Origin: Leptonemataceae bacterium
Lineage (GTDB): Bacteria; Spirochaetota; Leptospiria; Leptospirales; Leptonemataceae
DNA length: 64,000 nucleotides
Reading direction: 5' to 3'
Assembly (NCBI GenBank): GCA_965227295.1
Contig: OZ245742.1
Span: 1,376,001-1,440,000 of the forward strand
Shown here: positions 1 through 64,000 of the stretch, in pieces
Position numbering within the stretch: position 1 is the stretch's first letter
Layout of the letters: every line of letters begins with the position of its first letter
Translations under genes and position numbers: made by a program
The notes under the pieces: model-generated
Database searches by the model: none
Told to the model about the DNA's origin: nothing
What the model saw: the letters and a program-made list of their open reading frames with translations, nothing else

Positions 1-180
1 GTAATTGAACGGGGTGACGTCGTAATAACCGAAGAAGACCTGGCGGCCCGGTGCGGAGAATTCCCGCAGCGGCAGGTAGCTGTGATAACTTCGCAGGCCG
101 TGGCGTAGATAACGCAGGCGACGCAGCATCCAGGTCAGCGTGCGAAAGACGATGGTGGCGATCGTATCGCGGAGGGACAC
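1..180 (-). CDS. Partial CDS running off the window edge; hypothetical, possibly a beta-propeller protein
   Basis: My translation from GTG at 180: MSLRDTIATIVFRTLTWMLRRLRYLRHGLRSYHSYLPLREFSAPGRQVFFGYYDVTPFNY, open to position 1. FFGYYD..PF resembles propeller-protein starts. Confidence 0.55.
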   Translation of the reverse strand, partial: MSLRDTIATIVFRTLTWMLRRLRYLRHGLRSYHSYLPLREFSAPGRQVFFGYYDVTPFNY

Positions 181-262
181 GCCGAACCTTCACCCGCGTG
201 CGCCCGGCGGGTCAAGCGCGATTGTCGCCGCGCGCGAAACATCATCATACGCGTCATGCACA

Positions 263-2560
263 TCAAAACTCCAGGTACATCTGCGCGCCGGGCTTGCGCG
301 CGAAGTACTCCGGCGGTGCGAAGTGTTCCCAGACCTCGCGATAAACTTCCCACAACAATCGCCGGTAGTACTCGACGTCGTAGCGAGGCTCGCCGCGCTG
401 TAGATCCAGGGCTTCTTCGGAAACGTAACGCCGGGCCGGATCGCGGTGGCGATGGTTCACGGCCAGGTAGCGAATCTTATCGCCGGGCTGCAGTTCCACG
501 CCGGTGCTCGCACGGATTTGACTCAGGGCGGTGACCGTGGCACTGGAACGCGCGGCGTAGTCCTCGAGCGGCCGCGTGACTTTGCGGCGGATCATCAGAT
601 CGCGGGCAGGCACGGTGCGCGCGGCGAGTTCGGCTTCGAACTTCTCGAAGCGCGCGCGGATTTTCGGATGGGCCGCGCGCAGATCTTCGACGTCGGTGTA
701 TGCGCTCATGTCGTCCAGTAATTGCAACTGAACGTTTCTTAAGAAATCCGGTGTGTCCTTGCGCCGGGCCGCTACGCCGCGGATTTTGATTTCGCCGTCA
801 TCGAAGCGGCCGAAGTAGCGATTGATGACTCCCAGCTCCGGATCGCTCTTCGACGGCAGAAAGACCACCCAGGAGTACACGCCCTCGATGGCCATGTCGA
901 TGCGCGTCGAGGACTTAATGTCCAGGCAGAGCAAGTTTAGATCCTCGCGGTCGATGGGCGTCTCGTCCGGATGATGAATGAAGATCGAGTCGGTGATGCC
1001 GTGGGCCAGGCGGTAACCTCGTTCCTCGGCGCGCTCTTTGGCAGTAAGCAGTTTTTCGCGACCCCAGGCGGTGACGCTCTCATGACTTTCGATGCGGCCG
1101 AACTTTGCGTTGCGATAACCCAGGTAACCGAACGACGTCACGAGCATCCATTTAATGGAGCGTTGCATGGCGTCGTAGACTTCCCGGAGCGGGCCCTCGG
1201 TTTCGTTCTTGCGTTGTTTGTAGTACGCGCGCCGGGTCAGAATGCGTTCGAGGGCCTCGGACACCACGCCCCGGCGTTTCGTGCACACACGGTAGCCGGC
1301 TTCCGGCACGCGGTCCACGTGATGGTCGTCGTTGGTGCAACAGGAGCAGTTTACGGTTTCCGGGGAAATGTTGTGAATGGTCATGATGCTCGGATACATC
1401 TGGCTGAAGTCGAGCTGGGCCGTGTTTTCGCGCACGCAGCTCTCGCGTACGTCCGGTACGAACTGTATGCCGCCCTTGTCCACGGAGAGCAGCTCGTAAG
1501 CGTTCTTCGGTTCTTCGATCGCGCTCTTTTGCCAGGGCACCAGGTAGCCCGAGTCCAACGCTACTTTTGTTTCAATGGAAGTTAGCGCGGCGCCGGTGGA
1601 GGACCGGGACATGCGCTGCACCGGAATACAGGACAATCGTGCGAGTTCGATGACGCCGATCAGCTCGGCTTCTTTGTAAACGAAGGAGTTGGCCGAGTCC
1701 ACGTGCAGACGGCCGAAGAGCGGATACGCCGGCGCGACGTAAATCCACGATCCGTAGGTGTTAAAGCTGTGGCCTTTGCGGAGAATCTTGCGCGCGGTGA
1801 ACGGCGCGTCGCGATCGAGTTTCAAAGGCAGTTTACGGCGCTGGGCGGTTTCGAAGAGGTACGGAAAGATCGTCTGGTCGCCGTACGAAGAGAGGACAAT
1901 GTCCGGATCGTGCTCGTCGAAGGCGGCGTTGAGTTCCAGGATGAGCGCACGCGGGTCTTTGCCGGGAAGTTCGCGGCGTTCGCCGTTCCCTTCGACAATG
2001 AGTGTGTTCTCCGTAAACGGCAGCCGGTGGCTGCGGGCGAGTCGCATCGTTAAAATGCGCAGCGGCGGCAGTTCGTACTCCAGGTCGTCGGCAGTGTTGA
2101 TCTTTTCGATGTGTGCGATGCGATCGATCTTCGCCGCGGCGGCGAGCTCGCGTTCGGTTTCGAGACGCACCCGCGCGAAAGGATGAACGTTCTTTGCGTA
2201 CATGTAGGCCGTGGGAACTTCGATGTCGGAATGGTAGACATCCAGGCGGCCGTAAAACGCATAGAGTCGTCGGCGAACGCGGCGTAGTACCGACGGCCGG
2301 GCGATCTTAATTTCCAGTACGCGTTGCGGTTCGTTCTTATAAAAATGCGTGCGCAGTACGTAGCGTGGTTCCGCGGCCAGAGCGTTCATGGCCTGGAGGC
2401 GGTCGACGAAGTTACGCAACGTCGTCTCCGGCCCGGCCGCATAGATCGACGGATGAAAGCGATCCCGCACCAGATGCGCCCGGCCGGTGTCGTCGAGGAT
2501 CCAGACATAGATGTCGTCCTCGAAATGGTAGATATCCAGTATAAATCCCTGGAGAATCAT
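263..2560 (-). CDS. polB: Family B DNA polymerase, PolB2-type, with degenerate proofreading domain
   Basis: 765 aa. Motif A LDFSQMYPSIM, HNISPETVNCSCC, motif B KWMLVTSFGYLG, motif C HGITDSIF, KIRGVAARRKD. ExoI/ExoII acidic residues absent. Confidence 0.93.
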   Translation of the reverse strand: MILQGFILDIYHFEDDIYVWILDDTGRAHLVRDRFHPSIYAAGPETTLRNFVDRLQAMNALAAEPRYVLRTHFYKNEPQRVLEIKIARPSVLRRVRRRLYAFYGRLDVYHSDIEVPTAYMYAKNVHPFARVRLETERELAAAAKIDRIAHIEKINTADDLEYELPPLRILTMRLARSHRLPFTENTLIVEGNGERRELPGKDPRALILELNAAFDEHDPDIVLSSYGDQTIFPYLFETAQRRKLPLKLDRDAPFTARKILRKGHSFNTYGSWIYVAPAYPLFGRLHVDSANSFVYKEAELIGVIELARLSCIPVQRMSRSSTGAALTSIETKVALDSGYLVPWQKSAIEEPKNAYELLSVDKGGIQFVPDVRESCVRENTAQLDFSQMYPSIMTIHNISPETVNCSCCTNDDHHVDRVPEAGYRVCTKRRGVVSEALERILTRRAYYKQRKNETEGPLREVYDAMQRSIKWMLVTSFGYLGYRNAKFGRIESHESVTAWGREKLLTAKERAEERGYRLAHGITDSIFIHHPDETPIDREDLNLLCLDIKSSTRIDMAIEGVYSWVVFLPSKSDPELGVINRYFGRFDDGEIKIRGVAARRKDTPDFLRNVQLQLLDDMSAYTDVEDLRAAHPKIRARFEKFEAELAARTVPARDLMIRRKVTRPLEDYAARSSATVTALSQIRASTGVELQPGDKIRYLAVNHRHRDPARRYVSEEALDLQRGEPRYDVEYYRRLLWEVYREVWEHFAPPEYFARKPGAQMYLEF

Positions 2561-2569
2561 GTTATCTAT

Positions 2570-2851
2570 CGTGTGCGACCCGAATCCTGGTGTAAGTTGC
2601 GGCCAATGTGGATTAAGGATTTTTTGGGTACGGCACCTGGAGAGTTGTGGATTGTTATGGGGTGGCGAGTGGTTGCTTCGACCCGGAACGAACTGGAGTC
2701 ACTGCTCCCGAAGCTGAGTTGCTAATCCGCGTCCGGGCCGAAGTCGACAGTCTTAACAAAACGACTCACCGCAACTCTTCAGGTGCCGTAGCCGTAAAGT
2801 CCCCTTGATAATCCCTCAACTTACCTTATGAATCTCACGACAAACGCCGCG
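2570..2851. repeat. ~280-nt long-hairpin palindromic dispersed element, copy A
   Basis: Arms 2626-2650/2769-2793, 2592-2599/2817-2824 and 2676-2687/2732-2743 are inverted repeats. Homologous to 33081-33368 and 47520-47760. Confidence 0.85.
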
Positions 2852-2867
2852 AATCCCGCGCCGCGAA

Positions 2868-3329
2868 TTACAACGCCATCGATCGAACCGCGGAAAATTC
2901 TTTCGCGAGTGCCTGTAGTTGTTCGCGTAACTCCAGGACCTCCCGCGACGTTGTATCGAGGCGTTCTTCGTGACCCAGGACCCGCTCGGCGATTTCTTCG
3001 ACCAGGCCGTGTTGTTCTTCGCGTTCGTCCGCGTGGTCTTCGAGTTGCTCGAACAGGTCCTGCCGTTCCTCGGATTCGTCCTCGCAGGCGGACAGACGTT
3101 CTTCGTGAGCACCGAGGCGACGCTCGTGTTCAATCAACGCCGCCAGAGCGACGGAGTCGAAAGGATTCGGACTCGCCGCGAGGACGCCGGACTGTAACTG
3201 CAACTTAGCAGATCTTAAGATCGCGTCGAGGGCGTCCTGATCGTCTTTGCGCAACCCGCGCCGAAATTTTTGTAAGCGTGCTTCAATCGCTTCAATCTGC
3301 ATGGAATAAGGAGCCAGCGTTCTGCCCAT
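2868..3329 (-). CDS. PolB2-associated small helical protein (arCOG07300-like) with acidic coiled-coil tail
   Basis: ATG at 3329: MGRTLAPYSMQIEAIEARLQKFRRGLRKDDQDALDAIL...PNPFDSVALAALIEHERRL matches the MGRT...RRxLRxxD...PF pattern of PolB2 accessory proteins. Confidence 0.8.
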   Translation of the reverse strand: MGRTLAPYSMQIEAIEARLQKFRRGLRKDDQDALDAILRSAKLQLQSGVLAASPNPFDSVALAALIEHERRLGAHEERLSACEDESEERQDLFEQLEDHADEREEQHGLVEEIAERVLGHEERLDTTSREVLELREQLQALAKEFSAVRSMAL

Positions 3330-3960
3330 GGGTTTCTCCGATGTAATTGTGATAGTGTGTGTATTGATCGTTGCCGGTGAAGTCGCTGAGACTACGGCGC
3401 ACCGCGGCGAGTTTGTGCAACTCCGGCCGCAATCGTAAAAAGACCGGGTGGTCGTACTCGCGTTCGACGATGACGAGGGGAGTACGTCGGCGTTTGCCGA
3501 TCCAGCGAAACAGATCGAAGAGGCGCTGCAAAAGATACTCGCCTTCGTCTTCGGCCACGTCGCCGTCGAAGAACTGTTTGCACGGCGAAAGAAAAAACCG
3601 CACGCTGCCCTCTTCGTCCTGTGTTTGTCCGCGAGCGATGTTTTGCGCCGTGTCCAGGAGTTGGTACGGTGTAAACGCGCGCTGCACGGTAATGGAATGC
3701 AGCACCGGTTCTGGCGGCACGCCCCGCCGCAGGCATTCGTCGGCCAGGCGAAAGACATTGAAACGATTCGCGCCGTCGACGTTGTGAATCCGACGCCCGG
3801 CGAGGCTTAAAAGCATTTGCCAGTCCAGCGCGAGAGCGAAGGCCGTGGACGACGTGCCGGTGAGCAATCGCGTGCCCGGGCGATGACCGAAAAAGGCCCG
3901 CATGGACACGGCGGCAAAGTCGTGCGCTTCTTCCGGGCTGTGCGGGGCAACGGCGTGCAT
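3292..3960 (-). CDS. Inactivated RecA/RadA-like protein (PolB2-associated, ImuA-analogous)
   Basis: 222 aa. Degenerate Walker A (LLTGTSSTA), VDGANRFN, ITVQRAFTPYQL, FFDGDV. Upstream of the accessory gene and polB. Confidence 0.75.
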   Translation of the reverse strand: MHAVAPHSPEEAHDFAAVSMRAFFGHRPGTRLLTGTSSTAFALALDWQMLLSLAGRRIHNVDGANRFNVFRLADECLRRGVPPEPVLHSITVQRAFTPYQLLDTAQNIARGQTQDEEGSVRFFLSPCKQFFDGDVAEDEGEYLLQRLFDLFRWIGKRRRTPLVIVEREYDHPVFLRLRPELHKLAAVRRSLSDFTGNDQYTHYHNYIGETHGQNAGSLFHAD

Positions 3961-4013
3961 GTCCGCATTGTCGCCGCAAATATATACGCATGTAAAGCTA
4001 ACAAATGTTTTGC
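3961..4013 (-). promoter_or_regulatory. Candidate leaderless sigma70 promoter of the PolB2 cassette, with adjacent AAC-N4-GTT dyad
   Basis: Minus strand: TTTACA (3996-3991), 18 nt, GACAAT (3972-3967), 6 nt, ATG 3960. AACA-AA-TGTT dyad at 4000-4009. Confidence 0.35.
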
Positions 4014-4184
4014 ATCTCCGGATCGGCGGACTTTTTGCGCGGGAGCTGTGGAGTGTTACCGGAATTTCCGGCGCCGTGTAAATTTATGCAGGCCGGTTCG
4101 TCGGCGATGAATGCATCGCGACCGAATCGGTAACATACTTATGCGTCGGCGTTGCGCCCTGTAACATTCTGAATCGGCCGCCGG

Positions 4185-4622
4185 CTAAGTCTGAAGTCGC
4201 TCCCCATGCACTGAAGGACCGTCGCCGCTTTCCAGGGCCTGACGCACAATCTCGTTCACGTAAACGTTTGCGCAGCCGCTCATCACATCCTGCACGATGC
4301 GCAAACCGTAGCCGGCGTGTTCGGTGTGACTCGCCTGATGCAGAATGACCGGAAAGGACTTCTGTAAAAAGGAGCCGTCCATGGCTTCGTCTTCGCTCTC
4401 CCAGGAGTGCGCGTCGTACAGGCCGCGGTCGGGCGACCAGGCCGTGGTCCCCAGCGCCGAAGAAGAAAACCACATGCGCGCCAGCCGGCCGGACGAGTCC
4501 AACGATAACACCAGCCCCCGGCGCACGAAATCCTCGCGCAGAAACTCTTCAAAGTAGACGTCCGTGTAGACGTGGCCGTCCTCGAGGTTCTCTTCGGTCT
4601 CTTTGCGCGTCAGGGTCATCAT
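4185..4622 (-). CDS. Hypothetical protein
   Basis: 145-aa ORF whose start overlaps the stop of the upstream hydrolase (ATGA coupling). Confidence 0.65.
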   Translation of the reverse strand: MMTLTRKETEENLEDGHVYTDVYFEEFLREDFVRRGLVLSLDSSGRLARMWFSSSALGTTAWSPDRGLYDAHSWESEDEAMDGSFLQKSFPVILHQASHTEHAGYGLRIVQDVMSGCANVYVNEIVRQALESGDGPSVHGERLQT

Positions 4623-5425
4623 GATCGCTTCTCGATGAAGTCGGCGATTTCGTTCCAGTCCGCCGGGCGCAGGAAGTCGCCGACGTCGTTGTGGCCGGCT
4701 CCTCTAAGTTCCATGAATCGCGAGTTTGGAAACTCCTCGTGCAACCGGCGACCCATGTCGATGGGAATCGTCCGATCCGCGTTGCCGTGGATGATCAGCA
4801 CCGGTTGTTGAATGCCGTCCGCCTTCCAGTGCGTGTAAAAACCGTCGCTGATTACGAGGTACGGCAGAATCGGTACGTAGTGCTCCGAGGCGACGGCGGG
4901 GATGGAAGTATAGGGGCTGATCAACACCAGGTTCGCGGCGTAACCGCGTCCGGCCATCTCCACCGCAACGCCCGTGCCCAGGGAACGTCCCCAGAGCGTG
5001 GTGCGATCGACGGTGAAGCCGAGTTCCTCGGAGGCGTAGCGCAGGGCGATCTCAACATCGGCGTAGATTGCGTTCTCTGAAGGTTTGTACTCGTTCGCCA
5101 CGCCGTAGCCGGGGTACTCCACCAGCAGAATGCTGAAGTTACGTGCGGCGAGTTCGCGGGCGAAGGCCGCGTCCGCGGCCATGGGCGCTCCGTTGCCGTG
5201 AAGAAAGACGACCAGGCGCGGACCGCGACGGGCGAAGAAGGCATACACGGTACGATCGTGTCCGTCACGCCGGATCTGAAGCAATTCGCCGCCGTTAACA
5301 GCGGGTTTGATGGTGGACGGGCTCGCGGGAAAAATGAGCGGTTTGGTTAAGACGCAGCCGCCCAGGCGCAGGACGATGATGACGACCACGAGAATGAGAA
5401 CACGGCGGACGTTGGAATTCGACAT
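4619..5425 (-). CDS. Alpha/beta hydrolase (ABHD17/BEM46-like) with N-terminal membrane anchor
   Basis: FLHGNG, VEYPGYG, WGRSLG nucleophile, HGNAD, GAGHND. Start ATG 5425. Confidence 0.9.
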   Translation of the reverse strand: MSNSNVRRVLILVVVIIVLRLGGCVLTKPLIFPASPSTIKPAVNGGELLQIRRDGHDRTVYAFFARRGPRLVVFLHGNGAPMAADAAFARELAARNFSILLVEYPGYGVANEYKPSENAIYADVEIALRYASEELGFTVDRTTLWGRSLGTGVAVEMAGRGYAANLVLISPYTSIPAVASEHYVPILPYLVISDGFYTHWKADGIQQPVLIIHGNADRTIPIDMGRRLHEEFPNSRFMELRGAGHNDVGDFLRPADWNEIADFIEKRS

Positions 5426-5478
5426 GTGCCGGAAAAAAGACTCGCTGGCGTGAAAAAAGCAACGCAAATTTAGTTCAT

Positions 5479-6810
5479 ATGATGAAACTCACGGACCCGC
5501 AACTCGGCGAAGCCGTCGCATCGGAGATTGCGCGACACTTTCTATTGCATCTGCGCTGCGAGCAGGAAAAATCTCCGGAGCTGATCGATGCCGTGCGCTT
5601 CGATGGACGCAGCGCCCGGGCAATCAACGGCGCTCTGATCGTCCGCCTGAAGGACGAATTCCCCGACGTCGTCGATCAACCGTCACCGGAGTACAACCTG
5701 TTCGTTCGCTGGGTGGAATTGAATCGTTTTCAGTTCGCGTATGCGGACTTCGCCTTCGAGGCTTACAACATCATCTTCTACGAGCGCATTCTTTCGCTGC
5801 GCAATCATACCGAGGACGGCCGGCGTTTGTTTCACGACATTACCCTGGACGTCTTCGAGAAGTTCGACACGGAGCAGACGGGTTTTTCGGTGTCGTTCTT
5901 CGTGCGCGTCGAAAACAACATGCGCGAACTGCTGCGCAACATCGCTTACGAAATGCCGGAGCTTTCACCGGACGATCGCGAGCGGGCCTGGGAACTGATC
6001 TTTGAGCAAAGCAAGGAGTACCACGAGGTGGTGAACGAGTACTTCGAACGTCTGCTCCGCAACGCCCTGGATCGTTCGGAGGAGTTGCTGCATAATATTC
6101 TGCCCGTGAAAGTTAGCGAAGAGTTGAAAGAACGCGGTCGCGTGCAGCCGGTGCAGATCGAAAGCGCGACGGTGCTGTTCACTGACTTCAAGGGCTTCAC
6201 GATGCTTTCCGAACAAATGAGCCCCTCCGAACTCGTCGCGGCCCTGGACGAATGTTTCTCGGAGTTCGATCAGATCATCGATCAGCACGGACTGGAGAAA
6301 ATCAAAACCATCGGCGATGCCTACATGTGTGCCGGCGGTCTGCCGGAAACGAACCGCACGCATGCCATCGACGCGGCCCTGGCCGCACTGAAGATGCGTT
6401 TGGTCATCGCGGAACTGGGGCTGAAGTACGCCGAGGCCCAGGTGCCGTACTGGGAGGTGCGCATCGGCTTTCACACGGGGCCGCTCACGGCCGGCGTCAT
6501 CGGTAAAAAAAAGTTCAGCTATGACATCTGGGGCGACACGGTGAACACGGCGTCGCGCATGGAATCCTCGGGCGCGCCCGGCCGGGTGAACTGCTCCGGT
6601 GCGGCTCACGATCACATTAAGTATCTATTCAATTGCGAACCCCGCGGCAAGATCTCCGCGAAGAACAAGGGCGACGTCGAGATGTTTTTCGTGAACGGCC
6701 TGCGCGCGCGTTTCAGTGAACACGGCGCCGGTCACGTGCCGAACGCGGAGTTCTGGAACGTGTACGAGAAATTGAAGAACGGCGCCAGGCTTAAGTTTCG
6801 CGGGGAGTGA
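5479..6810 (+). CDS. Class III adenylate/guanylate cyclase
   Basis: VLFTDFKGFT, EKIKTIGDAYM, YDIWGDTVNTASRMES. Lys/Asp specificity residues suggest ATP as substrate. Confidence 0.93.
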   Translation: MMKLTDPQLGEAVASEIARHFLLHLRCEQEKSPELIDAVRFDGRSARAINGALIVRLKDEFPDVVDQPSPEYNLFVRWVELNRFQFAYADFAFEAYNIIFYERILSLRNHTEDGRRLFHDITLDVFEKFDTEQTGFSVSFFVRVENNMRELLRNIAYEMPELSPDDRERAWELIFEQSKEYHEVVNEYFERLLRNALDRSEELLHNILPVKVSEELKERGRVQPVQIESATVLFTDFKGFTMLSEQMSPSELVAALDECFSEFDQIIDQHGLEKIKTIGDAYMCAGGLPETNRTHAIDAALAALKMRLVIAELGLKYAEAQVPYWEVRIGFHTGPLTAGVIGKKKFSYDIWGDTVNTASRMESSGAPGRVNCSGAAHDHIKYLFNCEPRGKISAKNKGDVEMFFVNGLRARFSEHGAGHVPNAEFWNVYEKLKNGARLKFRGE

Positions 6811-6811
6811 G

Positions 6812-7138
6812 TTACAGCACCCACACCTTAAACCACTCCCACAGATACGCCACATACAACACCACGAGCGCCAGCGCCAGAAACACGTAGAAACCGATGC
6901 GCCCGAACGCCGCGGACTTGCCGGCCGCCATGTTGACGATGCGTTGCGTGAGCGAGTCCATAAACTCGAACAGCGGCACAAATAAAAACACGATCACCAC
7001 CATGCCGATGAGCGTCGCGACATACGGACTGAACCGCGACTTCGCTTCGTCGAGCAACCAGCCCTCCACGAAGCCCACCACGAGATACGCCGTCAGAATC
7101 GAAATCGCCACCAGGATCGTACGCAGAATTTTTTGCAT
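6812..7138 (-). CDS. Small membrane protein (3 TM)
   Basis: Three hydrophobic stretches. Start at 7138 or 7156. Confidence 0.7.
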   Translation of the reverse strand: MQKILRTILVAISILTAYLVVGFVEGWLLDEAKSRFSPYVATLIGMVVIVFLFVPLFEFMDSLTQRIVNMAAGKSAAFGRIGFYVFLALALVVLYVAYLWEWFKVWVL

Positions 7139-7383
7139 GATGGGACCGTCTTGCATGCTACCGGCAAGGCAAGCGAAAACGGCGGGCCGGCCCCGGCGTC
7201 AGTCGCATCATACTACATAATCACTCCATGCCCGCGCCTGTTCCTCACGTTTGTCCCTGCCCGGGCCGATACCGATACTGATACTATGGCCCCGCGAGAT
7301 GGGGCCGAAATGGCCGGAACGCCGTGTTAGGATTTCGTGAATTTGCTTGCCCGGCAAGCGTGGCCCGGAGTCAATGAATCATC

Positions 7384-9258
7384 ATGGATGAGATGGAATA
7401 TGACCGCACCCGGAAGTCCATCCGTGCGCAAGACCTGGGCAAGGGCGACCGCAAGGAAATGCTCAGCAAGTTCAAGGGGGCCGGTGGACAGGTCCTCTCC
7501 GAGAAGGCTGTGCGCGAGGCCGAGGAGCAGGCCGCCCGGGAAGGTCGCAGTGGCGGCGGCGGTGGTGGCCGGCGCGGTGTCGGCGTAGGCGAGGAACCCA
7601 GGCTCCCCTCGCAGATCGCCCGGGAGCGACAGCGGGCCGCCGGCGAAAAGGAGGCGGCCGCCCGGCGTCGTCGCGAGGCCGAAGAAAAAGAGGCCACCGG
7701 TTTCTTCGCGCGATTCTCCATTAAACTGCGCTGCTGGATGGCCGGGGTCACGCCCTACGGCGCCGACCTGGTCAAGCCGAAGATCCTCTCGAAATTCAAC
7801 CTGGATACCAAACGTTCCATCATGGAATGCCAGATCCTGGGCAACGATCTGTTTATGAACAACAAGCAGACGGCGCGCAAGATTGTCAAAGAGCTGGACG
7901 AGAAAAATCCCATGCTCGTCGAACTCATCGAGCGCGCTTCGAAGCTCTACGACCGCGGCGAACTGTCGGAGTTGGTGGGATCCTACACGCCGGGTTCCAG
8001 TCACTCCATTCCCCTCGATGCCATCCGCGTGCCCGTGTTCACGCTGCTACGCAAGCTTTACTACTTGAAGCCGTTCCAGGAAACCTATCTCGGTGCCGTG
8101 GAAGCGGCCATCGACGTCCAGCAGAGCGAAGAGAAGAAGCAGTCCGCGCTCTACTCCACGAAGAAACGCAAGATTCGTCAGGACTGGAAAATCCTCATGA
8201 ACGACATTTACCCGGCCCTGGTGCTGCTGGCCCAGCGTGCGGAAATGAAGAAGGCCGAGCCGGGCACGCGGTTGTTCGAAGAGATGATCGGCGTGCAGGA
8301 AGAGGATCGCATCGGCCAGCGGAAGGCCGGCGAGGGTGTCGGCGATGTGGGCGACGACGCGCCGAAGAAAAAAGAAGCCGAGAAGAAAGAGGAAGAAGAA
8401 AAGAAAGCCAAAGAGGAAGAAGAGAAAAAGAAGGGCCCGTCCCAGGAAGACAAGGAACTCATGTACGGCTATCGCATCATGGGCATCTTCAACATGGGCA
8501 CGCTGCGCAAGAAGCACGATCCCAGGGGCGAGTACAAAGCCCTCAAGGACAACGACAAGGTGCTCATCGCCTACTTCTACTTCCTGGAGTTCGAAGAAGA
8601 GTATTCGTTCATTCTCACCACGCCGCAAATCAACATCGAACCCAACTACGCCGGCGGCGCGAAGATCGACTATCGCCAGAAAATGCGCGACATCTACGAC
8701 AACTCGCGCCTGGTAACGGACGCATTCAAGAAATACGCTCACGAAGGCGCGGAGTACAATCGCATCGTCTCCGAGAACGTCGACCAATCGCGGTACGTCG
8801 AGCACGCGAAGAAGGTCGAGTTAATGGAAGCGCGGCGCGGGCCCAGCGGCCGGGAAGCGCGCATTCAAATCAAAGAGCACATGGAACGCGTCTCTCAGGT
8901 ACTCAAGGTCCTCATCGACGACATGCGCGGCGCCAATCAAATCGTAACGAACCGCGACGAGATCGTGAAGTTCCAGATCGAACGCGACAAACGCAAGCGC
9001 CTCAACAACAAGCCGGTGAAAGACTGCATCATGCAGGCTTACTGTTTCACCATCGGTCTCGCCGACCGCCTCGAAAACGGCGACCTCTTCGGCGGCGTCA
9101 TCGAGATGAACGAAGAAGAGATGGGCGAGGCCTTCGCCAACGCGCCCGCCGCGCAGACGGGCCCGCAGGTACCGACGGCGTCGGCGTCGGGCGGCCCTTC
9201 CGTCGCCGATGAAGTAGACGAAGCGGAAAGCAGCGCGGGCGACGCATCCGGCGAATGA
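7384..9258 (+). CDS. Hypothetical helical/coiled-coil protein
   Basis: 624-aa ORF with host-like codon usage and K/E-rich segments. Stop overlaps the prmA start. Confidence 0.85.
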   Translation: MDEMEYDRTRKSIRAQDLGKGDRKEMLSKFKGAGGQVLSEKAVREAEEQAAREGRSGGGGGGRRGVGVGEEPRLPSQIARERQRAAGEKEAAARRRREAEEKEATGFFARFSIKLRCWMAGVTPYGADLVKPKILSKFNLDTKRSIMECQILGNDLFMNNKQTARKIVKELDEKNPMLVELIERASKLYDRGELSELVGSYTPGSSHSIPLDAIRVPVFTLLRKLYYLKPFQETYLGAVEAAIDVQQSEEKKQSALYSTKKRKIRQDWKILMNDIYPALVLLAQRAEMKKAEPGTRLFEEMIGVQEEDRIGQRKAGEGVGDVGDDAPKKKEAEKKEEEEKKAKEEEEKKKGPSQEDKELMYGYRIMGIFNMGTLRKKHDPRGEYKALKDNDKVLIAYFYFLEFEEEYSFILTTPQINIEPNYAGGAKIDYRQKMRDIYDNSRLVTDAFKKYAHEGAEYNRIVSENVDQSRYVEHAKKVELMEARRGPSGREARIQIKEHMERVSQVLKVLIDDMRGANQIVTNRDEIVKFQIERDKRKRLNNKPVKDCIMQAYCFTIGLADRLENGDLFGGVIEMNEEEMGEAFANAPAAQTGPQVPTASASGGPSVADEVDEAESSAGDASGE

Positions 9259-10187
9259 GCGACGAGGTATATCGCGAGATCGAAGTTGAGCTGGATCGTG
9301 ACGACACGTTGCCGTTCGTGCAGGCCCTGGACGACGGCCGCCTGGAAGATCTTTCCGGTTACTACGAAGTCCTCTACGATGAAGAACGCGAGCGCAACGA
9401 TCAGGCGCGCCTGGTTTTGTACTTTCCCATCACGGCGGAACTGGCCGGAAGTCGCGTGGAGATCCTGCTCGAATCCCTGGGACTGAGTAATCGCCGCGTT
9501 ACGGAAAAAGAAATCGCGCGCCAGGACTATCTCGAGGCCTACAAGCAGTACTACGAACCCTTTGTCCTTTCACCGCGCCTCGCCATCATCCCGTCCTGGG
9601 ATCGCGGCGGGGAGCGGGAGCGCGCGGTACTCGAACGCGAAGCGGATGTACGGGCGCTGTATCTGGATCCCGGCCTGGCCTTCGGCACCGGCAAACATCC
9701 CACGACGGAGCTGTGCATTCGTTACCTGGATGATCTTGCCGGCGAGACCGGTCTCACGGGAAAGACGCTCATCGATGCCGGGGCGGGCTCGGGCGTGCTG
9801 GCTCTCGCGGCGTTGCTCTTCGGTGCGCAGCACGTCTACGCCTTCGACATTGACGGCAACTCGGCCACGGCCTGCGAACAGAATCTGCGCTTGAACGAAA
9901 CGATCGCCCCGGAACGCCTGCGCTTCGAGCACGGCGGCTTCGACGTTCCCGGCCTGGCGGAAACGCCGGCGGAGCTGATGCTCGGCAATCTTACGGCCGC
10001 GGTCTTGATCGCGAATAGCGCGTTCATCGATCGCGCGCGAACGGATCGGCTCGTGCTGTCGGGAGTTCTTGTCGAACAACAGGACGATGTGTGCCGGGCC
10101 TTCGCGGATGAGTGGAAGTTAACCGGACAGGCCGAGAAAGAAGGCTGGGTCCTCCTGGAACTGGAGCGCCGCGTACAAAGCACTTGA
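9255..10187 (+). CDS. prmA: Ribosomal protein L11 methyltransferase
   Basis: LDPGLAFGTGKHPTT, IDAGAGSGVLALAA, LVLSGVL, EGWV. Confidence 0.92.
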   Translation: MSDEVYREIEVELDRDDTLPFVQALDDGRLEDLSGYYEVLYDEERERNDQARLVLYFPITAELAGSRVEILLESLGLSNRRVTEKEIARQDYLEAYKQYYEPFVLSPRLAIIPSWDRGGERERAVLEREADVRALYLDPGLAFGTGKHPTTELCIRYLDDLAGETGLTGKTLIDAGAGSGVLALAALLFGAQHVYAFDIDGNSATACEQNLRLNETIAPERLRFEHGGFDVPGLAETPAELMLGNLTAAVLIANSAFIDRARTDRLVLSGVLVEQQDDVCRAFADEWKLTGQAEKEGWVLLELERRVQST

Positions 10188-10241
10188 CGATCTTTGCGCG
10201 GCCGGGTAGGTATGACGGCGGCCCGCGGCCGCTTTGTTCGC

Positions 10242-10580
10242 ATGAGTCCTAAAGTTAATCTGAACTTCGAAAAAGACGGCGAGAAGTCCGTCGTGCGTCT
10301 GGAGGGCCGCTTCACCCTCGACGACAAAGAACTCTTCCAGAAATTCGTGGAGCAACACGTCGACGGCAGCACGCGCTACCTCATCATCGATACGTCGAGC
10401 CTGGATTTCATCGACTCCGCTGGAATCGGCGACCTCATCAAACTCAAGATGGGCCCGGGCAAAGGTTACGAGCAGCTGTATGTCATGGGACTCAGCGACT
10501 CCGTGGAGCGCGTCTTTCGGGTGAGCGGCCTCATCCAGCTCTTCGAAACCATCGACGACGAAGCTTACGGAAAGCTTTGA
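10242..10580 (+). CDS. STAS-domain anti-sigma factor antagonist
   Basis: LDFIDSAGIG phospho-Ser motif, VERVFRVSGL. ATG 10242. Confidence 0.9.
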   Translation: MSPKVNLNFEKDGEKSVVRLEGRFTLDDKELFQKFVEQHVDGSTRYLIIDTSSLDFIDSAGIGDLIKLKMGPGKGYEQLYVMGLSDSVERVFRVSGLIQLFETIDDEAYGKL

Positions 10581-10596
10581 TCTTTCCCGCCTTTTT

Positions 10597-13182
10597 TTGA
10601 GAAACGCTTTGGCCACCAAAAAGAAACGCAGTACATCCAAAAAGAAAGCCGCATCTTCGAAACAGAGCGGCGTGGAATCCATCACGTCCCTGGGGGTCGC
10701 TCTCCGGCGGCGCGGCGAAAGCGAATGGTCCCTGGATCTTTCGCATCTCAAGCTGTTTAAGGGTCTATCGGTAGTCGCCCGCCTGCTCGGTGACGACATC
10801 CTCGAACAGTCCCGCATCGGTGAAGGGGACATCATCGCTCAGCGTCGCGTTATCGCCGACATCACGCCGGAGCTGGCGAGCCTGGTGAGCAGCCTGTCGA
10901 TCTATGCGCGCAGCGGCGTACTGCGCGATTTGCCGACGTACCACGAAGAGTTTCAAATGCAATTGCGCACGGTCTTCGGTACCCTGCAGCGGCCGCGCTG
11001 GGGCAACATTCTGTTTCCGGAGCTCTTCGGATCCAAACACGAACCGAAGGCGTTGCTGTTCCCGTTTCACCTGCACTACGCCGCCCGGGAAATCGATTAC
11101 TTCTTTTTAGTAGAGCGCGATCTCTCCGGCGGTTTTCTGCGCATCACCGTCGAACGCGACGAGGACTCACGCCTGAACCTGGCGGGCATCGCCCATCGCA
11201 CCGTGGACGACCTGGATCGCCGCACGTACCTGCAAGGACTCACCCGTATTACGGAATCGGTCTACCAGGGCATGATGCGGGAATGCGAAAACTTCCGCAC
11301 GGAGTACACGGACAACGCGCGGCGCCACAGTCATTTTTTTAATCAATTGCGCAATGTCGGTCTGAGCGAGTGCGACAATCTCACCATGCGCTGGCCGTCC
11401 GAGAAAAACGAGTACCTCGTGCGTTCACGACAAAAGCACGTTACCGAGTTTCTCAAGCGCGTGTTCATCGTCCTGGAAGACCGTGAGGTGGTGCGACTCC
11501 TGCAGGATGGAAGCGTCATCGAAATGCGCACGGGTGACGATCGCGCCTTCCTGGATCTTTCGCGCCGCAACAGTTGTCTTAACGTTTCGTTGTTCCAGCG
11601 CCGCGAATCCCTGGATCTGGACTACTATCTCGATCGCATGCCGGGCCTGAAGCAAATTGCGGCCGGACGTTCCACTTCGTTCAGCGGCCTGCGCGTCTTT
11701 CTGATTCACCACATCACCGGCGAGATCCTTGCAACCATCAAAGCCATCGACAACATGAACGCGGACTTCCTGAGCGTCCTGTTCGTAAAGTACGCCGGTG
11801 TGGTGCCGCCGGACTACCTCGAGACCCTGCTGACACAGCCGGAAGAGAAGTTTCGCTTCAGCGGTTTGCAGAAGATCGACCAGGCTGATCGCATCGAAGG
11901 TTACTACCGATTCTCTCAGCAGTACACCACGACGGCCGGCCTGGAAAGTCTCATCACGGGCCTTGACGATCGCAAATACGGCTTCTACGACGCCATGCAA
12001 CTTGCCGCGGGCCATCTGTTTTTTCTCGAAGCGTTGTTGGCCCGCAAGAACAAACAGGGCGTGCTCTTAATTGAAGACGGCGGATACTTAGCGCCGGAGC
12101 TGAACCGCATGGCCCTCGAAGGCAAGACCCTGCGACAGACTCTCGATGCGTTCCTCGTGCCGCTCAAAAGTACGAAGGCGTCCGCGAAGTCGCCCGAAGG
12201 CGCGGCCGACCTTTTCGCCGGCCTGATCCCATCCGAGAACGAACTCAAGATGAAGCTGGGCGACTGGCTCGCGAAACTCATGCCCGGCAGCGTCGAACAC
12301 ACCCGTAACGGATACAATCGTCTGCTCGACGTGATGAACAAACACAAGCGCCTGCAATTTCCGGCGTGTTCCATCGCCGTCTCCGACGTAAAACGCAACC
12401 GGGAATCCGAAGAGGTTTCGATCTCCATCCTGCACGCCATCGAGAGCATTCTGCACGGCCACGGCCTGGTGTTTTCCGAACGTCGCGCTCTCGTCCTCGG
12501 CAGCCGCGGCGCCATCGGCCGCAACTTAATGGAAGATCTTTCCGCCAAGCTCGGCCCGCGGAACATCTTCGGTGTCGACAGCGTACTGAAAAAAGAAAAG
12601 CCGCCGGGCCCCTGGGTCGAAACGACGAAGCTCGACGAGTTGCCGGAAAACTTGCTCTACGACCTCGATATGATCATCGGCGTCATCGGCACGTCGATCC
12701 TTACGAAGAAAGAACTCGAGCAGATCATCCTGCGTAACAAACGTCCGTATATCTTCTTCGCGAGCGGCTCCACGAAGACCGCGGAGTTCACGCACCTGTC
12801 CGAGTGGATCCGCGAACTGCAAAAACAAAAACGTCCGAAGATCGGCGGCGTGCCCGTAGAGCTGGGCGTGCAGCCCGTCCGCGATCCGCAGACCGCGCAC
12901 ATCGTTGCCTCGCGCGTGCGCATCTTCTTTCAGCCGGAAGCCGGCGACAAAAAGAACGCGAAGCTGAAGAACGTCACGCGCGATCTCTATCTGCTCGGCG
13001 GACTTACGCCCATCAACTTTCTGTTTTACGGCGTGCCCACGGAGACGATGGACCCGATCCTCGGCCAGTTGATTCAGGTCGCGGCCGGCCTCGTGGAACG
13101 CGTACGGGAAAAAGCGGCATTGCCTTCGAAGTTACTCGCCGTCGACGGCGAGGTGGATGCGGATGCCAGGTTGTTACGATGA
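10597..13182 (+). CDS. Large protein: unknown N-terminal domain fused to a divergent S-adenosylhomocysteine-hydrolase-like domain
   Basis: HHITGE, LIEDGGYL, GSVEHTRNGYNRL, FPACSIAVSDVK and VLGSRGAIG line up in order with AhcY motifs. Start TTG 10597 or 10609. Confidence 0.7.
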   Translation: MRNALATKKKRSTSKKKAASSKQSGVESITSLGVALRRRGESEWSLDLSHLKLFKGLSVVARLLGDDILEQSRIGEGDIIAQRRVIADITPELASLVSSLSIYARSGVLRDLPTYHEEFQMQLRTVFGTLQRPRWGNILFPELFGSKHEPKALLFPFHLHYAAREIDYFFLVERDLSGGFLRITVERDEDSRLNLAGIAHRTVDDLDRRTYLQGLTRITESVYQGMMRECENFRTEYTDNARRHSHFFNQLRNVGLSECDNLTMRWPSEKNEYLVRSRQKHVTEFLKRVFIVLEDREVVRLLQDGSVIEMRTGDDRAFLDLSRRNSCLNVSLFQRRESLDLDYYLDRMPGLKQIAAGRSTSFSGLRVFLIHHITGEILATIKAIDNMNADFLSVLFVKYAGVVPPDYLETLLTQPEEKFRFSGLQKIDQADRIEGYYRFSQQYTTTAGLESLITGLDDRKYGFYDAMQLAAGHLFFLEALLARKNKQGVLLIEDGGYLAPELNRMALEGKTLRQTLDAFLVPLKSTKASAKSPEGAADLFAGLIPSENELKMKLGDWLAKLMPGSVEHTRNGYNRLLDVMNKHKRLQFPACSIAVSDVKRNRESEEVSISILHAIESILHGHGLVFSERRALVLGSRGAIGRNLMEDLSAKLGPRNIFGVDSVLKKEKPPGPWVETTKLDELPENLLYDLDMIIGVIGTSILTKKELEQIILRNKRPYIFFASGSTKTAEFTHLSEWIRELQKQKRPKIGGVPVELGVQPVRDPQTAHIVASRVRIFFQPEAGDKKNAKLKNVTRDLYLLGGLTPINFLFYGVPTETMDPILGQLIQVAAGLVERVREKAALPSKLLAVDGEVDADARLLR

Positions 13183-13333
13183 TGCGGCTGTTCCTGGTCG
13201 CGTCCCATCGTGGAAATGCTCATTTCGGCCCCCCGTGAGCGTGATCGGATTCCGTATTTTATTTTATCCGTAACGAAGTACCTGGAGGGCATTTGATCAC
13301 AGATCAGCATGCTGGCACGGTCGTAACTCCAAT

Positions 13334-13453
13334 GGGCGCCCCCGCCGCCTTCGGCGGCGGTCGGGCTGCTCCGGACTCCGCGTTCGCTTCGGTCCTCCGC
13401 GCTTCGCGCTCCGGACTGCCGGCTGGCGCCGGCATCCTGCGCATCCCTGGCGC
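13334..13453 (+). repeat. Flavo-1-like structured repeat/ncRNA, copy 1
   Basis: GGGCGCC...hairpin...GGTCGGGCTGCTCCG...GCATCCCTGGCGC, multiple GC hairpins. Homologous to the other copies. Confidence 0.75.
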
Positions 13454-13463
13454 GAAGAGCCGT

Positions 13464-13538
13464 CTTTCAGGAATCAGGGAGACCGTCTCGCAGCTCAACT
13501 CGACGCCCGGATTCGTACTCTCCGTATCAGCGGGCTAC
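13464..13538 (+). pseudogene. ~75-bp internal fragment of an M50 peptidase gene, duplicating 15925-16003
   Basis: Encodes SQLNSTPGFVLSVSAGY versus SQLYSTPGFVLSVSAGY in the intact gene. Confidence 0.85.
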
Positions 13539-14125
13539 CTGTAACCGGCCAGAAAAACCCGAATAAACTCGTGGGTCAGGGCCTTCGTCTCCCGCTTGTT
13601 TCTGGGCTCCTCGATAACCTGGGGCCAGAAGAAGGCTCCGGCGAACATGGACCAGAAAACTTCGGCGGCGACCGGCGGATCTTTAACTTTCAGGCGTTTG
13701 TCCTTTGCAGCATCTGCCAGCCATTGCTCAAGGCCGTCCTCTTTGGAATCTGCCAGGGCCAGAGCCTTTGCGGCAAGCGCCGGTTGCGTGACCAACACGG
13801 CAAAGAGCATTCTCCAAAGAGCCCGGCTTCGTCCATCCCGGGCCACGCTGATCTTCGCTTCGGCAAATCTCTCCAACTGCAGCTCCAGGGACTCCCTGGA
13901 GCTGTAAGTGATCCCTCGCAAATCGAAGGCTTTATCGAGAAACTGCTCCAGTACCGCCTCGAACAGAGCTTCCTTGCTCGGAAAGTAATTATAGACGGTC
14001 CGTTTGGAAGCTTTCGCGATTTCCGCGATGTAATCCATGCTGGCCTGGTCATAGCCCAGCTCCTGAAAGGCCTGGACGGCCGCTGCAAGGATCGTGTTCT
14101 TTTTCGCTGAGTTGGCCTTGCCCAT
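13535..14125 (-). CDS. TetR/AcrR family transcriptional regulator
   Basis: ILAAAVQAFQELGYDQASMDYIAEIAKASKRTVYNYFPSKEALF helix-turn-helix. Confidence 0.95.
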   Translation of the reverse strand: MGKANSAKKNTILAAAVQAFQELGYDQASMDYIAEIAKASKRTVYNYFPSKEALFEAVLEQFLDKAFDLRGITYSSRESLELQLERFAEAKISVARDGRSRALWRMLFAVLVTQPALAAKALALADSKEDGLEQWLADAAKDKRLKVKDPPVAAEVFWSMFAGAFFWPQVIEEPRNKRETKALTHEFIRVFLAGYR

Positions 14126-14168
14126 GGTTCTATCCTATTAACCGTCCCGAGGGGCCTGTGAAAAATCG

Positions 14169-14198
14169 TTGACATTTTTACACTACACGGTGTAGTTT
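14169..14198 (+). promoter_or_regulatory. Sigma70 promoter with TetR operator palindrome in the spacer
   Basis: TTGACA (14169-14174), 18 nt, TAGTTT (14193-14198). Perfect inverted repeat ACTACAC-G-GTGTAGT at 14182-14196, between divergent tetR and FGE genes. Confidence 0.75.
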
Positions 14199-14266
14199 AC
14201 ATGTGTCGGGCGACAGTATGAACAGGAACAATCCCCGGTCAACCGAACCCCGACAAGGAGGAAACG

Positions 14267-15097
14267 ATGAAGCCAGTCCTGGCCGCAATCACAGTACTTA
14301 TGCTCGGCGCCGCCTGTAGTTCAGCCCCAAAGGAATCCATGCTGATTTATGAGGCCGGTGTATATTCGGCCGACGCCATTTCAGAAGGCATGATCTTGGT
14401 CGAGGGCGGTTCGTTCCAAATGGGCGTCGATAGCCTCATGCCTGACGAGGGACCGGTTCATCCCGTCATCGTATCCAGCTTCTACATAGGCAGCACGGAG
14501 GTAACGCAATCCCAATGGATGGCTGTCTTCGGCAATAACCCGTCGCAGGATCAAAACAAGGATTTCCCTGTGGAAAATGTGACCTGGTATGATGCCATCA
14601 ATTTTGCCAACAAGTTGAGCGTCCTCGAGGGACTGGAGCCCGCATACTCGTTCAGAGACGACCAGGTCGTCTGGGATAAAACCAGGAACGGATATCGATT
14701 GCCCACGGAGGCAGAATGGGAATTCGCCGCGCGGGGAGGAAATCGCTCGCAAGGCTACCGCTACAGTGGCGGAGACGCCGTGGATGAGGTAGCTCATCAC
14801 ATCGGCAACAACGTCACGGACAAGAACAAGCCCGTGGGTCGGAAGAAGCCGAACGAGCTCGGTTTGTATGATATGACCGGAAACGTCTACGAGTGGACCT
14901 GGGATTGGAAATCGACCTATACCAGAGAGCCGAAAACGGATCCTTCCGGTGATCTTGTGGGTAGAAAGAAAAGCGTGCGCGGTGGTAGCGCTTTTTGCTA
15001 TTCGCCATCCCTTTACCTGGGCTGGCGCAACTCGTATACTCCGGATACCAGGGCGCGTTTTCTGGGATTCCGACTGGCAAGAAACGACGGTCCCTGA
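14267..15097 (+). CDS. FGE-sulfatase (SUMF1/FGE-like) domain lipoprotein
   Basis: Lipobox LGAAC, GYRLPTEAEWEFAARGG, NELGLYDMTGNVYEWTWD, LGFRLAR. RBS AAGGAGG. Confidence 0.92.
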   Translation: MKPVLAAITVLMLGAACSSAPKESMLIYEAGVYSADAISEGMILVEGGSFQMGVDSLMPDEGPVHPVIVSSFYIGSTEVTQSQWMAVFGNNPSQDQNKDFPVENVTWYDAINFANKLSVLEGLEPAYSFRDDQVVWDKTRNGYRLPTEAEWEFAARGGNRSQGYRYSGGDAVDEVAHHIGNNVTDKNKPVGRKKPNELGLYDMTGNVYEWTWDWKSTYTREPKTDPSGDLVGRKKSVRGGSAFCYSPSLYLGWRNSYTPDTRARFLGFRLARNDGP

Positions 15098-15104
15098 GGC
15101 AAAA

Positions 15105-15506
15105 ATGAGATCCGTTCAAAATTTATTCATGGGACTTCTCTTCCTGGCATCGTGCTTCATGCTGCTCTGGGGAGGCGCCGGCTTCTTCGAGTATTTTACA
15201 GGAATCATTCCGATCGTTTCTTTGCAGCAGGCTGTATATCCTTCCGCTGTCCAGTTTCTTCACTGGCTCCTCATAACACTATTTGGCGGAGTCTTTTGTT
15301 TCGGGTACCTGAGCCGATGGCGTTATACGCCCATTGCTACGGTGATGCTGTTCTCTAACATGGCTCTGCTATGCACAATTGAGACGATCGATTTCCAGCC
15401 TGAGACCTGGGGTGTTGTGCCGTATTTAACCGAGCTGGCTTTCTATGCAGTCGGTTCCGCGTTTCTCTTGCTGTCGCCGGTCTCAACGGAGCGGTTTGTT
15501 CAGTAA
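15105..15506 (+). CDS. Membrane protein (4 TM)
   Basis: ATG 15105, 7 nt after the FGE stop. Four hydrophobic segments. Confidence 0.75.
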   Translation: MRSVQNLFMGLLFLASCFMLLWGGAGFFEYFTGIIPIVSLQQAVYPSAVQFLHWLLITLFGGVFCFGYLSRWRYTPIATVMLFSNMALLCTIETIDFQPETWGVVPYLTELAFYAVGSAFLLLSPVSTERFVQ

Positions 15507-15542
15507 ACGGAGGATAAGAGCCGTGAGTTTATAGATCGTCCT

Positions 15543-15705
15543 GAGCACCGCCGCTCCATCGGGCTGCTCCGGGCTCGCTGAGCGCTCGTCCCTCCGTTCG
15601 CTTCGCTCACTACGGAATTGCGCTGCGCGCAACCCTGCACAGATGCGACCGCCGAATTGGCGGTCGCTTACAGATTCCCTGGTTGCTGCGCAACCAGCCT
15701 GGCGC
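15543..15705 (+). repeat. Flavo-1-like structured repeat, copy 2 (extra hairpins)
   Basis: TCGGGCTGCTCCGGGCTC core, several hairpins, same CCTGGCGCGAAGAGCCG end as copy 1. Confidence 0.65.
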
Positions 15706-15754
15706 GAAGAGCCGAACCCGCAGGCCACTCTCTGTTTCTGCCGATAATCAAAAC

Positions 15755-16672
15755 GTGGACACCCTGCGTCTCTGGATCGTCATCGGCACCGGCCTGTTCG
15801 TAACACTTTTCTGGGACGCGGGCATCCTGTTGCCGGTGAAGTTGCTCGTGGTCCTCGTCCACGAATGCTGGCACGGCCTGGTCGCCCTGTTTTCCGGCGC
15901 GGTTCTCGATCAGATCGCCGTGAACTTTCAGGAATCCGGAGAGACAGTGGTTTCGCAGCTCTACTCGACGCCCGGTTTCGTGCTCTCAGTTTCAGCGGGA
16001 TACGCCGGCACCGCGCTCACCGGCGCGCTTTTGCTCTCGCGCGGGCTCGCCGGTAGACTCGAACGCACGGCATTGTTTGTCTTCGCCGGCATGCTGGGAT
16101 ACATGAGTTACCTGTTCACGGAGGTCGGATCGCTGGCTTTCTTTACGGGCCTGGGCTGGGCCGCCGGGCTCGCCGCGCTGGGCAGCTTCGGCCGTACGGG
16201 CGCGCGCTTTACGTTGCTCATCTTCGGTACGTTGTTTTTGTTCTATTGTTTCTACGATCTCTACGACTTTCCCCGCGATTTGAACGCCACCGACGCCGGC
16301 ATTCTGGCAAAGTACATTCGCGCGAATGATTGGACATACCTCGGTGATTGGCATGAGACTGACCTGGCCGTGGCGATTTCCATCGTCTGGTCGGTGTTGA
16401 TGCTGACGATTCTCGGTCTGGTGCTCGCACCGGTGTTCCAGGAGATGGTCTCGGCAACGCCGGTGCCGCCGGTGCCGCCGGCGCCCGCGCCGGAAGAGCC
16501 GCCGGCCGGCACGTTCCCGGGCGAAATGACACCGGACGTCCAGGAATGGCTGCTCTTCAACGGTTTTGGGGTGGACGGGCGGCCCCTGCCTCCGGAACTG
16601 TTAGACGAATCCTCGTTTGCCGCCATGCAGCCGCCGGGAAAATCCTCCGGCACCCCGGGCGACGACGCTTAA
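15755..16672 (+). CDS. M50B-like membrane metallopeptidase
   Basis: VLVHECWHG (HExxH), SAGYAG, TDA, multiple TM segments, Pro-rich tail. GTG 15755. Confidence 0.85.
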   Translation: MDTLRLWIVIGTGLFVTLFWDAGILLPVKLLVVLVHECWHGLVALFSGAVLDQIAVNFQESGETVVSQLYSTPGFVLSVSAGYAGTALTGALLLSRGLAGRLERTALFVFAGMLGYMSYLFTEVGSLAFFTGLGWAAGLAALGSFGRTGARFTLLIFGTLFLFYCFYDLYDFPRDLNATDAGILAKYIRANDWTYLGDWHETDLAVAISIVWSVLMLTILGLVLAPVFQEMVSATPVPPVPPAPAPEEPPAGTFPGEMTPDVQEWLLFNGFGVDGRPLPPELLDESSFAAMQPPGKSSGTPGDDA

Positions 16673-16684
16673 TCACAAACTGAT

Positions 16685-17641
16685 ATGTATCAACGAAACA
16701 TCCTGGTAACCGGCGGCGCCGGTTTTATCGGCTCCCATCTCTGTCGCGAACTTTTGAAACGCGGTGACTACGTCATCTGCGTAGATAACTTTTTCACCGG
16801 CCGCCGGGACAATTTGCGCGATCTCATCGGTAATCCGAACTTCGAAATCATCCGCCACGACATCGTCGAGCCGCTCTATCTCGAAGTAGACCAGGTCTAC
16901 AACCTGGCGTGCCCGGCCTCCCCGCGTCACTATCAATACAATCCCGTGAAGACCATGAAGACCTCGGTGTTGGGCACGCTGAACATGCTGGGCCTCGCCA
17001 AGCGTGTGAAGGGTCGCATCCTCCAGGCGAGCACCTCCGAGGTCTACGGCGATCCGGAGGTGCATCCGCAATCCGAAAGCTACAACGGCAACGTGAGCGT
17101 GCGGGGCATCCGCGCGTGTTACGACGAAGGCAAACGTGCCGCGGAGACCCTCTGTTACGATTACCTGCGCATGCACGAGCTGGACATTCGCGTGGTGCGG
17201 ATCTTCAACACCTACGGTCCGAACATGGAGATCGAGGATGGGCGCGTCGTCTCTAACTTCATTGTACAGGCACTTAAGAACGAAGACATCACGGTCTACG
17301 GCGACGGCTCGCAAACGCGTTCGTTTTGTTTCGTGAGCGATCTGGTCCGTGGCATCATGGGACTCATGGACTACGACAATTCGAAGGACGACTGGCACGG
17401 TCCCATGAACCTGGGCAACGACCGTGAGTTTACGATTCTGGAACTTGCCGAAAAAGTAATCGCCACCGTGGGCAGTACGAAATCGAAGGTAGTCCATAAA
17501 GATCTACCGCAAGACGATCCCGTGCGTCGGCGTCCCGATCTTTCTGTCGCCCGGGAAAAAATCTCGTTCGAACCGACCGTCCCGTTGGAAGAGGGCCTCA
17601 AAAAAACCGTGGCTTACTTCCGCGATTTGTTGAGTCGCTGA
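16685..17641 (+). CDS. UDP-glucuronate decarboxylase (UDP-xylose synthase), SDR family
   Basis: [55 protein letters not shown]. Confidence 0.93.
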
Positions 17642-17642
17642 G

Positions 17643-18605
17643 ATGAACCTTCTGGTCGTGCGTCCCGGCGCGATCGGGGACGTGATTCTCACCCTGCCCG
17701 TCGTCGCGGCCCTGCGCCGCCGCCATCCCGGGGCTCGCATTACTTTCGCGGTACGATCCGACCTCCACGAACTCCTGCGTGCCTGCGGTTACGCAGACGA
17801 AACGATTTCCAGCGATGATGCGCGCTGGGCGCCGTATCATCTGAACGCCGCGAAGTTCGCGGAGCGTAAAACGGAACCTCTGCCGTACGACGCAGCTTAC
17901 GTCTGGATGAACGACGGTGCGGATTTCGCGGCGAATCTCCGGCGTGGCGGCATTGCCCGTGTGCGATGGAATCGCGCTCGTCCGGTACCCGGAAGCAGGG
18001 ATATTAACGAACACCGGCCGGCCTCCGTGTACTTTGCCGATCTGCTGCAAGAGGATGAGGGCACGGAACCGATGGACGCGACGCCCCGGCTGGCGCTGCC
18101 CGAAGAACCCCTCAGCGGGGCCCGCGAGTTACTAACTTCTCTGAATATAAATCTAAGCCGGCCGATCCTCGCCCTGATCCCCGGTGCCGGGAGTGATGAA
18201 AAGTGCGTTTCGCCGGCCGTCTTTGCGGAGCTCGCCGGGCACTGGATTTCCATCGCTCCCCGGGGAGCCGTGCTGATCATCGAGGGGCCGCGTGAGCGGG
18301 AGCAGAGCCGTCGAGAGATTTCGGCCGTGGCGGATATGGTGGACGGCTCCGTGCATCTGCTGCAACCGTCCCTGTTAGAACTCGCCGCCGTGCTTTCGCA
18401 TGTACAGGCCTGCGTGGCGAACGACAGCGGGCCCGCTCACATCGCCGCCGCTTTGCCCGGTGTGCGCACTTTCGTGCTCTTTCAGGCCGGTGAACCGCAG
18501 ATCTGGGCGCCTCTGGACTCGCAAATGATCGATTTGCGCCGGGAAGGTGCGGACGGCCTGTCGCGATTGCGTCGTATTCTCGCGGAAGTCGCCGAATTTG
18601 CTTGA
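17643..18605 (+). CDS. Glycosyltransferase family 9 (heptosyltransferase-like)
   Basis: RPGAIGDVILTLP, PGAG, ANDSGPAHIAAAL. Confidence 0.9.
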   Translation: MNLLVVRPGAIGDVILTLPVVAALRRRHPGARITFAVRSDLHELLRACGYADETISSDDARWAPYHLNAAKFAERKTEPLPYDAAYVWMNDGADFAANLRRGGIARVRWNRARPVPGSRDINEHRPASVYFADLLQEDEGTEPMDATPRLALPEEPLSGARELLTSLNINLSRPILALIPGAGSDEKCVSPAVFAELAGHWISIAPRGAVLIIEGPREREQSRREISAVADMVDGSVHLLQPSLLELAAVLSHVQACVANDSGPAHIAAALPGVRTFVLFQAGEPQIWAPLDSQMIDLRREGADGLSRLRRILAEVAEFA

Positions 18606-18734
18606 TGGATCGCGGAGCCAGGTCAAACTAAGGTACGCGATGAAGACGCGACGTAAGTATATTCAGCGCGACCGACTTTGAGAAGAAATCACTAATCATT
18701 TATAGATAGAACTTAACGATTTTCGGAGCATCAT

Positions 18735-19013
18735 TTGCAGGTTGAGATAAAAGATCAGCGCGCCATATTTCATTTTCAGGCCCCCGCGGCCTTTGAAGTG
18801 GACGAAGCCGCCTTCGACCTTCCGCCTTCCCAGGACATCACCGAGATTGTCCTGGACTTCGAAGATGTTAAGATCGTCAGCTCGCTTGTGATTTCGAAAA
18901 TCATCGTTTTGCTGGACCGCCATCGCAAATGCGACGTGCGCTTCGAAAATCTGGGCCCGGAGCTGAAAAATCTCTTTCGCCGCGCCGGCTTCGGAGCGCA
19001 CATACGCATGTGA
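18735..19013 (+). CDS. Small STAS-like protein
   Basis: IVLDFEDVKIVSSLVISKI and LKNLFRRAGF resemble a STAS fold. TTG start. Confidence 0.65.
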   Translation: MQVEIKDQRAIFHFQAPAAFEVDEAAFDLPPSQDITEIVLDFEDVKIVSSLVISKIIVLLDRHRKCDVRFENLGPELKNLFRRAGFGAHIRM

Positions 19014-20803
19014 ACGTTTCGCGGCAACTTGCTCTGGCCGGCCTGCTCCTGTGGCAGATCGCTCTCGACTTTCTCCCGGAGCGCGGCCTCATCGGCGAGA
19101 TCGAACGCATCATTCTCTTTTCCGTTTTCGTTCTCATTCCCATGCAGTTGGACCTCAGCGTCCGGCATCCCGCCGACCGCGGCGGCCCTCAGCTCTGGTT
19201 TGCCTGGGCCCGGCGCTTGTATGTGCCGGCGGCACTGCTGCTCCTGGTCTCGCTCCAGCTCGATACGGGTGTGCCGGCACTGCTTGCAGCTTTGCCCTGG
19301 CTGTTGTTCTCACTTTGCTGCGCTCTGGCCGGTCTTCTTCGTCTGAGCGGTCGTGGGATCTACCCTGTCGCCGAAACCGCTCACGACTTCGGTTGGATCT
19401 TCTTTCCCGTGGGAGCGGTGTGGCTCGGCGCCCATCGCCTGGGCTACGAGCTCCTGGAATTCCCGGGCCTTGTTGTCCTGCTCACCGCGGCCCACTTTCA
19501 TTTCGCGGGCCTCGCCGCGCCCTGGATTGCAGGCGCGGCCGGGCGATTGATTGAGTATGATCCTAACAGTAAATCAAATGATATTAGCCGGAAATTCTAT
19601 CGGATCGCCGCGACGTTGATCGTAGTCGGGATTCCACTGACCGCGGCGGGCATTGCCGTGGCCCCGGTGCTGGAGCTGTTCGCCGCGGTCGCGTTGTCCC
19701 TTGGCCTCGCGATCCTGGCCGTGTTGTTGATCGTCCGGGTGGCCCCGCGTTCGCCCGGCAGGATGCGGGAAATCGGACTGCACTTCCCCGTCACCTGGTT
19801 GCCGGCAATATATCTGGTGCTGGCCGGGTTATGCGTTTTGTATTCCATGGTCTATGCCGTGCACTTCGCTACCGGTGAGTTCTTCGGCGTTACGAAGACT
19901 CTGGCCGGCGGCGGGCCGGCGGCGGACGTGCTTACCATGGTGCGTCGTCACGGTTGGGTGAATGCCCTCGGCTTTGCAGGCCTCGGCGTTGCGGCGATGT
20001 ATGCGCTGCAGCCGCCCTCCCGGTCTTTTCCATCGGGCCTGCCTTTCAGCCGACTCGTAAGCCGCGGTCGGGTGGGCCGGGATTTCTTCGAGCGCCACGA
20101 CCTGGTTCGCGACGATGTCGAAGTCAATCTCCGCGGCCTCACCGACGATCTTTTAAGTTACGATCGCCGGGACTTTAGCGCCGCTCGTCTACCCGCATTG
20201 CTTCGCCGCTTCTACGAGGATACGGCGAACTTTCGCATGATCGTCCGGCCGCGCTGGGTCTCCGCGTTCCGATTACCGGCGGCGCTTTACAAGGCCTGGT
20301 TCTCCGGGCGCATCGAACAAATGAACTTTCCCCTCGTGCCGGAGAGCGGCGAGGAGCGGATCACCAGCCGCATTCTTCCGCTGCGCTCCGAAGCGGACGG
20401 GCGTGAGAACGTGCGGGCCTGGGTCCGTCACTACACGGACACCGGCAAAGCCGTCTATGCGGCCGCGTACTCGCAGCATACGTATCGCGGGCGCACGTTT
20501 ATGAACATTGCGTTTCCATTGCCCGGCGGCAATCTTACAAGCGTACTGCGGCTCTACGAGTACGATCAAGAGGGAGTTCCCGCCCTCGCTCTGACGTCGC
20601 TGCCGGACGAAGCGGGCCCCGGCGACGAGGGCGTCTACTTCGTGCTGAACGCGGGCCGGCTGCAATTGCCGTTGCGTCTGCCGATCAACGAAACGATCCG
20701 TGTGTGGCAGGTCACCGGGGCGGAACGTCTGCTGGCCGAACACGACATGTGGATTTTCGGATTTCGCTGTCTCACGCTGGAGTACGAGATGGAGCCCGCC
20801 TGA
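19010..20803 (+). CDS. YndJ-like membrane protein with a soluble C-terminal domain
   Basis: LLTAAHFHFAG, MVRRHGWVNALGF, then RFYEDT...MNIAFPLPGGNLT. GTG 19010 overlaps the upstream stop. Confidence 0.8.
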   Translation: MNVSRQLALAGLLLWQIALDFLPERGLIGEIERIILFSVFVLIPMQLDLSVRHPADRGGPQLWFAWARRLYVPAALLLLVSLQLDTGVPALLAALPWLLFSLCCALAGLLRLSGRGIYPVAETAHDFGWIFFPVGAVWLGAHRLGYELLEFPGLVVLLTAAHFHFAGLAAPWIAGAAGRLIEYDPNSKSNDISRKFYRIAATLIVVGIPLTAAGIAVAPVLELFAAVALSLGLAILAVLLIVRVAPRSPGRMREIGLHFPVTWLPAIYLVLAGLCVLYSMVYAVHFATGEFFGVTKTLAGGGPAADVLTMVRRHGWVNALGFAGLGVAAMYALQPPSRSFPSGLPFSRLVSRGRVGRDFFERHDLVRDDVEVNLRGLTDDLLSYDRRDFSAARLPALLRRFYEDTANFRMIVRPRWVSAFRLPAALYKAWFSGRIEQMNFPLVPESGEERITSRILPLRSEADGRENVRAWVRHYTDTGKAVYAAAYSQHTYRGRTFMNIAFPLPGGNLTSVLRLYEYDQEGVPALALTSLPDEAGPGDEGVYFVLNAGRLQLPLRLPINETIRVWQVTGAERLLAEHDMWIFGFRCLTLEYEMEPA

Positions 20804-20818
20804 GAGACGCGAGGCCGT

Positions 20819-21757
20819 TCAATCCGCAAAGGGTGAATAGTGAACGAAGCCTTCGCCGATCACACCCTGTTCCGCCAGTTCGCGCAGGCGATCTTCATCG
20901 TGGGCCGGAAGAATCAGCAACTTCGCATGCTGCCGATGTAAGTCATGCAACGTTCGAATCAATCGCGCCGCATACTCGCCGCTCACGTCGCGGCCGAAGT
21001 ACGCCAGACGATTCCGGCTGCGCCCGCTTTCGATTTGACGCATCGTTAACTGAGGCTCACCGCAGATTAGTAACTCGGAGCCGTTTCGCAAACTGACGAA
21101 CACCCACTGGGCCCCGTGCACTTCTCCCTGGACCTGGGCAAAGACGAGGCCCGGGGCCGCGCGGTGGAGTCCCGGCCGCCCGGATTCTGCCATCACCACC
21201 GGGAGCATGGCTTCGAGTACGGCCGGTGGAAACTTTGCCGCTTTGATCAGCGGGCTGCGCATTTGCCTGCGGCTGAGTTGCACGCGGTCGTGCACGGCGT
21301 AGAGATCTTCCGAACGCGACAGGCCGCCGGTATGCAATGCCCGGGCATCCGAAAAATACACCGCGTCCGATCGGAGCAGTTCATTTCTCCAGCGCGCGGC
21401 GCGATCTTCGAAGAACGTGCCGTTCGTTTCCAGGTCGGCGAACAGGCGGGCTTCGGGAGGCGCGTTTACCAGGATGTTGCGATAGATGTTGTCGCCCGCG
21501 GCGTACTCGTACGCGATTTGAAACGAAACGTACGCGCCGGCCTCGCCCGTGGCAACGGTGAGGAACCGCAACTGCGACGGAAGTTCGTCCGGCTCCGCGG
21601 CTGCGGCGGACCGCATGGCTTCGAGACCGGGATGTTCCAGGCCGCTTTCCGGTACGGGAAGCGGAACAAGAAGATAACGGCGATGAAAAGCCGTCGCCCC
21701 GCTCAGTACGGCCGCGATCGCGAGTACTACGATCAGCCGGTCAAGGACCGCGTTCAT
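20819..21757 (-). CDS. Degenerate metallo-beta-lactamase-fold protein
   Basis: Collinear with 52498-53412 (SFQIxY, GGxxxS, AHD) but HxHxDH is replaced by DARALH. Confidence 0.65.
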   Translation of the reverse strand: MNAVLDRLIVVLAIAAVLSGATAFHRRYLLVPLPVPESGLEHPGLEAMRSAAAAEPDELPSQLRFLTVATGEAGAYVSFQIAYEYAAGDNIYRNILVNAPPEARLFADLETNGTFFEDRAARWRNELLRSDAVYFSDARALHTGGLSRSEDLYAVHDRVQLSRRQMRSPLIKAAKFPPAVLEAMLPVVMAESGRPGLHRAAPGLVFAQVQGEVHGAQWVFVSLRNGSELLICGEPQLTMRQIESGRSRNRLAYFGRDVSGEYAARLIRTLHDLHRQHAKLLILPAHDEDRLRELAEQGVIGEGFVHYSPFAD

Positions 21758-23139
21758 TGTTCTAAAAGTTCACCGGCCCGGCGGCTGAGATGTTTCAACT
21801 CCCGGGCGTCCTGAGCCTGGGCGATCAGGCGCAGGATGGGTTCGGTGTTGCTTGCGCGCACGTGCATCCAGGCCGCCCCATCTTGCAGAACGAAGTGCAG
21901 TCCGTCGCGCCGGTCGATGACGGCGGGCACGAACCCTTTTTCGAGGCGACTGAGAACATCGTCCAGGGAGCGTTCGAGGCTGAACTTCGTCTTCAACATA
22001 TGCAGCGCGGGGAGGGTGGCCAGCAAATCGTCGAGGTTCTTTGCGTTGCGGTCCGCCATGGCTGCTAAGATCAGTCCCGCGCCGATTAAGGAGTCCCGCC
22101 CGAAAGACGGCACACCGGGATGGATGACGCCCCCGTTGCCTTCGCCGCCGAAGACGGCTTTGTGTTTTTGCATCATGGCCACGACGTTGGCCTCACCCAC
22201 CGGCGCGCGCATCACCCGCAGGCCGAGTTGATCCGCCGCGGCGTCGATCATCGTGGACGTCGAAAGATTCACGACGACCACCGAGTTCTTTTTAAGTTTC
22301 GTCTTTACCGCGAGACCGAAGAGGGCCAGGGGCAGCGTGTACTCCTCGTGCACCGCGCCCCGGCCGGGACTGCCGGTGACCAGGCGATCGGCGTCCGGAT
22401 CGAGGGCGAAGCCGGCGGCGGCCTTCTCGGACTGAACCAGGTGACCGAATTCCTTCAGGGCCGCGGGTGTGGGCTCCGGCGGTCGCGGGAACGTTCCCCC
22501 GGGTACGGCATCGCAATAGAGCCGGGTGACCTTACAACCGAGTTCTTCCAGCAACGCCGGCAGGGCTTCGCGTCCTGCCCCGCCCGCCGCATCCACCACC
22601 ACACGAAACTTGCGTTTGCGAATCGCCGCGACGTTCGGCAGGGCCTTGATGACGGCCTGGATGTGATCGGCGCTGCCGTCGACGTTGCGCACGGTGCCGA
22701 ATTTCTTAACATCCGCTGTGTTATAGTTACCGGCGCGGATTGCGGCGAGTAATGCGTCGTTTTCTTTTTTGCCGAAGAAGAAGCCGCCTTTGCGCAGAAA
22801 CTTAAAGCCGTTCCATGCAATGGGGTTGTGCGAGGCCGAAACGACCACCCCGGCATCGCCGTGCAGGGCGACGGCGGCTTTCACCGTCGGCGTAGGAGCG
22901 AGGCCGATGTCGAGGACGTCCTTGCCCGCGGCGAGCAACGCGCCGGTAAAGATCTGCTGCAACGCCGGTCCGGTGGGCCGTGAATCACGCCCGATGACCA
23001 CGGTCTTGCCTTTGACGCTCGCGGCGAAAGCCCTGGCAAATTCGAGGGTGTTGTGAGGATCGAGGCCCGCGGGAATTGTCCCGCGGACGCCCGACACGGA
23101 GACGATCAGGTCTTTGCCGCGCTGGATGGGATCTTGCAT
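21754..23139 (-). CDS. Phosphohexomutase (phosphoglucosamine mutase/PMM family)
   Basis: SVSGVRG, SASHNP, DPDADR, GGEGNGG, RASNTEP. Confidence 0.92.
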   Translation of the reverse strand: MQDPIQRGKDLIVSVSGVRGTIPAGLDPHNTLEFARAFAASVKGKTVVIGRDSRPTGPALQQIFTGALLAAGKDVLDIGLAPTPTVKAAVALHGDAGVVVSASHNPIAWNGFKFLRKGGFFFGKKENDALLAAIRAGNYNTADVKKFGTVRNVDGSADHIQAVIKALPNVAAIRKRKFRVVVDAAGGAGREALPALLEELGCKVTRLYCDAVPGGTFPRPPEPTPAALKEFGHLVQSEKAAAGFALDPDADRLVTGSPGRGAVHEEYTLPLALFGLAVKTKLKKNSVVVVNLSTSTMIDAAADQLGLRVMRAPVGEANVVAMMQKHKAVFGGEGNGGVIHPGVPSFGRDSLIGAGLILAAMADRNAKNLDDLLATLPALHMLKTKFSLERSLDDVLSRLEKGFVPAVIDRRDGLHFVLQDGAAWMHVRASNTEPILRLIAQAQDARELKHLSRRAGELLEQ

Positions 23140-23165
23140 GTAAGTTGTAGTACCTGTATGGGACG

Positions 23166-23690
23166 TCACTGGATCGAATATGTCGCCGTGACGATGAGCT
23201 GCTGGTCTTCCTCGATGACGTAGTCCAGACGGGACTGTCCTTCGTAGACGATGCGTGGAAGACCGAGGCCGCTTTCTTTGCTGTGTGGGTCGCGGTCTGC
23301 AACTTCAAGCATCTTTTGGATGTAGGCCTCGCGCGGGTCGCCGTGTTCCTGCAACCAGTCGAGGGTCTGCCGAAAACGTTGCAGGTGTTTGTTGTCGCCG
23401 GATGGCAGAGGGCAGGTTACAATCACCAGGATTTCGTGGGGATAGACATCCAGCGTTACTTCAATGCGTCCGAAGCCGCCCGTCGGATAGAAGCCGTACT
23501 TCACGGCGTTTTCACAGAGTTCGCTGGCCACCATGCCCAGGGATTGCACGGTCTCTTCCGGATGGCCCTGGCGGGTAAGGAAGTCCATGACCCGGCCGCG
23601 AACCAGTTCCACTTCTTCCCAGCGCGGGGGGATGCAAAGATTCAGAGTCTCAGGATGCGAGGAGGAGCCGGGCGTGGTGGGCTGTTGCAT
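23166..23690 (-). CDS. HATPase-domain protein (RsbW-like anti-sigma/Ser kinase)
   Basis: SELCENAVKYG N-box, SGLGLPRI G2 box. Confidence 0.8.
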   Translation of the reverse strand: MQQPTTPGSSSHPETLNLCIPPRWEEVELVRGRVMDFLTRQGHPEETVQSLGMVASELCENAVKYGFYPTGGFGRIEVTLDVYPHEILVIVTCPLPSGDNKHLQRFRQTLDWLQEHGDPREAYIQKMLEVADRDPHSKESGLGLPRIVYEGQSRLDYVIEEDQQLIVTATYSIQ

Positions 23691-23884
23691 GGGTTTCTTC
23701 ACGGCGGCTCAAGGTGGGCTGTCAAAGCTATGGATTCGTATGAAAACGCAGATAATTCGAGTAATACAGCTTCCTTTCGTGCGTACGTAAAGAAAGATTT
23801 GGACCTGTCCTGGATTTTACTCGACCGATCGGCCGTGCTAAAAATCCTGTGCATTCGCCGTTTTTACCGGTTCCGGTAATTTCT

Positions 23885-23968
23885 GCGCGGATGGTGGAAT
23901 TGGTAGACACGCTAGCTTGAGGGGCTAGTGGCAGCAATGCTGTGGGGGTTCAAGTCCCCCTCCGCGCA
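23885..23968 (+). tRNA. tRNA-Leu(GAG), CCA not encoded
   Basis: Acceptor GCGCGGA/TCCGCGC, D-loop TGGTAGAC, anticodon stem CTAGC/GCTAG with loop TTGAGGG, long variable arm, T-loop GTTCAAGTC. Confidence 0.97.
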
Positions 23969-23977
23969 CAGATCTCC

Positions 23978-25375
23978 ATGCAGGCGAACCCTCGCGTATT
24001 CCGTATTGTCGAGGCTGGTGAGCGCCTCGTCGTAGATCTTCCCCTGGCCCGCAATCCCGAGGCCTTTCGAAAACATACCGGAGTGCTTCCGGACTCTCTC
24101 CGATACGAACTCGGCTTCCTGCGGCAGGGTGTGCTGAGCGTTGTGCTCGCAGGCGATGTCGTGGACTGTGGCTTCACCGCGGATCTCCGGGATCGCGAGG
24201 GCGGCGTCTACCTGGTTTCGATGATCGGGCAAACCACAGGTGGCGAAGATGTCCTCTTCTGGAAACAACACGTCTTCATCCAGCCGCGGCTCCGGCGTTC
24301 GGCCGAACACATTCACGAACTCGCGATCCGTCACGCGCCGGCTTTTCTGTTCAGTCGCGGCGAAGAGTACTTCCCGCTTTCGCTAAGTTATCTTCTGGAG
24401 AATCCCGTACTGACGGCGGAAGGCGCCGGGGAACAGGGCGTCGATACGCCGCGCGGCCGGCTCAAAGTTCCCGCCGCTGAACTGGCAGAGTTCCTGCGGT
24501 ACAACGGCCACGCGGACTATTTGTTAAACCAATCCTTCTTAAGTTTTGATGAAAGCGTGTTTAGAGAAATCCGCGGCAGCTTTCGGCGATCGGTCATTTA
24601 CTACTCGTACCTCGAAGACCGCGACAACGATCGCTTTTACATCAACTATCACACCTTCTACGCCTACGATCCCAAGACGGGCATCGCGAAGATGCTGAAC
24701 ATCGGTCCCCACGTCTTCGATCGCGAGAGCATGACCATCGCCTTCAACGGCGACGAAGAACCCATGGACCTCATTCTCTCCGGGCACCTCGAAAATCAGC
24801 CGATCCTCTTTCTCGACAAACTCAAGATCTGGAACACGGCCCGGGTGCGAGTGAAATTCGCCGATCGTCATACCCCGATGGTGCACGGCCATCCCATCGT
24901 GCCGGTGGCCGAGGGATCTCACGCCCTCTATCCGTCCGCCGGCATGTACCACATTTCAGTACTCACGGAGATTGCCGGCCACATCTTTCGCCGGATTTTG
25001 AAAATCGACAACGAGACCGACGACAGCGAAGAGCCGCCGGGCATGGCCGAACATCAGGTGTTGCTGCCGCCGACATTGACCTCGGAACGTTTCGCGAACT
25101 ACGAACTGCGGCCGCTGCGCCTGGATCTTTTGCGCAGCGATCCGTTGCCGGTGTCGGAGTTGTATGACCCGGCCACGGCGGTGCTTGTATTCAGCGGTTA
25201 CTGGGTGGATGTGCCCGGTCTGCGAAACGAAAGATTTCCTCCGTTCTCCCGGCGTGAACAGGACATCGAAGACTGGGTGGACGGCGCATACAACTGGGAA
25301 TGGAAAGACCTGCCTGCCAATGTAAAAGAGCACAACCAGGCGATCGCCGATTACATTGCCGGCAGCCTGGATTAG
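23978..25375 (+). CDS. Hypothetical protein with a Vps62-like domain
   Basis: ATG 23978 (the ORF-track start lies inside the tRNA). HAPAFLFSRGEEYFP, YHTFYAYD, GPHVFDRE, HPIVPVAEGSHALY. Confidence 0.65.
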   Translation: MQANPRVFRIVEAGERLVVDLPLARNPEAFRKHTGVLPDSLRYELGFLRQGVLSVVLAGDVVDCGFTADLRDREGGVYLVSMIGQTTGGEDVLFWKQHVFIQPRLRRSAEHIHELAIRHAPAFLFSRGEEYFPLSLSYLLENPVLTAEGAGEQGVDTPRGRLKVPAAELAEFLRYNGHADYLLNQSFLSFDESVFREIRGSFRRSVIYYSYLEDRDNDRFYINYHTFYAYDPKTGIAKMLNIGPHVFDRESMTIAFNGDEEPMDLILSGHLENQPILFLDKLKIWNTARVRVKFADRHTPMVHGHPIVPVAEGSHALYPSAGMYHISVLTEIAGHIFRRILKIDNETDDSEEPPGMAEHQVLLPPTLTSERFANYELRPLRLDLLRSDPLPVSELYDPATAVLVFSGYWVDVPGLRNERFPPFSRREQDIEDWVDGAYNWEWKDLPANVKEHNQAIADYIAGSLD

Positions 25376-25423
25376 GCTGCACGGCGCAAACAGCGGGCAA
25401 GTGTATTTCAATATCCTTGCAAA

Positions 25424-26665
25424 TTAATCCAGGCGTCGCACCGGAAAACCCGCCGCTCGAATCTTTTCAACGATCTCGCGCATTTGTTGTTCGTCGCGCG
25501 TTTCCAGGGCCACGTCCAGGTCCGCGTGTTTGACCGCGGTTTCGGCGAAGAGTCGCTGGTGTGTGACGTCGATGATGTTGCCGCCGCCTTCGGCGATGAG
25601 CGTCGCGATGTCCGCGAGGGCGCCGGGGGCGTCGGCGATTTCCATGCGCAGGCGAGCGATGCGTCCTTCGCGTACCAGATCGCGCATAAGCACGGCCGCG
25701 AGTAAACGCGCATCGATGTTGCCGCCGCAAATCACGAGACCGATCTTCTTGCCGCGATAGACGCCGTCGTCCATCCGTGCCAGGAGTTCCGCAAGCCCCG
25801 CGGCGCCGGCGCCCTCGGCCACAGTCTTCTCCACGTTAATGAGCAGTGCCACGGCGCGTTCCAGTTGTACCTCATTGACCAGGCTCACTCGTTTCACCAG
25901 TTCCGTACAGATCCTTTGCGTGAGTTTGCCGACGTTTTTGACCGCGATGCCCTCGGCGATACTTGCCGTGCGACGTATGTCCGGCGGCGCGGCGGCCTGC
26001 CCGTAAAAACTGGCGTACATCGAAGGATACAGTTCGGCCTCTACGCCGATTACTTCCGTTGCCGGCCGTAGTTGTTGCGCCGCCACGGCCATCCCCGCGA
26101 TCAGGCCGCCGCCGCCCACCGGTACCAATAGAACGTCCAGGTCCGGAACATCCTCGAACATTTCCAGGGCGATCGTGCCCTGACCGGCCATGACCAGGGG
26201 ATCGTCGTAAGGATGAATGAACGTAAGTTTGCCCTCTTGTTGCAATTCGCGGGCGCGCTCCGCGGCCTCGTCGACATCTTTGCCGGAGAGCACGATTTTT
26301 GCGCCGAGGACCTGCGTCTGGCGGACCTTTACGAACGGAGTTGGCTCGGGCATGACGATCGTCGCCGGGATGCCGAGTCGTGCTGCATGATAGGCCACAC
26401 CCTGCGCGTGATTGCCCGCGGACATGGCGATTACGCCGCGGCGGCGCAGACTTTCGTCGAGGCTCAAGAGTTTGTTCAGGGCCCCGCGTTCCTTAAACGA
26501 AGCTGTAAACTGAAAGTTCTCGAACTTTAAGAAAACCTCGGCATCGCAAAGGCGCGAAAGCGTAACCGACCGTGTGAACGGTGTGCGCATCACCGCGCCG
26601 CGGATGTTCTCCGCGGCCGCGCGTACGTCTTCGAAAGAGATGGGCAGTGGGTTCGCGTTGCTCAT
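25424..26665 (-). CDS. ilvA: Threonine ammonia-lyase with C-terminal ACT domain
   Basis: KFENFQFTASFKERGA (PLP Lys), SAGNHAQG, PVGGGGL, CGGNID, ACT domain DAPGALA. Confidence 0.9.
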   Translation of the reverse strand: MSNANPLPISFEDVRAAAENIRGAVMRTPFTRSVTLSRLCDAEVFLKFENFQFTASFKERGALNKLLSLDESLRRRGVIAMSAGNHAQGVAYHAARLGIPATIVMPEPTPFVKVRQTQVLGAKIVLSGKDVDEAAERARELQQEGKLTFIHPYDDPLVMAGQGTIALEMFEDVPDLDVLLVPVGGGGLIAGMAVAAQQLRPATEVIGVEAELYPSMYASFYGQAAAPPDIRRTASIAEGIAVKNVGKLTQRICTELVKRVSLVNEVQLERAVALLINVEKTVAEGAGAAGLAELLARMDDGVYRGKKIGLVICGGNIDARLLAAVLMRDLVREGRIARLRMEIADAPGALADIATLIAEGGGNIIDVTHQRLFAETAVKHADLDVALETRDEQQMREIVEKIRAAGFPVRRLD

Positions 26666-26666
26666 G

Positions 26667-27710
26667 TTACGATTGTGATTGTTTCGCCCGGTATGCGCCC
26701 GGAGTTTCGCCGGTAAATTTCGCAAAGGCCGTGTGAAAGCTGCTCTTCGCGTTGAAACCCACGGCGTAGGCTACGGAAAGGACCGTGCGTTCCGAATCCT
26801 CACGGAGTAATCGCTGCGCCTCCATTATGCGATAGCGATTCACGAAATTGTAAAAGCTTTCGCCGATCACCTCGTTCAGAAAACGCGAAAGCTGATGCGG
26901 CGTAAGTTGAAGTTCATGGGCCAGCCCGGGCAATGACAGATCTTCGTCGAGGTACGGCCGATCATGTTCCATTAGTTCTTCCAGGCGATGTTGCAATTTG
27001 TCCAGATCAAAACCGCCCAGGGGATTGCGATCTCCCTGACGGCGTTGCAGCCGTTCCACGGCCCAGGTTGTGAACAACGGATGACGTTGGCTCACAAGGT
27101 AATGCACGGCGATGATGCCGGCACCGACGGACACCGCCGCGTGCGCCAGGGTATGACCGGTCTGAAAAATGCCCCCGACCGTAATCCAGGCGATGGCAGT
27201 ATAGGCCCCGGCAAAAATCGCGGCGATACCCAGGACCCGGCGCGCGGACGGCACGTGCTCTTCGTGCCACGCAAGCGTAAGTGTCACGGCCGTCAGGGTC
27301 AGATAGGCGGCGACGTGCACGGCGGCGATGTGGCCGGCGATGGAGTGCGGACCATCGGCCTGCATGGTCGGATCGGCGAACGCGAGGAAGATCGGCGCCA
27401 GGATCGGCAGGAAATGCAGAAGATCCCGCGGCCGCAATTCGCGCCGGCGTCCGGACCACAGTAAGCCGTAAAAATAAAACAGCGGTCCCACGCAGAATTG
27501 TCCCGCCACGGCCGTGAGACGCGGCACGCTCCACGTCAGGCGATCCGCCTGGTGCAGCAGCGACGGGATGAGTGCCAGCGCGAAGGCGGCGAACAGTGCG
27601 GCCAGCAAGACATGCAGCGGTTCTCGCCGCGGCACGAACAAAAAACCCGCGCCCAACAGAACGGCGAGGCCGGCGCCGAAGGCCGTAACTGCGAAGAACG
27701 CCTGGGTCAT
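26667..27710 (-). CDS. AraC family regulator with N-terminal membrane sensor domain
   Basis: TM helices followed by YLDEDLSL...HQLSRFLN...FVNRYR...VGFNAKSSFHTAF. Confidence 0.92.
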   Translation of the reverse strand: MTQAFFAVTAFGAGLAVLLGAGFLFVPRREPLHVLLAALFAAFALALIPSLLHQADRLTWSVPRLTAVAGQFCVGPLFYFYGLLWSGRRRELRPRDLLHFLPILAPIFLAFADPTMQADGPHSIAGHIAAVHVAAYLTLTAVTLTLAWHEEHVPSARRVLGIAAIFAGAYTAIAWITVGGIFQTGHTLAHAAVSVGAGIIAVHYLVSQRHPLFTTWAVERLQRRQGDRNPLGGFDLDKLQHRLEELMEHDRPYLDEDLSLPGLAHELQLTPHQLSRFLNEVIGESFYNFVNRYRIMEAQRLLREDSERTVLSVAYAVGFNAKSSFHTAFAKFTGETPGAYRAKQSQS

Positions 27711-27886
27711 GCTTCGAAGGACCGAATCCGATCGCGCAATGCAAGCTAAAAGCGCCCGGTCGTGCCGATGCCGCAGTCCGTCTGGATCGGTACGAACCAT
27801 CCCGTGGTCCGCCTCATTCCAGGCGGACGACGCGAAGCCAGGAACGTGTCAAGATCCGTGCATCATCACCATCACAGGAGATCGTT

Positions 27887-28180
27887 ATGAACGAAAAACT
27901 CTCACATAAGCACAGGCATCACCGGCATAAGTGTCATCGCCATGGTCGCCTGGCCCAGCTCACCTGGCTTCTGGCCGTTGTTGTTTTGCTCATCTGGGTG
28001 CTGCACACATTCGCGTGTACGTCCGCCGGCCGCGCACGCCATTTCAACAAAAGCGCGGCGGCACCGGAAAGCCGCGCGAACGAGATCTTAACCCGCCTGG
28101 AAGTTGCGCCCGGCAGTGCTGTTGCGGATCTCGGCACCGGCGGTGGTTACTTCGCCTATTTGTTCGCGGACACTGAGTAA
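27887..28180 (+). pseudogene. Truncated class I SAM-dependent methyltransferase
   Basis: His-rich N-terminus and TM segment, then LEVAPGSAVADLGTGGGYFAYLFA (motif I), then an immediate stop. Confidence 0.65.
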
Positions 28181-28204
28181 CGGCGAGCGAAAGTTTGCGG
28201 TCTT

Positions 28205-29350
28205 TCAGCGGCCGAAGATGTGTGTGATCAACGTGGTGCCGGCGCCGCCGATGCTCTGCATCATGCCGATCCGCGCATCTTCGACCTGGTTTTTCCCGGC
28301 GTTGCCCTGGAGCTGCTGCAGGATTTCCGTGGCCTGGTATAACGCCGTTGCGCCGATGGGATGGCCGCGGGCCTTCAGACCGCCGAAGGTCGAGAGCGGC
28401 AGTTTGCCGCCGGGAAAGATGGCTTCGTCTTCCGCGAGGCGCCAACCCTGGCCGCGCTCCGCGAAACCGCAGGCCTCGAGGGACAGGCAGGTCATGATGC
28501 TGAACGCATCGTGGACTTCAAAGAAGTCGATGTCCGTCGGCTGCAGTCCGGCCCGGGCATAGGCGCGCTCCGCGGAGATGCGAGAGGCCTCCAGGCTGAG
28601 CGGATCCGCGCGTTGATCGACACGCAGAAATTCCGTGGCCACCGAAGATGCGAGGATCTTCACCGCCGGTCGGCCGGCGGGTTTTTCCGAAGAAAGCACT
28701 ACCGCCGCAGCGCCGTCGCAAATAGGCGCGCAGTCCAGAAGACGCATGGGATCCACTACTACGCGCGACTGCTCAATTTGTTCACGGCTGAACTGCTTAT
28801 GAAACAGGGCGTCCGGATTATTCAACGCGTTGTTGTGTGCATTGAGAGGAAAGTTTGCGAAGACGGAATGCGTGACGCCGTAGCGTTCGATGTATGATCG
28901 CATGAGCCCGGCGTTCGTGCTGATCATGGTATCGCCCCGCGGCGTTTCGAATTCGGCGTCCAGGGCTTTGGCCAGAGCCGGGGTCGCGTCACCGTCGCTC
29001 ATTTTTTCCACGCCCAGGGCGACGGCGGTCTTTGCTTCGCCTGAGAGCACCGCGAGAAAAGCGGAGCGCAGCGCCGCGGAACCGCTGGCCATGGCCGCAC
29101 GCACGGAGAGGGCCTCGATTCCACGCAGGCCCGCTTCGCTGGCAATGAGTGGTGCAATGTGCTTTTGACTTTGTAGTTCGTCTGCCAGGAGGTTACTCAC
29201 GTAGAGCGCATCCGGCCGACGGTCCACTGCATCCAGGCCGGCATCCGCGAGGGCGCTTCGGAGGACTGTGGCTCCCATTGTCCGCAAACTCGCAGGCTCC
29301 GATTTCCGGACCGGAATCCGCGCACTACCTACAACATAGACCTCTTTCAC
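28205..29350 (-). CDS. SCP-x/archaeal-type thiolase-family protein lacking the catalytic Cys
   Basis: LGVEKM, DCAPICDGAAA, FEVHDAF, GGLKARGHPIGATA. AAMASG in place of AACASG. GTG 29350. Confidence 0.85.
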   Translation of the reverse strand: MKEVYVVGSARIPVRKSEPASLRTMGATVLRSALADAGLDAVDRRPDALYVSNLLADELQSQKHIAPLIASEAGLRGIEALSVRAAMASGSAALRSAFLAVLSGEAKTAVALGVEKMSDGDATPALAKALDAEFETPRGDTMISTNAGLMRSYIERYGVTHSVFANFPLNAHNNALNNPDALFHKQFSREQIEQSRVVVDPMRLLDCAPICDGAAAVVLSSEKPAGRPAVKILASSVATEFLRVDQRADPLSLEASRISAERAYARAGLQPTDIDFFEVHDAFSIMTCLSLEACGFAERGQGWRLAEDEAIFPGGKLPLSTFGGLKARGHPIGATALYQATEILQQLQGNAGKNQVEDARIGMMQSIGGAGTTLITHIFGR

Positions 29351-29430
29351 GGACGACCGGTTTGGCCGCGCGGGGTGCAAAGAACAAGAACGATTTTAAT
29401 CGGAGGGCGGAGCGGAAGGTGCGCGGATAA

Positions 29431-30084
29431 GTGATTGTGAGAAATGCCGCGAAACGAAATGCTGCCGTTCCGGTGAGCAGCGAAGCGACAGGTGCGGGCG
29501 AGTATCTTGAAAGTCCCGAGTTCATTCAGCGTCTCAAGGACAAGGATCCCGAAGCCTTTTCGCAGTTAGTCCGTGCCTACCAGGACAAGATCTACAACCT
29601 GGCCATGCGCCTTACGCGCAATCCCGAGGACGCCGAAGAAGTTCTTCAGGAAAGCCTGCTCTCTATCTTTAACAAGATCCACACCTTCCAGGAACGTTCG
29701 CGGCTCTCCACCTGGATCTATGCCATTACGTCGAACGGTGCTCTCTCCCGGCTCCGAAAAAAAGGGAACAACACCGTAACCTTCGAAGAAGAGAATCCTC
29801 TAAAGGGGGATAGCGCCTGGTATAGAAACAGCAACGTAATTTTTGACTTCAGTGATCAAAACGATCCCCTCCTCCGCAAAGAGCTGCAGGAACACTTGAA
29901 CGCAGCCATCGAGCAACTTCCGGATGGTTATCGGGAAATCTTCATCATGAAAGAAATCAACAAAATGCCGGTCAAAGAGATCGCCGACATTGTCGGGCTG
30001 AAGTCCGGCGCCGTTAAAACGCGGCTGCATCGCGCGCGCCTGATCCTGCGCGCGACTCTCAGCGATTACTGGGTCGAGGAATGA
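29431..30084 (+). CDS. ECF sigma factor (sigma24/RpoE family)
   Basis: DAEEVLQE, FQERSRLSTWIYAI, EIADIVGLKSGAVKTRLHRAR. Exact start uncertain. Confidence 0.93.
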   Translation: MIVRNAAKRNAAVPVSSEATGAGEYLESPEFIQRLKDKDPEAFSQLVRAYQDKIYNLAMRLTRNPEDAEEVLQESLLSIFNKIHTFQERSRLSTWIYAITSNGALSRLRKKGNNTVTFEEENPLKGDSAWYRNSNVIFDFSDQNDPLLRKELQEHLNAAIEQLPDGYREIFIMKEINKMPVKEIADIVGLKSGAVKTRLHRARLILRATLSDYWVEE

Positions 30085-30338
30085 GTATGGACTGCGGTGA
30101 GTACGTCGACCTCATGACCGATTACATGGAAGGCGATCTGGCGCCGGCCGAGAAGAATCTGTGGGAGCAGCACTTCGACGGTTGTCCGCACTGTAGCGAT
30201 TTCTTCCATAGTTTTAAAAGCAGCCTGGAGTTGATCCGGTACGTCGAAGATCAGGGTTGCCCGCTGGAAGTGAAGCGTCGTCTGCAAAAGTTCATGGAAG
30301 CCCGCACGAATCTCAAACTCGACTGCGGCGACGCATAG
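30081..30338 (+). CDS. zf-HC2 zinc-binding anti-sigma factor
   Basis: C..YMEGDL...HFDGCPHC (HxxxCxxC). Coupled to the sigma factor. Confidence 0.9.
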   Translation: MSMDCGEYVDLMTDYMEGDLAPAEKNLWEQHFDGCPHCSDFFHSFKSSLELIRYVEDQGCPLEVKRRLQKFMEARTNLKLDCGDA

Positions 30339-30378
30339 GCGTCGCGCCGCTTCGGAATCCAATTCAGATAGCCGTCCC

Positions 30379-31110
30379 CTAACGAGCACCGATGCGTTGC
30401 AGTGCCTGCGTCTTCTGTTGTTCGAAGGCGTTAAGCTGCCGGTTGGTCATGTCCAGGATCTTCTCGTACTGCTGCTTGATTTCCGGTGACATGGCATCGG
30501 CCTTTTCGGCGAGCACGTACTCCACGAGTTCTTTGCGATCGTGGTACTGCTTTGTCTGGAAATCATAAAAGCGATTTACCTGGGCTTCTTCGGCCTTGCC
30601 CTGGGCGATGAGCGACTGCAACTCGAAGACTTCCCGGCGTTCATGGTCCTCGGCGAGTTTTTGTTCCGGAGTTTTCTGCTGCGGAATCATACTGTTGTTC
30701 GGAAACTTCTCGCGGAGTTTGTCGAAGACCTTCATCACGCGGTTCGGATACGGTTGCCCGGTCATGGGATTTACGGGATTGTTGGGATTCGCGGGTTCGA
30801 GGATGGCCGGTTCTTCGCCGTCTTCAGTGGTGCGACCGCCGGGGATTTCCATGTCCTCGAAGTCGCCCTCGGGCGCGCCCACGTTCCAGAAGCCGGAGTC
30901 GAAGAGTGAGCCGTTGTTCTGCGAGGGCGCGGCGTGTGCGTCACCGGCTCCGCCATGGCCGCCCAGTCCGCCGCCGAAGAGCAGGGCCAGCTCGTCCGCA
31001 TCGGAGCCGGAGGCAGCCTGGGACTTCGTGCCGCCCGTAGAGACGAAGTAAACGGCCATGATGCCGCACAGGGCGAGATAGATTACGTATACGATGCCGT
31101 TGTTGTTCAT
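30379..31110 (-). CDS. Hypothetical membrane-anchored protein
   Basis: N-terminal TM, Gly-rich linker, helical C-terminal domain. 243 aa. Confidence 0.75.
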   Translation of the reverse strand: MNNNGIVYVIYLALCGIMAVYFVSTGGTKSQAASGSDADELALLFGGGLGGHGGAGDAHAAPSQNNGSLFDSGFWNVGAPEGDFEDMEIPGGRTTEDGEEPAILEPANPNNPVNPMTGQPYPNRVMKVFDKLREKFPNNSMIPQQKTPEQKLAEDHERREVFELQSLIAQGKAEEAQVNRFYDFQTKQYHDRKELVEYVLAEKADAMSPEIKQQYEKILDMTNRQLNAFEQQKTQALQRIGAR

Positions 31111-31247
31111 AGGGCTTCCAAAATTAGACGACGCGCTTTCGCCGGTGGTTCAGTGCTACGCTACGGAACCGGGCGCTCGGGTCACTCAAAACATAGGCTG
31201 GAAGAACTTGACCGGAAAGCAAAATCCATCGAACTGGAATGTGACCT

Positions 31248-31820
31248 ATGTCCGGCCGATCCTTACACAAACGTTCCCTGCCGGCCGCGTTCTGCCTGGC
31301 CCTCTTTGCCGCAACCTGCGGCACGAATACCGAAGAGCCGGTGTTCCCGGTCTTTCTCATCTTTTCCCCCGTGGCTCCGCCGGCCCTGGTCTCGGTCGCG
31401 GCCGTGGAGACCCAGAACGCCGGTGAGGCCTTGCGCTACGAATTCGACGTCTCTTACTATGTCACCAACTCCGAGGACGGCTTTCTCGGGTACAATCTGT
31501 ATCTATCATCCTCTGCCACGGCGGCCGAGGCGGCGATCCTGGGGATCGGAGGCGAGCCGTACCTGGAGACCGGGATCAAGCCGAGCTTTTCTCATGCCGG
31601 CGAGAATCCCAGTACGGCCGCGGTGGACTTGCAGACCCAGCGCGTGCAGAACTTCCGGGCCGCTCCGGCGCCGATCTCGTTCAAGGCCTGCGAGCTGTAC
31701 TTCTTTACGTTGACCGCTCAAACCCGAAACTCCCTGGAATCGAATCCCAGCCCGCAGGTGGCCGCCTGCGCCGCCCTGGATCCCGGCCTGTGTCCGTCCG
31801 GCACGCCGTGCAACCCCTGA
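31248..31820 (+). CDS. Putative lipoprotein
   Basis: Signal peptide ending FAATC, FN3-like GYNLY, C-terminal Cys cluster. Confidence 0.7.
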   Translation: MSGRSLHKRSLPAAFCLALFAATCGTNTEEPVFPVFLIFSPVAPPALVSVAAVETQNAGEALRYEFDVSYYVTNSEDGFLGYNLYLSSSATAAEAAILGIGGEPYLETGIKPSFSHAGENPSTAAVDLQTQRVQNFRAAPAPISFKACELYFFTLTAQTRNSLESNPSPQVAACAALDPGLCPSGTPCNP

Positions 31821-31829
31821 CGACGCAGC

Positions 31830-32546
31830 ATGAGCGAAGCCACAATCCCTCCCGGTCCGGCCCTCTACGTGGTGGCCACGCCCATTGGTAATCTCGAAGA
31901 CATAACCCTGCGGGCTCTCCGCATCCTGCGCCAGTGCGATACGATCCTCAGTGAGGACACACGCAAGACCGGCATCCTCCTGAAGCATTACGACATCAGC
32001 ACTTCACAGAAGTCCTATCGCGTGAACCAGGAGGATCGGGACGTGGCTCGTGCGTTGGAGTTCCTGCACGAGGGCCGCAACCTGGCCTTCGTAAGTGACG
32101 CCGGTACCCCGGGAGTCTCGGATCCCGTCTCGCGCCTGGTGCGCACCATCCGTGAAACAATGCCCGATGTGCCGATTGTTCCCATTCCGGGGCCGTCGGC
32201 GCTGAGTGCGGTCCTGAGCGTGAGCGGCTGGCAGGCGAATCCGTCGAAATTTCTGGGGTTCCTGAGTCCGAAGCCCGGCCGTCGGCGTCGGGCCCTTACC
32301 GAGGCCGGGGAAGGCTTTGCCGGCCCCGTGGTGCTCTACGAGTCGGTCCACCGGATTGAGGCCCTTTTGAGGGATTTACGGGACATTTTTCCGGGGCGAG
32401 CCGTATTGGTGGCCCGGGAATTGACTAAGATGTACGAGGACATTCGGCTCATCCCCGAGAATCTCGATGAGACAGAATGGCAGGAAAATGTGGACAAAAT
32501 CGCGAAAAAGGGTGAATTCACCGTAATTCTGGGCCCGTTGCGCTGA
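31830..32546 (+). CDS. rsmI: 16S rRNA C1402 2'-O-methyltransferase
   Basis: LYVVATPIGNLEDITLRAL, EDTR, VSDAGTPGVSDP, ARELTKMYE, KGEF. Confidence 0.96.
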   Translation: MSEATIPPGPALYVVATPIGNLEDITLRALRILRQCDTILSEDTRKTGILLKHYDISTSQKSYRVNQEDRDVARALEFLHEGRNLAFVSDAGTPGVSDPVSRLVRTIRETMPDVPIVPIPGPSALSAVLSVSGWQANPSKFLGFLSPKPGRRRRALTEAGEGFAGPVVLYESVHRIEALLRDLRDIFPGRAVLVARELTKMYEDIRLIPENLDETEWQENVDKIAKKGEFTVILGPLR

Positions 32547-32563
32547 TCTTTTCAGAAAAGTGT

Positions 32564-32591
32564 TTATGCTATTTTCGCATCCTGCCGATAT
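32564..32591 (+). promoter_or_regulatory. Sigma28 (FliA) promoter of flgM
   Basis: TTATG, 15 nt, GCCGATAT. The -10 matches the GCCGATAA consensus; lies upstream of flgM. Confidence 0.6.
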
Positions 32592-32615
32592 TAGACAGGG
32601 AAGAGGTAAACTGCC

Positions 32616-32912
32616 ATGATGATCGATAAAATCGGTGGAATCGGTCCGAACTACGGCCCCCGCAAGAACGAACCTGTCGCGAAGCAAGATGCTCCGGTTC
32701 GTGGGGACAACGTGACGATTTCCGAAGAAGCGGCCCGCGCAGCGGATGTCGCCCGGACTTCGCGTATCGTCTCCCAGGCCACGGACGCTGAACGCACCGA
32801 ACGACTGAAAGAGATCAAAGAGAAGATGGCTCGCGGTGAATACAACGATGTATCCGACGAGCAGGCCGGCAAGATCGCCGACTCTTTGATGGAAGTCTTC
32901 TTCCGCGGCTAA
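32616..32912 (+). CDS. flgM: Flagellar anti-sigma28 factor
   Basis: DNVTISEEA and RTERLKEIKEKMARGEY...IADSL, the FlgM signature. Confidence 0.88.
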   Translation: MMIDKIGGIGPNYGPRKNEPVAKQDAPVRGDNVTISEEAARAADVARTSRIVSQATDAERTERLKEIKEKMARGEYNDVSDEQAGKIADSLMEVFFRG

Positions 32913-32967
32913 CGCGAGAAGAGCATACAGTCATTGTCGTACCGCGCTCACACGCGCGGTGATAACG

Positions 32968-32998
32968 AGGGCGCGGGAAACTGCGCCCTTTTTCGTTT
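32968..32998 (+). terminator. Intrinsic terminator after flgM
   Basis: GGGCGCGG-GAAA-CTGCGCCC followed by TTTTTCGTTTT. Confidence 0.75.
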
Positions 32999-33080
32999 TG
33001 GCGGGCCGGCGAGCGTTTTGACACGGCCGCGCGTGCGGGACACAGCTCTTGAAGTAGCGGAAACACTTTCGTTTGTTCGA

Positions 33081-33368
33081 GCACGCCCCGAATCGTGGTG
33101 TAAGTTAAGGCCAACGTATATTAAGACTTTTATGGGCACAGCTGGTTCCAGCTAACGGACGGAGGTCATGCCGGGGAAATGTGGGGCGCGCACCGGAACG
33201 GCGTCTTCGCCGCAGGAGTCGTTGTGGAAACAGAGTCGCAAACCCGCGTCCGGGTCGAATTCAGCGTGCTTTGCAAAACGAAACACCACAACTCCCGCTC
33301 AGCCGTAGCAAAAAGATCCCCGCCTTCGTAGCGAAACCGACTCTGTGTGTCTCACGGCCAGCGCCGCG
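33081..33368. repeat. ~280-nt palindromic dispersed element, copy C (most diverged)
   Basis: Blocks CCCGAATCGTGGTGTAAGTT..GGCCAA, CCGCGTCCGGG, TTTGCAAAACG, GCCGTAGC and CGCCGCG are shared with copies A and/or B. Confidence 0.7.
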
Positions 33369-33395
33369 AACAGCGACTCTTGAATCACAGTCAAT

Positions 33396-34454
33396 TTATC
33401 GGTACTTTTCAATCTCCACGCCGATCTGATCGACGACGCCGGCGTATGCGTTGGCCACGGCGCCTTCCGGATTCGCGAGCACAAACGGCTTACCGCTTTC
33501 GCCGGCTTCCATGATGTCCTGCTGGATCGGGATGTGTCCGAGGACCGGGACCTTGTACTTCGCCGCGAAGGCCTCGCCGCCGTTCTTCGAAAAGATGTGC
33601 GAGACGTGGCCGCAGTTCGGGCAGTGGAACTCGGACATGTTTTCGATGACGCCCAGAATCGGAACCTTCACTTCCATGAACATGTGCACGGCGCGGCTCG
33701 CATCCTGTAAGGCGACGTTCTGCGGCGTGGTGACGATCAACGCGCCGTCGAGATCGATCATTTGCGCGAGCGAGAGCTGCACGTCTCCCGTGCCCGGCGG
33801 CAGATCGATGATGAGGTAGTCCAGTTCACCCCAGATCACCTGAAAGAGAAACTGTTCCACGGCTTTGCCGAGCATCGGACCGCGCCAGACAACGGCCTGG
33901 TCGGGATTCAATAAGAATGCGAAGGACATGACCTTGATGCCGTCCACCTCATGCGGCGTGACACGGTTTTGCCCGTCGCCCTTGAGTTCCAGGCGGCCGT
34001 TCACGCCGAACATGCGGCCCAGGCTCGGCCCGTAGATGTCCGCATCCATGAGGCCCACGGAATGCCCCTGCAACTTCAGGGCCGCCGCCAGGTTTGCCGA
34101 GACGGTGGATTTACCGACGCCGCCTTTGCCGGAGCCCACGGCAATGATGTTCTTCACACCGCGGATGCGGTTGCCGACATCCTCGGGCTTCATGCTCTCG
34201 TCGACTTCGAAGCGGATCTTGAGTTTGCCCGGCAGGTCCAGGTCTTTCAGCGCGCCGCGGATGGAGGTCTCCAGGGCGATCTGGACCTTGCGATCAGCGT
34301 CTGGACTCTTTAGAATGAGACGCACATTGTCTCCGTCTTCTTCGAGACGGCCGAACATGCCGAGCTCCTCAAGGTTTTGTTTGTACTGCGGATGCTCGAC
34401 GCGCGCCAGGGCCGAAACGATTTTCGGTTCGATATCGCTCAGATTCACGCTCAT
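33396..34454 (-). CDS. mrp: Mrp/NBP35 (ApbC) Fe-S cluster carrier ATPase
   Basis: GSGKGGVGKST, DADIYGPS, WRGPM, DLPPGTGD, ENMS..CPNCG. Confidence 0.95.
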   Translation of the reverse strand: MSVNLSDIEPKIVSALARVEHPQYKQNLEELGMFGRLEEDGDNVRLILKSPDADRKVQIALETSIRGALKDLDLPGKLKIRFEVDESMKPEDVGNRIRGVKNIIAVGSGKGGVGKSTVSANLAAALKLQGHSVGLMDADIYGPSLGRMFGVNGRLELKGDGQNRVTPHEVDGIKVMSFAFLLNPDQAVVWRGPMLGKAVEQFLFQVIWGELDYLIIDLPPGTGDVQLSLAQMIDLDGALIVTTPQNVALQDASRAVHMFMEVKVPILGVIENMSEFHCPNCGHVSHIFSKNGGEAFAAKYKVPVLGHIPIQQDIMEAGESGKPFVLANPEGAVANAYAGVVDQIGVEIEKYR

Positions 34455-34506
34455 ATGACGACAGCATGTGTAGAGAAGGTGCGCGAGGCCACCTTTTTCC
34501 GCGGAT

Positions 34507-35127
34507 TTGGCTGGCCCGCACGAACCCGTACACGACGATCGTCCGAATATGCAGGCTACCCCGGATACTCACGTTGCCTTTCTTCGCCGCTGCTACTTCT
34601 CGGCGGCCCTGGTCTTTTTTGTGGCGGGCGCTCTCTATGCCCTCGTTGGATTCGCGGGTTTCAGCCTGGGCGTGTTGCAGGTGAGCGGCGTACTGTCGGA
34701 TCCTGCCGCTGTGAATCAACCCGACGAACCCCTGGCACCGCTGGACCAGGGCGAGTTCCAGGATGTTGACGGCTACGAAAACGTACGCCCCTTTCCGATG
34801 CCCGAGGAGTCGGAGAGCGGCATGGTTCCCGGCCCGGGACCCGGCCTGCGAATTCTCGGTAGCCTGCTCGTGTTGGGGATGGGCCTGCCCGGATTGATTG
34901 CAGGCGCACTTGTGTTTCGGGATCGTCTGAGCCGCGGTGCGCTACCCATCTTGCGCTACTGCGGCTGGGCTATGATGGTTGCCCACGCGATCTTTGCGTT
35001 GCTGGCGCTCCAGGGGAGCAGCCTCGGCGCGTTCCTTTTACTGAGCATCGCCGTCGGCGGTGTCTGGGTCGTGCTCGTCGCTTCGAACCGGGACGTGCGG
35101 GAGCTTGTGCAGGCCCGGGCTTCTTAA
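34507..35127 (+). CDS. Hypothetical membrane protein
   Basis: Four hydrophobic segments. Start at 34507 or 34549. Confidence 0.65.
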   Translation: MAGPHEPVHDDRPNMQATPDTHVAFLRRCYFSAALVFFVAGALYALVGFAGFSLGVLQVSGVLSDPAAVNQPDEPLAPLDQGEFQDVDGYENVRPFPMPEESESGMVPGPGPGLRILGSLLVLGMGLPGLIAGALVFRDRLSRGALPILRYCGWAMMVAHAIFALLALQGSSLGAFLLLSIAVGGVWVVLVASNRDVRELVQARAS

Positions 35128-35162
35128 TTCGCGGTCGTCCCGAACAGTGGTGTGATTAGCGC

Positions 35163-35585
35163 TTACGAATCGCTTTTCGCCATGACGTTGCTGTCGCCCC
35201 AGAGGCGTTCGAGGTTGTAAAACTCGCGCTGGTCTTTCAGGAAGAGATGTACGATCACGTCGATGAAGTCGACGATGACCCAGCCGGAGGCCACGTCGTC
35301 CGGGCGCATACCGGCGCCGCCGGGAGGCAACTCCTCGTGAAACTTCTTCGTAATGTCCCGTACCAGGGACTTCAACTGTACCGACGAGTTCGCCGTGGCG
35401 ATCAGGAAAATGCTGAAGTACGGGTTCACCCGTTCCAGATCGAGCATCAGGATGTTCTGGGCCTTTTTTTCTTCGAGGAACTCGAAGAGGCCGTGGGCGA
35501 GTTTTTCGCGCGCCTGACGTTGCTCCGGATGAGCGTCCGGTTCCGTGGTGCGCGATGTGCTCAGTGGTTCTTCCCGGGATGACAT
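35163..35585 (-). CDS. rsfS: Ribosome silencing factor
   Basis: EKKAQNI, FLIATANS, GWVIVDFIDVIVHLF...REFYNLERLWGD. Confidence 0.95.
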   Translation of the reverse strand: MSSREEPLSTSRTTEPDAHPEQRQAREKLAHGLFEFLEEKKAQNILMLDLERVNPYFSIFLIATANSSVQLKSLVRDITKKFHEELPPGGAGMRPDDVASGWVIVDFIDVIVHLFLKDQREFYNLERLWGDSNVMAKSDS

Positions 35586-35604
35586 GTTCGTTCTGTGAAG
35601 GGCC

Positions 35605-36771
35605 TCAGGGTAGACGAAGCTGCCGTACATCGAAGTCCGCGCCGAGAATGAGCGAGGCGTCGACGTCCAGAGCGGCCCGTCGGAACACAACGCGTTTGCG
35701 CTCCAGCGCGGTCAACTTCATAAGTCGCTCCGCGACGAACGTATCGCCGGAGCGACCGACGATGAACGTCTTTGCCAGCGGCTTGTGCGGGTAGTTGTCC
35801 GCGTCCAGGACCTGCAGGCCGCGATCCTGCAGGAACTGTTTCACCCGGCGGGCCAGGCCGCCCACCTCGGTGCCGTTCAGAACTTCGATGGGAAAGAGAT
35901 CCGTATCCAGGCGGCCGGCCGTGAGGTTCTCGTCGAACTCATTGAACAGGAGCCGGGCCCGCTTGAAATTCACGAGCAGTTTCTGCTCCGGCGGATACGT
36001 CCGCTGATTTACCGGCGCGAATTCCAGCGGCACGTCCAGCACCGTAATGCGACCGCCGTTGGCCGGACTCAGGAACGAAAAGAGCGACGTGAACTCGGTG
36101 ACGGTCAGGTTGCTGGACGGCAGGGCGGCGGCGAACTTCGCCAGAGGCAACGGCCCCAGGGTTTCCCGGTACTCGTCCAATCGCCAGTAAGCGTTGAGTA
36201 CGGCGGACTGCAGACGATAGGTTTGTTTGATGCCGGCCAGGTAGGACTTGCTGCGATCTTCCTCGGGTTTGCGGATGAGCGCATGTTCGACGATTTGGGC
36301 GCCGGGGAAGTAGCGCACACCGCGCCGATAGTGAAAGCCGGCGTCCGGAAACTCCTCGCTCTCTTCCAGAATGAGCGTCATGCCCTCCAGGAGATCGAAG
36401 AGGCGCACGGCTTCGGTGCGACCGAGGGTGATGTAGTACTCCGTGGGGACGTCCGTGAATTCACGGAAGCGATCCGCGGAGCTCGCGCTCATGTCCCGCA
36501 ACGCGTCACCGTCGGCGTCGAAGTGAGCCTCGGTGTTCACGAAGTAAAGCGCGGCCATACGCCGCTCGGGATACACGACGGCCTGGGCCAGGCCGGACAG
36601 AAACGAGCCGTCTTCGTTTTCATCCAGGAACGCGAGGCGGATGCCGAATGGCTCCTCATTGGCGAGCAGCAGCTCCAGGTCGTTGGCCGTCATGCGCTGG
36701 TACACGAAGTACGTAACGAGCAAAATCAAGAACGCAGTGATCAGTAATATGAGGCGCGTCAGTACGGACAT
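35605..36771 (-). CDS. Membrane protein with LytR C-terminal domain
   Basis: N-terminal TM, IEVLNGTEVGGLA...LILGADF. Confidence 0.85.
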   Translation of the reverse strand: MSVLTRLILLITAFLILLVTYFVYQRMTANDLELLLANEEPFGIRLAFLDENEDGSFLSGLAQAVVYPERRMAALYFVNTEAHFDADGDALRDMSASSADRFREFTDVPTEYYITLGRTEAVRLFDLLEGMTLILEESEEFPDAGFHYRRGVRYFPGAQIVEHALIRKPEEDRSKSYLAGIKQTYRLQSAVLNAYWRLDEYRETLGPLPLAKFAAALPSSNLTVTEFTSLFSFLSPANGGRITVLDVPLEFAPVNQRTYPPEQKLLVNFKRARLLFNEFDENLTAGRLDTDLFPIEVLNGTEVGGLARRVKQFLQDRGLQVLDADNYPHKPLAKTFIVGRSGDTFVAERLMKLTALERKRVVFRRAALDVDASLILGADFDVRQLRLP

Positions 36772-36819
36772 GCGGTCAGCTTGCGCGCTACCGCCGTTGC
36801 GGCCAGCGAAATCCGGTGT

Positions 36820-37527
36820 TCATTGGTAGAGGCCTTCTTTGAAAATCAGTTCGCGCACGGAGGGCGGCACGCAGCGGAGCAGCGTTGCATTGGTCGATTG
36901 CTCAAAGGGTCGGAGTGCCGCGCGAACCTCGGTGGACGAACAAGCGACGAGGGGATTATCGAGCAGCAGCACGCGTTCCTGGATCGTGCCGGCGTCGATA
37001 TTCAGGGCGTCCGCGATCCGTCGCAGCGAATCCCGTAAATCCGTATCGCTGTCTCCGGGGCGCAGAAACACGTACACACGATGATGCCGGAGAATCTCCC
37101 CGGCGCGTTCCCATTGATCGAAATCGTGCAGGCTGTCGGAGCCGATCAAAAGACCGATGTCTTCGTTCGGAAAAATTTTTCTAAGGTACGCGAGCGTATC
37201 CACGGTGTAGCTCGGGGGCGGGCGTTCCAGTTCCAGCGTGAGGATGCGCAGTTTCGCCGCAAAGGCGCCCCGGCTTTCCACGTGCAGGTCCTGGATCATG
37301 GCGCGCAGCATGCGCAGGCGTTGGGCTCCGTCGGCGGGCGGTTGCTCCGTCTTGAACGGTGAGATGTTTGCCGGAATCAAATCCAGATATTCTGCGAGGC
37401 GGGCCTCCAGGATATAACGAACGATGCTGAGATGGCCGGTGTGGGGCGGATCAAACGAACCACCGAAAACCATGCGCCGGCAGGCGGGGAGGGCCCGAGT
37501 GGAACGAGGGGTTGTATTCGATGCCAA
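36820..37527 (-). CDS. nadD: Nicotinate-nucleotide adenylyltransferase
   Basis: FGGSFDPPHTGH, SPFK, SYTVDTL, LIGSDS, SSTEVR. Start TTG 37527 or ATG 37473. Confidence 0.93.
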   Translation of the reverse strand: MASNTTPRSTRALPACRRMVFGGSFDPPHTGHLSIVRYILEARLAEYLDLIPANISPFKTEQPPADGAQRLRMLRAMIQDLHVESRGAFAAKLRILTLELERPPPSYTVDTLAYLRKIFPNEDIGLLIGSDSLHDFDQWERAGEILRHHRVYVFLRPGDSDTDLRDSLRRIADALNIDAGTIQERVLLLDNPLVACSSTEVRAALRPFEQSTNATLLRCVPPSVRELIFKEGLYQ

Positions 37528-37529
37528 AA

Positions 37530-38894
37530 CTACTCGCGAATCTGTCCGGAGCCGGTCATGACGTAGGTGGTGGTCGTAAGATCGCGCACACCCATGGGAC
37601 CGCGCACGTGCATGCGTCCCGTGGAAATGCCCACCTCCGCTCCGAAGCCCATCTGCCCGCCGTCGTGGAATCGCGTGGAGCAGTTCACGAATACGGCGGC
37701 CGAGTCCACGTTGTCCTGAAAGCGCCGGATGTGGTTCTGATTGTTCGAGAGGATGGCCTCCGAGTGCCCGCTGCCGTAACGATAGATGAAGTCCACGGCT
37801 TCGTCGACTCCACCGACGACCTTCACGGACAAACGTTCGTCGAGGTACTCGGTGGCGTATTCTTCGTCCGGATCGGCGATGGCCCGGGCGCCCGGAAACA
37901 GAGAGCACGTCGCATCGTCCCCGAGCAGACGGACTCCGGCTTCGGAAAGCTCGCGCAGCAGGCGGGCCTTTTCCGGGAAGGCGGTGTGGATCAACAGATT
38001 CTCCGCCGCATTGCAAACTGACGGTCGCTGTAACTTAGCGTTGGCAATGATGCTCAGTGCCTGGGTGTAATCTGCGCTCTCGTCGACGAAGATGGTGCAG
38101 ACACCCTTGTCGTGTTTTACGACGGGGATGCGCGAGTTCGCGCTGATGAATCGAATGAGTTGTTCGCCGCCGCGCGGGACCACGAGATCGATGAGGTCGT
38201 CCTGTTGCAGCAATGCGAGCATGTACGCGCGGTCCGTTTCGCTCACCAACTGCACGGCGTCACCGGGCAGGCCGGCCCGTTCCAGGGCCGTGCGAAAGAG
38301 TTCATGTAAGATGCGATTGGTATGCACGGCTTCTTTGCCGCCGCGCAGGATTGCACAGTTGCCGCTCTTCACGCAGAGCGCGCCCACATCCACGGTAACG
38401 TTCGGTCGGGATTCGTAGATCGTAAACACGACGCCCATGGGCACGCGCTTTTGAATCATCTCCACGCCGTTCGAAAGTCGACGGCCGAGCACGACTTCGC
38501 CCAGGGGATCCGGCATGGCGGCGATTTCCCGGAGCGCCTGGATCATGTCGCCGAGGCGCTTTTCGTTGAGGCGGAGCCGGTCCACCAGGCTGGCCTTGAG
38601 TCCCGAGGTTTCGGCGGCTGCCAGGTCCTTTGCGTTTTCGGCCAGGATGCGTTCCCGTTCCGCACGGTCTTCGAGCAGGTCCGCGAGGATCAGTAGCGCA
38701 CGGCTCCGGTCGGCGTCGGCACTGCTGCGGATGTAGCGAAACGATCTCCGGCTCACCGCGGCGAAGTCCCGGGCCGTATCGGTGAACGTTTTCGCACGAT
38801 CGTAGAGGGCTTCCAGTTCGGCGTCGCCCGGGCTGACCGTCGCCGGACGGGCGGCGCTGCCCTGATTTTCTTGCACGGTGGTGGGAGGGTTCAT
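37530..38894 (-). CDS. proA: Gamma-glutamyl phosphate reductase
   Basis: IYESRPNVT, LRGGKEA, PSVCNA, GSGHSEAI, GAEVGIST..HVRGPMG. Start uncertain. Confidence 0.96.
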   Translation of the reverse strand: MNPPTTVQENQGSAARPATVSPGDAELEALYDRAKTFTDTARDFAAVSRRSFRYIRSSADADRSRALLILADLLEDRAERERILAENAKDLAAAETSGLKASLVDRLRLNEKRLGDMIQALREIAAMPDPLGEVVLGRRLSNGVEMIQKRVPMGVVFTIYESRPNVTVDVGALCVKSGNCAILRGGKEAVHTNRILHELFRTALERAGLPGDAVQLVSETDRAYMLALLQQDDLIDLVVPRGGEQLIRFISANSRIPVVKHDKGVCTIFVDESADYTQALSIIANAKLQRPSVCNAAENLLIHTAFPEKARLLRELSEAGVRLLGDDATCSLFPGARAIADPDEEYATEYLDERLSVKVVGGVDEAVDFIYRYGSGHSEAILSNNQNHIRRFQDNVDSAAVFVNCSTRFHDGGQMGFGAEVGISTGRMHVRGPMGVRDLTTTTYVMTGSGQIRE

Positions 38895-38999
38895 ACGCTG
38901 TCCTTCTACACCGGACTCGCCCTGTTTGGCGGATCTGGCAATGCTTTTAAACAAGCAAGAACGCCGCGGATCGCCCGCACGGCAATGCCTGGAGTTAGC

Positions 39000-39470
39000 A
39001 TGAGTTCAACGAACGAACCGAATCTGCCGATCACCGACGAGACCTCGCCGGTTCTGGTATTTGTCCTCACGATCATTACCTGCGGCCTGTATCTCGTGTA
39101 CTGGTACTATGTCACGTACCGAAACATTGAACGCCTCACGGGCTCCACGCCCACGGGCAACGTGTTCGTGTTCGATCTCGTGATCGCGGTGGTCACGGTT
39201 TTGATCTGGGGCATTTACGTGGATTACAAGATTTCCCAGCGCATCAATGAACTCAACCGCCGCTACGGCCTGGACGAGGACGATACGACCGTGCTCGTCG
39301 TGGTGCTGGACCTGGCCGTCTACGTGACCGGATACCTCACCGGCATCATTTCCAGCGCCATTCATCAGCATCAGTTGAACCGCATCAATCAGCGCGCGGC
39401 GCAGTCCGCACAGATCGGCGACGGCGGCCAGGCTCCGCCGCCGGCCGTCGGCGAAACGCCGTACAATTGA
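39000..39470 (+). CDS. DUF4234-like membrane protein
   Basis: LTIITCGLYLVYWYY and Q..LN motifs. ATG 39000 with GGAG RBS. Confidence 0.75.
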   Translation: MSSTNEPNLPITDETSPVLVFVLTIITCGLYLVYWYYVTYRNIERLTGSTPTGNVFVFDLVIAVVTVLIWGIYVDYKISQRINELNRRYGLDEDDTTVLVVVLDLAVYVTGYLTGIISSAIHQHQLNRINQRAAQSAQIGDGGQAPPPAVGETPYN

Positions 39471-39495
39471 CGCTAAGTATAAGTGAGTAAGAGTT

Positions 39496-40203
39496 ATGAG
39501 TGTGATTGAATCAACCACCGCGGCGCCTCCCGGCGCCGAGAAACCCGAGCACCCGCGACCGGAAGAATGCCTCGCGCCCACGGAGTTCCTGGATTACGAA
39601 CATCCGGCGGTGCAGGCTTACATCGAAGAACACGCCGGCACGTCCGGAGACACCGTGGAACGGTTGACGAAGTTGTACTACGCCGTACGTGACGGGATGC
39701 GTTACAATCCGTATTCGTTGAAGATCGGTCGCGAGCATTTTTACGCGAGTAACATCGTCGGCCTCAAGCAGAGCTACTGCATTCCGAAGGCGTTGCTCTT
39801 TGCGGCGGTCGCCCGCGCCCTGGGTGTTCCGGCGCGCCTCGGTTTCGGGGACGTGAAAAATCATCTTTCGAGCCGGCGACTCATCGATTATCTGCGTACG
39901 GATGTCTTCGCCTTCCACGGTTACGCCGAGCTGTACTTGAACAATGCCTGGGTCCAGGCCACGCCGGCGTTCGATGCGCGTCTCTGCCGCAAGTTTGCGG
40001 TGCCGCCGCTGGAATTCGACGGAGTCACGGACGGCCTCTTTCAACCCTTCGATCGCGACGGGCGGCAGTTCATGGAGTACATCCGCTATCACGGCGTCTT
40101 TGCGGACATGCCGCACCAGTGGTTGCTCGACGGACTCCAGCGCATGTACCCGCACATCTACGAAGAAGGCATGATCGACGGGGACTTGATGGAAGAATCG
40201 TGA
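39496..40203 (+). CDS. Transglutaminase-like cysteine protease family protein
   Basis: YYAVRD..RYNPY, YCIPKA (catalytic Cys), GVPARLGF, FHGYAE, ATPAFD. Confidence 0.88.
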   Translation: MSVIESTTAAPPGAEKPEHPRPEECLAPTEFLDYEHPAVQAYIEEHAGTSGDTVERLTKLYYAVRDGMRYNPYSLKIGREHFYASNIVGLKQSYCIPKALLFAAVARALGVPARLGFGDVKNHLSSRRLIDYLRTDVFAFHGYAELYLNNAWVQATPAFDARLCRKFAVPPLEFDGVTDGLFQPFDRDGRQFMEYIRYHGVFADMPHQWLLDGLQRMYPHIYEEGMIDGDLMEES

Positions 40204-40216
40204 CCGGCCGCGAAAC

Positions 40217-41347
40217 CTAAGTATCTTCCAGTATTAGATTGTCTCGATGGATCACTTCATCCGCGCGGGGGGCCAGGTCACGTTTGCGGATCTCCCCCGC
40301 CGATAGCCCGAGCATGGATTGCGTTTCGCGGTAGCTGTAATTCGCAATGCCGCGGCCGATGAGTTTGCCGCATTCGTCCGTAATCTCAATGACCTCGCCG
40401 GCCAGGAATCGGCCGCTGACGGCGCGGATGCCCACCGGCAAGAGTGATGAACCCCGTTCCGAAAGTGCACGCGCCGCGCCGGCATCCACGACGACACCGC
40501 CTTCGGCGCGCGCGAACAGCAGCCATTGCTTGCGCGCGGACAATGGTTTGTGGCGAGGAATCTTGATGAACGTGCCGATGTCTTCGCCTTCGAAAAACGC
40601 GCGCACGGGGTGATCGTGGTCGCCTGGAAGGATCGCCAGGGCACTGCCGCTCATGGAGCAGAGTTCGCCGGCGCGCAGTTTTGTGCTCATGCCGCCGCGG
40701 CCGGGGCCGGCCGGTCCGCCGGCCTGGCCACGGAGCGCCGTGTCGAGCCGATCAATCTCGGTAATGCGGGCGCCATCTACTAAGAATCCTTCAACAGATG
40801 TTAGCAGGATGAGCAGGTCCGCGTGAAACAAGGACGCCACGATGGCGCTCAGAAGATCGTTGTCGCCGAACTGTAGCTCGTCCGTGGCGATGGTGTCGTT
40901 CTCGTTCACCACCGCCAGCGCGCCGATGTCCAACAACTCGTGGAACGTACGGCCGACGTTCAAGTAAGCGCGGCGGTCGCGGAAGTCTCGCGCCGTGATC
41001 AGCAGTTGGGCCACGGGAATGCCGTCGCCGGCGAAGGCCTCGGCGTAGCGCGAGACCAGGCGGGATTGGCCGAGGGCGGCGAGGGCCTGGCGTCGAGTGA
41101 TGTTCGGATCGGGTTGCAGTGAGCGACCGAAGTTGCGCAGGATGTGTCGCCCCGCGCCCACGGAGCCGCTGGAAACCAGGGCCACGTCGATGTTGCGTTC
41201 CCGCAGATAGCGCACCGCTTCGCGCAGTTTCGTGATCATGGCCGCGCTGATGCCGTCGTCCGCGGCGCTGTCGGTAATCAACGACGTGCCGACCTTAATT
41301 ACCACCCGGCGAATATTAGTCTGCTCGAAGAAGTTCGCGCGGATCAT
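40217..41347 (-). CDS. proB: Glutamate 5-kinase with PUA domain
   Basis: VIKVGTSL, VSSGSV, VNENDTI, FGDNDLL, GGMSTKL, SLLPVG. Confidence 0.96.
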   Translation of the reverse strand: MIRANFFEQTNIRRVVIKVGTSLITDSAADDGISAAMITKLREAVRYLRERNIDVALVSSGSVGAGRHILRNFGRSLQPDPNITRRQALAALGQSRLVSRYAEAFAGDGIPVAQLLITARDFRDRRAYLNVGRTFHELLDIGALAVVNENDTIATDELQFGDNDLLSAIVASLFHADLLILLTSVEGFLVDGARITEIDRLDTALRGQAGGPAGPGRGGMSTKLRAGELCSMSGSALAILPGDHDHPVRAFFEGEDIGTFIKIPRHKPLSARKQWLLFARAEGGVVVDAGAARALSERGSSLLPVGIRAVSGRFLAGEVIEITDECGKLIGRGIANYSYRETQSMLGLSAGEIRKRDLAPRADEVIHRDNLILEDT

Positions 41348-42441
41348 TCCGGTGCTTCCTCGGTTTCTACGACGGGCGTGGGTACGGCGGTCTCGGGCTT
41401 CGGCAGAGATTCCTCGGCCAGAGTCGGCCCGGGAAAGTACTCGAACAGCTTTTCGATGAACGCCGGCGTGCCCTTGCCTTCCGCGGCGGAAAGATAGAGG
41501 ACTTCCGGTACGCCGGTGCTCTCGCGCCACAGTTCCGGCTCGCGAATGGACGCCGCGACTTCATCGGCGAAGGCCTGGTCGTAGTCCATGAGATCCGTCT
41601 TGTTCATGACGACGAGGGCGGGGCGTTGCACCAGCTCCGGCGCGTACTCACGCAGTTCGCTCTGCAGCAATTTGATTTCGTTCGGTGCTTCCAGGTTTGC
41701 CGAGTCGATCACGTAGACGATCAGCCGGACGCGTTCAATGTGCCGCAGGAACGAGAGGCCCAGGCCCTGGCCGCGGCTCGCGCCTTCGATGATCCCCGGA
41801 ATATCGGCGAGCAGCAGCCGGCGATACGCCTGGTTTTGCACGACACCGATGTTCGGTGTGAGTGTGGTAAACGCGTAATCCGCGATTTTCGGATGATTGC
41901 GGGAGACCGCCGAGAGCAACGTGGACTTACCGGCGTTCGGCAGACCCACCAGGCCGGCATCGGCGAGCAGCTTCAGGCGTAGCAGTAAGTTTACTTCATC
42001 GCCGGCTAAGCCGGGCTGAGCGTAGGTCGGCGTTTGATTAACCGAAGTGGCGAAGTGCTGATTGCCCAGGCCGCCCTTGCCGCCGCGAGCGATTACGAAT
42101 TCATCTTCCGGGCGATGCAGGTCGGCCAGGCGCTCGCCGTTTTGCGCGTCCAGGACCTCGGTGCCGATGGGAACGTACAGCGTCAGCGATTCACCGGCGG
42201 AGCCGGACTTGTTGCGCCCGCGGCCGGGCTCACCGCCCGGAGCCGCGTAGAGCTTCGCCTTCATGAGATTGCCGAGGGTTTGCAGCGAGGAGTGCGCCTT
42301 CAGGATGACGTCGCCGCCCCGGCCGCCGTCACCGCCGTCCGGGCCGCCGTCCGGGCGAAACTTCTCGCGATAGAAGCTTACACACCCGGCCCCGCCGTGT
42401 CCGCCGCGGACACGGATTTCGATTTCATCGACGAACTTCAT
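41344..42441 (-). CDS. obgE: GTPase Obg
   Basis: MKFVDE, GGPDGGDGG, GLPNAGKS, YAFTTL, DIPG, NKTD. Confidence 0.97.
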   Translation of the reverse strand: MKFVDEIEIRVRGGHGGAGCVSFYREKFRPDGGPDGGDGGRGGDVILKAHSSLQTLGNLMKAKLYAAPGGEPGRGRNKSGSAGESLTLYVPIGTEVLDAQNGERLADLHRPEDEFVIARGGKGGLGNQHFATSVNQTPTYAQPGLAGDEVNLLLRLKLLADAGLVGLPNAGKSTLLSAVSRNHPKIADYAFTTLTPNIGVVQNQAYRRLLLADIPGIIEGASRGQGLGLSFLRHIERVRLIVYVIDSANLEAPNEIKLLQSELREYAPELVQRPALVVMNKTDLMDYDQAFADEVAASIREPELWRESTGVPEVLYLSAAEGKGTPAFIEKLFEYFPGPTLAEESLPKPETAVPTPVVETEEAPE

Positions 42442-42501
42442 AATGTTCGGCGAGGCGAGGGGAAGCTGGTAGGCCGGCACGCGGAGTGCCGGTGCCGGGG
42501 A

Positions 42502-42768
42502 TCAGACTTCGGCCGCGACGGGAATGACGCTGACCTTTTGCTTTTTGCGATCGATGTGTTCGAACTTCACCGTACCGTTTACGAGGGCGAAGAGGGTGTG
42601 ATCCCGACCGAGGCCGACGTTGTCGCCCGGATGAATCTTCGTGCCGCGTTGACGAATGATGATAGTGCCCGCGTTGATGAGCTGGCCGCCGAAGCGCTTG
42701 ACGCCGAGGCGCTGGGAATTCGAATCCCGACCGTTCTTTGTGGAGCCGCCGCCTTTTTTATGTGCCAT
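42502..42768 (-). CDS. rpmA: 50S ribosomal protein L27
   Basis: [16 protein letters not shown]...RQRGT...GRDHTLFAL. Confidence 0.98.
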
Positions 42769-42791
42769 GGTTTCGTTGTCTCCCTGTCGTA

Positions 42792-43121
42792 CTACTGGAT
42801 GATTTCAGATGTTATCGTCATTCGTTCGGGATACTGTTCCCTGAGAACTCGCAATCCCAGGAGCGCCGATTGAAACAAGAGTTCGCTCGCTTCGCTCCAG
42901 TCTTCCGCCGCGATCCGCGCCGTGTAGACTCCGTTATCTGCCTCGACCTTCACGGTGGGAAGATCGAGCAGGATCTTCAGACCGGCCCCGAGATTCTCCG
43001 CCAGGACCGAGACCGCCGCGCAGAGGATGTCCCGGCCGCGGGCTTCCAGTCCGGCGTGCCCTTCGAGCTTCAGGCCGATCGTGCGGTGATTCGGCAGGGA
43101 CTCGACGGCGACCCGAATCAA
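42792..43121 (-). CDS. prp: Prp/YsxB ribosomal-processing cysteine protease homologue
   Basis: GHA...DILCAAVS and L..L.EQYP. Located between rplU and rpmA. Confidence 0.85.
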
Positions 43122-43125
43122 GGTC

Positions 43126-43437
43126 TCAGGCGTTGATCGCCACCACCTGAAGCTTCTGGAGGTTCTGCCGGTGACCCCAGGTCCGCCGGTAGCCCTTGCG
43201 CTTCTTGTACTTGAAGCCGCGGATTTTCGGCGACCTCAGGTTCTCGACGACCTTCAGTTTTACCGAGGCGCCGCTGACCGTGGGTTTGCCCAGGGTCATT
43301 TTCCCGCCGTCGGCCACGCACAGCACGTCCTCGCAGGAGAACTCGGCGCCGGGCTCGTGGCCCGTGAGGTCCGTCAGGAGGATCTGATCTTTTTCTACTT
43401 TGTGCTGGTGTCCGCCCAGCCGGATGTATGCATACAT
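43126..43437 (-). CDS. rplU: 50S ribosomal protein L21
   Basis: MYAYIRLGGHQHKV...FKYKKRKGYRRTWGHRQ. Confidence 0.97.
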   Translation of the reverse strand: MYAYIRLGGHQHKVEKDQILLTDLTGHEPGAEFSCEDVLCVADGGKMTLGKPTVSGASVKLKVVENLRSPKIRGFKYKKRKGYRRTWGHRQNLQKLQVVAINA

Positions 43438-43507
43438 AGCGAACTGCCAGTACACGAAAACCGCCCGTGATGTCAAGTCCTTCGATCGCGTACGCCCCGA
43501 ATTTCCA

Positions 43508-43625
43508 GCGTGAGGGACACGCAGGGTGGCGCGCCGCGCCAGTCCGGAGCGCGAAGCGCGGAGGACCAAAGCCGAAGGCGGAGCCCGGAGTGGCCCGACC
43601 CCGCGCGTAGCGCGGGGGCACGCCC
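43508..43625 (-). repeat. Flavo-1-like structured repeat/ncRNA, copy 3
   Basis: Minus strand: GGGCGTGCCCCCGCGCTACGCGCGGGGTCGGGCCACTCCGG...GTGTCCCTCACGC. Confidence 0.8.
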
Positions 43626-43673
43626 AAAAAGGTTTTGCCCGAGTTACTTCCAGCTGATTCGGGGCGCCCGCGA

Positions 43674-46052
43674 TCAACCACTGCGCCGCATGAGGAACTT
43701 CTCCAGGTACTCCGTGATGTCCTGGATGTTCCGGTTGATCATGCGTTTGAATTCCGGCGGGATGTTCTGAGACTTGATGACCCGGTAGTAGTTCAGCGCG
43801 TTCTTGAGCATCTTGCGCCGCGTGAATTGCTGTGCCTTGATGAGCATGGGCTTGTACTTATAGTAAGCGTACTCCATGGTGTGGTAGTCGCGGCTGAGCT
43901 TGAAGGAATCCGGGATCTTACTGAAATCGTAAGTGAGCGTAAGGTACGGCGCGTCGTCCTCGTCCGGCGGCCGGAGTTCCAGCACGCCCTGGATTTCCTG
44001 CGGCGGCGGTTTCTTCTCGTCTTCGTCCGGTTCCAGGTCCGGAATTTCCGGGGCATCCTCCACGCCCTCGCTGAACGGTGCACCGCCGGGCATACCGTCA
44101 GCGGCGCCGTCATCGGCTTCGGTGGCGTCCGCCTGCATGGGATCCGGCGGGATGAACGGATCGTCGGCGCCCGGCATGCCCACGGGGCTGAGGTCCGGTT
44201 GTTCCATCTCAAGCTTTGCCGGCGGACGATCGTAGTCCGGCGGCGGGGCGAATTCCATCGGGGGGGCCGGCTTTGCCTGCGGTTCGGGTTCTGGTTCTGC
44301 CTCGGGCTCGGGCTCCGGTTCCGGCTCTTGCTCTGGTTCCGGTTCGTCCTCAATGAGCGGCTCGGACTTTGGTAGATCGAGTTTGGGTAGATCCTGGCCT
44401 TCTTCCAGGAGCGGATGCGATTTCGGAAGATCGAGGACGGGCAGTTCCGGCCCCTCTCGCTCGGACAGCTGAACCTTGAGCGCCTCGGGGACCAGAGGGG
44501 CAGCGAGTTGGGCCTGGATCGGTACCCGGGGCAGCGGCAGTTCGGGTTGCTTCTCTTCTTCTTTCTTTTTGTCTTTATTCTTGAGGTAATCCTCGTACTC
44601 TTTCTTGCGCTGTTTGTGCTTTTCGAGTTTTTTAAGAAACTCTTCGCGTTCCTTAAAAAGATCCTTTTTGCGTCGGTCTTCTCCCGAGCGTCGGTCCCGG
44701 CGTTTCGGATCGAAGCTGCGTCGGCGATCCTGGCCGCTACGCCGTTCGATGCCGCTCCGGCGATCTTTCAGCGGAAGATTCTTGAACTTCTCCCATTCCC
44801 GGTCGAAATCCTCGTCGGTCCATCCCTCGGTGATGAGGTTGCCGTTCTCATCAAACCGAAAGCCTTCCGGGGCATCGCTTTCCGTTTCGGTGCCGGGCTC
44901 AGCCAGGCCCAGGGCGTCGCCCGTGCTGACCGAGACGATCTCGCCCATGGCCGGCATGGTGGTTCCCTGCGGTGCCGCGGTGAGCTTGGTACCGGGTGGC
45001 AGGGTGAGCTGGACTCCGCCGGCCCCACCTTCGCCGCCGGGGCCCCCGCCGCCGCCCGCAGGAGTTCCTGTACCGGCCCCCCCGGGCGTTCCGCCACCGC
45101 CGGTCCCCGGGCTACCGCCTGGAGCCTGGCCGGTCGGCGCGCCCTGGATGTTGATTTGCCCCGTGGCGTTGATGGAGCCCGTGGCTGTCACCGGCCCGCT
45201 GATGACGGTACTTTCGCCGGAAGGTGCTCCCGGGTCGCCACCGGCCGCGCCGGCTCGACCCGGAGCAGGCGCTGAAGCCGGAGCCGCGGGAGCCGAGGGA
45301 GCCGACGGTGCCGCCCCGGAAGGGGGAGAACCGGCGGGAGATCCGCCGCCGGACAGGGCCGGGAACGCCTGGGCCAGTTGCTGGACGATGCCTTCGGAAA
45401 TATTGCGGAGTCCCTCGGAGAGATTCTCGAGGGCGATGGCCTGGGTCGTCAGTGGAACGATAATCTCGGGAAACTGGAGGCTGTCCGCTTCCTCTTCGAG
45501 GTCGGTCCCGGACAGCCAGCGTTTGATGTCCTCGATGTTTTGATCGAGCTTGCGGCGGACCTCGTCGTCGTCCACGCGGCTGCGCACGCGTTCGAAGATT
45601 GCCAGGGCCTCTTCGGCCTTTTGTTTTTCTACGAGGGCGTCCGCGTTGGTCAGTGCCCGGCGATGGTAGGCGTGCCGTGATGAGCGCGCGATGATGTCAT
45701 CGGTGGAGTACGTAACCTGGAGCGGCTTTTGCCGGGCCCGGCGTGTGGACGGCTTTTGTTTTTCTTCGCCGGGAACGACCTTGCCCTCTACGGGCGTGGG
45801 CATTTGCTTCAGGGTTTCTTTGAGATCTTCCAGGCCCTCGCGGTCCCCGAGAACGACAGGTTTGCCGGCGTCCCCGGGTCCAGCACCCGGTCGTCCCGCC
45901 GGGGGCAGATCCGGACTGGAGCGCGGCCCGGCACCGTCCCCGCGGACTTCTTGTTCGCCGTCCTCCGGATCCGCTTTCTTTTCTCCCATGGCGGCCCACA
46001 GGCCGACACCGGCCGTCAGGGCTCCCAGGAGTGTGAGGATCAGGACTTCCAT
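43674..46052 (-). CDS. Membrane-anchored low-complexity hypothetical protein with DRR/ERR repeats
   Basis: N-terminal TM, TPR-like helices, Gly/Pro linkers, (D/E)RRSG repeats, EP repeats, compact Tyr-rich C-terminal domain. Confidence 0.8.
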   Translation of the reverse strand: MEVLILTLLGALTAGVGLWAAMGEKKADPEDGEQEVRGDGAGPRSSPDLPPAGRPGAGPGDAGKPVVLGDREGLEDLKETLKQMPTPVEGKVVPGEEKQKPSTRRARQKPLQVTYSTDDIIARSSRHAYHRRALTNADALVEKQKAEEALAIFERVRSRVDDDEVRRKLDQNIEDIKRWLSGTDLEEEADSLQFPEIIVPLTTQAIALENLSEGLRNISEGIVQQLAQAFPALSGGGSPAGSPPSGAAPSAPSAPAAPASAPAPGRAGAAGGDPGAPSGESTVISGPVTATGSINATGQINIQGAPTGQAPGGSPGTGGGGTPGGAGTGTPAGGGGGPGGEGGAGGVQLTLPPGTKLTAAPQGTTMPAMGEIVSVSTGDALGLAEPGTETESDAPEGFRFDENGNLITEGWTDEDFDREWEKFKNLPLKDRRSGIERRSGQDRRRSFDPKRRDRRSGEDRRKKDLFKEREEFLKKLEKHKQRKKEYEDYLKNKDKKKEEEKQPELPLPRVPIQAQLAAPLVPEALKVQLSEREGPELPVLDLPKSHPLLEEGQDLPKLDLPKSEPLIEDEPEPEQEPEPEPEPEAEPEPEPQAKPAPPMEFAPPPDYDRPPAKLEMEQPDLSPVGMPGADDPFIPPDPMQADATEADDGAADGMPGGAPFSEGVEDAPEIPDLEPDEDEKKPPPQEIQGVLELRPPDEDDAPYLTLTYDFSKIPDSFKLSRDYHTMEYAYYKYKPMLIKAQQFTRRKMLKNALNYYRVIKSQNIPPEFKRMINRNIQDITEYLEKFLMRRSG

Positions 46053-46137
46053 GAATTCTGAAGCTTGCCCACGAGGGGGCTCTTATTAAAATCGTCCTCC
46101 GGCCGCCCGGATTTGAGATCTTACGTCACGTTAAATT

Positions 46138-47529
46138 ATGGCCCTTCCCGTAGAACGACTCAACGAACGCTTCGAAGGCGAATTCAAATTCAAGGGGCGC
46201 ACATTGAAAGTTCCGTTCACCCTGCCCGGCGATCTGGTCCAGTTCCAGTTGAAGTTCCGCGGCCCGAAGCACGAGCGCTTCCGCGTCGTAAAGATCGAAC
46301 GGGCGGAGAGCTATCCGCCGGAGCTGCGCCTCGAAACGCCGTTCTGTCCGTACCACGGTCGTTGCGGGGGCTGCCGGGCTCAGCATCTGGAGTATAACCC
46401 AACCCAGCTGCAAATCAAGGCCGTTCCGATTCAAGAGCAGATGGAAGCAGTCTGCGGCCGGCGACCGAAGTTGATCCCGGCACCGGAGATCCAGAGCTAT
46501 CGCCATCGCATGGATTTCGTCGTGGACGGCGAGCATGTGGGCCTGCGACCCATCGGTGATTTTTCGAGTTTCGTGGACATCGAGTCTTGCGGGATCCAGC
46601 GTCCCGGGGCGAACGCCGCGCTGGCATTGTGCCGTGAGTTGCTCCACGAATTTCCGGGCGCCGCGTATCGGCGCGAGGATCGTAGCGGTTGTTTAAAGTA
46701 TGTTACGATTCGGCAGGGCTTTGAGAGCGGCGTGATCGTGCTGACGGCGCAGGAAGAGGGGCGGGGCCTGCGGGATTATGCGGACTTCGTCGCGAAACTT
46801 ACGGACCGCCTGGTATTGGAGCGTGATCGTAAGGATTCACCGATCTTCGGTTACTCTTTGATCGAAACAAGCGCCGATACGCATGAGAACGAGGTATCGT
46901 GCGGCCCGGGCGGGCGGGTCATTGTCGGGCGCGGTGGTTATGACGAGCTGATCGGCGGGCAACGCTTCGATGTGCCGTACGATGCCTTCTTTCAGCCGAA
47001 CCCGCCGGCATTCGACGGCCTGCTGGCTCGCGCGTTCGAGTGGATTGCCGCGCACGACGTGCTCGCGGCTTTGAACGGCGACGGTCGGATGCTGGATTTG
47101 TACGCGGGCGCGGGAGTGCTTTCGGCCGTGACGGCGGCACAGTTCCCGCAGGCCTTCGGTTCCGTGAGGGGTTTTGAGTTTACGGAGTCCGCCGTGGAAC
47201 GGGCGCCGGTTAACTTTCAGTCAGTCGGCTTTAGTGGCGAAACAGATTTCCGCGCGGCCGACCTGAATCAACCATCGGAAGATCTTTTGCAAGATGCGGA
47301 CTTGCTCATCGCCGATCCGCCGCGGGCCGGACTTTCCGGTAAGCTGTGCGCGGCGATTGCGGAGCGCCGGCCGGCGCCGTGGTTTCTGTACATCTCGTGC
47401 AATCCGAAGTCGCAGCTTCGCGATCTGGAAGTGCTGCTGGATCAGTACGAAGTCGTGGAAGCATGCGTGGTGGATTGTTACCCGCATACGCCGCATCTGG
47501 AGCAGGCCGTGTTATTGCGGCGGCGTTGA
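46138..47529 (+). CDS. RlmD/TrmA-family RNA (uracil-5)-methyltransferase
   Basis: CPYHGRCGGC (4Fe-4S), AFFQPN, LDLYAGAG, DPPRAGL, YISCNP, PHTPHLE. Confidence 0.93.
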   Translation: MALPVERLNERFEGEFKFKGRTLKVPFTLPGDLVQFQLKFRGPKHERFRVVKIERAESYPPELRLETPFCPYHGRCGGCRAQHLEYNPTQLQIKAVPIQEQMEAVCGRRPKLIPAPEIQSYRHRMDFVVDGEHVGLRPIGDFSSFVDIESCGIQRPGANAALALCRELLHEFPGAAYRREDRSGCLKYVTIRQGFESGVIVLTAQEEGRGLRDYADFVAKLTDRLVLERDRKDSPIFGYSLIETSADTHENEVSCGPGGRVIVGRGGYDELIGGQRFDVPYDAFFQPNPPAFDGLLARAFEWIAAHDVLAALNGDGRMLDLYAGAGVLSAVTAAQFPQAFGSVRGFEFTESAVERAPVNFQSVGFSGETDFRAADLNQPSEDLLQDADLLIADPPRAGLSGKLCAAIAERRPAPWFLYISCNPKSQLRDLEVLLDQYEVVEACVVDCYPHTPHLEQAVLLRRR

Positions 47530-47760
47530 GATTCATGGTACGGCACCTGGAGAGTTGCGGAATGTTACGGGGTGGCGAACGGCGTCTTCGGCCCGGAACG
47601 TTTGGGAGTCACGTCTCCCGAAGCTGAGTTGCCAGGCCGCGTCCGGGCCGAAGTAGACTCTCTTTGCAAAACGCCTGCCCGCAACTCCGAAGAGCCGTAG
47701 CCAAAAAATCCCCGTTAACTTTCCGAGATTTACACCTTGATTCTTGCAGCCAACGCCGCG
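47520..47760. repeat. Palindromic dispersed element, copy B (left outer arm partly deleted)
   Basis: GGTACGGCACCTGGAGAGTTG, CTCCCGAAGCTGAGTTGC and CCGCGTCCGGGCCGAAGT are identical to copy A. Confidence 0.85.
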
Positions 47761-47764
47761 ATTT

Positions 47765-48946
47765 TCAATCTTCGTGGTGCCAGGCTTCGGCCACGGCCTT
47801 TGCAACGATCGCAGCCACGCCTGGTTCCAGCGGCGACGGAATCACTTTGTCCGGGGACGGATCCTTCACCGCTTCTGCCAGGGCTTTCGCCGCGGCGAAC
47901 TTCATTTTCTCGGTGATGCGTCTTGCTCCGGCGTCCAGTGCGCCGCGGAAGATGCCCGGAAACGCGAGAACGTTGTTGACCTGGTTCGGATAGTCACTGC
48001 GGCCTGTGCCGATCACGAAGGCGCCGGCGGCCTTCGCATCTTCCGGCATGATCTCCGGTATCGGGTTTGCCATGGCCAGGATGACGGGTTTGTCGGCCAT
48101 GCTGCGGACCATGTCCGGCGTGACCACGCCCGCCACGCTCACTCCGACGAAGACGTCCGCATCTTTCAACGCGTCGGCCAGGTCCCCCGTGCGCCCTTCG
48201 CGGTTCGTAATGAGCGATAAACGATTCTTAACGACGTTGCTCTTTACGTCGGCGCGATCGCGGTGGATGATGCCTTTGCTGTCGCAGACGACCACGTCCT
48301 GCACCGGATCGCAGACACCGACGTCGTGGTCTTCGTCGAGCAACATGCGCGCGATGGCCGTACCGGCGGCGCCGGCGCCGTTCACGACGACGCGTAGTTC
48401 GGACATGGATTTGCCCGCGATCTTTGCCGCGTTGAGAATCGCTGCCAGCGACACGATGGCCGTGCCGTGCTGATCATCGTGAAATACGGGGATGCCCAGG
48501 TCCTGCAGGCGCTCTTCGATTTCGAAACAGTTCGGCGCGGCGATGTCCTCGAGATTGATGCCCGCGAATGTCGGCGAAACAAAACGACAGACTTTGATGA
48601 TTTCCTCGATATCCTGTGTGCGCAGGACGAGCGGGACCGCGTCGATGTTCGCATACTCTTTGAACAGCACGGCCTTGCCTTCCATGACCGGCAGCGCGCC
48701 ATAGGCGCCGATGTTGCCAAGGCCGAGGACCGCGGAGCCGTCTGAGACCACGGCGACGCTGTTGCCTTTCATCGTCAGTTCCCGCGCGCGATCCGGATGG
48801 CCGGCCAGGACTTCGCTCACCCGCGCGACGCCGGGGCTGTACATCAAAGAGAGATCGTGCTGATTGCGGATGGGCGCCTTTGCGCGGATTTCCAGTTTGC
48901 CGCGATGTTTTTCATGAAAGGCGAGGGATTCTTCGAAAATGTCCAT
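47765..48946 (-). CDS. NAD(P)-dependent malic enzyme
   Basis: YSPGVA, GLGNIG, PVMEGKA, NLEDI, FHDDQHGT, GAGAAG, GRSDYPNQVNN. Confidence 0.96.
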   Translation of the reverse strand: MDIFEESLAFHEKHRGKLEIRAKAPIRNQHDLSLMYSPGVARVSEVLAGHPDRARELTMKGNSVAVVSDGSAVLGLGNIGAYGALPVMEGKAVLFKEYANIDAVPLVLRTQDIEEIIKVCRFVSPTFAGINLEDIAAPNCFEIEERLQDLGIPVFHDDQHGTAIVSLAAILNAAKIAGKSMSELRVVVNGAGAAGTAIARMLLDEDHDVGVCDPVQDVVVCDSKGIIHRDRADVKSNVVKNRLSLITNREGRTGDLADALKDADVFVGVSVAGVVTPDMVRSMADKPVILAMANPIPEIMPEDAKAAGAFVIGTGRSDYPNQVNNVLAFPGIFRGALDAGARRITEKMKFAAAKALAEAVKDPSPDKVIPSPLEPGVAAIVAKAVAEAWHHED

Positions 48947-49005
48947 GGGCTTGCGGGCATGTTTTTGGGATTGGAGACGAGGGCAAGCGGTACCAACACA
49001 ATCCT

Positions 49006-49404
49006 TCAGCGCTCGAACGGGTCGAGCAGTGAGACCTCACAGCCTTCGAAGTCGCGGGTATTGCCGGTTACGAGCGTCAGGCCGTGAATGATGGCGGTTG
49101 CGGCGATCAGCATGTCGGCCTGTGTATGCGTCCGTCCCCGGCGGCGCTGGCGGCCGCGCAGATTGCCGGCCAGCTTCGCAGTTGCTTCATCTACCGGCAA
49201 CACCTGGCAGTACTCGTTTAGAAAGCCTTCCAGCCATTTTTCGATTCGTGGGCTTTCTTTTGCCGCCAGGCCGTAGGTAATCTCTTCGATCGTTACGACA
49301 CTCAAAGCGATCCGCGCCGTCGTCTCGGCCCAGCGTAAGACTCCCTGATTCGGCCTTTTGCGGACGAGTTCGCTGACCACGTTAGTGTCACAGAGCACAC
49401 TCAT
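49006..49404 (-). CDS. vapC: VapC PIN-domain toxin
   Basis: LCDTNVVSE, ADMLIAATA, LVTGNTRDF. Confidence 0.94.
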   Translation of the reverse strand: MSVLCDTNVVSELVRKRPNQGVLRWAETTARIALSVVTIEEITYGLAAKESPRIEKWLEGFLNEYCQVLPVDEATAKLAGNLRGRQRRRGRTHTQADMLIAATAIIHGLTLVTGNTRDFEGCEVSLLDPFER

Positions 49405-49685
49405 CGAGCACCGGCGTCTCCGGCGAAGGCGTTCTTCCGGTCCTTGCGACGAGTGGGGCGAAACTGCACGTCCTCTTCGGTCATGATATCCCGAAGTTCA
49501 TCAAAACGATCGGCGATGGACCGGCGATTGCGACGCTTCCGCCATTCGTCGAATTCCCGAAAGACTTCTACGCCCACCACCACCGCAACCGGCTGATCCC
49601 GATTCAGAACGACTTGCGGTTCCTTTTCCGCGGCCCGGATCAACTCGGAGAGCCGTTGCTTTGCGTGTCCAATTTTCCAGTCCAT
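49401..49685 (-). CDS. Phd/YefM family antitoxin
   Basis: WKIGHAKQRLSELIRAA..EPQVV..R..PVAVVV. Overlaps the vapC start. Confidence 0.92.
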   Translation of the reverse strand: MDWKIGHAKQRLSELIRAAEKEPQVVLNRDQPVAVVVGVEVFREFDEWRKRRNRRSIADRFDELRDIMTEEDVQFRPTRRKDRKNAFAGDAGAR

Positions 49686-49721
49686 GTTGGACAAGCTATC
49701 TGCACGTGGAGAGTTCGTCAA
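49680..49721 (-). promoter_or_regulatory. Leaderless promoter and operator of the TA operon
   Basis: TTGACG (49721-49716), 17 nt, TAGCTT (49698-49693), 7 nt, ATG. GTCCA-TGT-TGGAC dyad at 49680-49692. Confidence 0.55.
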
Positions 49722-49916
49722 GAACAGGTCACAGAACGGCCAGTGGGCTGTTAGGTTGACTTATCCCGTCATCTTCCCCGCAACCGCATCACCAGCATCA
49801 TGCCCACAACCCCCAAACCCAAACACACCCACCACGCGCTTTGAAATTGCAGGCGGAGCGGGGTGCGTTGGGATATATGGATTGACCCGGCGATTCACTC
49901 TTGTAAGATCTTAATT

Positions 49917-50168
49917 TTGACCGCAGCCGAAGCTAAGAAAATCCTGAAAGAACTGAAGGCCGGTAAACGTTTCGCCACGCGCTTTCAAGAACAGGAATGG
50001 GGCCTCTACTATAGTGACGGCGACGACCGCTATATCGAATGGGGCCGCGAGGCGGACCTCAGCGGGCGCGGGAAGGATCGGTCGTTCGAGAACCGTTTGA
50101 GCGAGGACGAGGCGATTGGGTTGTTGAAACAGTACAGCTACAATCGGACGCGCGGGGGAATGCGGTAG
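49917..50168 (+). CDS. Small hypothetical protein
   Basis: TTG 49917 downstream of TTGACC-N16-TAAGAT. 83 aa, globular-looking. Confidence 0.6.
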   Translation: MTAAEAKKILKELKAGKRFATRFQEQEWGLYYSDGDDRYIEWGREADLSGRGKDRSFENRLSEDEAIGLLKQYSYNRTRGGMR

Positions 50169-50183
50169 GATGATTGTACGATC

Positions 50184-50207
50184 ACCGGCGGGCCGAAACC
50201 CGCCGGT
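50184..50207. terminator. Hairpin between convergent genes
   Basis: ACCGGCGGG-CCGAAA-CCCGCCGGT, perfect 9-bp stem with weak U-tracts. Confidence 0.45.
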
Positions 50208-50216
50208 AAGTGGAAA

Positions 50217-50471
50217 TCAGTAGCGGTTCGCTTTCGGACGTGCTTCGTTTACCACGAGGTTGCGGCCGTTCACTTCCGTTTCCGACAGTGCGTTCATGGC
50301 CGCGATGGCTTCTTTTTTGTTCGGCATCTCCACGAAGCCGAAACCGCGGGAGCGGCCGGTCTCACGGTCGGAGACGATGTGAGCGGAAGACACTTCGCCG
50401 TGAGCGGTGAAAAGTTCCGTTAATGCGCTCTGATCGATATCAAAGCTGAGGTTACCTACATACAGGTTCAT
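50217..50471 (-). CDS. RRM-domain RNA-binding protein
   Basis: LYVGNL (RNP2), RSRGFGFVEM (RNP1), VNEARP. Confidence 0.96.
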   Translation of the reverse strand: MNLYVGNLSFDIDQSALTELFTAHGEVSSAHIVSDRETGRSRGFGFVEMPNKKEAIAAMNALSETEVNGRNLVVNEARPKANRY

Positions 50472-50772
50472 GTTAGTTATCCAGATGATTGATTCGCTTC
50501 GCCTTTTGAAGACGATTTCGGGAACGTAGGTACAGAACGGTGAAGAAGATCGGTGAGGAGGGATCCAGACTGAGACGTCTCGGGTTCTAATGCCGGGGTA
50601 TACCGTTATCGGTATCGAAAGTTAGATAGAAGCGTGGGGGCATGATATCCAGATCTCGCCACGGGTCAAGTGGAATGCAGAAAGCGCTGACAGATTCCGA
50701 TGAATGAGCGCTGACACCACGTTCGGATCTTTGCTCACGACAACTGCGCTCTGGCCCTGAACAGGCATCGCC

Positions 50773-52440
50773 TCACGCCCATTCCGGCGCGGGCAACTCG
50801 ACGCCGTCCCTCCCCGCGCTGAAGTGATGATCGCCCAGATACCGCAAATCCTCGCGTCGAATGTCCCGCGGATCGCAGTGGCCAAGGGCGCGGGTAAGAT
50901 CGAGCATGTCCTTGTGAAAGCCCGTGACGTAGTGATGAATCCGCGTGGCCTTTTCGGGAACATTGAGGCCGCGCATGCGCCATGGGCTGTTCGTGGCGAT
51001 GCCGGTGGGGCAGTGGTTCGTGTGGCACTTGAGCGATTGGATGCAGCCCAAAGACAGCATGGCCCCGCGCGCCGTTTCGATGACGTCGGCGCCGGCGGCG
51101 AAGGCCACCGCGGCGTGAGCCGGCGTGAAAATTTTGCCGGAGGCCGAAAGATGCACCTGGTCACGGATGCCCGCGGACTTTAACTTGCGATCAAGATAAG
51201 CTACGGTTTCGATGCAACTGCCGTAGCCGACGTAGTTGACGAATACGTTGTCGCCCGCGCCGGTGCCTCCGTCGGTGCCGTCGAGCTGAATCGCGTCCGG
51301 GCCCTTGCCGCTGGCCTTCATCGCCTCGACGAGCATGTCCAGTTCCGGCAGATAACCCACGCACATTTTGATACCGACCGGCAGTTCGGTGAGTTCGCGG
51401 ATTTCGTCGATGAAGTCCATGAGTTTCGCGAGCACCTCTTGCGGTGACCCGGCCAGAAGCTCGGCGTGCTGCGCCGGCGAAATGACGCTTTTGCCCGCGG
51501 GTACTTTGCGAACCGCGGCGATCTCCGGCGTTACCTTGGAACCGGGCAGGTGGCCGCCCTTGCCGGGTTTCGCGCCCTGGGAGATCTTAAGTTGCAGCAT
51601 GCGAATGTTATCGTGCGTGCGCACGAGTTCTTTTAAGAGATCGCGGTTGAGCCGGCGAGTCTCGCGGCCGTCCGGTAACGTCGCCGCGTCGCCCACACCG
51701 AACTTGCCCGTGCCGATCTGAAATACCACGTCGTTGCCGGCGACGCCGTGCGGGCCGTAGCCGCCTTCGCCGGTGTTGCAATAGGCCACGTCCTTTACCC
51801 CCAGGCTGATGGCCTCGGCCGACTTGTAGTTGATGGAGCCGTAGCTCATGCCCGAGATGTTGACGCTGCTCGTGACGTGGAAGGGCTTTACGTTCTTGCG
51901 ATGCGCACCGATTTCAAAGCCGTAACTGACGTTCGGCCGATCCGCGGGAAAGTTTTTATGCAACATGCGCGCGCCGATGGTATTGTCGCCGTCGTAGTTG
52001 TCCAGCTCCGTGCCGAAGGCCGTCAGCGCGGAAACGGCGTGCGCCTTCTGGTAAATGTAATCTCGTACGATCCTTGGAATGGGCCGGCCGTCGACGTTGG
52101 TTTCGTTGAAGTATTGTAAGTATTTATCGCGGAAGACGCGCTCAAAGACGAAACGCAACCGTCCGAGGGGGCCGTAGATGCGCACGATGGCGTGATCGTC
52201 CTGAAAGAAAAATTCGCGCAGAACGTAGACTGCCAGGGCCGCCCCCACTGCACCGAGGCCGTAGGGCCAGCCGTAGATGTACGCCAGGAACGGTGACGCG
52301 ATCAAAGCTACGTAACTCACCCCGTCGGCGATGATCTCCAGCGGGGGCCGGTACTCCGGCCGGATGAGCGCGCGTTCTTTACCCCGGGATCGGAAGCGCG
52401 CCAGGAGTTTGTGCGCCGGTTTCGATGCGTCGTAAGCCAT
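50773..52440 (-). CDS. FMN-binding glutamate synthase family protein
   Basis: ISGMSYGS, NTGEGG, FQIGTGKFG, SQGAKPGKGG, DGTDGGTGA, CIQSLKCHTNHCPTG. Confidence 0.93.
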   Translation of the reverse strand: MAYDASKPAHKLLARFRSRGKERALIRPEYRPPLEIIADGVSYVALIASPFLAYIYGWPYGLGAVGAALAVYVLREFFFQDDHAIVRIYGPLGRLRFVFERVFRDKYLQYFNETNVDGRPIPRIVRDYIYQKAHAVSALTAFGTELDNYDGDNTIGARMLHKNFPADRPNVSYGFEIGAHRKNVKPFHVTSSVNISGMSYGSINYKSAEAISLGVKDVAYCNTGEGGYGPHGVAGNDVVFQIGTGKFGVGDAATLPDGRETRRLNRDLLKELVRTHDNIRMLQLKISQGAKPGKGGHLPGSKVTPEIAAVRKVPAGKSVISPAQHAELLAGSPQEVLAKLMDFIDEIRELTELPVGIKMCVGYLPELDMLVEAMKASGKGPDAIQLDGTDGGTGAGDNVFVNYVGYGSCIETVAYLDRKLKSAGIRDQVHLSASGKIFTPAHAAVAFAAGADVIETARGAMLSLGCIQSLKCHTNHCPTGIATNSPWRMRGLNVPEKATRIHHYVTGFHKDMLDLTRALGHCDPRDIRREDLRYLGDHHFSAGRDGVELPAPEWA

Positions 52441-52497
52441 ACGCTATTCACGTATGGGAAATGGATGTGCCAACCATTATTCGGGGTTGCGCAACGG

Positions 52498-53412
52498 CTA
52501 TTCAAACCCTGGATCGATCTTCCCCGACGCGAGCAGATCCTGCCACTGCTGCGCATCGTGGGCGACGACGACGTTCACGTCCGGGTGTGCCGCAACGAAT
52601 TCGTGAATGGCGCGAATCTGCTGAGCCACGGAGTCGCGGTCTTCTTGCAGAAACAACATGCTGACGAGTCGTGGTCGCGCGGCCAGACGACGAACGCCTT
52701 CCATGTTCCAGACGATGTCTCCGACGAACAGAAACTCCTGGCCGTCGCGCTTACGGACGTAGATGATCTGACTGCCGGTGGAATGGCCGGCCGCCTTAAG
52801 CAACGCGATGCCCGGCATCGGTGAGTGAATGCGATCATACTCCAGCGGCGTAAACTTATCCAGCGCGCCCTCCGGGAACTCGGCGAGCTCAATGGTCGGC
52901 CCGTGGATCTGTTCTTCCAGCAGCGCCGTGTGTCCGGCAATCTCATCGAGGTACGGCGACTGTGCAATGCCGCCGACGTGGTCCATGTGTTCGTGGGTGG
53001 CGATGATCAAATCTGCCGCGCGCATGGCATTCTGCATTTCGTCGAAGCGTTCCGGAAAGAAGCCTTCGTCGCTGAAGTACTTTTTGTGCAGATGCTCATC
53101 GTGCGCCGTGTCTACAATGACGGAGCGCCCGTCGGCATACGTGATCTGGAACGATGTAAAGACCATAGGCCGCTTCTTGAAAAACGAATCGCCGGCGATC
53201 ACTGCCGCGGCGGGAAACCCGCCTTCGCCCACCAGGAGGCCGTTGATGTTCACGGGGCCATTTTCCTGCGGCCCGGCGGCAGCTCGCAATCCGGCGAGGT
53301 CAATCTTGTAACTCGACGTCTCCGGCACGGGGCCCTGGTCGAAGAAATACCATTTGAGCCCCCAGCCGACGACAACGACGGCGATCAGAATGTAAACGAT
53401 GCGCTTGCCCAT
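52498..53412 (-). CDS. Metallo-beta-lactamase-fold hydrolase, membrane-anchored
   Basis: THEHMDHVGG, AGHSTGS, VGD, AHD. ATG 53412. Confidence 0.9.
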   Translation of the reverse strand: MGKRIVYILIAVVVVGWGLKWYFFDQGPVPETSSYKIDLAGLRAAAGPQENGPVNINGLLVGEGGFPAAAVIAGDSFFKKRPMVFTSFQITYADGRSVIVDTAHDEHLHKKYFSDEGFFPERFDEMQNAMRAADLIIATHEHMDHVGGIAQSPYLDEIAGHTALLEEQIHGPTIELAEFPEGALDKFTPLEYDRIHSPMPGIALLKAAGHSTGSQIIYVRKRDGQEFLFVGDIVWNMEGVRRLAARPRLVSMLFLQEDRDSVAQQIRAIHEFVAAHPDVNVVVAHDAQQWQDLLASGKIDPGFE

Positions 53413-53534
53413 ACACCGAAACTGAGACCGCCGCTGAGAATCGCAAGCCCGAAGAAGACTATGGTGTATGGTAGATACTTTTTTGGGCGCGTCGCCTGCG
53501 GCGACCGCGCTGCTTCGGGCTCCGCTTCGCTGCG

Positions 53535-55403
53535 GGGGCTGACCAAAAAGGTCCTGGATACGGACTTGACACAACGAAAATTCCTGGAAAAAGGCGACGG
53601 CCGGTTGAGGCTCTGCCCATGTCAGATCCGCACGCAGACGAACTTTTCCCTGAAACGACCGAATTGAGTGGTGCCTCGCGAAAGCCCAGGACGCAGAAGT
53701 TCAAGCCGTATGTTCAAAACGAGAGTTATCTTTTCCCGCCGAGTACAGAAGACTACGTGGAGCCGGGGCATCTGGCACGGATTGTCAGCGAGTTGATTGA
53801 CAGGATGGACCTCAGTGAACTCTACACTGCCTATCGCGGCGGCGGCACGAGTGCGTATGATCCGCGCATGATGCTCAAGGTCTGGGTGCTGGGTTATCTC
53901 AACCGAATTTACACGGGCCGGCAACTGGCAAAAGCCCTGCGCGAGAACATTACATTTCTCTGGATCAGCGGCAGTCAGCGACCGGACTTTCGGACGTTGA
54001 ATCTGTTTCGCAAACGCCTGGAGAAGCCGATGCGTTCGATCTTTCAACAGATCGTAATGTTCGCGCTGGATGAGGGAGTCATTACCGGTCGCGAAGTATT
54101 TGTGGATCACACGAAGATGGAAGCAAACGCGAACCGGCATCGTTTTTACTGGCGCAAGACCGCGGATCGTAAGCTTACCGAAATCCAGACGGAACTCGAT
54201 GAACTCTTCAAACACATCAAAGCATTGAGCGAAGCCGAAGATCTCGAATACGGCGAACGCGATCTGGAGGAGATGGAGCGCGGCAGAGTTTCTCCGGAAG
54301 CGCTGCAATCGTTGGTTGAATCTACAAACGCGGCGCTCAAAGCCGACCGGATAGATGCGGAGACTGCCGCAGACACTAAAAAAAACTCCGCAGAACGCGT
54401 GAGTTAGAACGCCGGCGCGAAAAGTACGAAAAACAGCGGGAAATCCTGCAAAATCGCAATGGCTGTTCGCGCACGGATCATGACGCCCGGCCGATGCGCA
54501 TGAAAGACGGCATCATGCGGCCCGGTTATAACGAGGGCATCGCGGTATCGAATCTTTTCGTTACGGCGTATGTTGTCAGCGACAACGGCAGCGATCCGGT
54601 AAGCTTCCCGGAATTGATGGACAGTGTCCGCGAACATCTCCCCGAGGCAGAAGCCGTGATTGCCGACGGCGCTTACGGTACGGAAGAAAACCTCGCGTAC
54701 CTCGAACGACACGGCATCCGGAGCTATGCAAAATACAGTCACTACGCTCGTGAAAGATCTCCAAAATGGAATGAAGAACGTGTACGCTTGAACCGTTTTT
54801 CGTATGATGAATTCAGTGACGTCTATACCTGCCCGGCCGGGGGGACGTTTGCCTTTTCAGCGAACGAAGAGTCGTCTGAGTCGCACGGGGTATGTGGAGC
54901 ACAGCCGTGAGTACAGCGCGCCTCCGGATTGCATACAGTGTCCGTTACGGCAGAAATGCACGCCGGGTAGTTCCGGCACGCTGACCGTGCGTCCGAATCT
55001 GGAGAGGCTGCGTAACATCACACGAGAGAATCTTAACAGCCCGCAGGGTCGTGAGTTTCAACGAATGCGGGGCCATGCTGTGGAAACCGTTTTCGGAGAC
55101 GGCAAATTCAATCAAAAGCGGCGCCGGTATGTAACCCGGGGCCTTGCCGGTGCACAAGCCGACGCCGGGTTGTTCTATCTTGCCCATAATGTTAAAAGAA
55201 TGAGCTGCGAACGGAGCCTGCACACCGAGGGGGTGGCGGAGAACCGCGAGCCCGGGCCAGGCTTGCCCGGAGGGTGAGCCGGTCGCCGAAGGCGAGGCCC
55301 GGGCGTTCGCGTAGCGACGCGGGTCGGAGCCAGGGGGAGCGGAGCTCCCCCCAATAAAATGAATGCCCTATCTCTTCTGGCAGGCCACTTTTTGGTCAGC
55401 CCC
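53535..55403 (+). mobile_element. IS1182-family insertion sequence
   Basis: Perfect 16-bp terminal IR GGGGCTGACCAAAAAG (53535-53550 / 55388-55403). Transposase motifs AYDPRMMLK, PDFRT, VDHTKMEANAN, ADGAYG, VETVFG. Confidence 0.93.
53619..55277 (+). pseudogene. IS1182 transposase in three frames (-1 shift at A8 54378-54385; +1 shift at G6 54839-54844)
   Basis: The -1 frame gives KKLRR...KYEKQREILQNRNGCSRTDHDARPMRMK. Removing one G restores YTCPAGGRL...C..CPLRQKC. Confidence 0.8.
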
Positions 55404-55446
55404 GGCCTTCGGCCCCCTCCACATCGCTCGCGCGAAGAGCCCCGAA

Positions 55447-55821
55447 TCACAAGCGCCGGGGATCGGAAGGATCGCGATGATCGATAAGTCTCTTCTCCGC
55501 CCCGGCATACGAAGCGAATCCCAGAGCCAACAACCACACACCGCCGATCAAGAGGCCGCCGGCTTCGCGAAACACTTCGTTGTTGAGATAATCTTCCACG
55601 AAACCCGGGAACATAAACGCGGCGGCAAGCACGTAGGTCGCACCGAGGAGCAGAGCCACGCGACCGGACCAGCGGTTCCCTGCCGTGGCCACGGCGAAAG
55701 CCGCTGGAATCGCGTAGACGAGCATCCAGAAGAACATATCGGAGTCGTTGAGCTGGAGCAAGATCGCCCAGGCAAACAACAGGGCGAAGGGAATCGCAAG
55801 GATGCGCAGGATGGATTTCAT
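55447..55821 (-). CDS. TMEM220-like membrane protein
   Basis: LQLNDSD..FWMLVY and EVFREAGGL motifs, 4 TM. Confidence 0.8.
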   Translation of the reverse strand: MKSILRILAIPFALLFAWAILLQLNDSDMFFWMLVYAIPAAFAVATAGNRWSGRVALLLGATYVLAAAFMFPGFVEDYLNNEVFREAGGLLIGGVWLLALGFASYAGAEKRLIDHRDPSDPRRL

Positions 55822-55836
55822 GAACTCACCGTAGTT

Positions 55837-57147
55837 TCAGTCACCCGCGGAGACGGCCAGACGAAAGCCGGCGCTGCGATCTTCGGCCAGGCTGGGAAAT
55901 CCGCCGTAGTCTCGAAAATTCGACGCCGCGTACTCCCGGGACTGGTCGAAGCTCCCTCCGCGGATCACCTTAAAGACGCGCCCGCTCACCGCGCGTTTCA
56001 CCGGAAGCCGGTGCCCGGGATACGCCTGGTACCAGCTCGCCGTCCATTCCCGGGCGTTCCCGCACATGCCGAAGATGCGATACGGACTCTCATCGCGGAT
56101 CGCCGTAACGGGAATCGTGTCGCCGTGGCCGGATTCCAGAGTGTTGCACTTTGCCGGATCGAACTCGCCGCGAAAGGGAAAGGCCGGCGGCGCATTGTAA
56201 ACCGACGTCGGATCGCCGTTGATCTTGACGGCGCGCGCATCGCCGCGGGCGGCGAACTCCCATTCGAACTCCGTGGGCAATCGTTTACCGGTCCAGCGCG
56301 CGTAGGCCTCGGCGTCCCGGTAGCTGGCGACGATGACGGGATGATTCGCCTTGCCCCGCGGATAGCGACCGTCTTTCCAGGACGGCGGGAACGGATGACC
56401 GGCCTCGGTGCAGAAGCGATGGTACTCGACGTTGGTAACTTCGTATTTATCGAGGTAGAACGGTTTGATGCGCATCATCACTTCGAACTCCCGCCGATCG
56501 TAGTCGGGGTTGAAGTTGTCCAGGTTCGGATTGTCGCCCTGGCCGAAGATCGCGAAGCCGCCGGGAATATAACGCATCTGCTTGCCGTCCACCTGGTGGC
56601 GAATCTCCGGCAGGGCTCGCCGGGCCGTACGATCTACGGCCGGCTGCACCGGACGTAGATAGCCCAGCTTGCGGCGGTAGAGCCCGGCCCGATAGCCCAC
56701 GGACAGGGTGCGCAGGCCGTGATCGCGTTCCAGATCAAAAGTACCGAAGAGCAAGAACTCACGCAACTTCGCCGGTCGTCGATCGTAGCGGATTTCGAGA
56801 CGATTCGCCGTGAACGTGCCCGCCACTTCGCCGCGTCGGTTCAGCAGGGTGAGCGGGCGTTGCTTTTTCAAGAAGTACTCCCGGATCTTCTCGGCCTCGT
56901 CCCGCTGCAGATCCAGTGGATCCACGCTGAGAATGCGCAGGGCGCCTTTGCGTTTCTGCACCGCCACGACCTCGCCCAGCCCGATGAACTCCCAGCGGTC
57001 CCCGCTCCCCTGATCCACGTGTTTCGGGAATTCAAGGGCCGGATACTGCAGTCCGTCCGGTCCCTGGGAGAAGCCCGCGGTCGGAATTCCGGGGATCAGG
57101 GCGAGCATTATATAGAAGACTGTGCGGATCTTGAGCTGAACGGGCAT
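55837..57147 (-). CDS. Exported FGE-sulfatase domain protein
   Basis: Signal peptide, LDKYEVTN, KRLPTEFEWEFAARG, MCGNAREW, RGGSF, GFR. Confidence 0.9.
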   Translation of the reverse strand: MPVQLKIRTVFYIMLALIPGIPTAGFSQGPDGLQYPALEFPKHVDQGSGDRWEFIGLGEVVAVQKRKGALRILSVDPLDLQRDEAEKIREYFLKKQRPLTLLNRRGEVAGTFTANRLEIRYDRRPAKLREFLLFGTFDLERDHGLRTLSVGYRAGLYRRKLGYLRPVQPAVDRTARRALPEIRHQVDGKQMRYIPGGFAIFGQGDNPNLDNFNPDYDRREFEVMMRIKPFYLDKYEVTNVEYHRFCTEAGHPFPPSWKDGRYPRGKANHPVIVASYRDAEAYARWTGKRLPTEFEWEFAARGDARAVKINGDPTSVYNAPPAFPFRGEFDPAKCNTLESGHGDTIPVTAIRDESPYRIFGMCGNAREWTASWYQAYPGHRLPVKRAVSGRVFKVIRGGSFDQSREYAASNFRDYGGFPSLAEDRSAGFRLAVSAGD

Positions 57148-57475
57148 GGCGGCCTCGAAAAAAATGCGATTCTATGGCTCAGTATCGGCAAATCGCCGGA
57201 AATATGTCACACCCATGTGGTATAAGGGAGGCATCAAAAGCGAACGGTGCCTGCGGCGCCGGCGCGAAGGACACAGCAGGCAACAAAATGCAAAAAAAAA
57301 TGCAGCAAACAGATGATTTGTGCTTGTCGTTTATGTAGTGCTTTGATAGCCTGTGAGTATAAATTTTTATTGATCGACGGTGGAAAAGCCTCTCAAATCG
57401 TGGTAAATTGTCCAATGAGACATAAACTTTGAGGTTTTGAATCCGTCTATATAACTGAGTATAAGAGGTAGACCC

Positions 57476-57694
57476 ATGATCGTAAAAGAAGCGGAAAACC
57501 CGATCTACCATCGACGGAAGCGAGAAAGCCTGCCCGGGCGCGGACTGGATGCCCGCCCCGGCAATCACGAGAAAAGCTTCGACCAGTATCTCCTGGAAGC
57601 CTTCCAGGGCGAAGTCGTGAAAAAAGGCGATCGTTTCGCTGACGACGTCAGCAACCTCACGCGTGAGAATCTCATCCGGCTCAGTTCCGTCTGA
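57476..57694 (+). CDS. Small hypothetical protein
   Basis: 72 aa with AGAGG RBS and host-like codons, after an AT-rich promoter region. Confidence 0.65.
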   Translation: MIVKEAENPIYHRRKRESLPGRGLDARPGNHEKSFDQYLLEAFQGEVVKKGDRFADDVSNLTRENLIRLSSV

Positions 57695-57863
57695 GCCGGA
57701 CCTGTAGCGAAGAAGTGAATTGAAAGTCACACAGGTTGAAGATTTCCGAATGCGCGTGTAAGGGGAATGGTACGCAGTTTGCCCGCCCGCTCTCCAGCGG
57801 ACGGCCGGTAAGTCTGTGTGCCCTGTGCCGGGCAGTCTCCCCGCCCTGGCTACCTCGACGGCG

Positions 57864-60017
57864 TTACTTGAAGCGGTACTTCATGAAGTCCATGAGACCC
57901 TGGTGCAGTTCGCGCTTGCCGTCTCCTTTCTCTTTGACCAGCATCTCCCGGTTGTCGTGAATGATGACGTCCTCTTTGAGCTTGTCCTCGCACCGCTGGA
58001 TGATCTCATCCCGATTCTGCGCCAGAAACTCGCGGCTACCGTAAATGTGGTGATAGCCCTGAATCGGAATGCGCACAATGTCTCGCACGGATGCGGCGCC
58101 GACGTCCACCATATCCAGTAGTTTCTTCGTGCCTTCGCCCATCTTCTCCAGATCGTCGCGAATGGGGTAGCGGCCGCGCTGCCAGGCCTCGTTGATCTTC
58201 GTCTTGAGCGCCTCGAATAGCTTGTTTTCCTCGGTGCCCAGGGTCTGCACCGCCTCGGAATCCTCGGCGCGCTTCCGGGCGAGTTTGCGCACTTCCTGCC
58301 GGGCCTGTTTCTTTTTTTCGGTGTCCGTGGTTTCCGGGGCGCTGCCGCGAATGCGCATGAGCCGGCGGTCTTCTTCCGCCTGCATGGTATTGCGGATTTT
58401 TGCCAGGTTGGTGTCGGAGATCTCCGAGCTTGTGAGAAAGAGGATGAGCCGGGACCACCACGGCAGGTGTTTTACGTAGGATTTGCGAATGGCCCGGCGC
58501 AGGCGGTCGATGTATACCGGCGCCAGATATTCTTTGATTTTTGCGTCCGGCAGACGAAAGACACCGAACAGGTTTTCCAGCACGCGGAGTAGATAGGTAT
58601 CCTCGCTCTTTTCGAACAGTTCGATGGCCATGTCCACAGCCTTTGCCGTGATCTGCCGGTCTTTGTAAATGATGTGAATGTTATCGAAGAGGTCCAGGTC
58701 CACCTCGTTCGTGATCTCGGAGGAATCGAGGTACGGTTCCGTGCAGGCGATGATGCCCGGCACCCGGCCCTGTAACATCATGCGCAGAAATGTTTCGGGG
58801 ATGTTGATGCTGCGATTGTTGCGCGTACGGTACAAATTGCCGAAGGCCTTGATCTTCGCCACGACGTCGCGCATTTCGTTTTGTTCGGAAGTCTTCGCCT
58901 GGTGTTTGGAAAATTGTTTGAGCCAGTCGCCCAGCTTCATGACCTCGACGGCCAGTTGCACTTCTCGTATGGGTGGTTCGCCGATGGCGGATAGTTTTTC
59001 GTACGCCAGTCCCGCCAGCTTCGAGTAGTACTCGTAGTTACTGATCTCGCCGGCCTTCTGCTGTTTCGTAAGAGCGGTAACGGTTTCAGCAGGCATCCAG
59101 TCGCCCATGTGCTGCGGACTTACGAACTGACTGAGCGCCGCAAAGCGGTTTTGAATCTCACCGGTCTTCGCGAAGAGCACGATGTCGTAGACCTTGTCGG
59201 CACCGGGGAAGCCGGCCTTGCGGATGTCGTCACAGCTCAGTGATACCAACAGGCGATCCCGGACGGCCTGGATCAACAGCGGACGATAGAGGCGCTTGTA
59301 GATTTCCTGGTTGACCTTGCGGATGTTGACGATGTCCGCCTGGGTTACGGCGCCAAGGCTCTTTTCGTCCACGTACATGCCGCGGAGGACGAAGTCGGCG
59401 CGGCCTTGCTGGAACGGCAGCTCGGATACCTTCGTCACGCTCTGGAATAAGGTGGCGTAGTCGTACCCGAATTCGGCGGTTTCGATGACGGCCTTAAGTA
59501 CGCGCAGCGATGTTTGAATCGTGGAACGATAGCCGACGATGACTTTGTCCGTGTGTTTGTCCGTGGGCGCGACGTAACGCGTAATGAAGCTGATGCCGAC
59601 CTTCGCATCCGGGGCGACCTCGCGCAGCACGTGGATGAACGCCGGGTTCTGTGCGGCGAGGGCCAGGCATTGTTTCGCCAGGTCCTCGTCGTTGGGCATG
59701 GGAATTTTATCGCTGATGCTGCGCTTGTAGATGAGCAGGTCTTTGGATACGTCCTGGAGCTCCGGATAAAAGACGTCCTCGCGACGGAAGACGCCGGTGA
59801 GGTAGCGCTGGATGGCCTCGTAGACCATGCTCAGCTGCTTCACGTTTTCGCGGAAGTCGGGGGACATTTCCGGTCCGTAACTTCCCTGGGAACTGAAGAT
59901 GCGACCGGCATCGGCGGGATGAAGGGCGAGTATCTTGCGCGGGTCCTGCTCGAAGCCGTCGTAATCGCTGCCCGGGTCGTGGGAGGCTTCGATGTCTTGT
60001 TCTTCGGAATCGCTCAT
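57864..60017 (-). CDS. Hypothetical protein (717 aa)
   Basis: Long ORF with host-like codon usage, coupled to the upstream gene. No motif recognised. Confidence 0.85.
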   Translation of the reverse strand: MSDSEEQDIEASHDPGSDYDGFEQDPRKILALHPADAGRIFSSQGSYGPEMSPDFRENVKQLSMVYEAIQRYLTGVFRREDVFYPELQDVSKDLLIYKRSISDKIPMPNDEDLAKQCLALAAQNPAFIHVLREVAPDAKVGISFITRYVAPTDKHTDKVIVGYRSTIQTSLRVLKAVIETAEFGYDYATLFQSVTKVSELPFQQGRADFVLRGMYVDEKSLGAVTQADIVNIRKVNQEIYKRLYRPLLIQAVRDRLLVSLSCDDIRKAGFPGADKVYDIVLFAKTGEIQNRFAALSQFVSPQHMGDWMPAETVTALTKQQKAGEISNYEYYSKLAGLAYEKLSAIGEPPIREVQLAVEVMKLGDWLKQFSKHQAKTSEQNEMRDVVAKIKAFGNLYRTRNNRSINIPETFLRMMLQGRVPGIIACTEPYLDSSEITNEVDLDLFDNIHIIYKDRQITAKAVDMAIELFEKSEDTYLLRVLENLFGVFRLPDAKIKEYLAPVYIDRLRRAIRKSYVKHLPWWSRLILFLTSSEISDTNLAKIRNTMQAEEDRRLMRIRGSAPETTDTEKKKQARQEVRKLARKRAEDSEAVQTLGTEENKLFEALKTKINEAWQRGRYPIRDDLEKMGEGTKKLLDMVDVGAASVRDIVRIPIQGYHHIYGSREFLAQNRDEIIQRCEDKLKEDVIIHDNREMLVKEKGDGKRELHQGLMDFMKYRFK

Positions 60018-60592
60018 TCTTGTTCGAAAGAGTGCGGCCGCGCGTGCCGGGTTTCCAGCAGCTCGCGCTTGAGATCGTCCGGTGTAAACAGCGGGCGTTG
60101 TAACGCGCCGCGGCCGGTAACCGCTGCCAGCACCAGAAAGCCCCCGTAAACGAAGACCCAGGGATTCAGGGAATAGTCGTTCGTCTCACGGATGTAAGTG
60201 TGTACCGGATTCGGAAAAATAATCCCCGCCACATACAGAATCGCAACCAAAATTACGCCGCCGTAGTACAGCGGCAGTCGATAGCGGCCGGCCGTTCCGG
60301 ACAGATAGAGGAACAGGCCCAGGATGGCCGGCAGAATGAACAGCGTGCGATAGTTGGAACCTCTGGACGGCGTTTCCGGTGACATAAGATCCACCTCGTA
60401 GGTGATCCAGGGGGCCAGGCCGGCGAAGGCGAGCGCCAGGCTCGCGATGACGAAGGCAATTTGCATGATGTCCATGCGGCTGAGCTGTTCGCCGATCCAG
60501 CCGATCAGTGCGCGTCCCACACCGATCCAGCCGAGCATGATGACGCGGAGGAGTTCGCCGAAGCGGCGGAAGATCATTCCAAATGAAGTCAT
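60014..60592 (-). CDS. Hypothetical membrane protein
   Basis: Four hydrophobic segments. Stop overlaps the next start. Confidence 0.75.
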   Translation of the reverse strand: MTSFGMIFRRFGELLRVIMLGWIGVGRALIGWIGEQLSRMDIMQIAFVIASLALAFAGLAPWITYEVDLMSPETPSRGSNYRTLFILPAILGLFLYLSGTAGRYRLPLYYGGVILVAILYVAGIIFPNPVHTYIRETNDYSLNPWVFVYGGFLVLAAVTGRGALQRPLFTPDDLKRELLETRHARPHSFEQE

Positions 60593-60600
60593 AGTAGAAG

Positions 60601-61065
60601 TTAGAGGGTGAACTGGATTTCCAGCTCCACCGTGGCGCCGAGGGGCAGGGCTGCCACGCCGACCGCGAAGCGGGCGTGTTTGCCGGCATCGCCGAAGATT
60701 TGTTGCGCCATGTCCGAGGCCCCGTTGGCGATTTTATGATGTTCGAAAAAGTCCGGCGCCGATGCGACAAAGGCGCCGAGCTTCAGCACGCCGCCGATGT
60801 CGTCGAGTTTTGCGACTCCGCCGGCGGCGGCCAGGCCGTTCAGGAAGCACTGAGCCATGGCGGCCTGCGCGGGTTCCAGTTCGCGATCCTTCGTCATGGG
60901 ACCCGCGAGCATCAGCTCGCCGCCGCGCAGTGGCAACTGCCCGCTCACGTAGATGATGTTGCCCTCGCGTTTGGCGGGGACGTAGGATGCCAGCGGCGGG
61001 CTGAGTTGCGGCAGGGCGATTCCCAGTTCTTGCAGGCGTGCGGTAAGCGCGGGCATGGGCGACAC
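60601..61065 (-). CDS. RidA/YjgF family protein
   Basis: SYVPA, YVSGQLP, ANGASD, FGDAGKHARFAVGV..LP, VE. Confidence 0.93.
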   Translation of the reverse strand: MSPMPALTARLQELGIALPQLSPPLASYVPAKREGNIIYVSGQLPLRGGELMLAGPMTKDRELEPAQAAMAQCFLNGLAAAGGVAKLDDIGGVLKLGAFVASAPDFFEHHKIANGASDMAQQIFGDAGKHARFAVGVAALPLGATVELEIQFTL

Positions 61066-61144
61066 TTGCGGCCCTTCATCGCGACGCCAACAAGATTTCC
61101 CGAATTTCGGTTGAGGCGGCGGTGGTACGCGGTGGGATCGTTCC

Positions 61145-61867
61145 GTGTCGGATGTGGATGATCAGGCGGGGCTCACGGAATACCTGGGCCGGTACATTAC
61201 GCAGCACAAACGTGAGACGATGCAGGCGGTGCTGGATCATCGCACGGACTTCGTGACGGTGGTGCTGGAGGACATCTATCAGCCGCACAACGCGAGCGCG
61301 GTGCTGCGTACGTCCGATTGCTACGGCGTCCAGAACGTGCACATTATCGAGAATCGGAATAGCTACCGTGTGAATCCCCAGGTGGCCATGGGGTCGGCGA
61401 AGTGGCTGTCGTTGCATCGGTATCGCGAGCAGGACGCCGACAACACGCGGGGTTGCCTGGACGCGCTGCGTGCCGCCGGCTATCTTTTGGTGGCGACGAC
61501 GCCGAACGTGGAGCCGGCCTACACGCCGCACGATCTGCCGCTGGACCGCCCGGTGGCCTTGTTGTTCGGTACGGAAGAAGAAGGACTGACCGGGGCCGCG
61601 TTGGACGCGGCGGACTGCGCGCTGAACATCCCGGCCTTCGGGTTCACGCAGAGTTACAATATTTCGGTGAGCGTGGCGATTACGCTGACGACGCTCATGC
61701 ACCGGCTGCACGTAAGTGATGTTGCCTGGAAGCTAAACAAACGGCGGCGGGCGGAGTTGTTGTTGGAGTGGTATCGCCGGGTGGTCACACGCCACGAGGA
61801 CATCGAGCGGCGGTTTTTTCAGGAATCCTCCGGCCACAGAGGCACAGGGGACACAGAGGGCGGGTAA
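61145..61867 (+). CDS. trmH: TrmH/SpoU-family tRNA 2'-O-methyltransferase
   Basis: VLEDIYQPHNASAVLRTSD, FGTEEEGL, IPAFGFTQSYNISV. Confidence 0.9.
   Translation: MSDVDDQAGLTEYLGRYITQHKRETMQAVLDHRTDFVTVVLEDIYQPHNASAVLRTSDCYGVQNVHIIENRNSYRVNPQVAMGSAKWLSLHRYREQDADNTRGCLDALRAAGYLLVATTPNVEPAYTPHDLPLDRPVALLFGTEEEGLTGAALDAADCALNIPAFGFTQSYNISVSVAITLTTLMHRLHVSDVAWKLNKRRRAELLLEWYRRVVTRHEDIERRFFQESSGHRGTGDTEGG
61833..61858 (+). repeat. Single CACAGAG-repeat arm inside the trmH 3' end
   Basis: GCCACAGAGGCACAGGGGACACAGAG, one mismatch to 62483-62508. Confidence 0.75.
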
Positions 61868-61871
61868 GGCT

Positions 61872-61908
61872 GAGCCCTGGAAAGCGCGGTCGCCGCAGGC
61901 GGCGCGCC
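61872..61908 (-). repeat. Flavo-1-like repeat, copy 5 (5' half only)
   Basis: Minus strand GGCGCGCCGCCTGCGGCGACCGCGCTTTCCAGGGCTC closely matches 53486-53522. Confidence 0.6.
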
Positions 61909-61950
61909 GAAGCACATCTGGCCTTGTAGGCTCCCCTTAAGTTCGGGGCA

Positions 61951-62427
61951 TCAACGATTAAACACAGTCCTGGAACCGGCGTACCGCGGTTTCCAGTAGA
62001 CGTTGCGAATGTCGGCGTAGCTCACGGTCTTGCCGGAACTCGGCGCGTGAATGAAGCGATAGTTGCCGACGTAAATGCCCACGTGGGAAACCTTGTTGCC
62101 CGACGTGCGGAAGAACACCAGGTCGCCGACTTTCGGAACGCGCAGGGGATCGAGCTTGCTGTACTGCGCCGTTGTTGCCCGCGGCAGTTTGTAACCGGCG
62201 CGCTTGTAGACGTAGCTCGTAAATCCGGAGCAGTCGAAACCCGAGGGACTGTTGCCGCCGTACTTGTAAGGCGTGCCCAGGTACTTCTGCGCGATCTCCA
62301 CGATGCCGCCGCCGTCATACTTCGTTACCCGGCGATCTTCGGAGTACGACCCCGCGTTCGCGTGCAGCGTGCCCGCGACGAGGAACGCGGTGGCCGTGAA
62401 TAAGGTGGCTATGCGGCGGAACTTCAT
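61951..62427 (-). CDS. NlpC/P60 (C40) cell-wall peptidase
   Basis: Signal peptide, LGTPYKYGG, GFDCSGF, GDLVFF, HVGIY, FIHA. Confidence 0.95.
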   Translation of the reverse strand: MKFRRIATLFTATAFLVAGTLHANAGSYSEDRRVTKYDGGGIVEIAQKYLGTPYKYGGNSPSGFDCSGFTSYVYKRAGYKLPRATTAQYSKLDPLRVPKVGDLVFFRTSGNKVSHVGIYVGNYRFIHAPSSGKTVSYADIRNVYWKPRYAGSRTVFNR

Positions 62428-62479
62428 GGTGTACGTATCGAACTCCGCGGGGCTGAAATTCAGTGCCTGCCAGGAACTT

Positions 62480-62634
62480 TTTGCCACAGAGGCACAGAGG
62501 ACACAGAGAGCGATCGTAGAAGATTGTTCTCAGGCTATGATAGTTGGGGCTTGTTTAAACAACTCCAACCGTTCTTAACCTGTCCCCTTTCACTCTGCGA
62601 AATCTCTCTGTGTCCTCTGTGCCTCTGTGGCAAA
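62480..62634. mobile_element. MITE/REP-like element with 31-bp perfect terminal inverted repeats
   Basis: TTTGCCACAGAGGCACAGAGGACACAGAGAG (62480-62510) and its exact reverse complement (62604-62634). Inner palindrome centred on TTGTTTAAACAA. Confidence 0.8.
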
Positions 62635-62650
62635 GGGAACTACATTACGG

Positions 62651-63628
62651 CTACAGCGGAAACCAACACGCCGCGTCCGTGTTGCCGTGTTGTTCGAGGC
62701 GCGGCTCATCTTCTTTGCAGCGCTGTTGCACCATGGGACAACGCGTGTGAAATTTACAGCCGGGCGGCGGGTTCACCGGGCTCGGGACCTCGCCGCTGAG
62801 CAGCATGGGTTTCTTGCTGCGATCCAGCGTGGGGATGGAGTCCAGCAGGGCGCGGGTGTACGGATGCGACGGCTGTGAGTAGAGCGCGTCGGTTTCGCCG
62901 TGCTCGGCGATTTGGCCCAGATACATGACGTAGACGTGGTCGCTGATCGTGCGGACCAGCGAGAGATCGTGGGAGATGAACAGCAGGGACAGCCCCAGGT
63001 CCTCTTTGAGTTCGAGCAGGAGATTCACGATCTGTGCCTGCACGGATACGTCCAGGGCGGAGACGATTTCGTCGGCGACGATGAGCTTCGGCCGCAGCGC
63101 AATCGCCCTCGCAATGCTGATGCGCTGGCGCTGGCCGCCGGAGAATGCGTGGGGATAGCGTTCCATGTAATCGGCGCTGAGGCCGACCTTGCGGAGATTT
63201 TCGGCGACGGCCGCCCGGGCCTCGTCTTTATTTCGAACCATGCCGTGGACTAACATCGGTTCGGCGACGATTTCGTAGACCGTGTGCCGCGGATTCAGCG
63301 ACGAGTAGGGATCCTGGAAGATGACCTGGTAGTCGCGGCGATACGGTTTCCAGGCCGCCGCACGATGGATGTCGAGGTCCTGGCCGCCGAGCCGCAACGT
63401 GCCGGACGTCGGGCGGACCAGGCCCAGGATGGCGTTGCCGAGCGTACTCTTGCCGCAGCCGGATTCGCCGACCACCGAGATGAGCGACTTCGGCGGCACG
63501 GTGAGCGAGACGCCGTTCACGGCCTTCACGTGTCCGACGGTCCGTTTGAGGATGCCGCCCTTAACCGGGAAGTGGACCTTGAGGTCCCGGACTTCTACGA
63601 GGGGCTGTGTCTGTGTCGCGCTGCTCAT
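62651..63628 (-). CDS. Oligopeptide/dipeptide ABC transporter ATP-binding subunit (OppF/AppF-like)
   Basis: VGESGCGKST, FQDPYSSLNP, FSGGQRQR, HPYT, GCKFHTRCP. ATG 63628. Confidence 0.94.
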   Translation of the reverse strand: MSSATQTQPLVEVRDLKVHFPVKGGILKRTVGHVKAVNGVSLTVPPKSLISVVGESGCGKSTLGNAILGLVRPTSGTLRLGGQDLDIHRAAAWKPYRRDYQVIFQDPYSSLNPRHTVYEIVAEPMLVHGMVRNKDEARAAVAENLRKVGLSADYMERYPHAFSGGQRQRISIARAIALRPKLIVADEIVSALDVSVQAQIVNLLLELKEDLGLSLLFISHDLSLVRTISDHVYVMYLGQIAEHGETDALYSQPSHPYTRALLDSIPTLDRSKKPMLLSGEVPSPVNPPPGCKFHTRCPMVQQRCKEDEPRLEQHGNTDAACWFPL

Positions 63629-63653
63629 CTTGCTAAGTGATGTTCGTATGGTA

Positions 63654-64000
63654 TTAGTGCTTCGCCGCCGTTTGTTCCGCGTCGTGGTACAGAAAACACG
63701 CAACGCTGCGATTGCCGGCGCCGGGAATGTTCGCCTGATCCGCGCCCTGTTCGCCGCGCTCCGCCGTTTGTAGATGCGGCCGGGCCGTGCACGCCTCGAA
63801 CGCCCGCGGGCAGCGTTCCCGAAAACGACAACCGTCGTCGTAGTCTTTCGGCCGCGGTACCTGGCCGCCGATGGGCTGCAACGCCTTGCCGCGATCTCCG
63901 TAAAGATCGGGCAGGGCCGCGAGCAGTCCGCGGCTGTACGGGTGCAACGGTTGCGCGAGAAAATCTTCGACGGGGGCCTCTTCGACAATGCGTCCGGCGT
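63654..64000 (-). CDS. Oligopeptide ABC ATP-binding subunit (OppD-like), C-terminal part; start lies outside the window
   Basis: HPYSRGLL, IGGQVP, GCRFRERCP, VACF. Confidence 0.85.
   Translation of the reverse strand, partial: AGRIVEEAPVEDFLAQPLHPYSRGLLAALPDLYGDRGKALQPIGGQVPRPKDYDDGCRFRERCPRAFEACTARPHLQTAERGEQGADQANIPGAGNRSVACFLYHDAEQTAAKH

Follow-up and report, generated by a model that had tools for sequence, protein, structure and literature searches.

Timinskas et al. 2025 (PMC11791011) described, in silico and for both archaea and bacteria, a PolB2 mutasome in which the family B DNA polymerase PolB2 is combined with the inactivated RadA-like protein iRadA and a trimer of the small protein PPB2. 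That the three genes go together had been recognised before by Makarova et al. 2014 (PMC4104785), the first to do so, and further literature bears on the identity of the operon (PMC12926913). A motif C with a single aspartate is given as a mark of PolB2 (PMC7544198, PMC11791011), and iRadA-PPB2-PolB2 is the sole gene order reported for bacteria in PMC11791011. The source of the functional inference is Sulfolobus islandicus Dpo2, a damage-inducible extender polymerase that is required for induced mutagenesis (PMC8764526, PMC7390963). The Pol V mutasome of E. coli (UmuD'2C-RecA) and ImuA-ImuB-DnaE2 are also similar in outline, in that a small accessory subunit and a partner of the RecA family join an error-prone, damage-linked polymerase in each; however, their polymerases belong to families Y and C rather than B, and the likeness does not imply that the accessory subunits are homologous to UmuD or ImuB.

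The locus described here lies in a 64,000-nucleotide stretch of DNA (the window) from a Leptonemataceae bacterium. We conclude with good confidence that its three genes are a chromosomal bacterial PolB2 operon, iRadA-PPB2-PolB2, most likely encoding a damage-tolerance polymerase complex. This kind of mutasome is already in print, and the Leptospirales copy is a further bacterial example. An earlier note on this DNA had recognised an archaeal-type PolB2 trio. The polymerase fits the published definitions in its D(K/R) motif, its motif C with one Asp and its decayed exonuclease, and so do the MGRT arm of the small protein and the order of the genes. With the mutasome of PMC11791011 the locus further shares the three protein families, an iRadA without an ATPase site, clamp-motif-like C-termini and a predicted iRadA contact through the PolB2 segment before D(K/R). 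The proposal of an alternative mutasome, for which the note drew the analogy to ImuA-ImuB-DnaE2, is supported in that the trio matches the published one; it is not a new candidate, since the parallel to Pol V has already been published. The note knew of no functional work on PolB2 in spirochetes, and our literature search likewise found no such paper.

Dpo2 resembles the polymerase of this locus in being a B-family enzyme without proofreading, in having a hydrophobic residue for the first motif C Asp and in sharing an operon with iRadA and PPB2. It differs in being archaeal and in using PCNA instead of the beta clamp, and its function was tested, whereas that of the present trio is predicted. 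Dpo2 also seems to be considerably shorter, and its exonuclease domain more decayed (DK at 253–254 and IID at 401–403 according to PMC11791011, as against 361–362 and 522–524 here). By analogy, we infer that the trio would act as a damage-inducible, error-prone extender.

The accessory proteins and their predicted contacts

The genes and the stretches between them are as follows.
3292..3960, minus strand: iRadA, a 222-aa inactivated RadA/Rad51-like protein
2868..3329, minus strand: PPB2 (arCOG07300 / DUF8156 family), 153 aa, with an N-terminal arm followed by two short helices and one of 97 residues
263..2560, minus strand: PolB2, a 765-aa family B DNA polymerase with its exonuclease domain inactivated
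3292..3329, minus strand: dual-coded overlap of iRadA and PPB2, 38 nt, from reading frames and codon usage
2561..2867, no strand assigned: PPB2-PolB2 intergenic spacer, nearly all of it filled by a dispersed repeat copy

By ORF anatomy, the three genes are co-oriented on the minus strand (3960..3292, 3329..2868 and 2560..263), within the stretch 263..3960 given by the earlier note. The AlphaFold model of iRadA (pLDDT 87) has one helix only before strand 1, and the protein is without the N-terminal RadA domain. Its best PDB matches were the ATPase cores of RadA, Rad51 and DMC1 (Foldseek E 4e-8, TM ∼0.55–0.61), a relationship that sequence profile models do not detect. The P-loop position reads LLTGTSSTAF, in which G35 is invariant, and GK[ST] was found after strand 1 in none of 37 aligned relatives. 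The protein is of RadA/Rad51 fold, and the earlier reading of a RecA-fold protein lacking the Walker A lysine was borne out.

PPB2 starts with MGRT, and M1, G2, R3 and T4 were nearly invariant (at least 90%) among 33 aligned relatives; in the FRRxLRxxDQ motif, residues F22, R23, R24, L26, R27, D30 and Q31 were invariant in the same set. The model has three helices (8–24, 28–47 and 56–152) and an unstructured stretch at residues 1–7, in agreement with the small helical MGRT...RRxLRxxD protein described before. The precomputed PF26485 annotation is carried by the window's PPB2 and by 47 of the 47 proteins listed, and as a lead, the nearest Atlas clusters were archaeal DUF8156 (score 0.88). [quoted passage not shown] Foldseek with the PPB2 model gave no match at E ≤ 0.001, and VIA-align returned only generic coiled coils, all on the long helix, with Z up to 7.4. 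The 153-aa length sets this PPB2 apart from the published mutasome, as it includes an acidic insertion of ∼53 aa in the coiled coil (∼residues 76–128) that is absent from 101-aa relatives in the same genus.

Two segments of PolB2 bear on its likely partners.
1475..1531, minus strand: PolB2 residues 344–362, comprising the predicted iRadA-docking segment (344–358) and then D361-K362, the D(K/R) motif
266..283, minus strand: PolB2 C-terminal hexapeptide QMYLEF, resembling a beta-clamp-binding motif

The co-fold of PolB2 with iRadA gave a median ipSAE of 0.68 (0.60, 0.68 and 0.72 in the individual runs), while the best of three controls gave 0.00. The ipSAE mark is met by 58 of 80 solved complexes and by 2 of 110 mismatched pairs, counts that are roughly applicable here because unpaired alignments were used. 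The runs shared at least 66% of contacts, with a partner pLDDT of at least 76, and the predicted interface brings PolB2 344–358 together with iRadA 84–104. We equated D361-K362 with the published D(K/R) from how far it lies from motifs A and C and from the predicted iRadA contact just before it. The co-fold supports binding of PolB2 to iRadA via the segment just before D(K/R), and the region before this motif is the PolB2-iRadA contact according to PMC11791011. Within the D(K/R)GG motif, which is specific to the PolB2 group (archaeal B2, bacterial G2), D361 and G363 were each present in 74 of 74 aligned rows and position 362 was K in 54 and R in 20.

Tails resembling Q[LM]x[LF]x[FLI] end the PolB2 proteins of the Leptospirales relatives listed. 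We take these tails, and QMYLEF itself, to follow the beta-clamp motif consensus. Clamp-motif-like tails occur here on both PolB2 and iRadA, a combination that PMC11791011 describes as infrequent. [quoted passage not shown]

In the mechanism that we propose, the segment before D(K/R)GG would dock on the ATPase-dead iRadA by beta-sheet addition, as in the Rad51 filament contact, and the PPB2 trimer would insert one MGRT arm between polymerase and iRadA, near the DNA, as in published models. The complex probably works on the beta clamp, which PolB2 would contact by its QMYLEF tail and iRadA perhaps by its SLF tail. Judging by the genetics and biochemistry of archaeal Dpo2, it would extend mismatched or lesion-distorted primer ends and so give rise to induced mutations.

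A subunit of this fold could instead direct the complex to recombination intermediates, in which case its task would be repair synthesis tied to recombination, whether in extending D-loops, filling gaps or restarting forks, rather than translesion extension. The Rad51-fold subunit, bound through a predicted filament-type contact, and the clamp-motif-like tails would suit such a task. [quoted passage not shown] We regard repair synthesis of this kind as unlikely and favour damage tolerance by extension.

The polymerase and its catalytic residues

PolB2 matched the Pfam model DNA_pol_B (PF00136) at 1.7e-34, and its top NCBIfam models were of the PRK05761 type, named 'type B' (363 bits for NF004416 and 341 bits for the second). 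The closest relatives of solved structure were archaeal PolBs (6e-42), the next non-archaeal group being eukaryotic Pol alpha (9e-16); E. coli Pol II was absent by name among the best 60 solved-structure rows listed. E. coli-type DNA polymerase II is also a family B, SOS-linked extender with a C-terminal clamp motif, but its exonuclease is active, its motif C keeps both aspartates and it works as one subunit. We rejected it as the identity of the window's polymerase, in line with the earlier note: Pol II models scored at most 62.5 bits, where the best one has a cut-off of 570, the exonuclease site is lost, and a genuine Pol II is encoded elsewhere in the same genome (821 bits against the cut-off of 570). 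An ImuA-ImuB-DnaE2 mutasome was rejected as well, the polymerase being of family B. The genome gave a single match to DNA_pol3_alpha (DnaE-type), and the query used thus turned up no DnaE2; one match to a Y-family polymerase was also present.

Two further features were examined in the 74-row alignment.
989..997, minus strand: motif C, I522-T523-D524, with the first catalytic Asp replaced
1283..1348, minus strand: Cys cluster C405-x-C407-C408...C426, directly after motif A

No exonuclease-domain Pfam model matched PolB2 at E ≤ 1, and the position of the Exo II Asp is occupied by Ile231, with L, I or F in 74 of 74 aligned rows. In the PolB2 group Exo I is unconserved and Exo III is missing; here the candidate Exo I stretch has no conserved carboxylates in the 74 rows. 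Motif C reads HGITDS, its ITD aligning with the DTD of Pyrococcus abyssi PolB, and position 522, that of the first Asp, was I, L or V in all 74 rows. The motif A Asp (D384), the motif B Lys (K470) and the second motif C Asp (D524) were retained throughout the same alignment. By its sequence, PolB2 is a polymerase that has lost proofreading and kept its polymerase residues. Each of the cysteines C405, C407, C408 and C426 was kept in 73 of 74 aligned rows, and C408 and C426 align with both Cys of P. abyssi PolB. The missing exonuclease carboxylates, GITDS instead of GDTDS and the CxCC...C cluster had all been read from this one gene by the earlier note, and they recur in its relatives.

A motif C without its first Asp, together with the loss of the exonuclease site, might also mean that the polymerase is catalytically dead and that the trio forms a complex with a regulatory or scaffold role and no enzymatic one, acting for example at stalled forks or in replication initiation. 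Makarova et al. 2014 read archaeal PolB2 as dead, before activity had been shown (PMC4104785). Yet a polymerase without catalysis would hardly be expected to keep the remaining catalytic residues in all 74 rows. Dpo2 is active as an extender and required for damage tolerance (PMC8764526, PMC7390963), and other active PolBs are also without that Asp (PMC7544198). A dead polymerase is therefore quite improbable in our view, and we retain the reading of a damage-tolerance polymerase complex.

Distribution and chromosomal setting

Within Leptospirales, all three genes were found in the order iRadA-PPB2-PolB2 at 27 of 30 loci, and in other bacterial phyla 66 of 80 loci agreed in gene order and strand. 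This recurrence places the trio far beyond chance. The synteny within Leptospirales and the presence of PolB2-linked homologues of the small genes in many phyla both agree with the earlier reading. Among 41 related genomes, PolB2 was present in 30 and iRadA in 29, and one relative (G027) has two copies. In a correction to the earlier note, the kinship table puts the genome itself in one Leptospirales family (f1) and the genomes with proteins named Leptospira in another (f2).

A full-length relative of PolB2 was found in only 4 of 50,697 phage records, all of them Leptospira LE1-type and with 46–49% identity. A typical phage PolB was rejected on this basis. The one LE1-type record that was looked at has, immediately upstream of the polymerase homologue, an iRadA homologue together with a small ORF. 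The neighbours of the trio in the window are ordinary chromosomal genes (glycosyltransferase-like, enoyl-CoA hydratase, hydrolase and adenylate cyclase); a Pfam scan of 11 flanking proteins gave no phage-related match, and 5 of the 11 matched nothing in Pfam. The GC content is level across the locus, in a genome of ∼60% GC. That the operon serves a mobile element, for instance a phage-plasmid, as its cargo or replication module, and not the host as a means of damage tolerance, is very improbable, as the LE1-type homologues, their upstream genes and the duplicate in one relative are outweighed by the chromosomal neighbours, the flat GC, the spread through 30 of 41 related genomes and the rarity of full-length relatives in phages.

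Putative promoter region, gene overlap and spacer

Two sites lie upstream of the operon.
3967..3996, minus strand: promoter-like site TTTACA-18-GACAAT, a consensus match stopping 7 nt short of the iRadA ATG
3982..3997, minus strand: LexA1-box-like 16-nt site CTnnACnnnnGTnnAG, matching 7/8 specified positions and overlapping the −35 hexamer

Three promoter-like sites were found, compared with 1.5 expected in shuffles. Given its position, the site before iRadA would produce a leaderless or near-leaderless mRNA. The LexA1 box motif was taken from Leptospira interrogans (PMC4756842), and the recA gene of this genome has a perfect match upstream. Since the genome holds 1196 matches with one mismatch, the LexA1-box evidence at iRadA is weak. 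Over the whole genome the pattern shows no enrichment, with 36 perfect matches as against ∼77 expected. A match with at most one mismatch was present upstream of iRadA at 8 of 30 Leptospirales loci, and at none of those of genus g22, which we took as Leptospira proper, where the motif was defined. In a difference from the published mutasome, lexA is not in the neighbourhood but lies ∼760 kb from the trio. The operon may be transcribed from a near-leaderless promoter overlapped by the LexA1-box-like site, an arrangement that faintly suggests SOS control.

Also different from the published mutasome is the coding of the iRadA tail in the same bases as the PPB2 arm. The C-terminus of iRadA (...GQNAGSLFHAD, stop) and the N-terminal arm of PPB2 (MGRTLAPYSMQ...) are read one frame apart, and the iRadA tail is kept in near relatives, the same bases giving the arm in the alternative frame. 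A GGAG lies 8–11 nt upstream of the PPB2 ATG.

The dispersed repeat between PPB2 and PolB2 is a further difference. Its modules lie at 2576–2634 and 2710–2853 within a spacer insertion of 307 nt; the repeat was absent from the matching spacer in both same-genus genomes, and the spacer had no Rfam match. A weak terminator-like hairpin follows PPB2 at 2866..2847. The repeat may alter the coupling of polymerase expression, and together the 307-nt insertion and the hairpin could uncouple or weaken expression of PolB2 in this genome.

The PolB2 operon and its linkage across genomes

The three genes that an earlier note had read as a co-oriented trio do follow one another in the same direction on the minus strand. 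They encode an inactivated RadA/Rad51-like protein (iRadA), a small helical protein (PPB2) and a B-family polymerase without proofreading (PolB2):

3960..3292, minus strand: iRadA gene, 222 aa
3329..2868, minus strand: PPB2 gene, 153 aa, N-terminus MGRT, sharing 38 nt with the 3′ end of iRadA
2560..263, minus strand: PolB2 gene, 765 aa, preceded by a 307-nt spacer

GC content stays level at ∼0.6 over the operon region. The source genome is a single contig of 5.94 Mb, of which the window covers 1376001–1440000 (G000:C1), and belongs to Leptospirales family f1, the Leptospira-like genomes being placed in another family, f2 (kinship table); the names attached to related proteins are Leptospirales bacterium, Turneriella, Leptospira and similar. 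Two ORFs lie directly upstream of the operon, a Lys/Glu-rich one of 624 aa (7384–9258, plus strand) and one of 145 aa (4185–4622, minus strand), neither with a Pfam match at E ≤ 0.001. Region 1–4400 of the window gave no Rfam RNA element at E ≤ 1.

The trio was linked in 2014 in archaea and ‘several bacterial genomes’, with lexA in some of the bacterial operons (PMC4104785). A model published in 2025 joins PolB2 and iRadA with three PPB2 chains into a heteropentamer, the ‘PolB2 mutasome’, in which the MGRT arm of one PPB2 sits between PolB2 and iRadA, and the segment preceding the D(K/R) motif of PolB2 binds iRadA in the manner of a Rad51 oligomerisation motif; the bacterial gene order is exclusively iRadA-PPB2-PolB2, and a beta-clamp motif is found in iRadA or PolB2, rarely in both (PMC11791011). 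A 2026 survey restates this description (PMC12926913). The window operon agrees with every feature of PMC11791011 that was put to test here, and we regard its identity as a PolB2 operon as highly likely. The earlier note had put the locus forward as a candidate alternative mutasome: the features of a PolB2 mutasome are indeed present, but the idea had already been published for bacteria (PMC11791011). This kind of operon is thus already described, and the window is a further example with local variation.

Linkage of the three genes was established by gene order. PolB2 was found in 30 and iRadA in 29 of the 41 related genomes, and 27 of the 30 Leptospirales loci have all three genes on one strand in the order iRadA-PPB2-PolB2; the exceptions are two loci with iRadA alone (one cut by a contig end) and one with iRadA and PPB2. 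A scan of species-representative genomes gave 452 loci with a PPB2 relative, of which the best 80 were used for the gene-order count. All 80 are bacterial, coming from Thermodesulfobacteriota (Deltaproteobacteria), Bacteroidota, Ignavibacteriota, WOR-3 and Leptospirales. The same trio in the same order was present in 66 of these best 80 of 452 loci; the remaining 14 have PPB2 and PolB2 (10), iRadA and PPB2 (3) or PPB2 alone (1), several being cut by contig ends. The synteny comparison proposed in the earlier note therefore gave small genes with PolB2-linked homologues, rather than the lack of them which that note had named as telling against its reading. In L054, a WOR-3 locus, and L055, from an uncultured bacterium, the iRadA reading frame continues without a shift through PPB2 (267-nt overlap, frame 0); such iRadA-PPB2 fusions are of the kind reported in PMC11791011.

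Residues and relatives of the polymerase

The family B polymerase domain was the sole Pfam match for PolB2 (1.7e-34), and no exonuclease domain was detected in Pfam at E ≤ 1. In NCBIfam the top scores came from two models of the PRK05761 series named ‘type B DNA-directed DNA polymerase’, NF004416 at 363 bits and a second at 341 bits, neither reaching its cut-off; NF004416 was matched in 5 of 14 control genomes, in none of them above cut-off. The closest solved structures are archaeal PolBs from Pyrococcus and Thermococcus (6e-42), followed by Sulfolobus Dpo1 (6e-30), with eukaryotic Pol alpha and delta ranking after.

Conservation was assessed in an alignment of 74 rows, made up of the source genome, 60 polymerases from loci in other phyla and 13 Leptospirales proteins, and holding a few duplicate rows (e.g. 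L047/P0004 and L049/P0055).

Table. PolB2 positions in the 74-row alignment
D384, motif A Asp: retained in 74/74 rows
K470, motif B Lys: retained in 74/74 rows
D524, motif C second Asp: retained in 74/74 rows
522, position of motif C first Asp: I/L/V in 74/74 rows
I231, Exo II catalytic Asp position (HMMER alignment to P. abyssi PolB): L/I/F in 74/74 rows
D361: 74/74 rows
K/R362: 74/74 rows
G363: 74/74 rows
C405, C407, C408, C426 (window 1283–1348): each kept in 73/74 rows

The polymerase residues are thus retained and proofreading is lost. Three peculiarities had been noticed in the window protein beforehand, namely missing exonuclease carboxylates, an altered motif C and a Cys cluster, and all three recur across the alignment: the Exo II Asp and the first motif C Asp are replaced in every row, and the four cysteines are each lost from a single row. 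The published marks of the B2/G2 group are a single motif C Asp, an unconserved Exo I and a group-specific D(K/R) motif (PMC7544198). As judged by its sequence, the window PolB2 carries these marks, the D(K/R) motif being D361-K362. D249-R250 was also considered for this motif and rejected: its alignment with the GRD of P. abyssi PolB and the spacing given in the paper mark it as common to PolBs in general. Of the four cysteines, two align with the Cys pair of P. abyssi PolB, and the cluster may bind a metal or form a disulfide. Such a cluster goes unmentioned for the B2/G2 group in the two main texts searched: one gave no occurrence, and in PMC7544198 the occurrences are in other contexts.

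Two other origins for the polymerase had been named as telling against the PolB2 reading. The first, a phage PolB, is poorly matched by the phage database: full-length relatives were limited to four Leptospira LE1-type records among 50,697 (46–49% identity), and the other eight matches were weak and partial, to haloarchaeal virus polymerases. In the one LE1-type record inspected, L127 (Leptospira phage vB_LbrZ_5399-LE1, 54551–62797), the polymerase has an iRadA homologue and a small ORF immediately ahead of it. A Leptospira-like genome, G027, has two copies, the second operon being at G027:C10:680922-684386 (L046). The second origin was a grouping with E. coli Pol II. By model score this was not seen, as Pol II NCBIfam models gave 62 bits at most against a cut-off of 570, and the genome's own DNA polymerase II sits elsewhere, at G000:C1:995738-998176 (187–2625 of inspected locus L010), with 821 bits on NF004421. 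The window polymerase is therefore not Pol II. The source genome has two family B polymerases (PolB2 and Pol II), one Y-family polymerase and one DnaE-type match; no ImuA-ImuB-DnaE2 system was found in it with a DnaE-type query.

iRadA, PPB2 and the predicted PolB2-iRadA contact

iRadA had no significant Pfam or NCBIfam match. Its AlphaFold model, built from 37 relatives (pLDDT 87), had the ATPase cores of RadA, RAD51 and DMC1 as top PDB matches (Foldseek E 4e-8, TM 0.55–0.61). In place of the GxxGxGKT that follows the first strand in RadA, the family has LLTG and then unconserved residues, and a P-loop lysine was present in 0 of 37 aligned rows. The description of a RecA-fold protein without a Walker A lysine is thus correct, and the ATPase site is lost. 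Only one helix precedes the first strand, so the RadA N-terminal domain is absent.

PPB2 likewise had no significant Pfam or NCBIfam match in the profile scan run here; the precomputed family PF26485 is assigned to 47 of the 47 proteins listed, including the window PPB2. The Atlas names PF26485 as DUF8156, with mostly archaeal clusters (score 0.88, a lead only). A profile search gave 1841 representative relatives at E ≤ 0.001, mostly of 85–130 aa, and 2 of the 10 clusters of relatives looked up had organism names, both bacterial. The archaeal link of PPB2 comes from this Atlas lead and from the literature. As had been described for the window protein, relatives share an MGRT...RRxLRxxD pattern: M1, G2, R3 and T4 are at least 90% conserved and F22, R23, R24, L26, R27, D30 and Q31 invariant among 33 aligned relatives. 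In the three-helix model a free N-terminal arm is followed by two short helices and then by a long one, of 97 residues. A sigma-factor-like fold was not reproduced by Foldseek or VIA-align, the long helix dominating the matches. The nearest relatives, same-genus ones included, are 101 aa long. In the window protein the long helix has an acidic insertion of ∼53 aa (residues ∼76–128, window 2944–3104; 21 D/E, 5 K/R), which is missing from the 101-aa same-genus proteins.

Structure prediction, also among the checks proposed earlier, was applied to the PolB2-iRadA pair. Co-folding gave a median ipSAE of 0.68 (runs 0.60, 0.68 and 0.72) versus 0.00 for the best of three controls. Of 80 solved complexes 58 reach this ipSAE mark, as do 2 of 110 mismatched pairs, counts that hold only roughly here because the co-fold was run on its own alignments. 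The runs share at least 66% of contacts, with partner pLDDT at least 76. The confident contacts join PolB2 344–358, directly before D361-K362, to iRadA 84–104, which includes the invariant RAFTPYQ stretch. No solved complex of PolB2-iRadA type was found among the PDB sequence matches. The predicted model supports PolB2-iRadA binding in the window operon.

PolB2 ends in QMYLEF, the listed Leptospirales relatives ending in a similar Q[LM]x[LF]x[FLI], and iRadA ends in GQNAGSLFHAD. Both tails resemble what we take to be the beta-clamp-binding consensus. At 3292–3329 (minus strand), the last 12 iRadA codons and the first 12 PPB2 codons occupy shared bases, one frame apart. iRadA reads through the PPB2 start in this overlap frame in 13 of 28 Leptospirales loci. 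In eight, all from f2 (Leptospira-type), it stops 1–8 nt before the PPB2 ATG and the tail is untranslated; the untranslated frame over the PPB2 start still reads x[LVI][FL]. Outside Leptospirales, 14 of 69 loci overlap in this frame; in 53 a gap separates the two genes, and the other 2 are in-frame fusions.

The SLF tail of iRadA might be a mere shadow of PPB2 coding. The shadow reads F in 10 of 15 untranslated versus 11 of 13 translated loci, so conservation across loci does not decide between shadow and selection. The one argument favouring selection is codon usage: the PPB2 arm uses GCT, CCT and TAT, whose wobble bases make the iRadA frame read Ser, Leu and Phe, at genome usages of 6.9%, 34% (CCT plus CCC) and 29%. 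The joint codon-usage probability of the three T wobbles in this 60% GC genome is ∼0.7%, which hints that the iRadA frame is itself under selection. It is conceivable, if on the unlikely side, that in this Leptospirales family the iRadA SLF tail and the PPB2 MGRT...PYS arm share 35–38 bases, the tail therefore being a latent reading of the PPB2 start that is hidden or exposed by a stop codon directly ahead of it or directly behind it, and that both subunits are clamp-tailed here. If so, moving a stop codon would be a simple genetic way to bring about the clamp-motif ‘shuttling’ published for iRadA and PolB2, and with a clamp handle on both proteins one complex could hold both beta clamp protomers.

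Possible function, regulation and the spacer repeat

From the C-terminal tails of PolB2 and iRadA, the PolB2 complex would use the beta clamp. On the model of Sulfolobus Dpo2, as far as the available literature describes it, the complex would be expressed in a damage-inducible manner and would extend mismatched or lesion-distorted primer ends; induced mutations would be due to it, as also suggested by the discussion of PMC11791011. The reading as a whole, a PolB2 operon with a function as damage-tolerance polymerase, is probably correct.

The lexA gene is at 2.139 Mb (G000:C1:2138956-2139567), with the operon not nearby. The genome also has a second, divergent lexA-like gene (G000:C1:2071855-2072436, at 2.072 Mb), scoring 88 bits against a cut-off of 111, ∼67 kb from the main lexA and likewise not near the operon. 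A promoter-like TTTACA-18-GACAAT ends 7 nt 5′ of the iRadA ATG and no Shine-Dalgarno is visible before this ATG, which together suggest a leaderless start. A 16-mer at 3982–3997, over the −35 hexamer, agrees with the L. interrogans LexA1 box, CTnnACnnnnGTnnAG (PMC4756842), at 7 of its 8 specified positions, the hexamer alone accounting for part of the match. In the same genome a perfect match lies ∼170–250 nt upstream of recA, depending on the start codon chosen. Perfect matches are not enriched in the source genome (36 versus ∼77 expected), and there are 1196 sites with one mismatch. Of the 30 Leptospirales loci, 8 have a site with at most one mismatch ahead of iRadA, these coming from about four lineages only and with none in g22, the genus taken as Leptospira proper; their rate is 1.2e-3 upstream of iRadA versus 1.3e-4 in coding DNA (about nine times). 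From these motif matches, SOS control of the operon is a weak lead.

The PolB2 complex of bacteria is predicted to be a mutasome of a second kind; its characterisation to date is limited to in silico work for bacteria and to genetics for a single archaeal genus. No paper treating PolB2, or translesion and family B, in Leptospira was found in the searched literature, outside which lie ∼1.7 million PubMed Central articles. In agreement with the earlier note, functional PolB2 work in spirochetes appears to be lacking in the searchable literature. The carriers (30 of the 41 Leptospirales genomes searched) include named saprophytic Leptospira with genetic tools, L. biflexa being one with a listed homologue, and Leptospirales are therefore practical for testing damage-induced mutagenesis by bacterial PolB2 in cells that also have Pol IV and Pol II and in which a DnaE2 was not detected. 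The main value of the window is correct annotation: the public sources listed call the iRadA and PPB2 homologues ‘hypothetical protein’. The local features open to testing are the overlap coded in two frames, the clamp-like tails of both PolB2 and iRadA, the conserved cysteines and a repeat insertion within the operon.

This repeat forms the 307-nt spacer between PPB2 and PolB2 (2561–2867), a copy of a dispersed element with 264 HSPs at E ≤ 1e-5 in the source genome. A weak hairpin lies directly 3′ of the PPB2 stop, and the operon copy had no Rfam match at E ≤ 1. In same-genus genomes the spacer is ∼45 and ∼100 nt long and without the repeat. The element, which may be a MITE, a REP-like array or something else, consists of modules of ∼59 nt (123 module-only matches) and ∼140 nt (97 matches), with 12 matches near full length, and its copies frequently form tandem arrays that repeat every ∼330 nt. 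Partial copies are also found elsewhere in the window, at 33084–33142 and 47537–47713.
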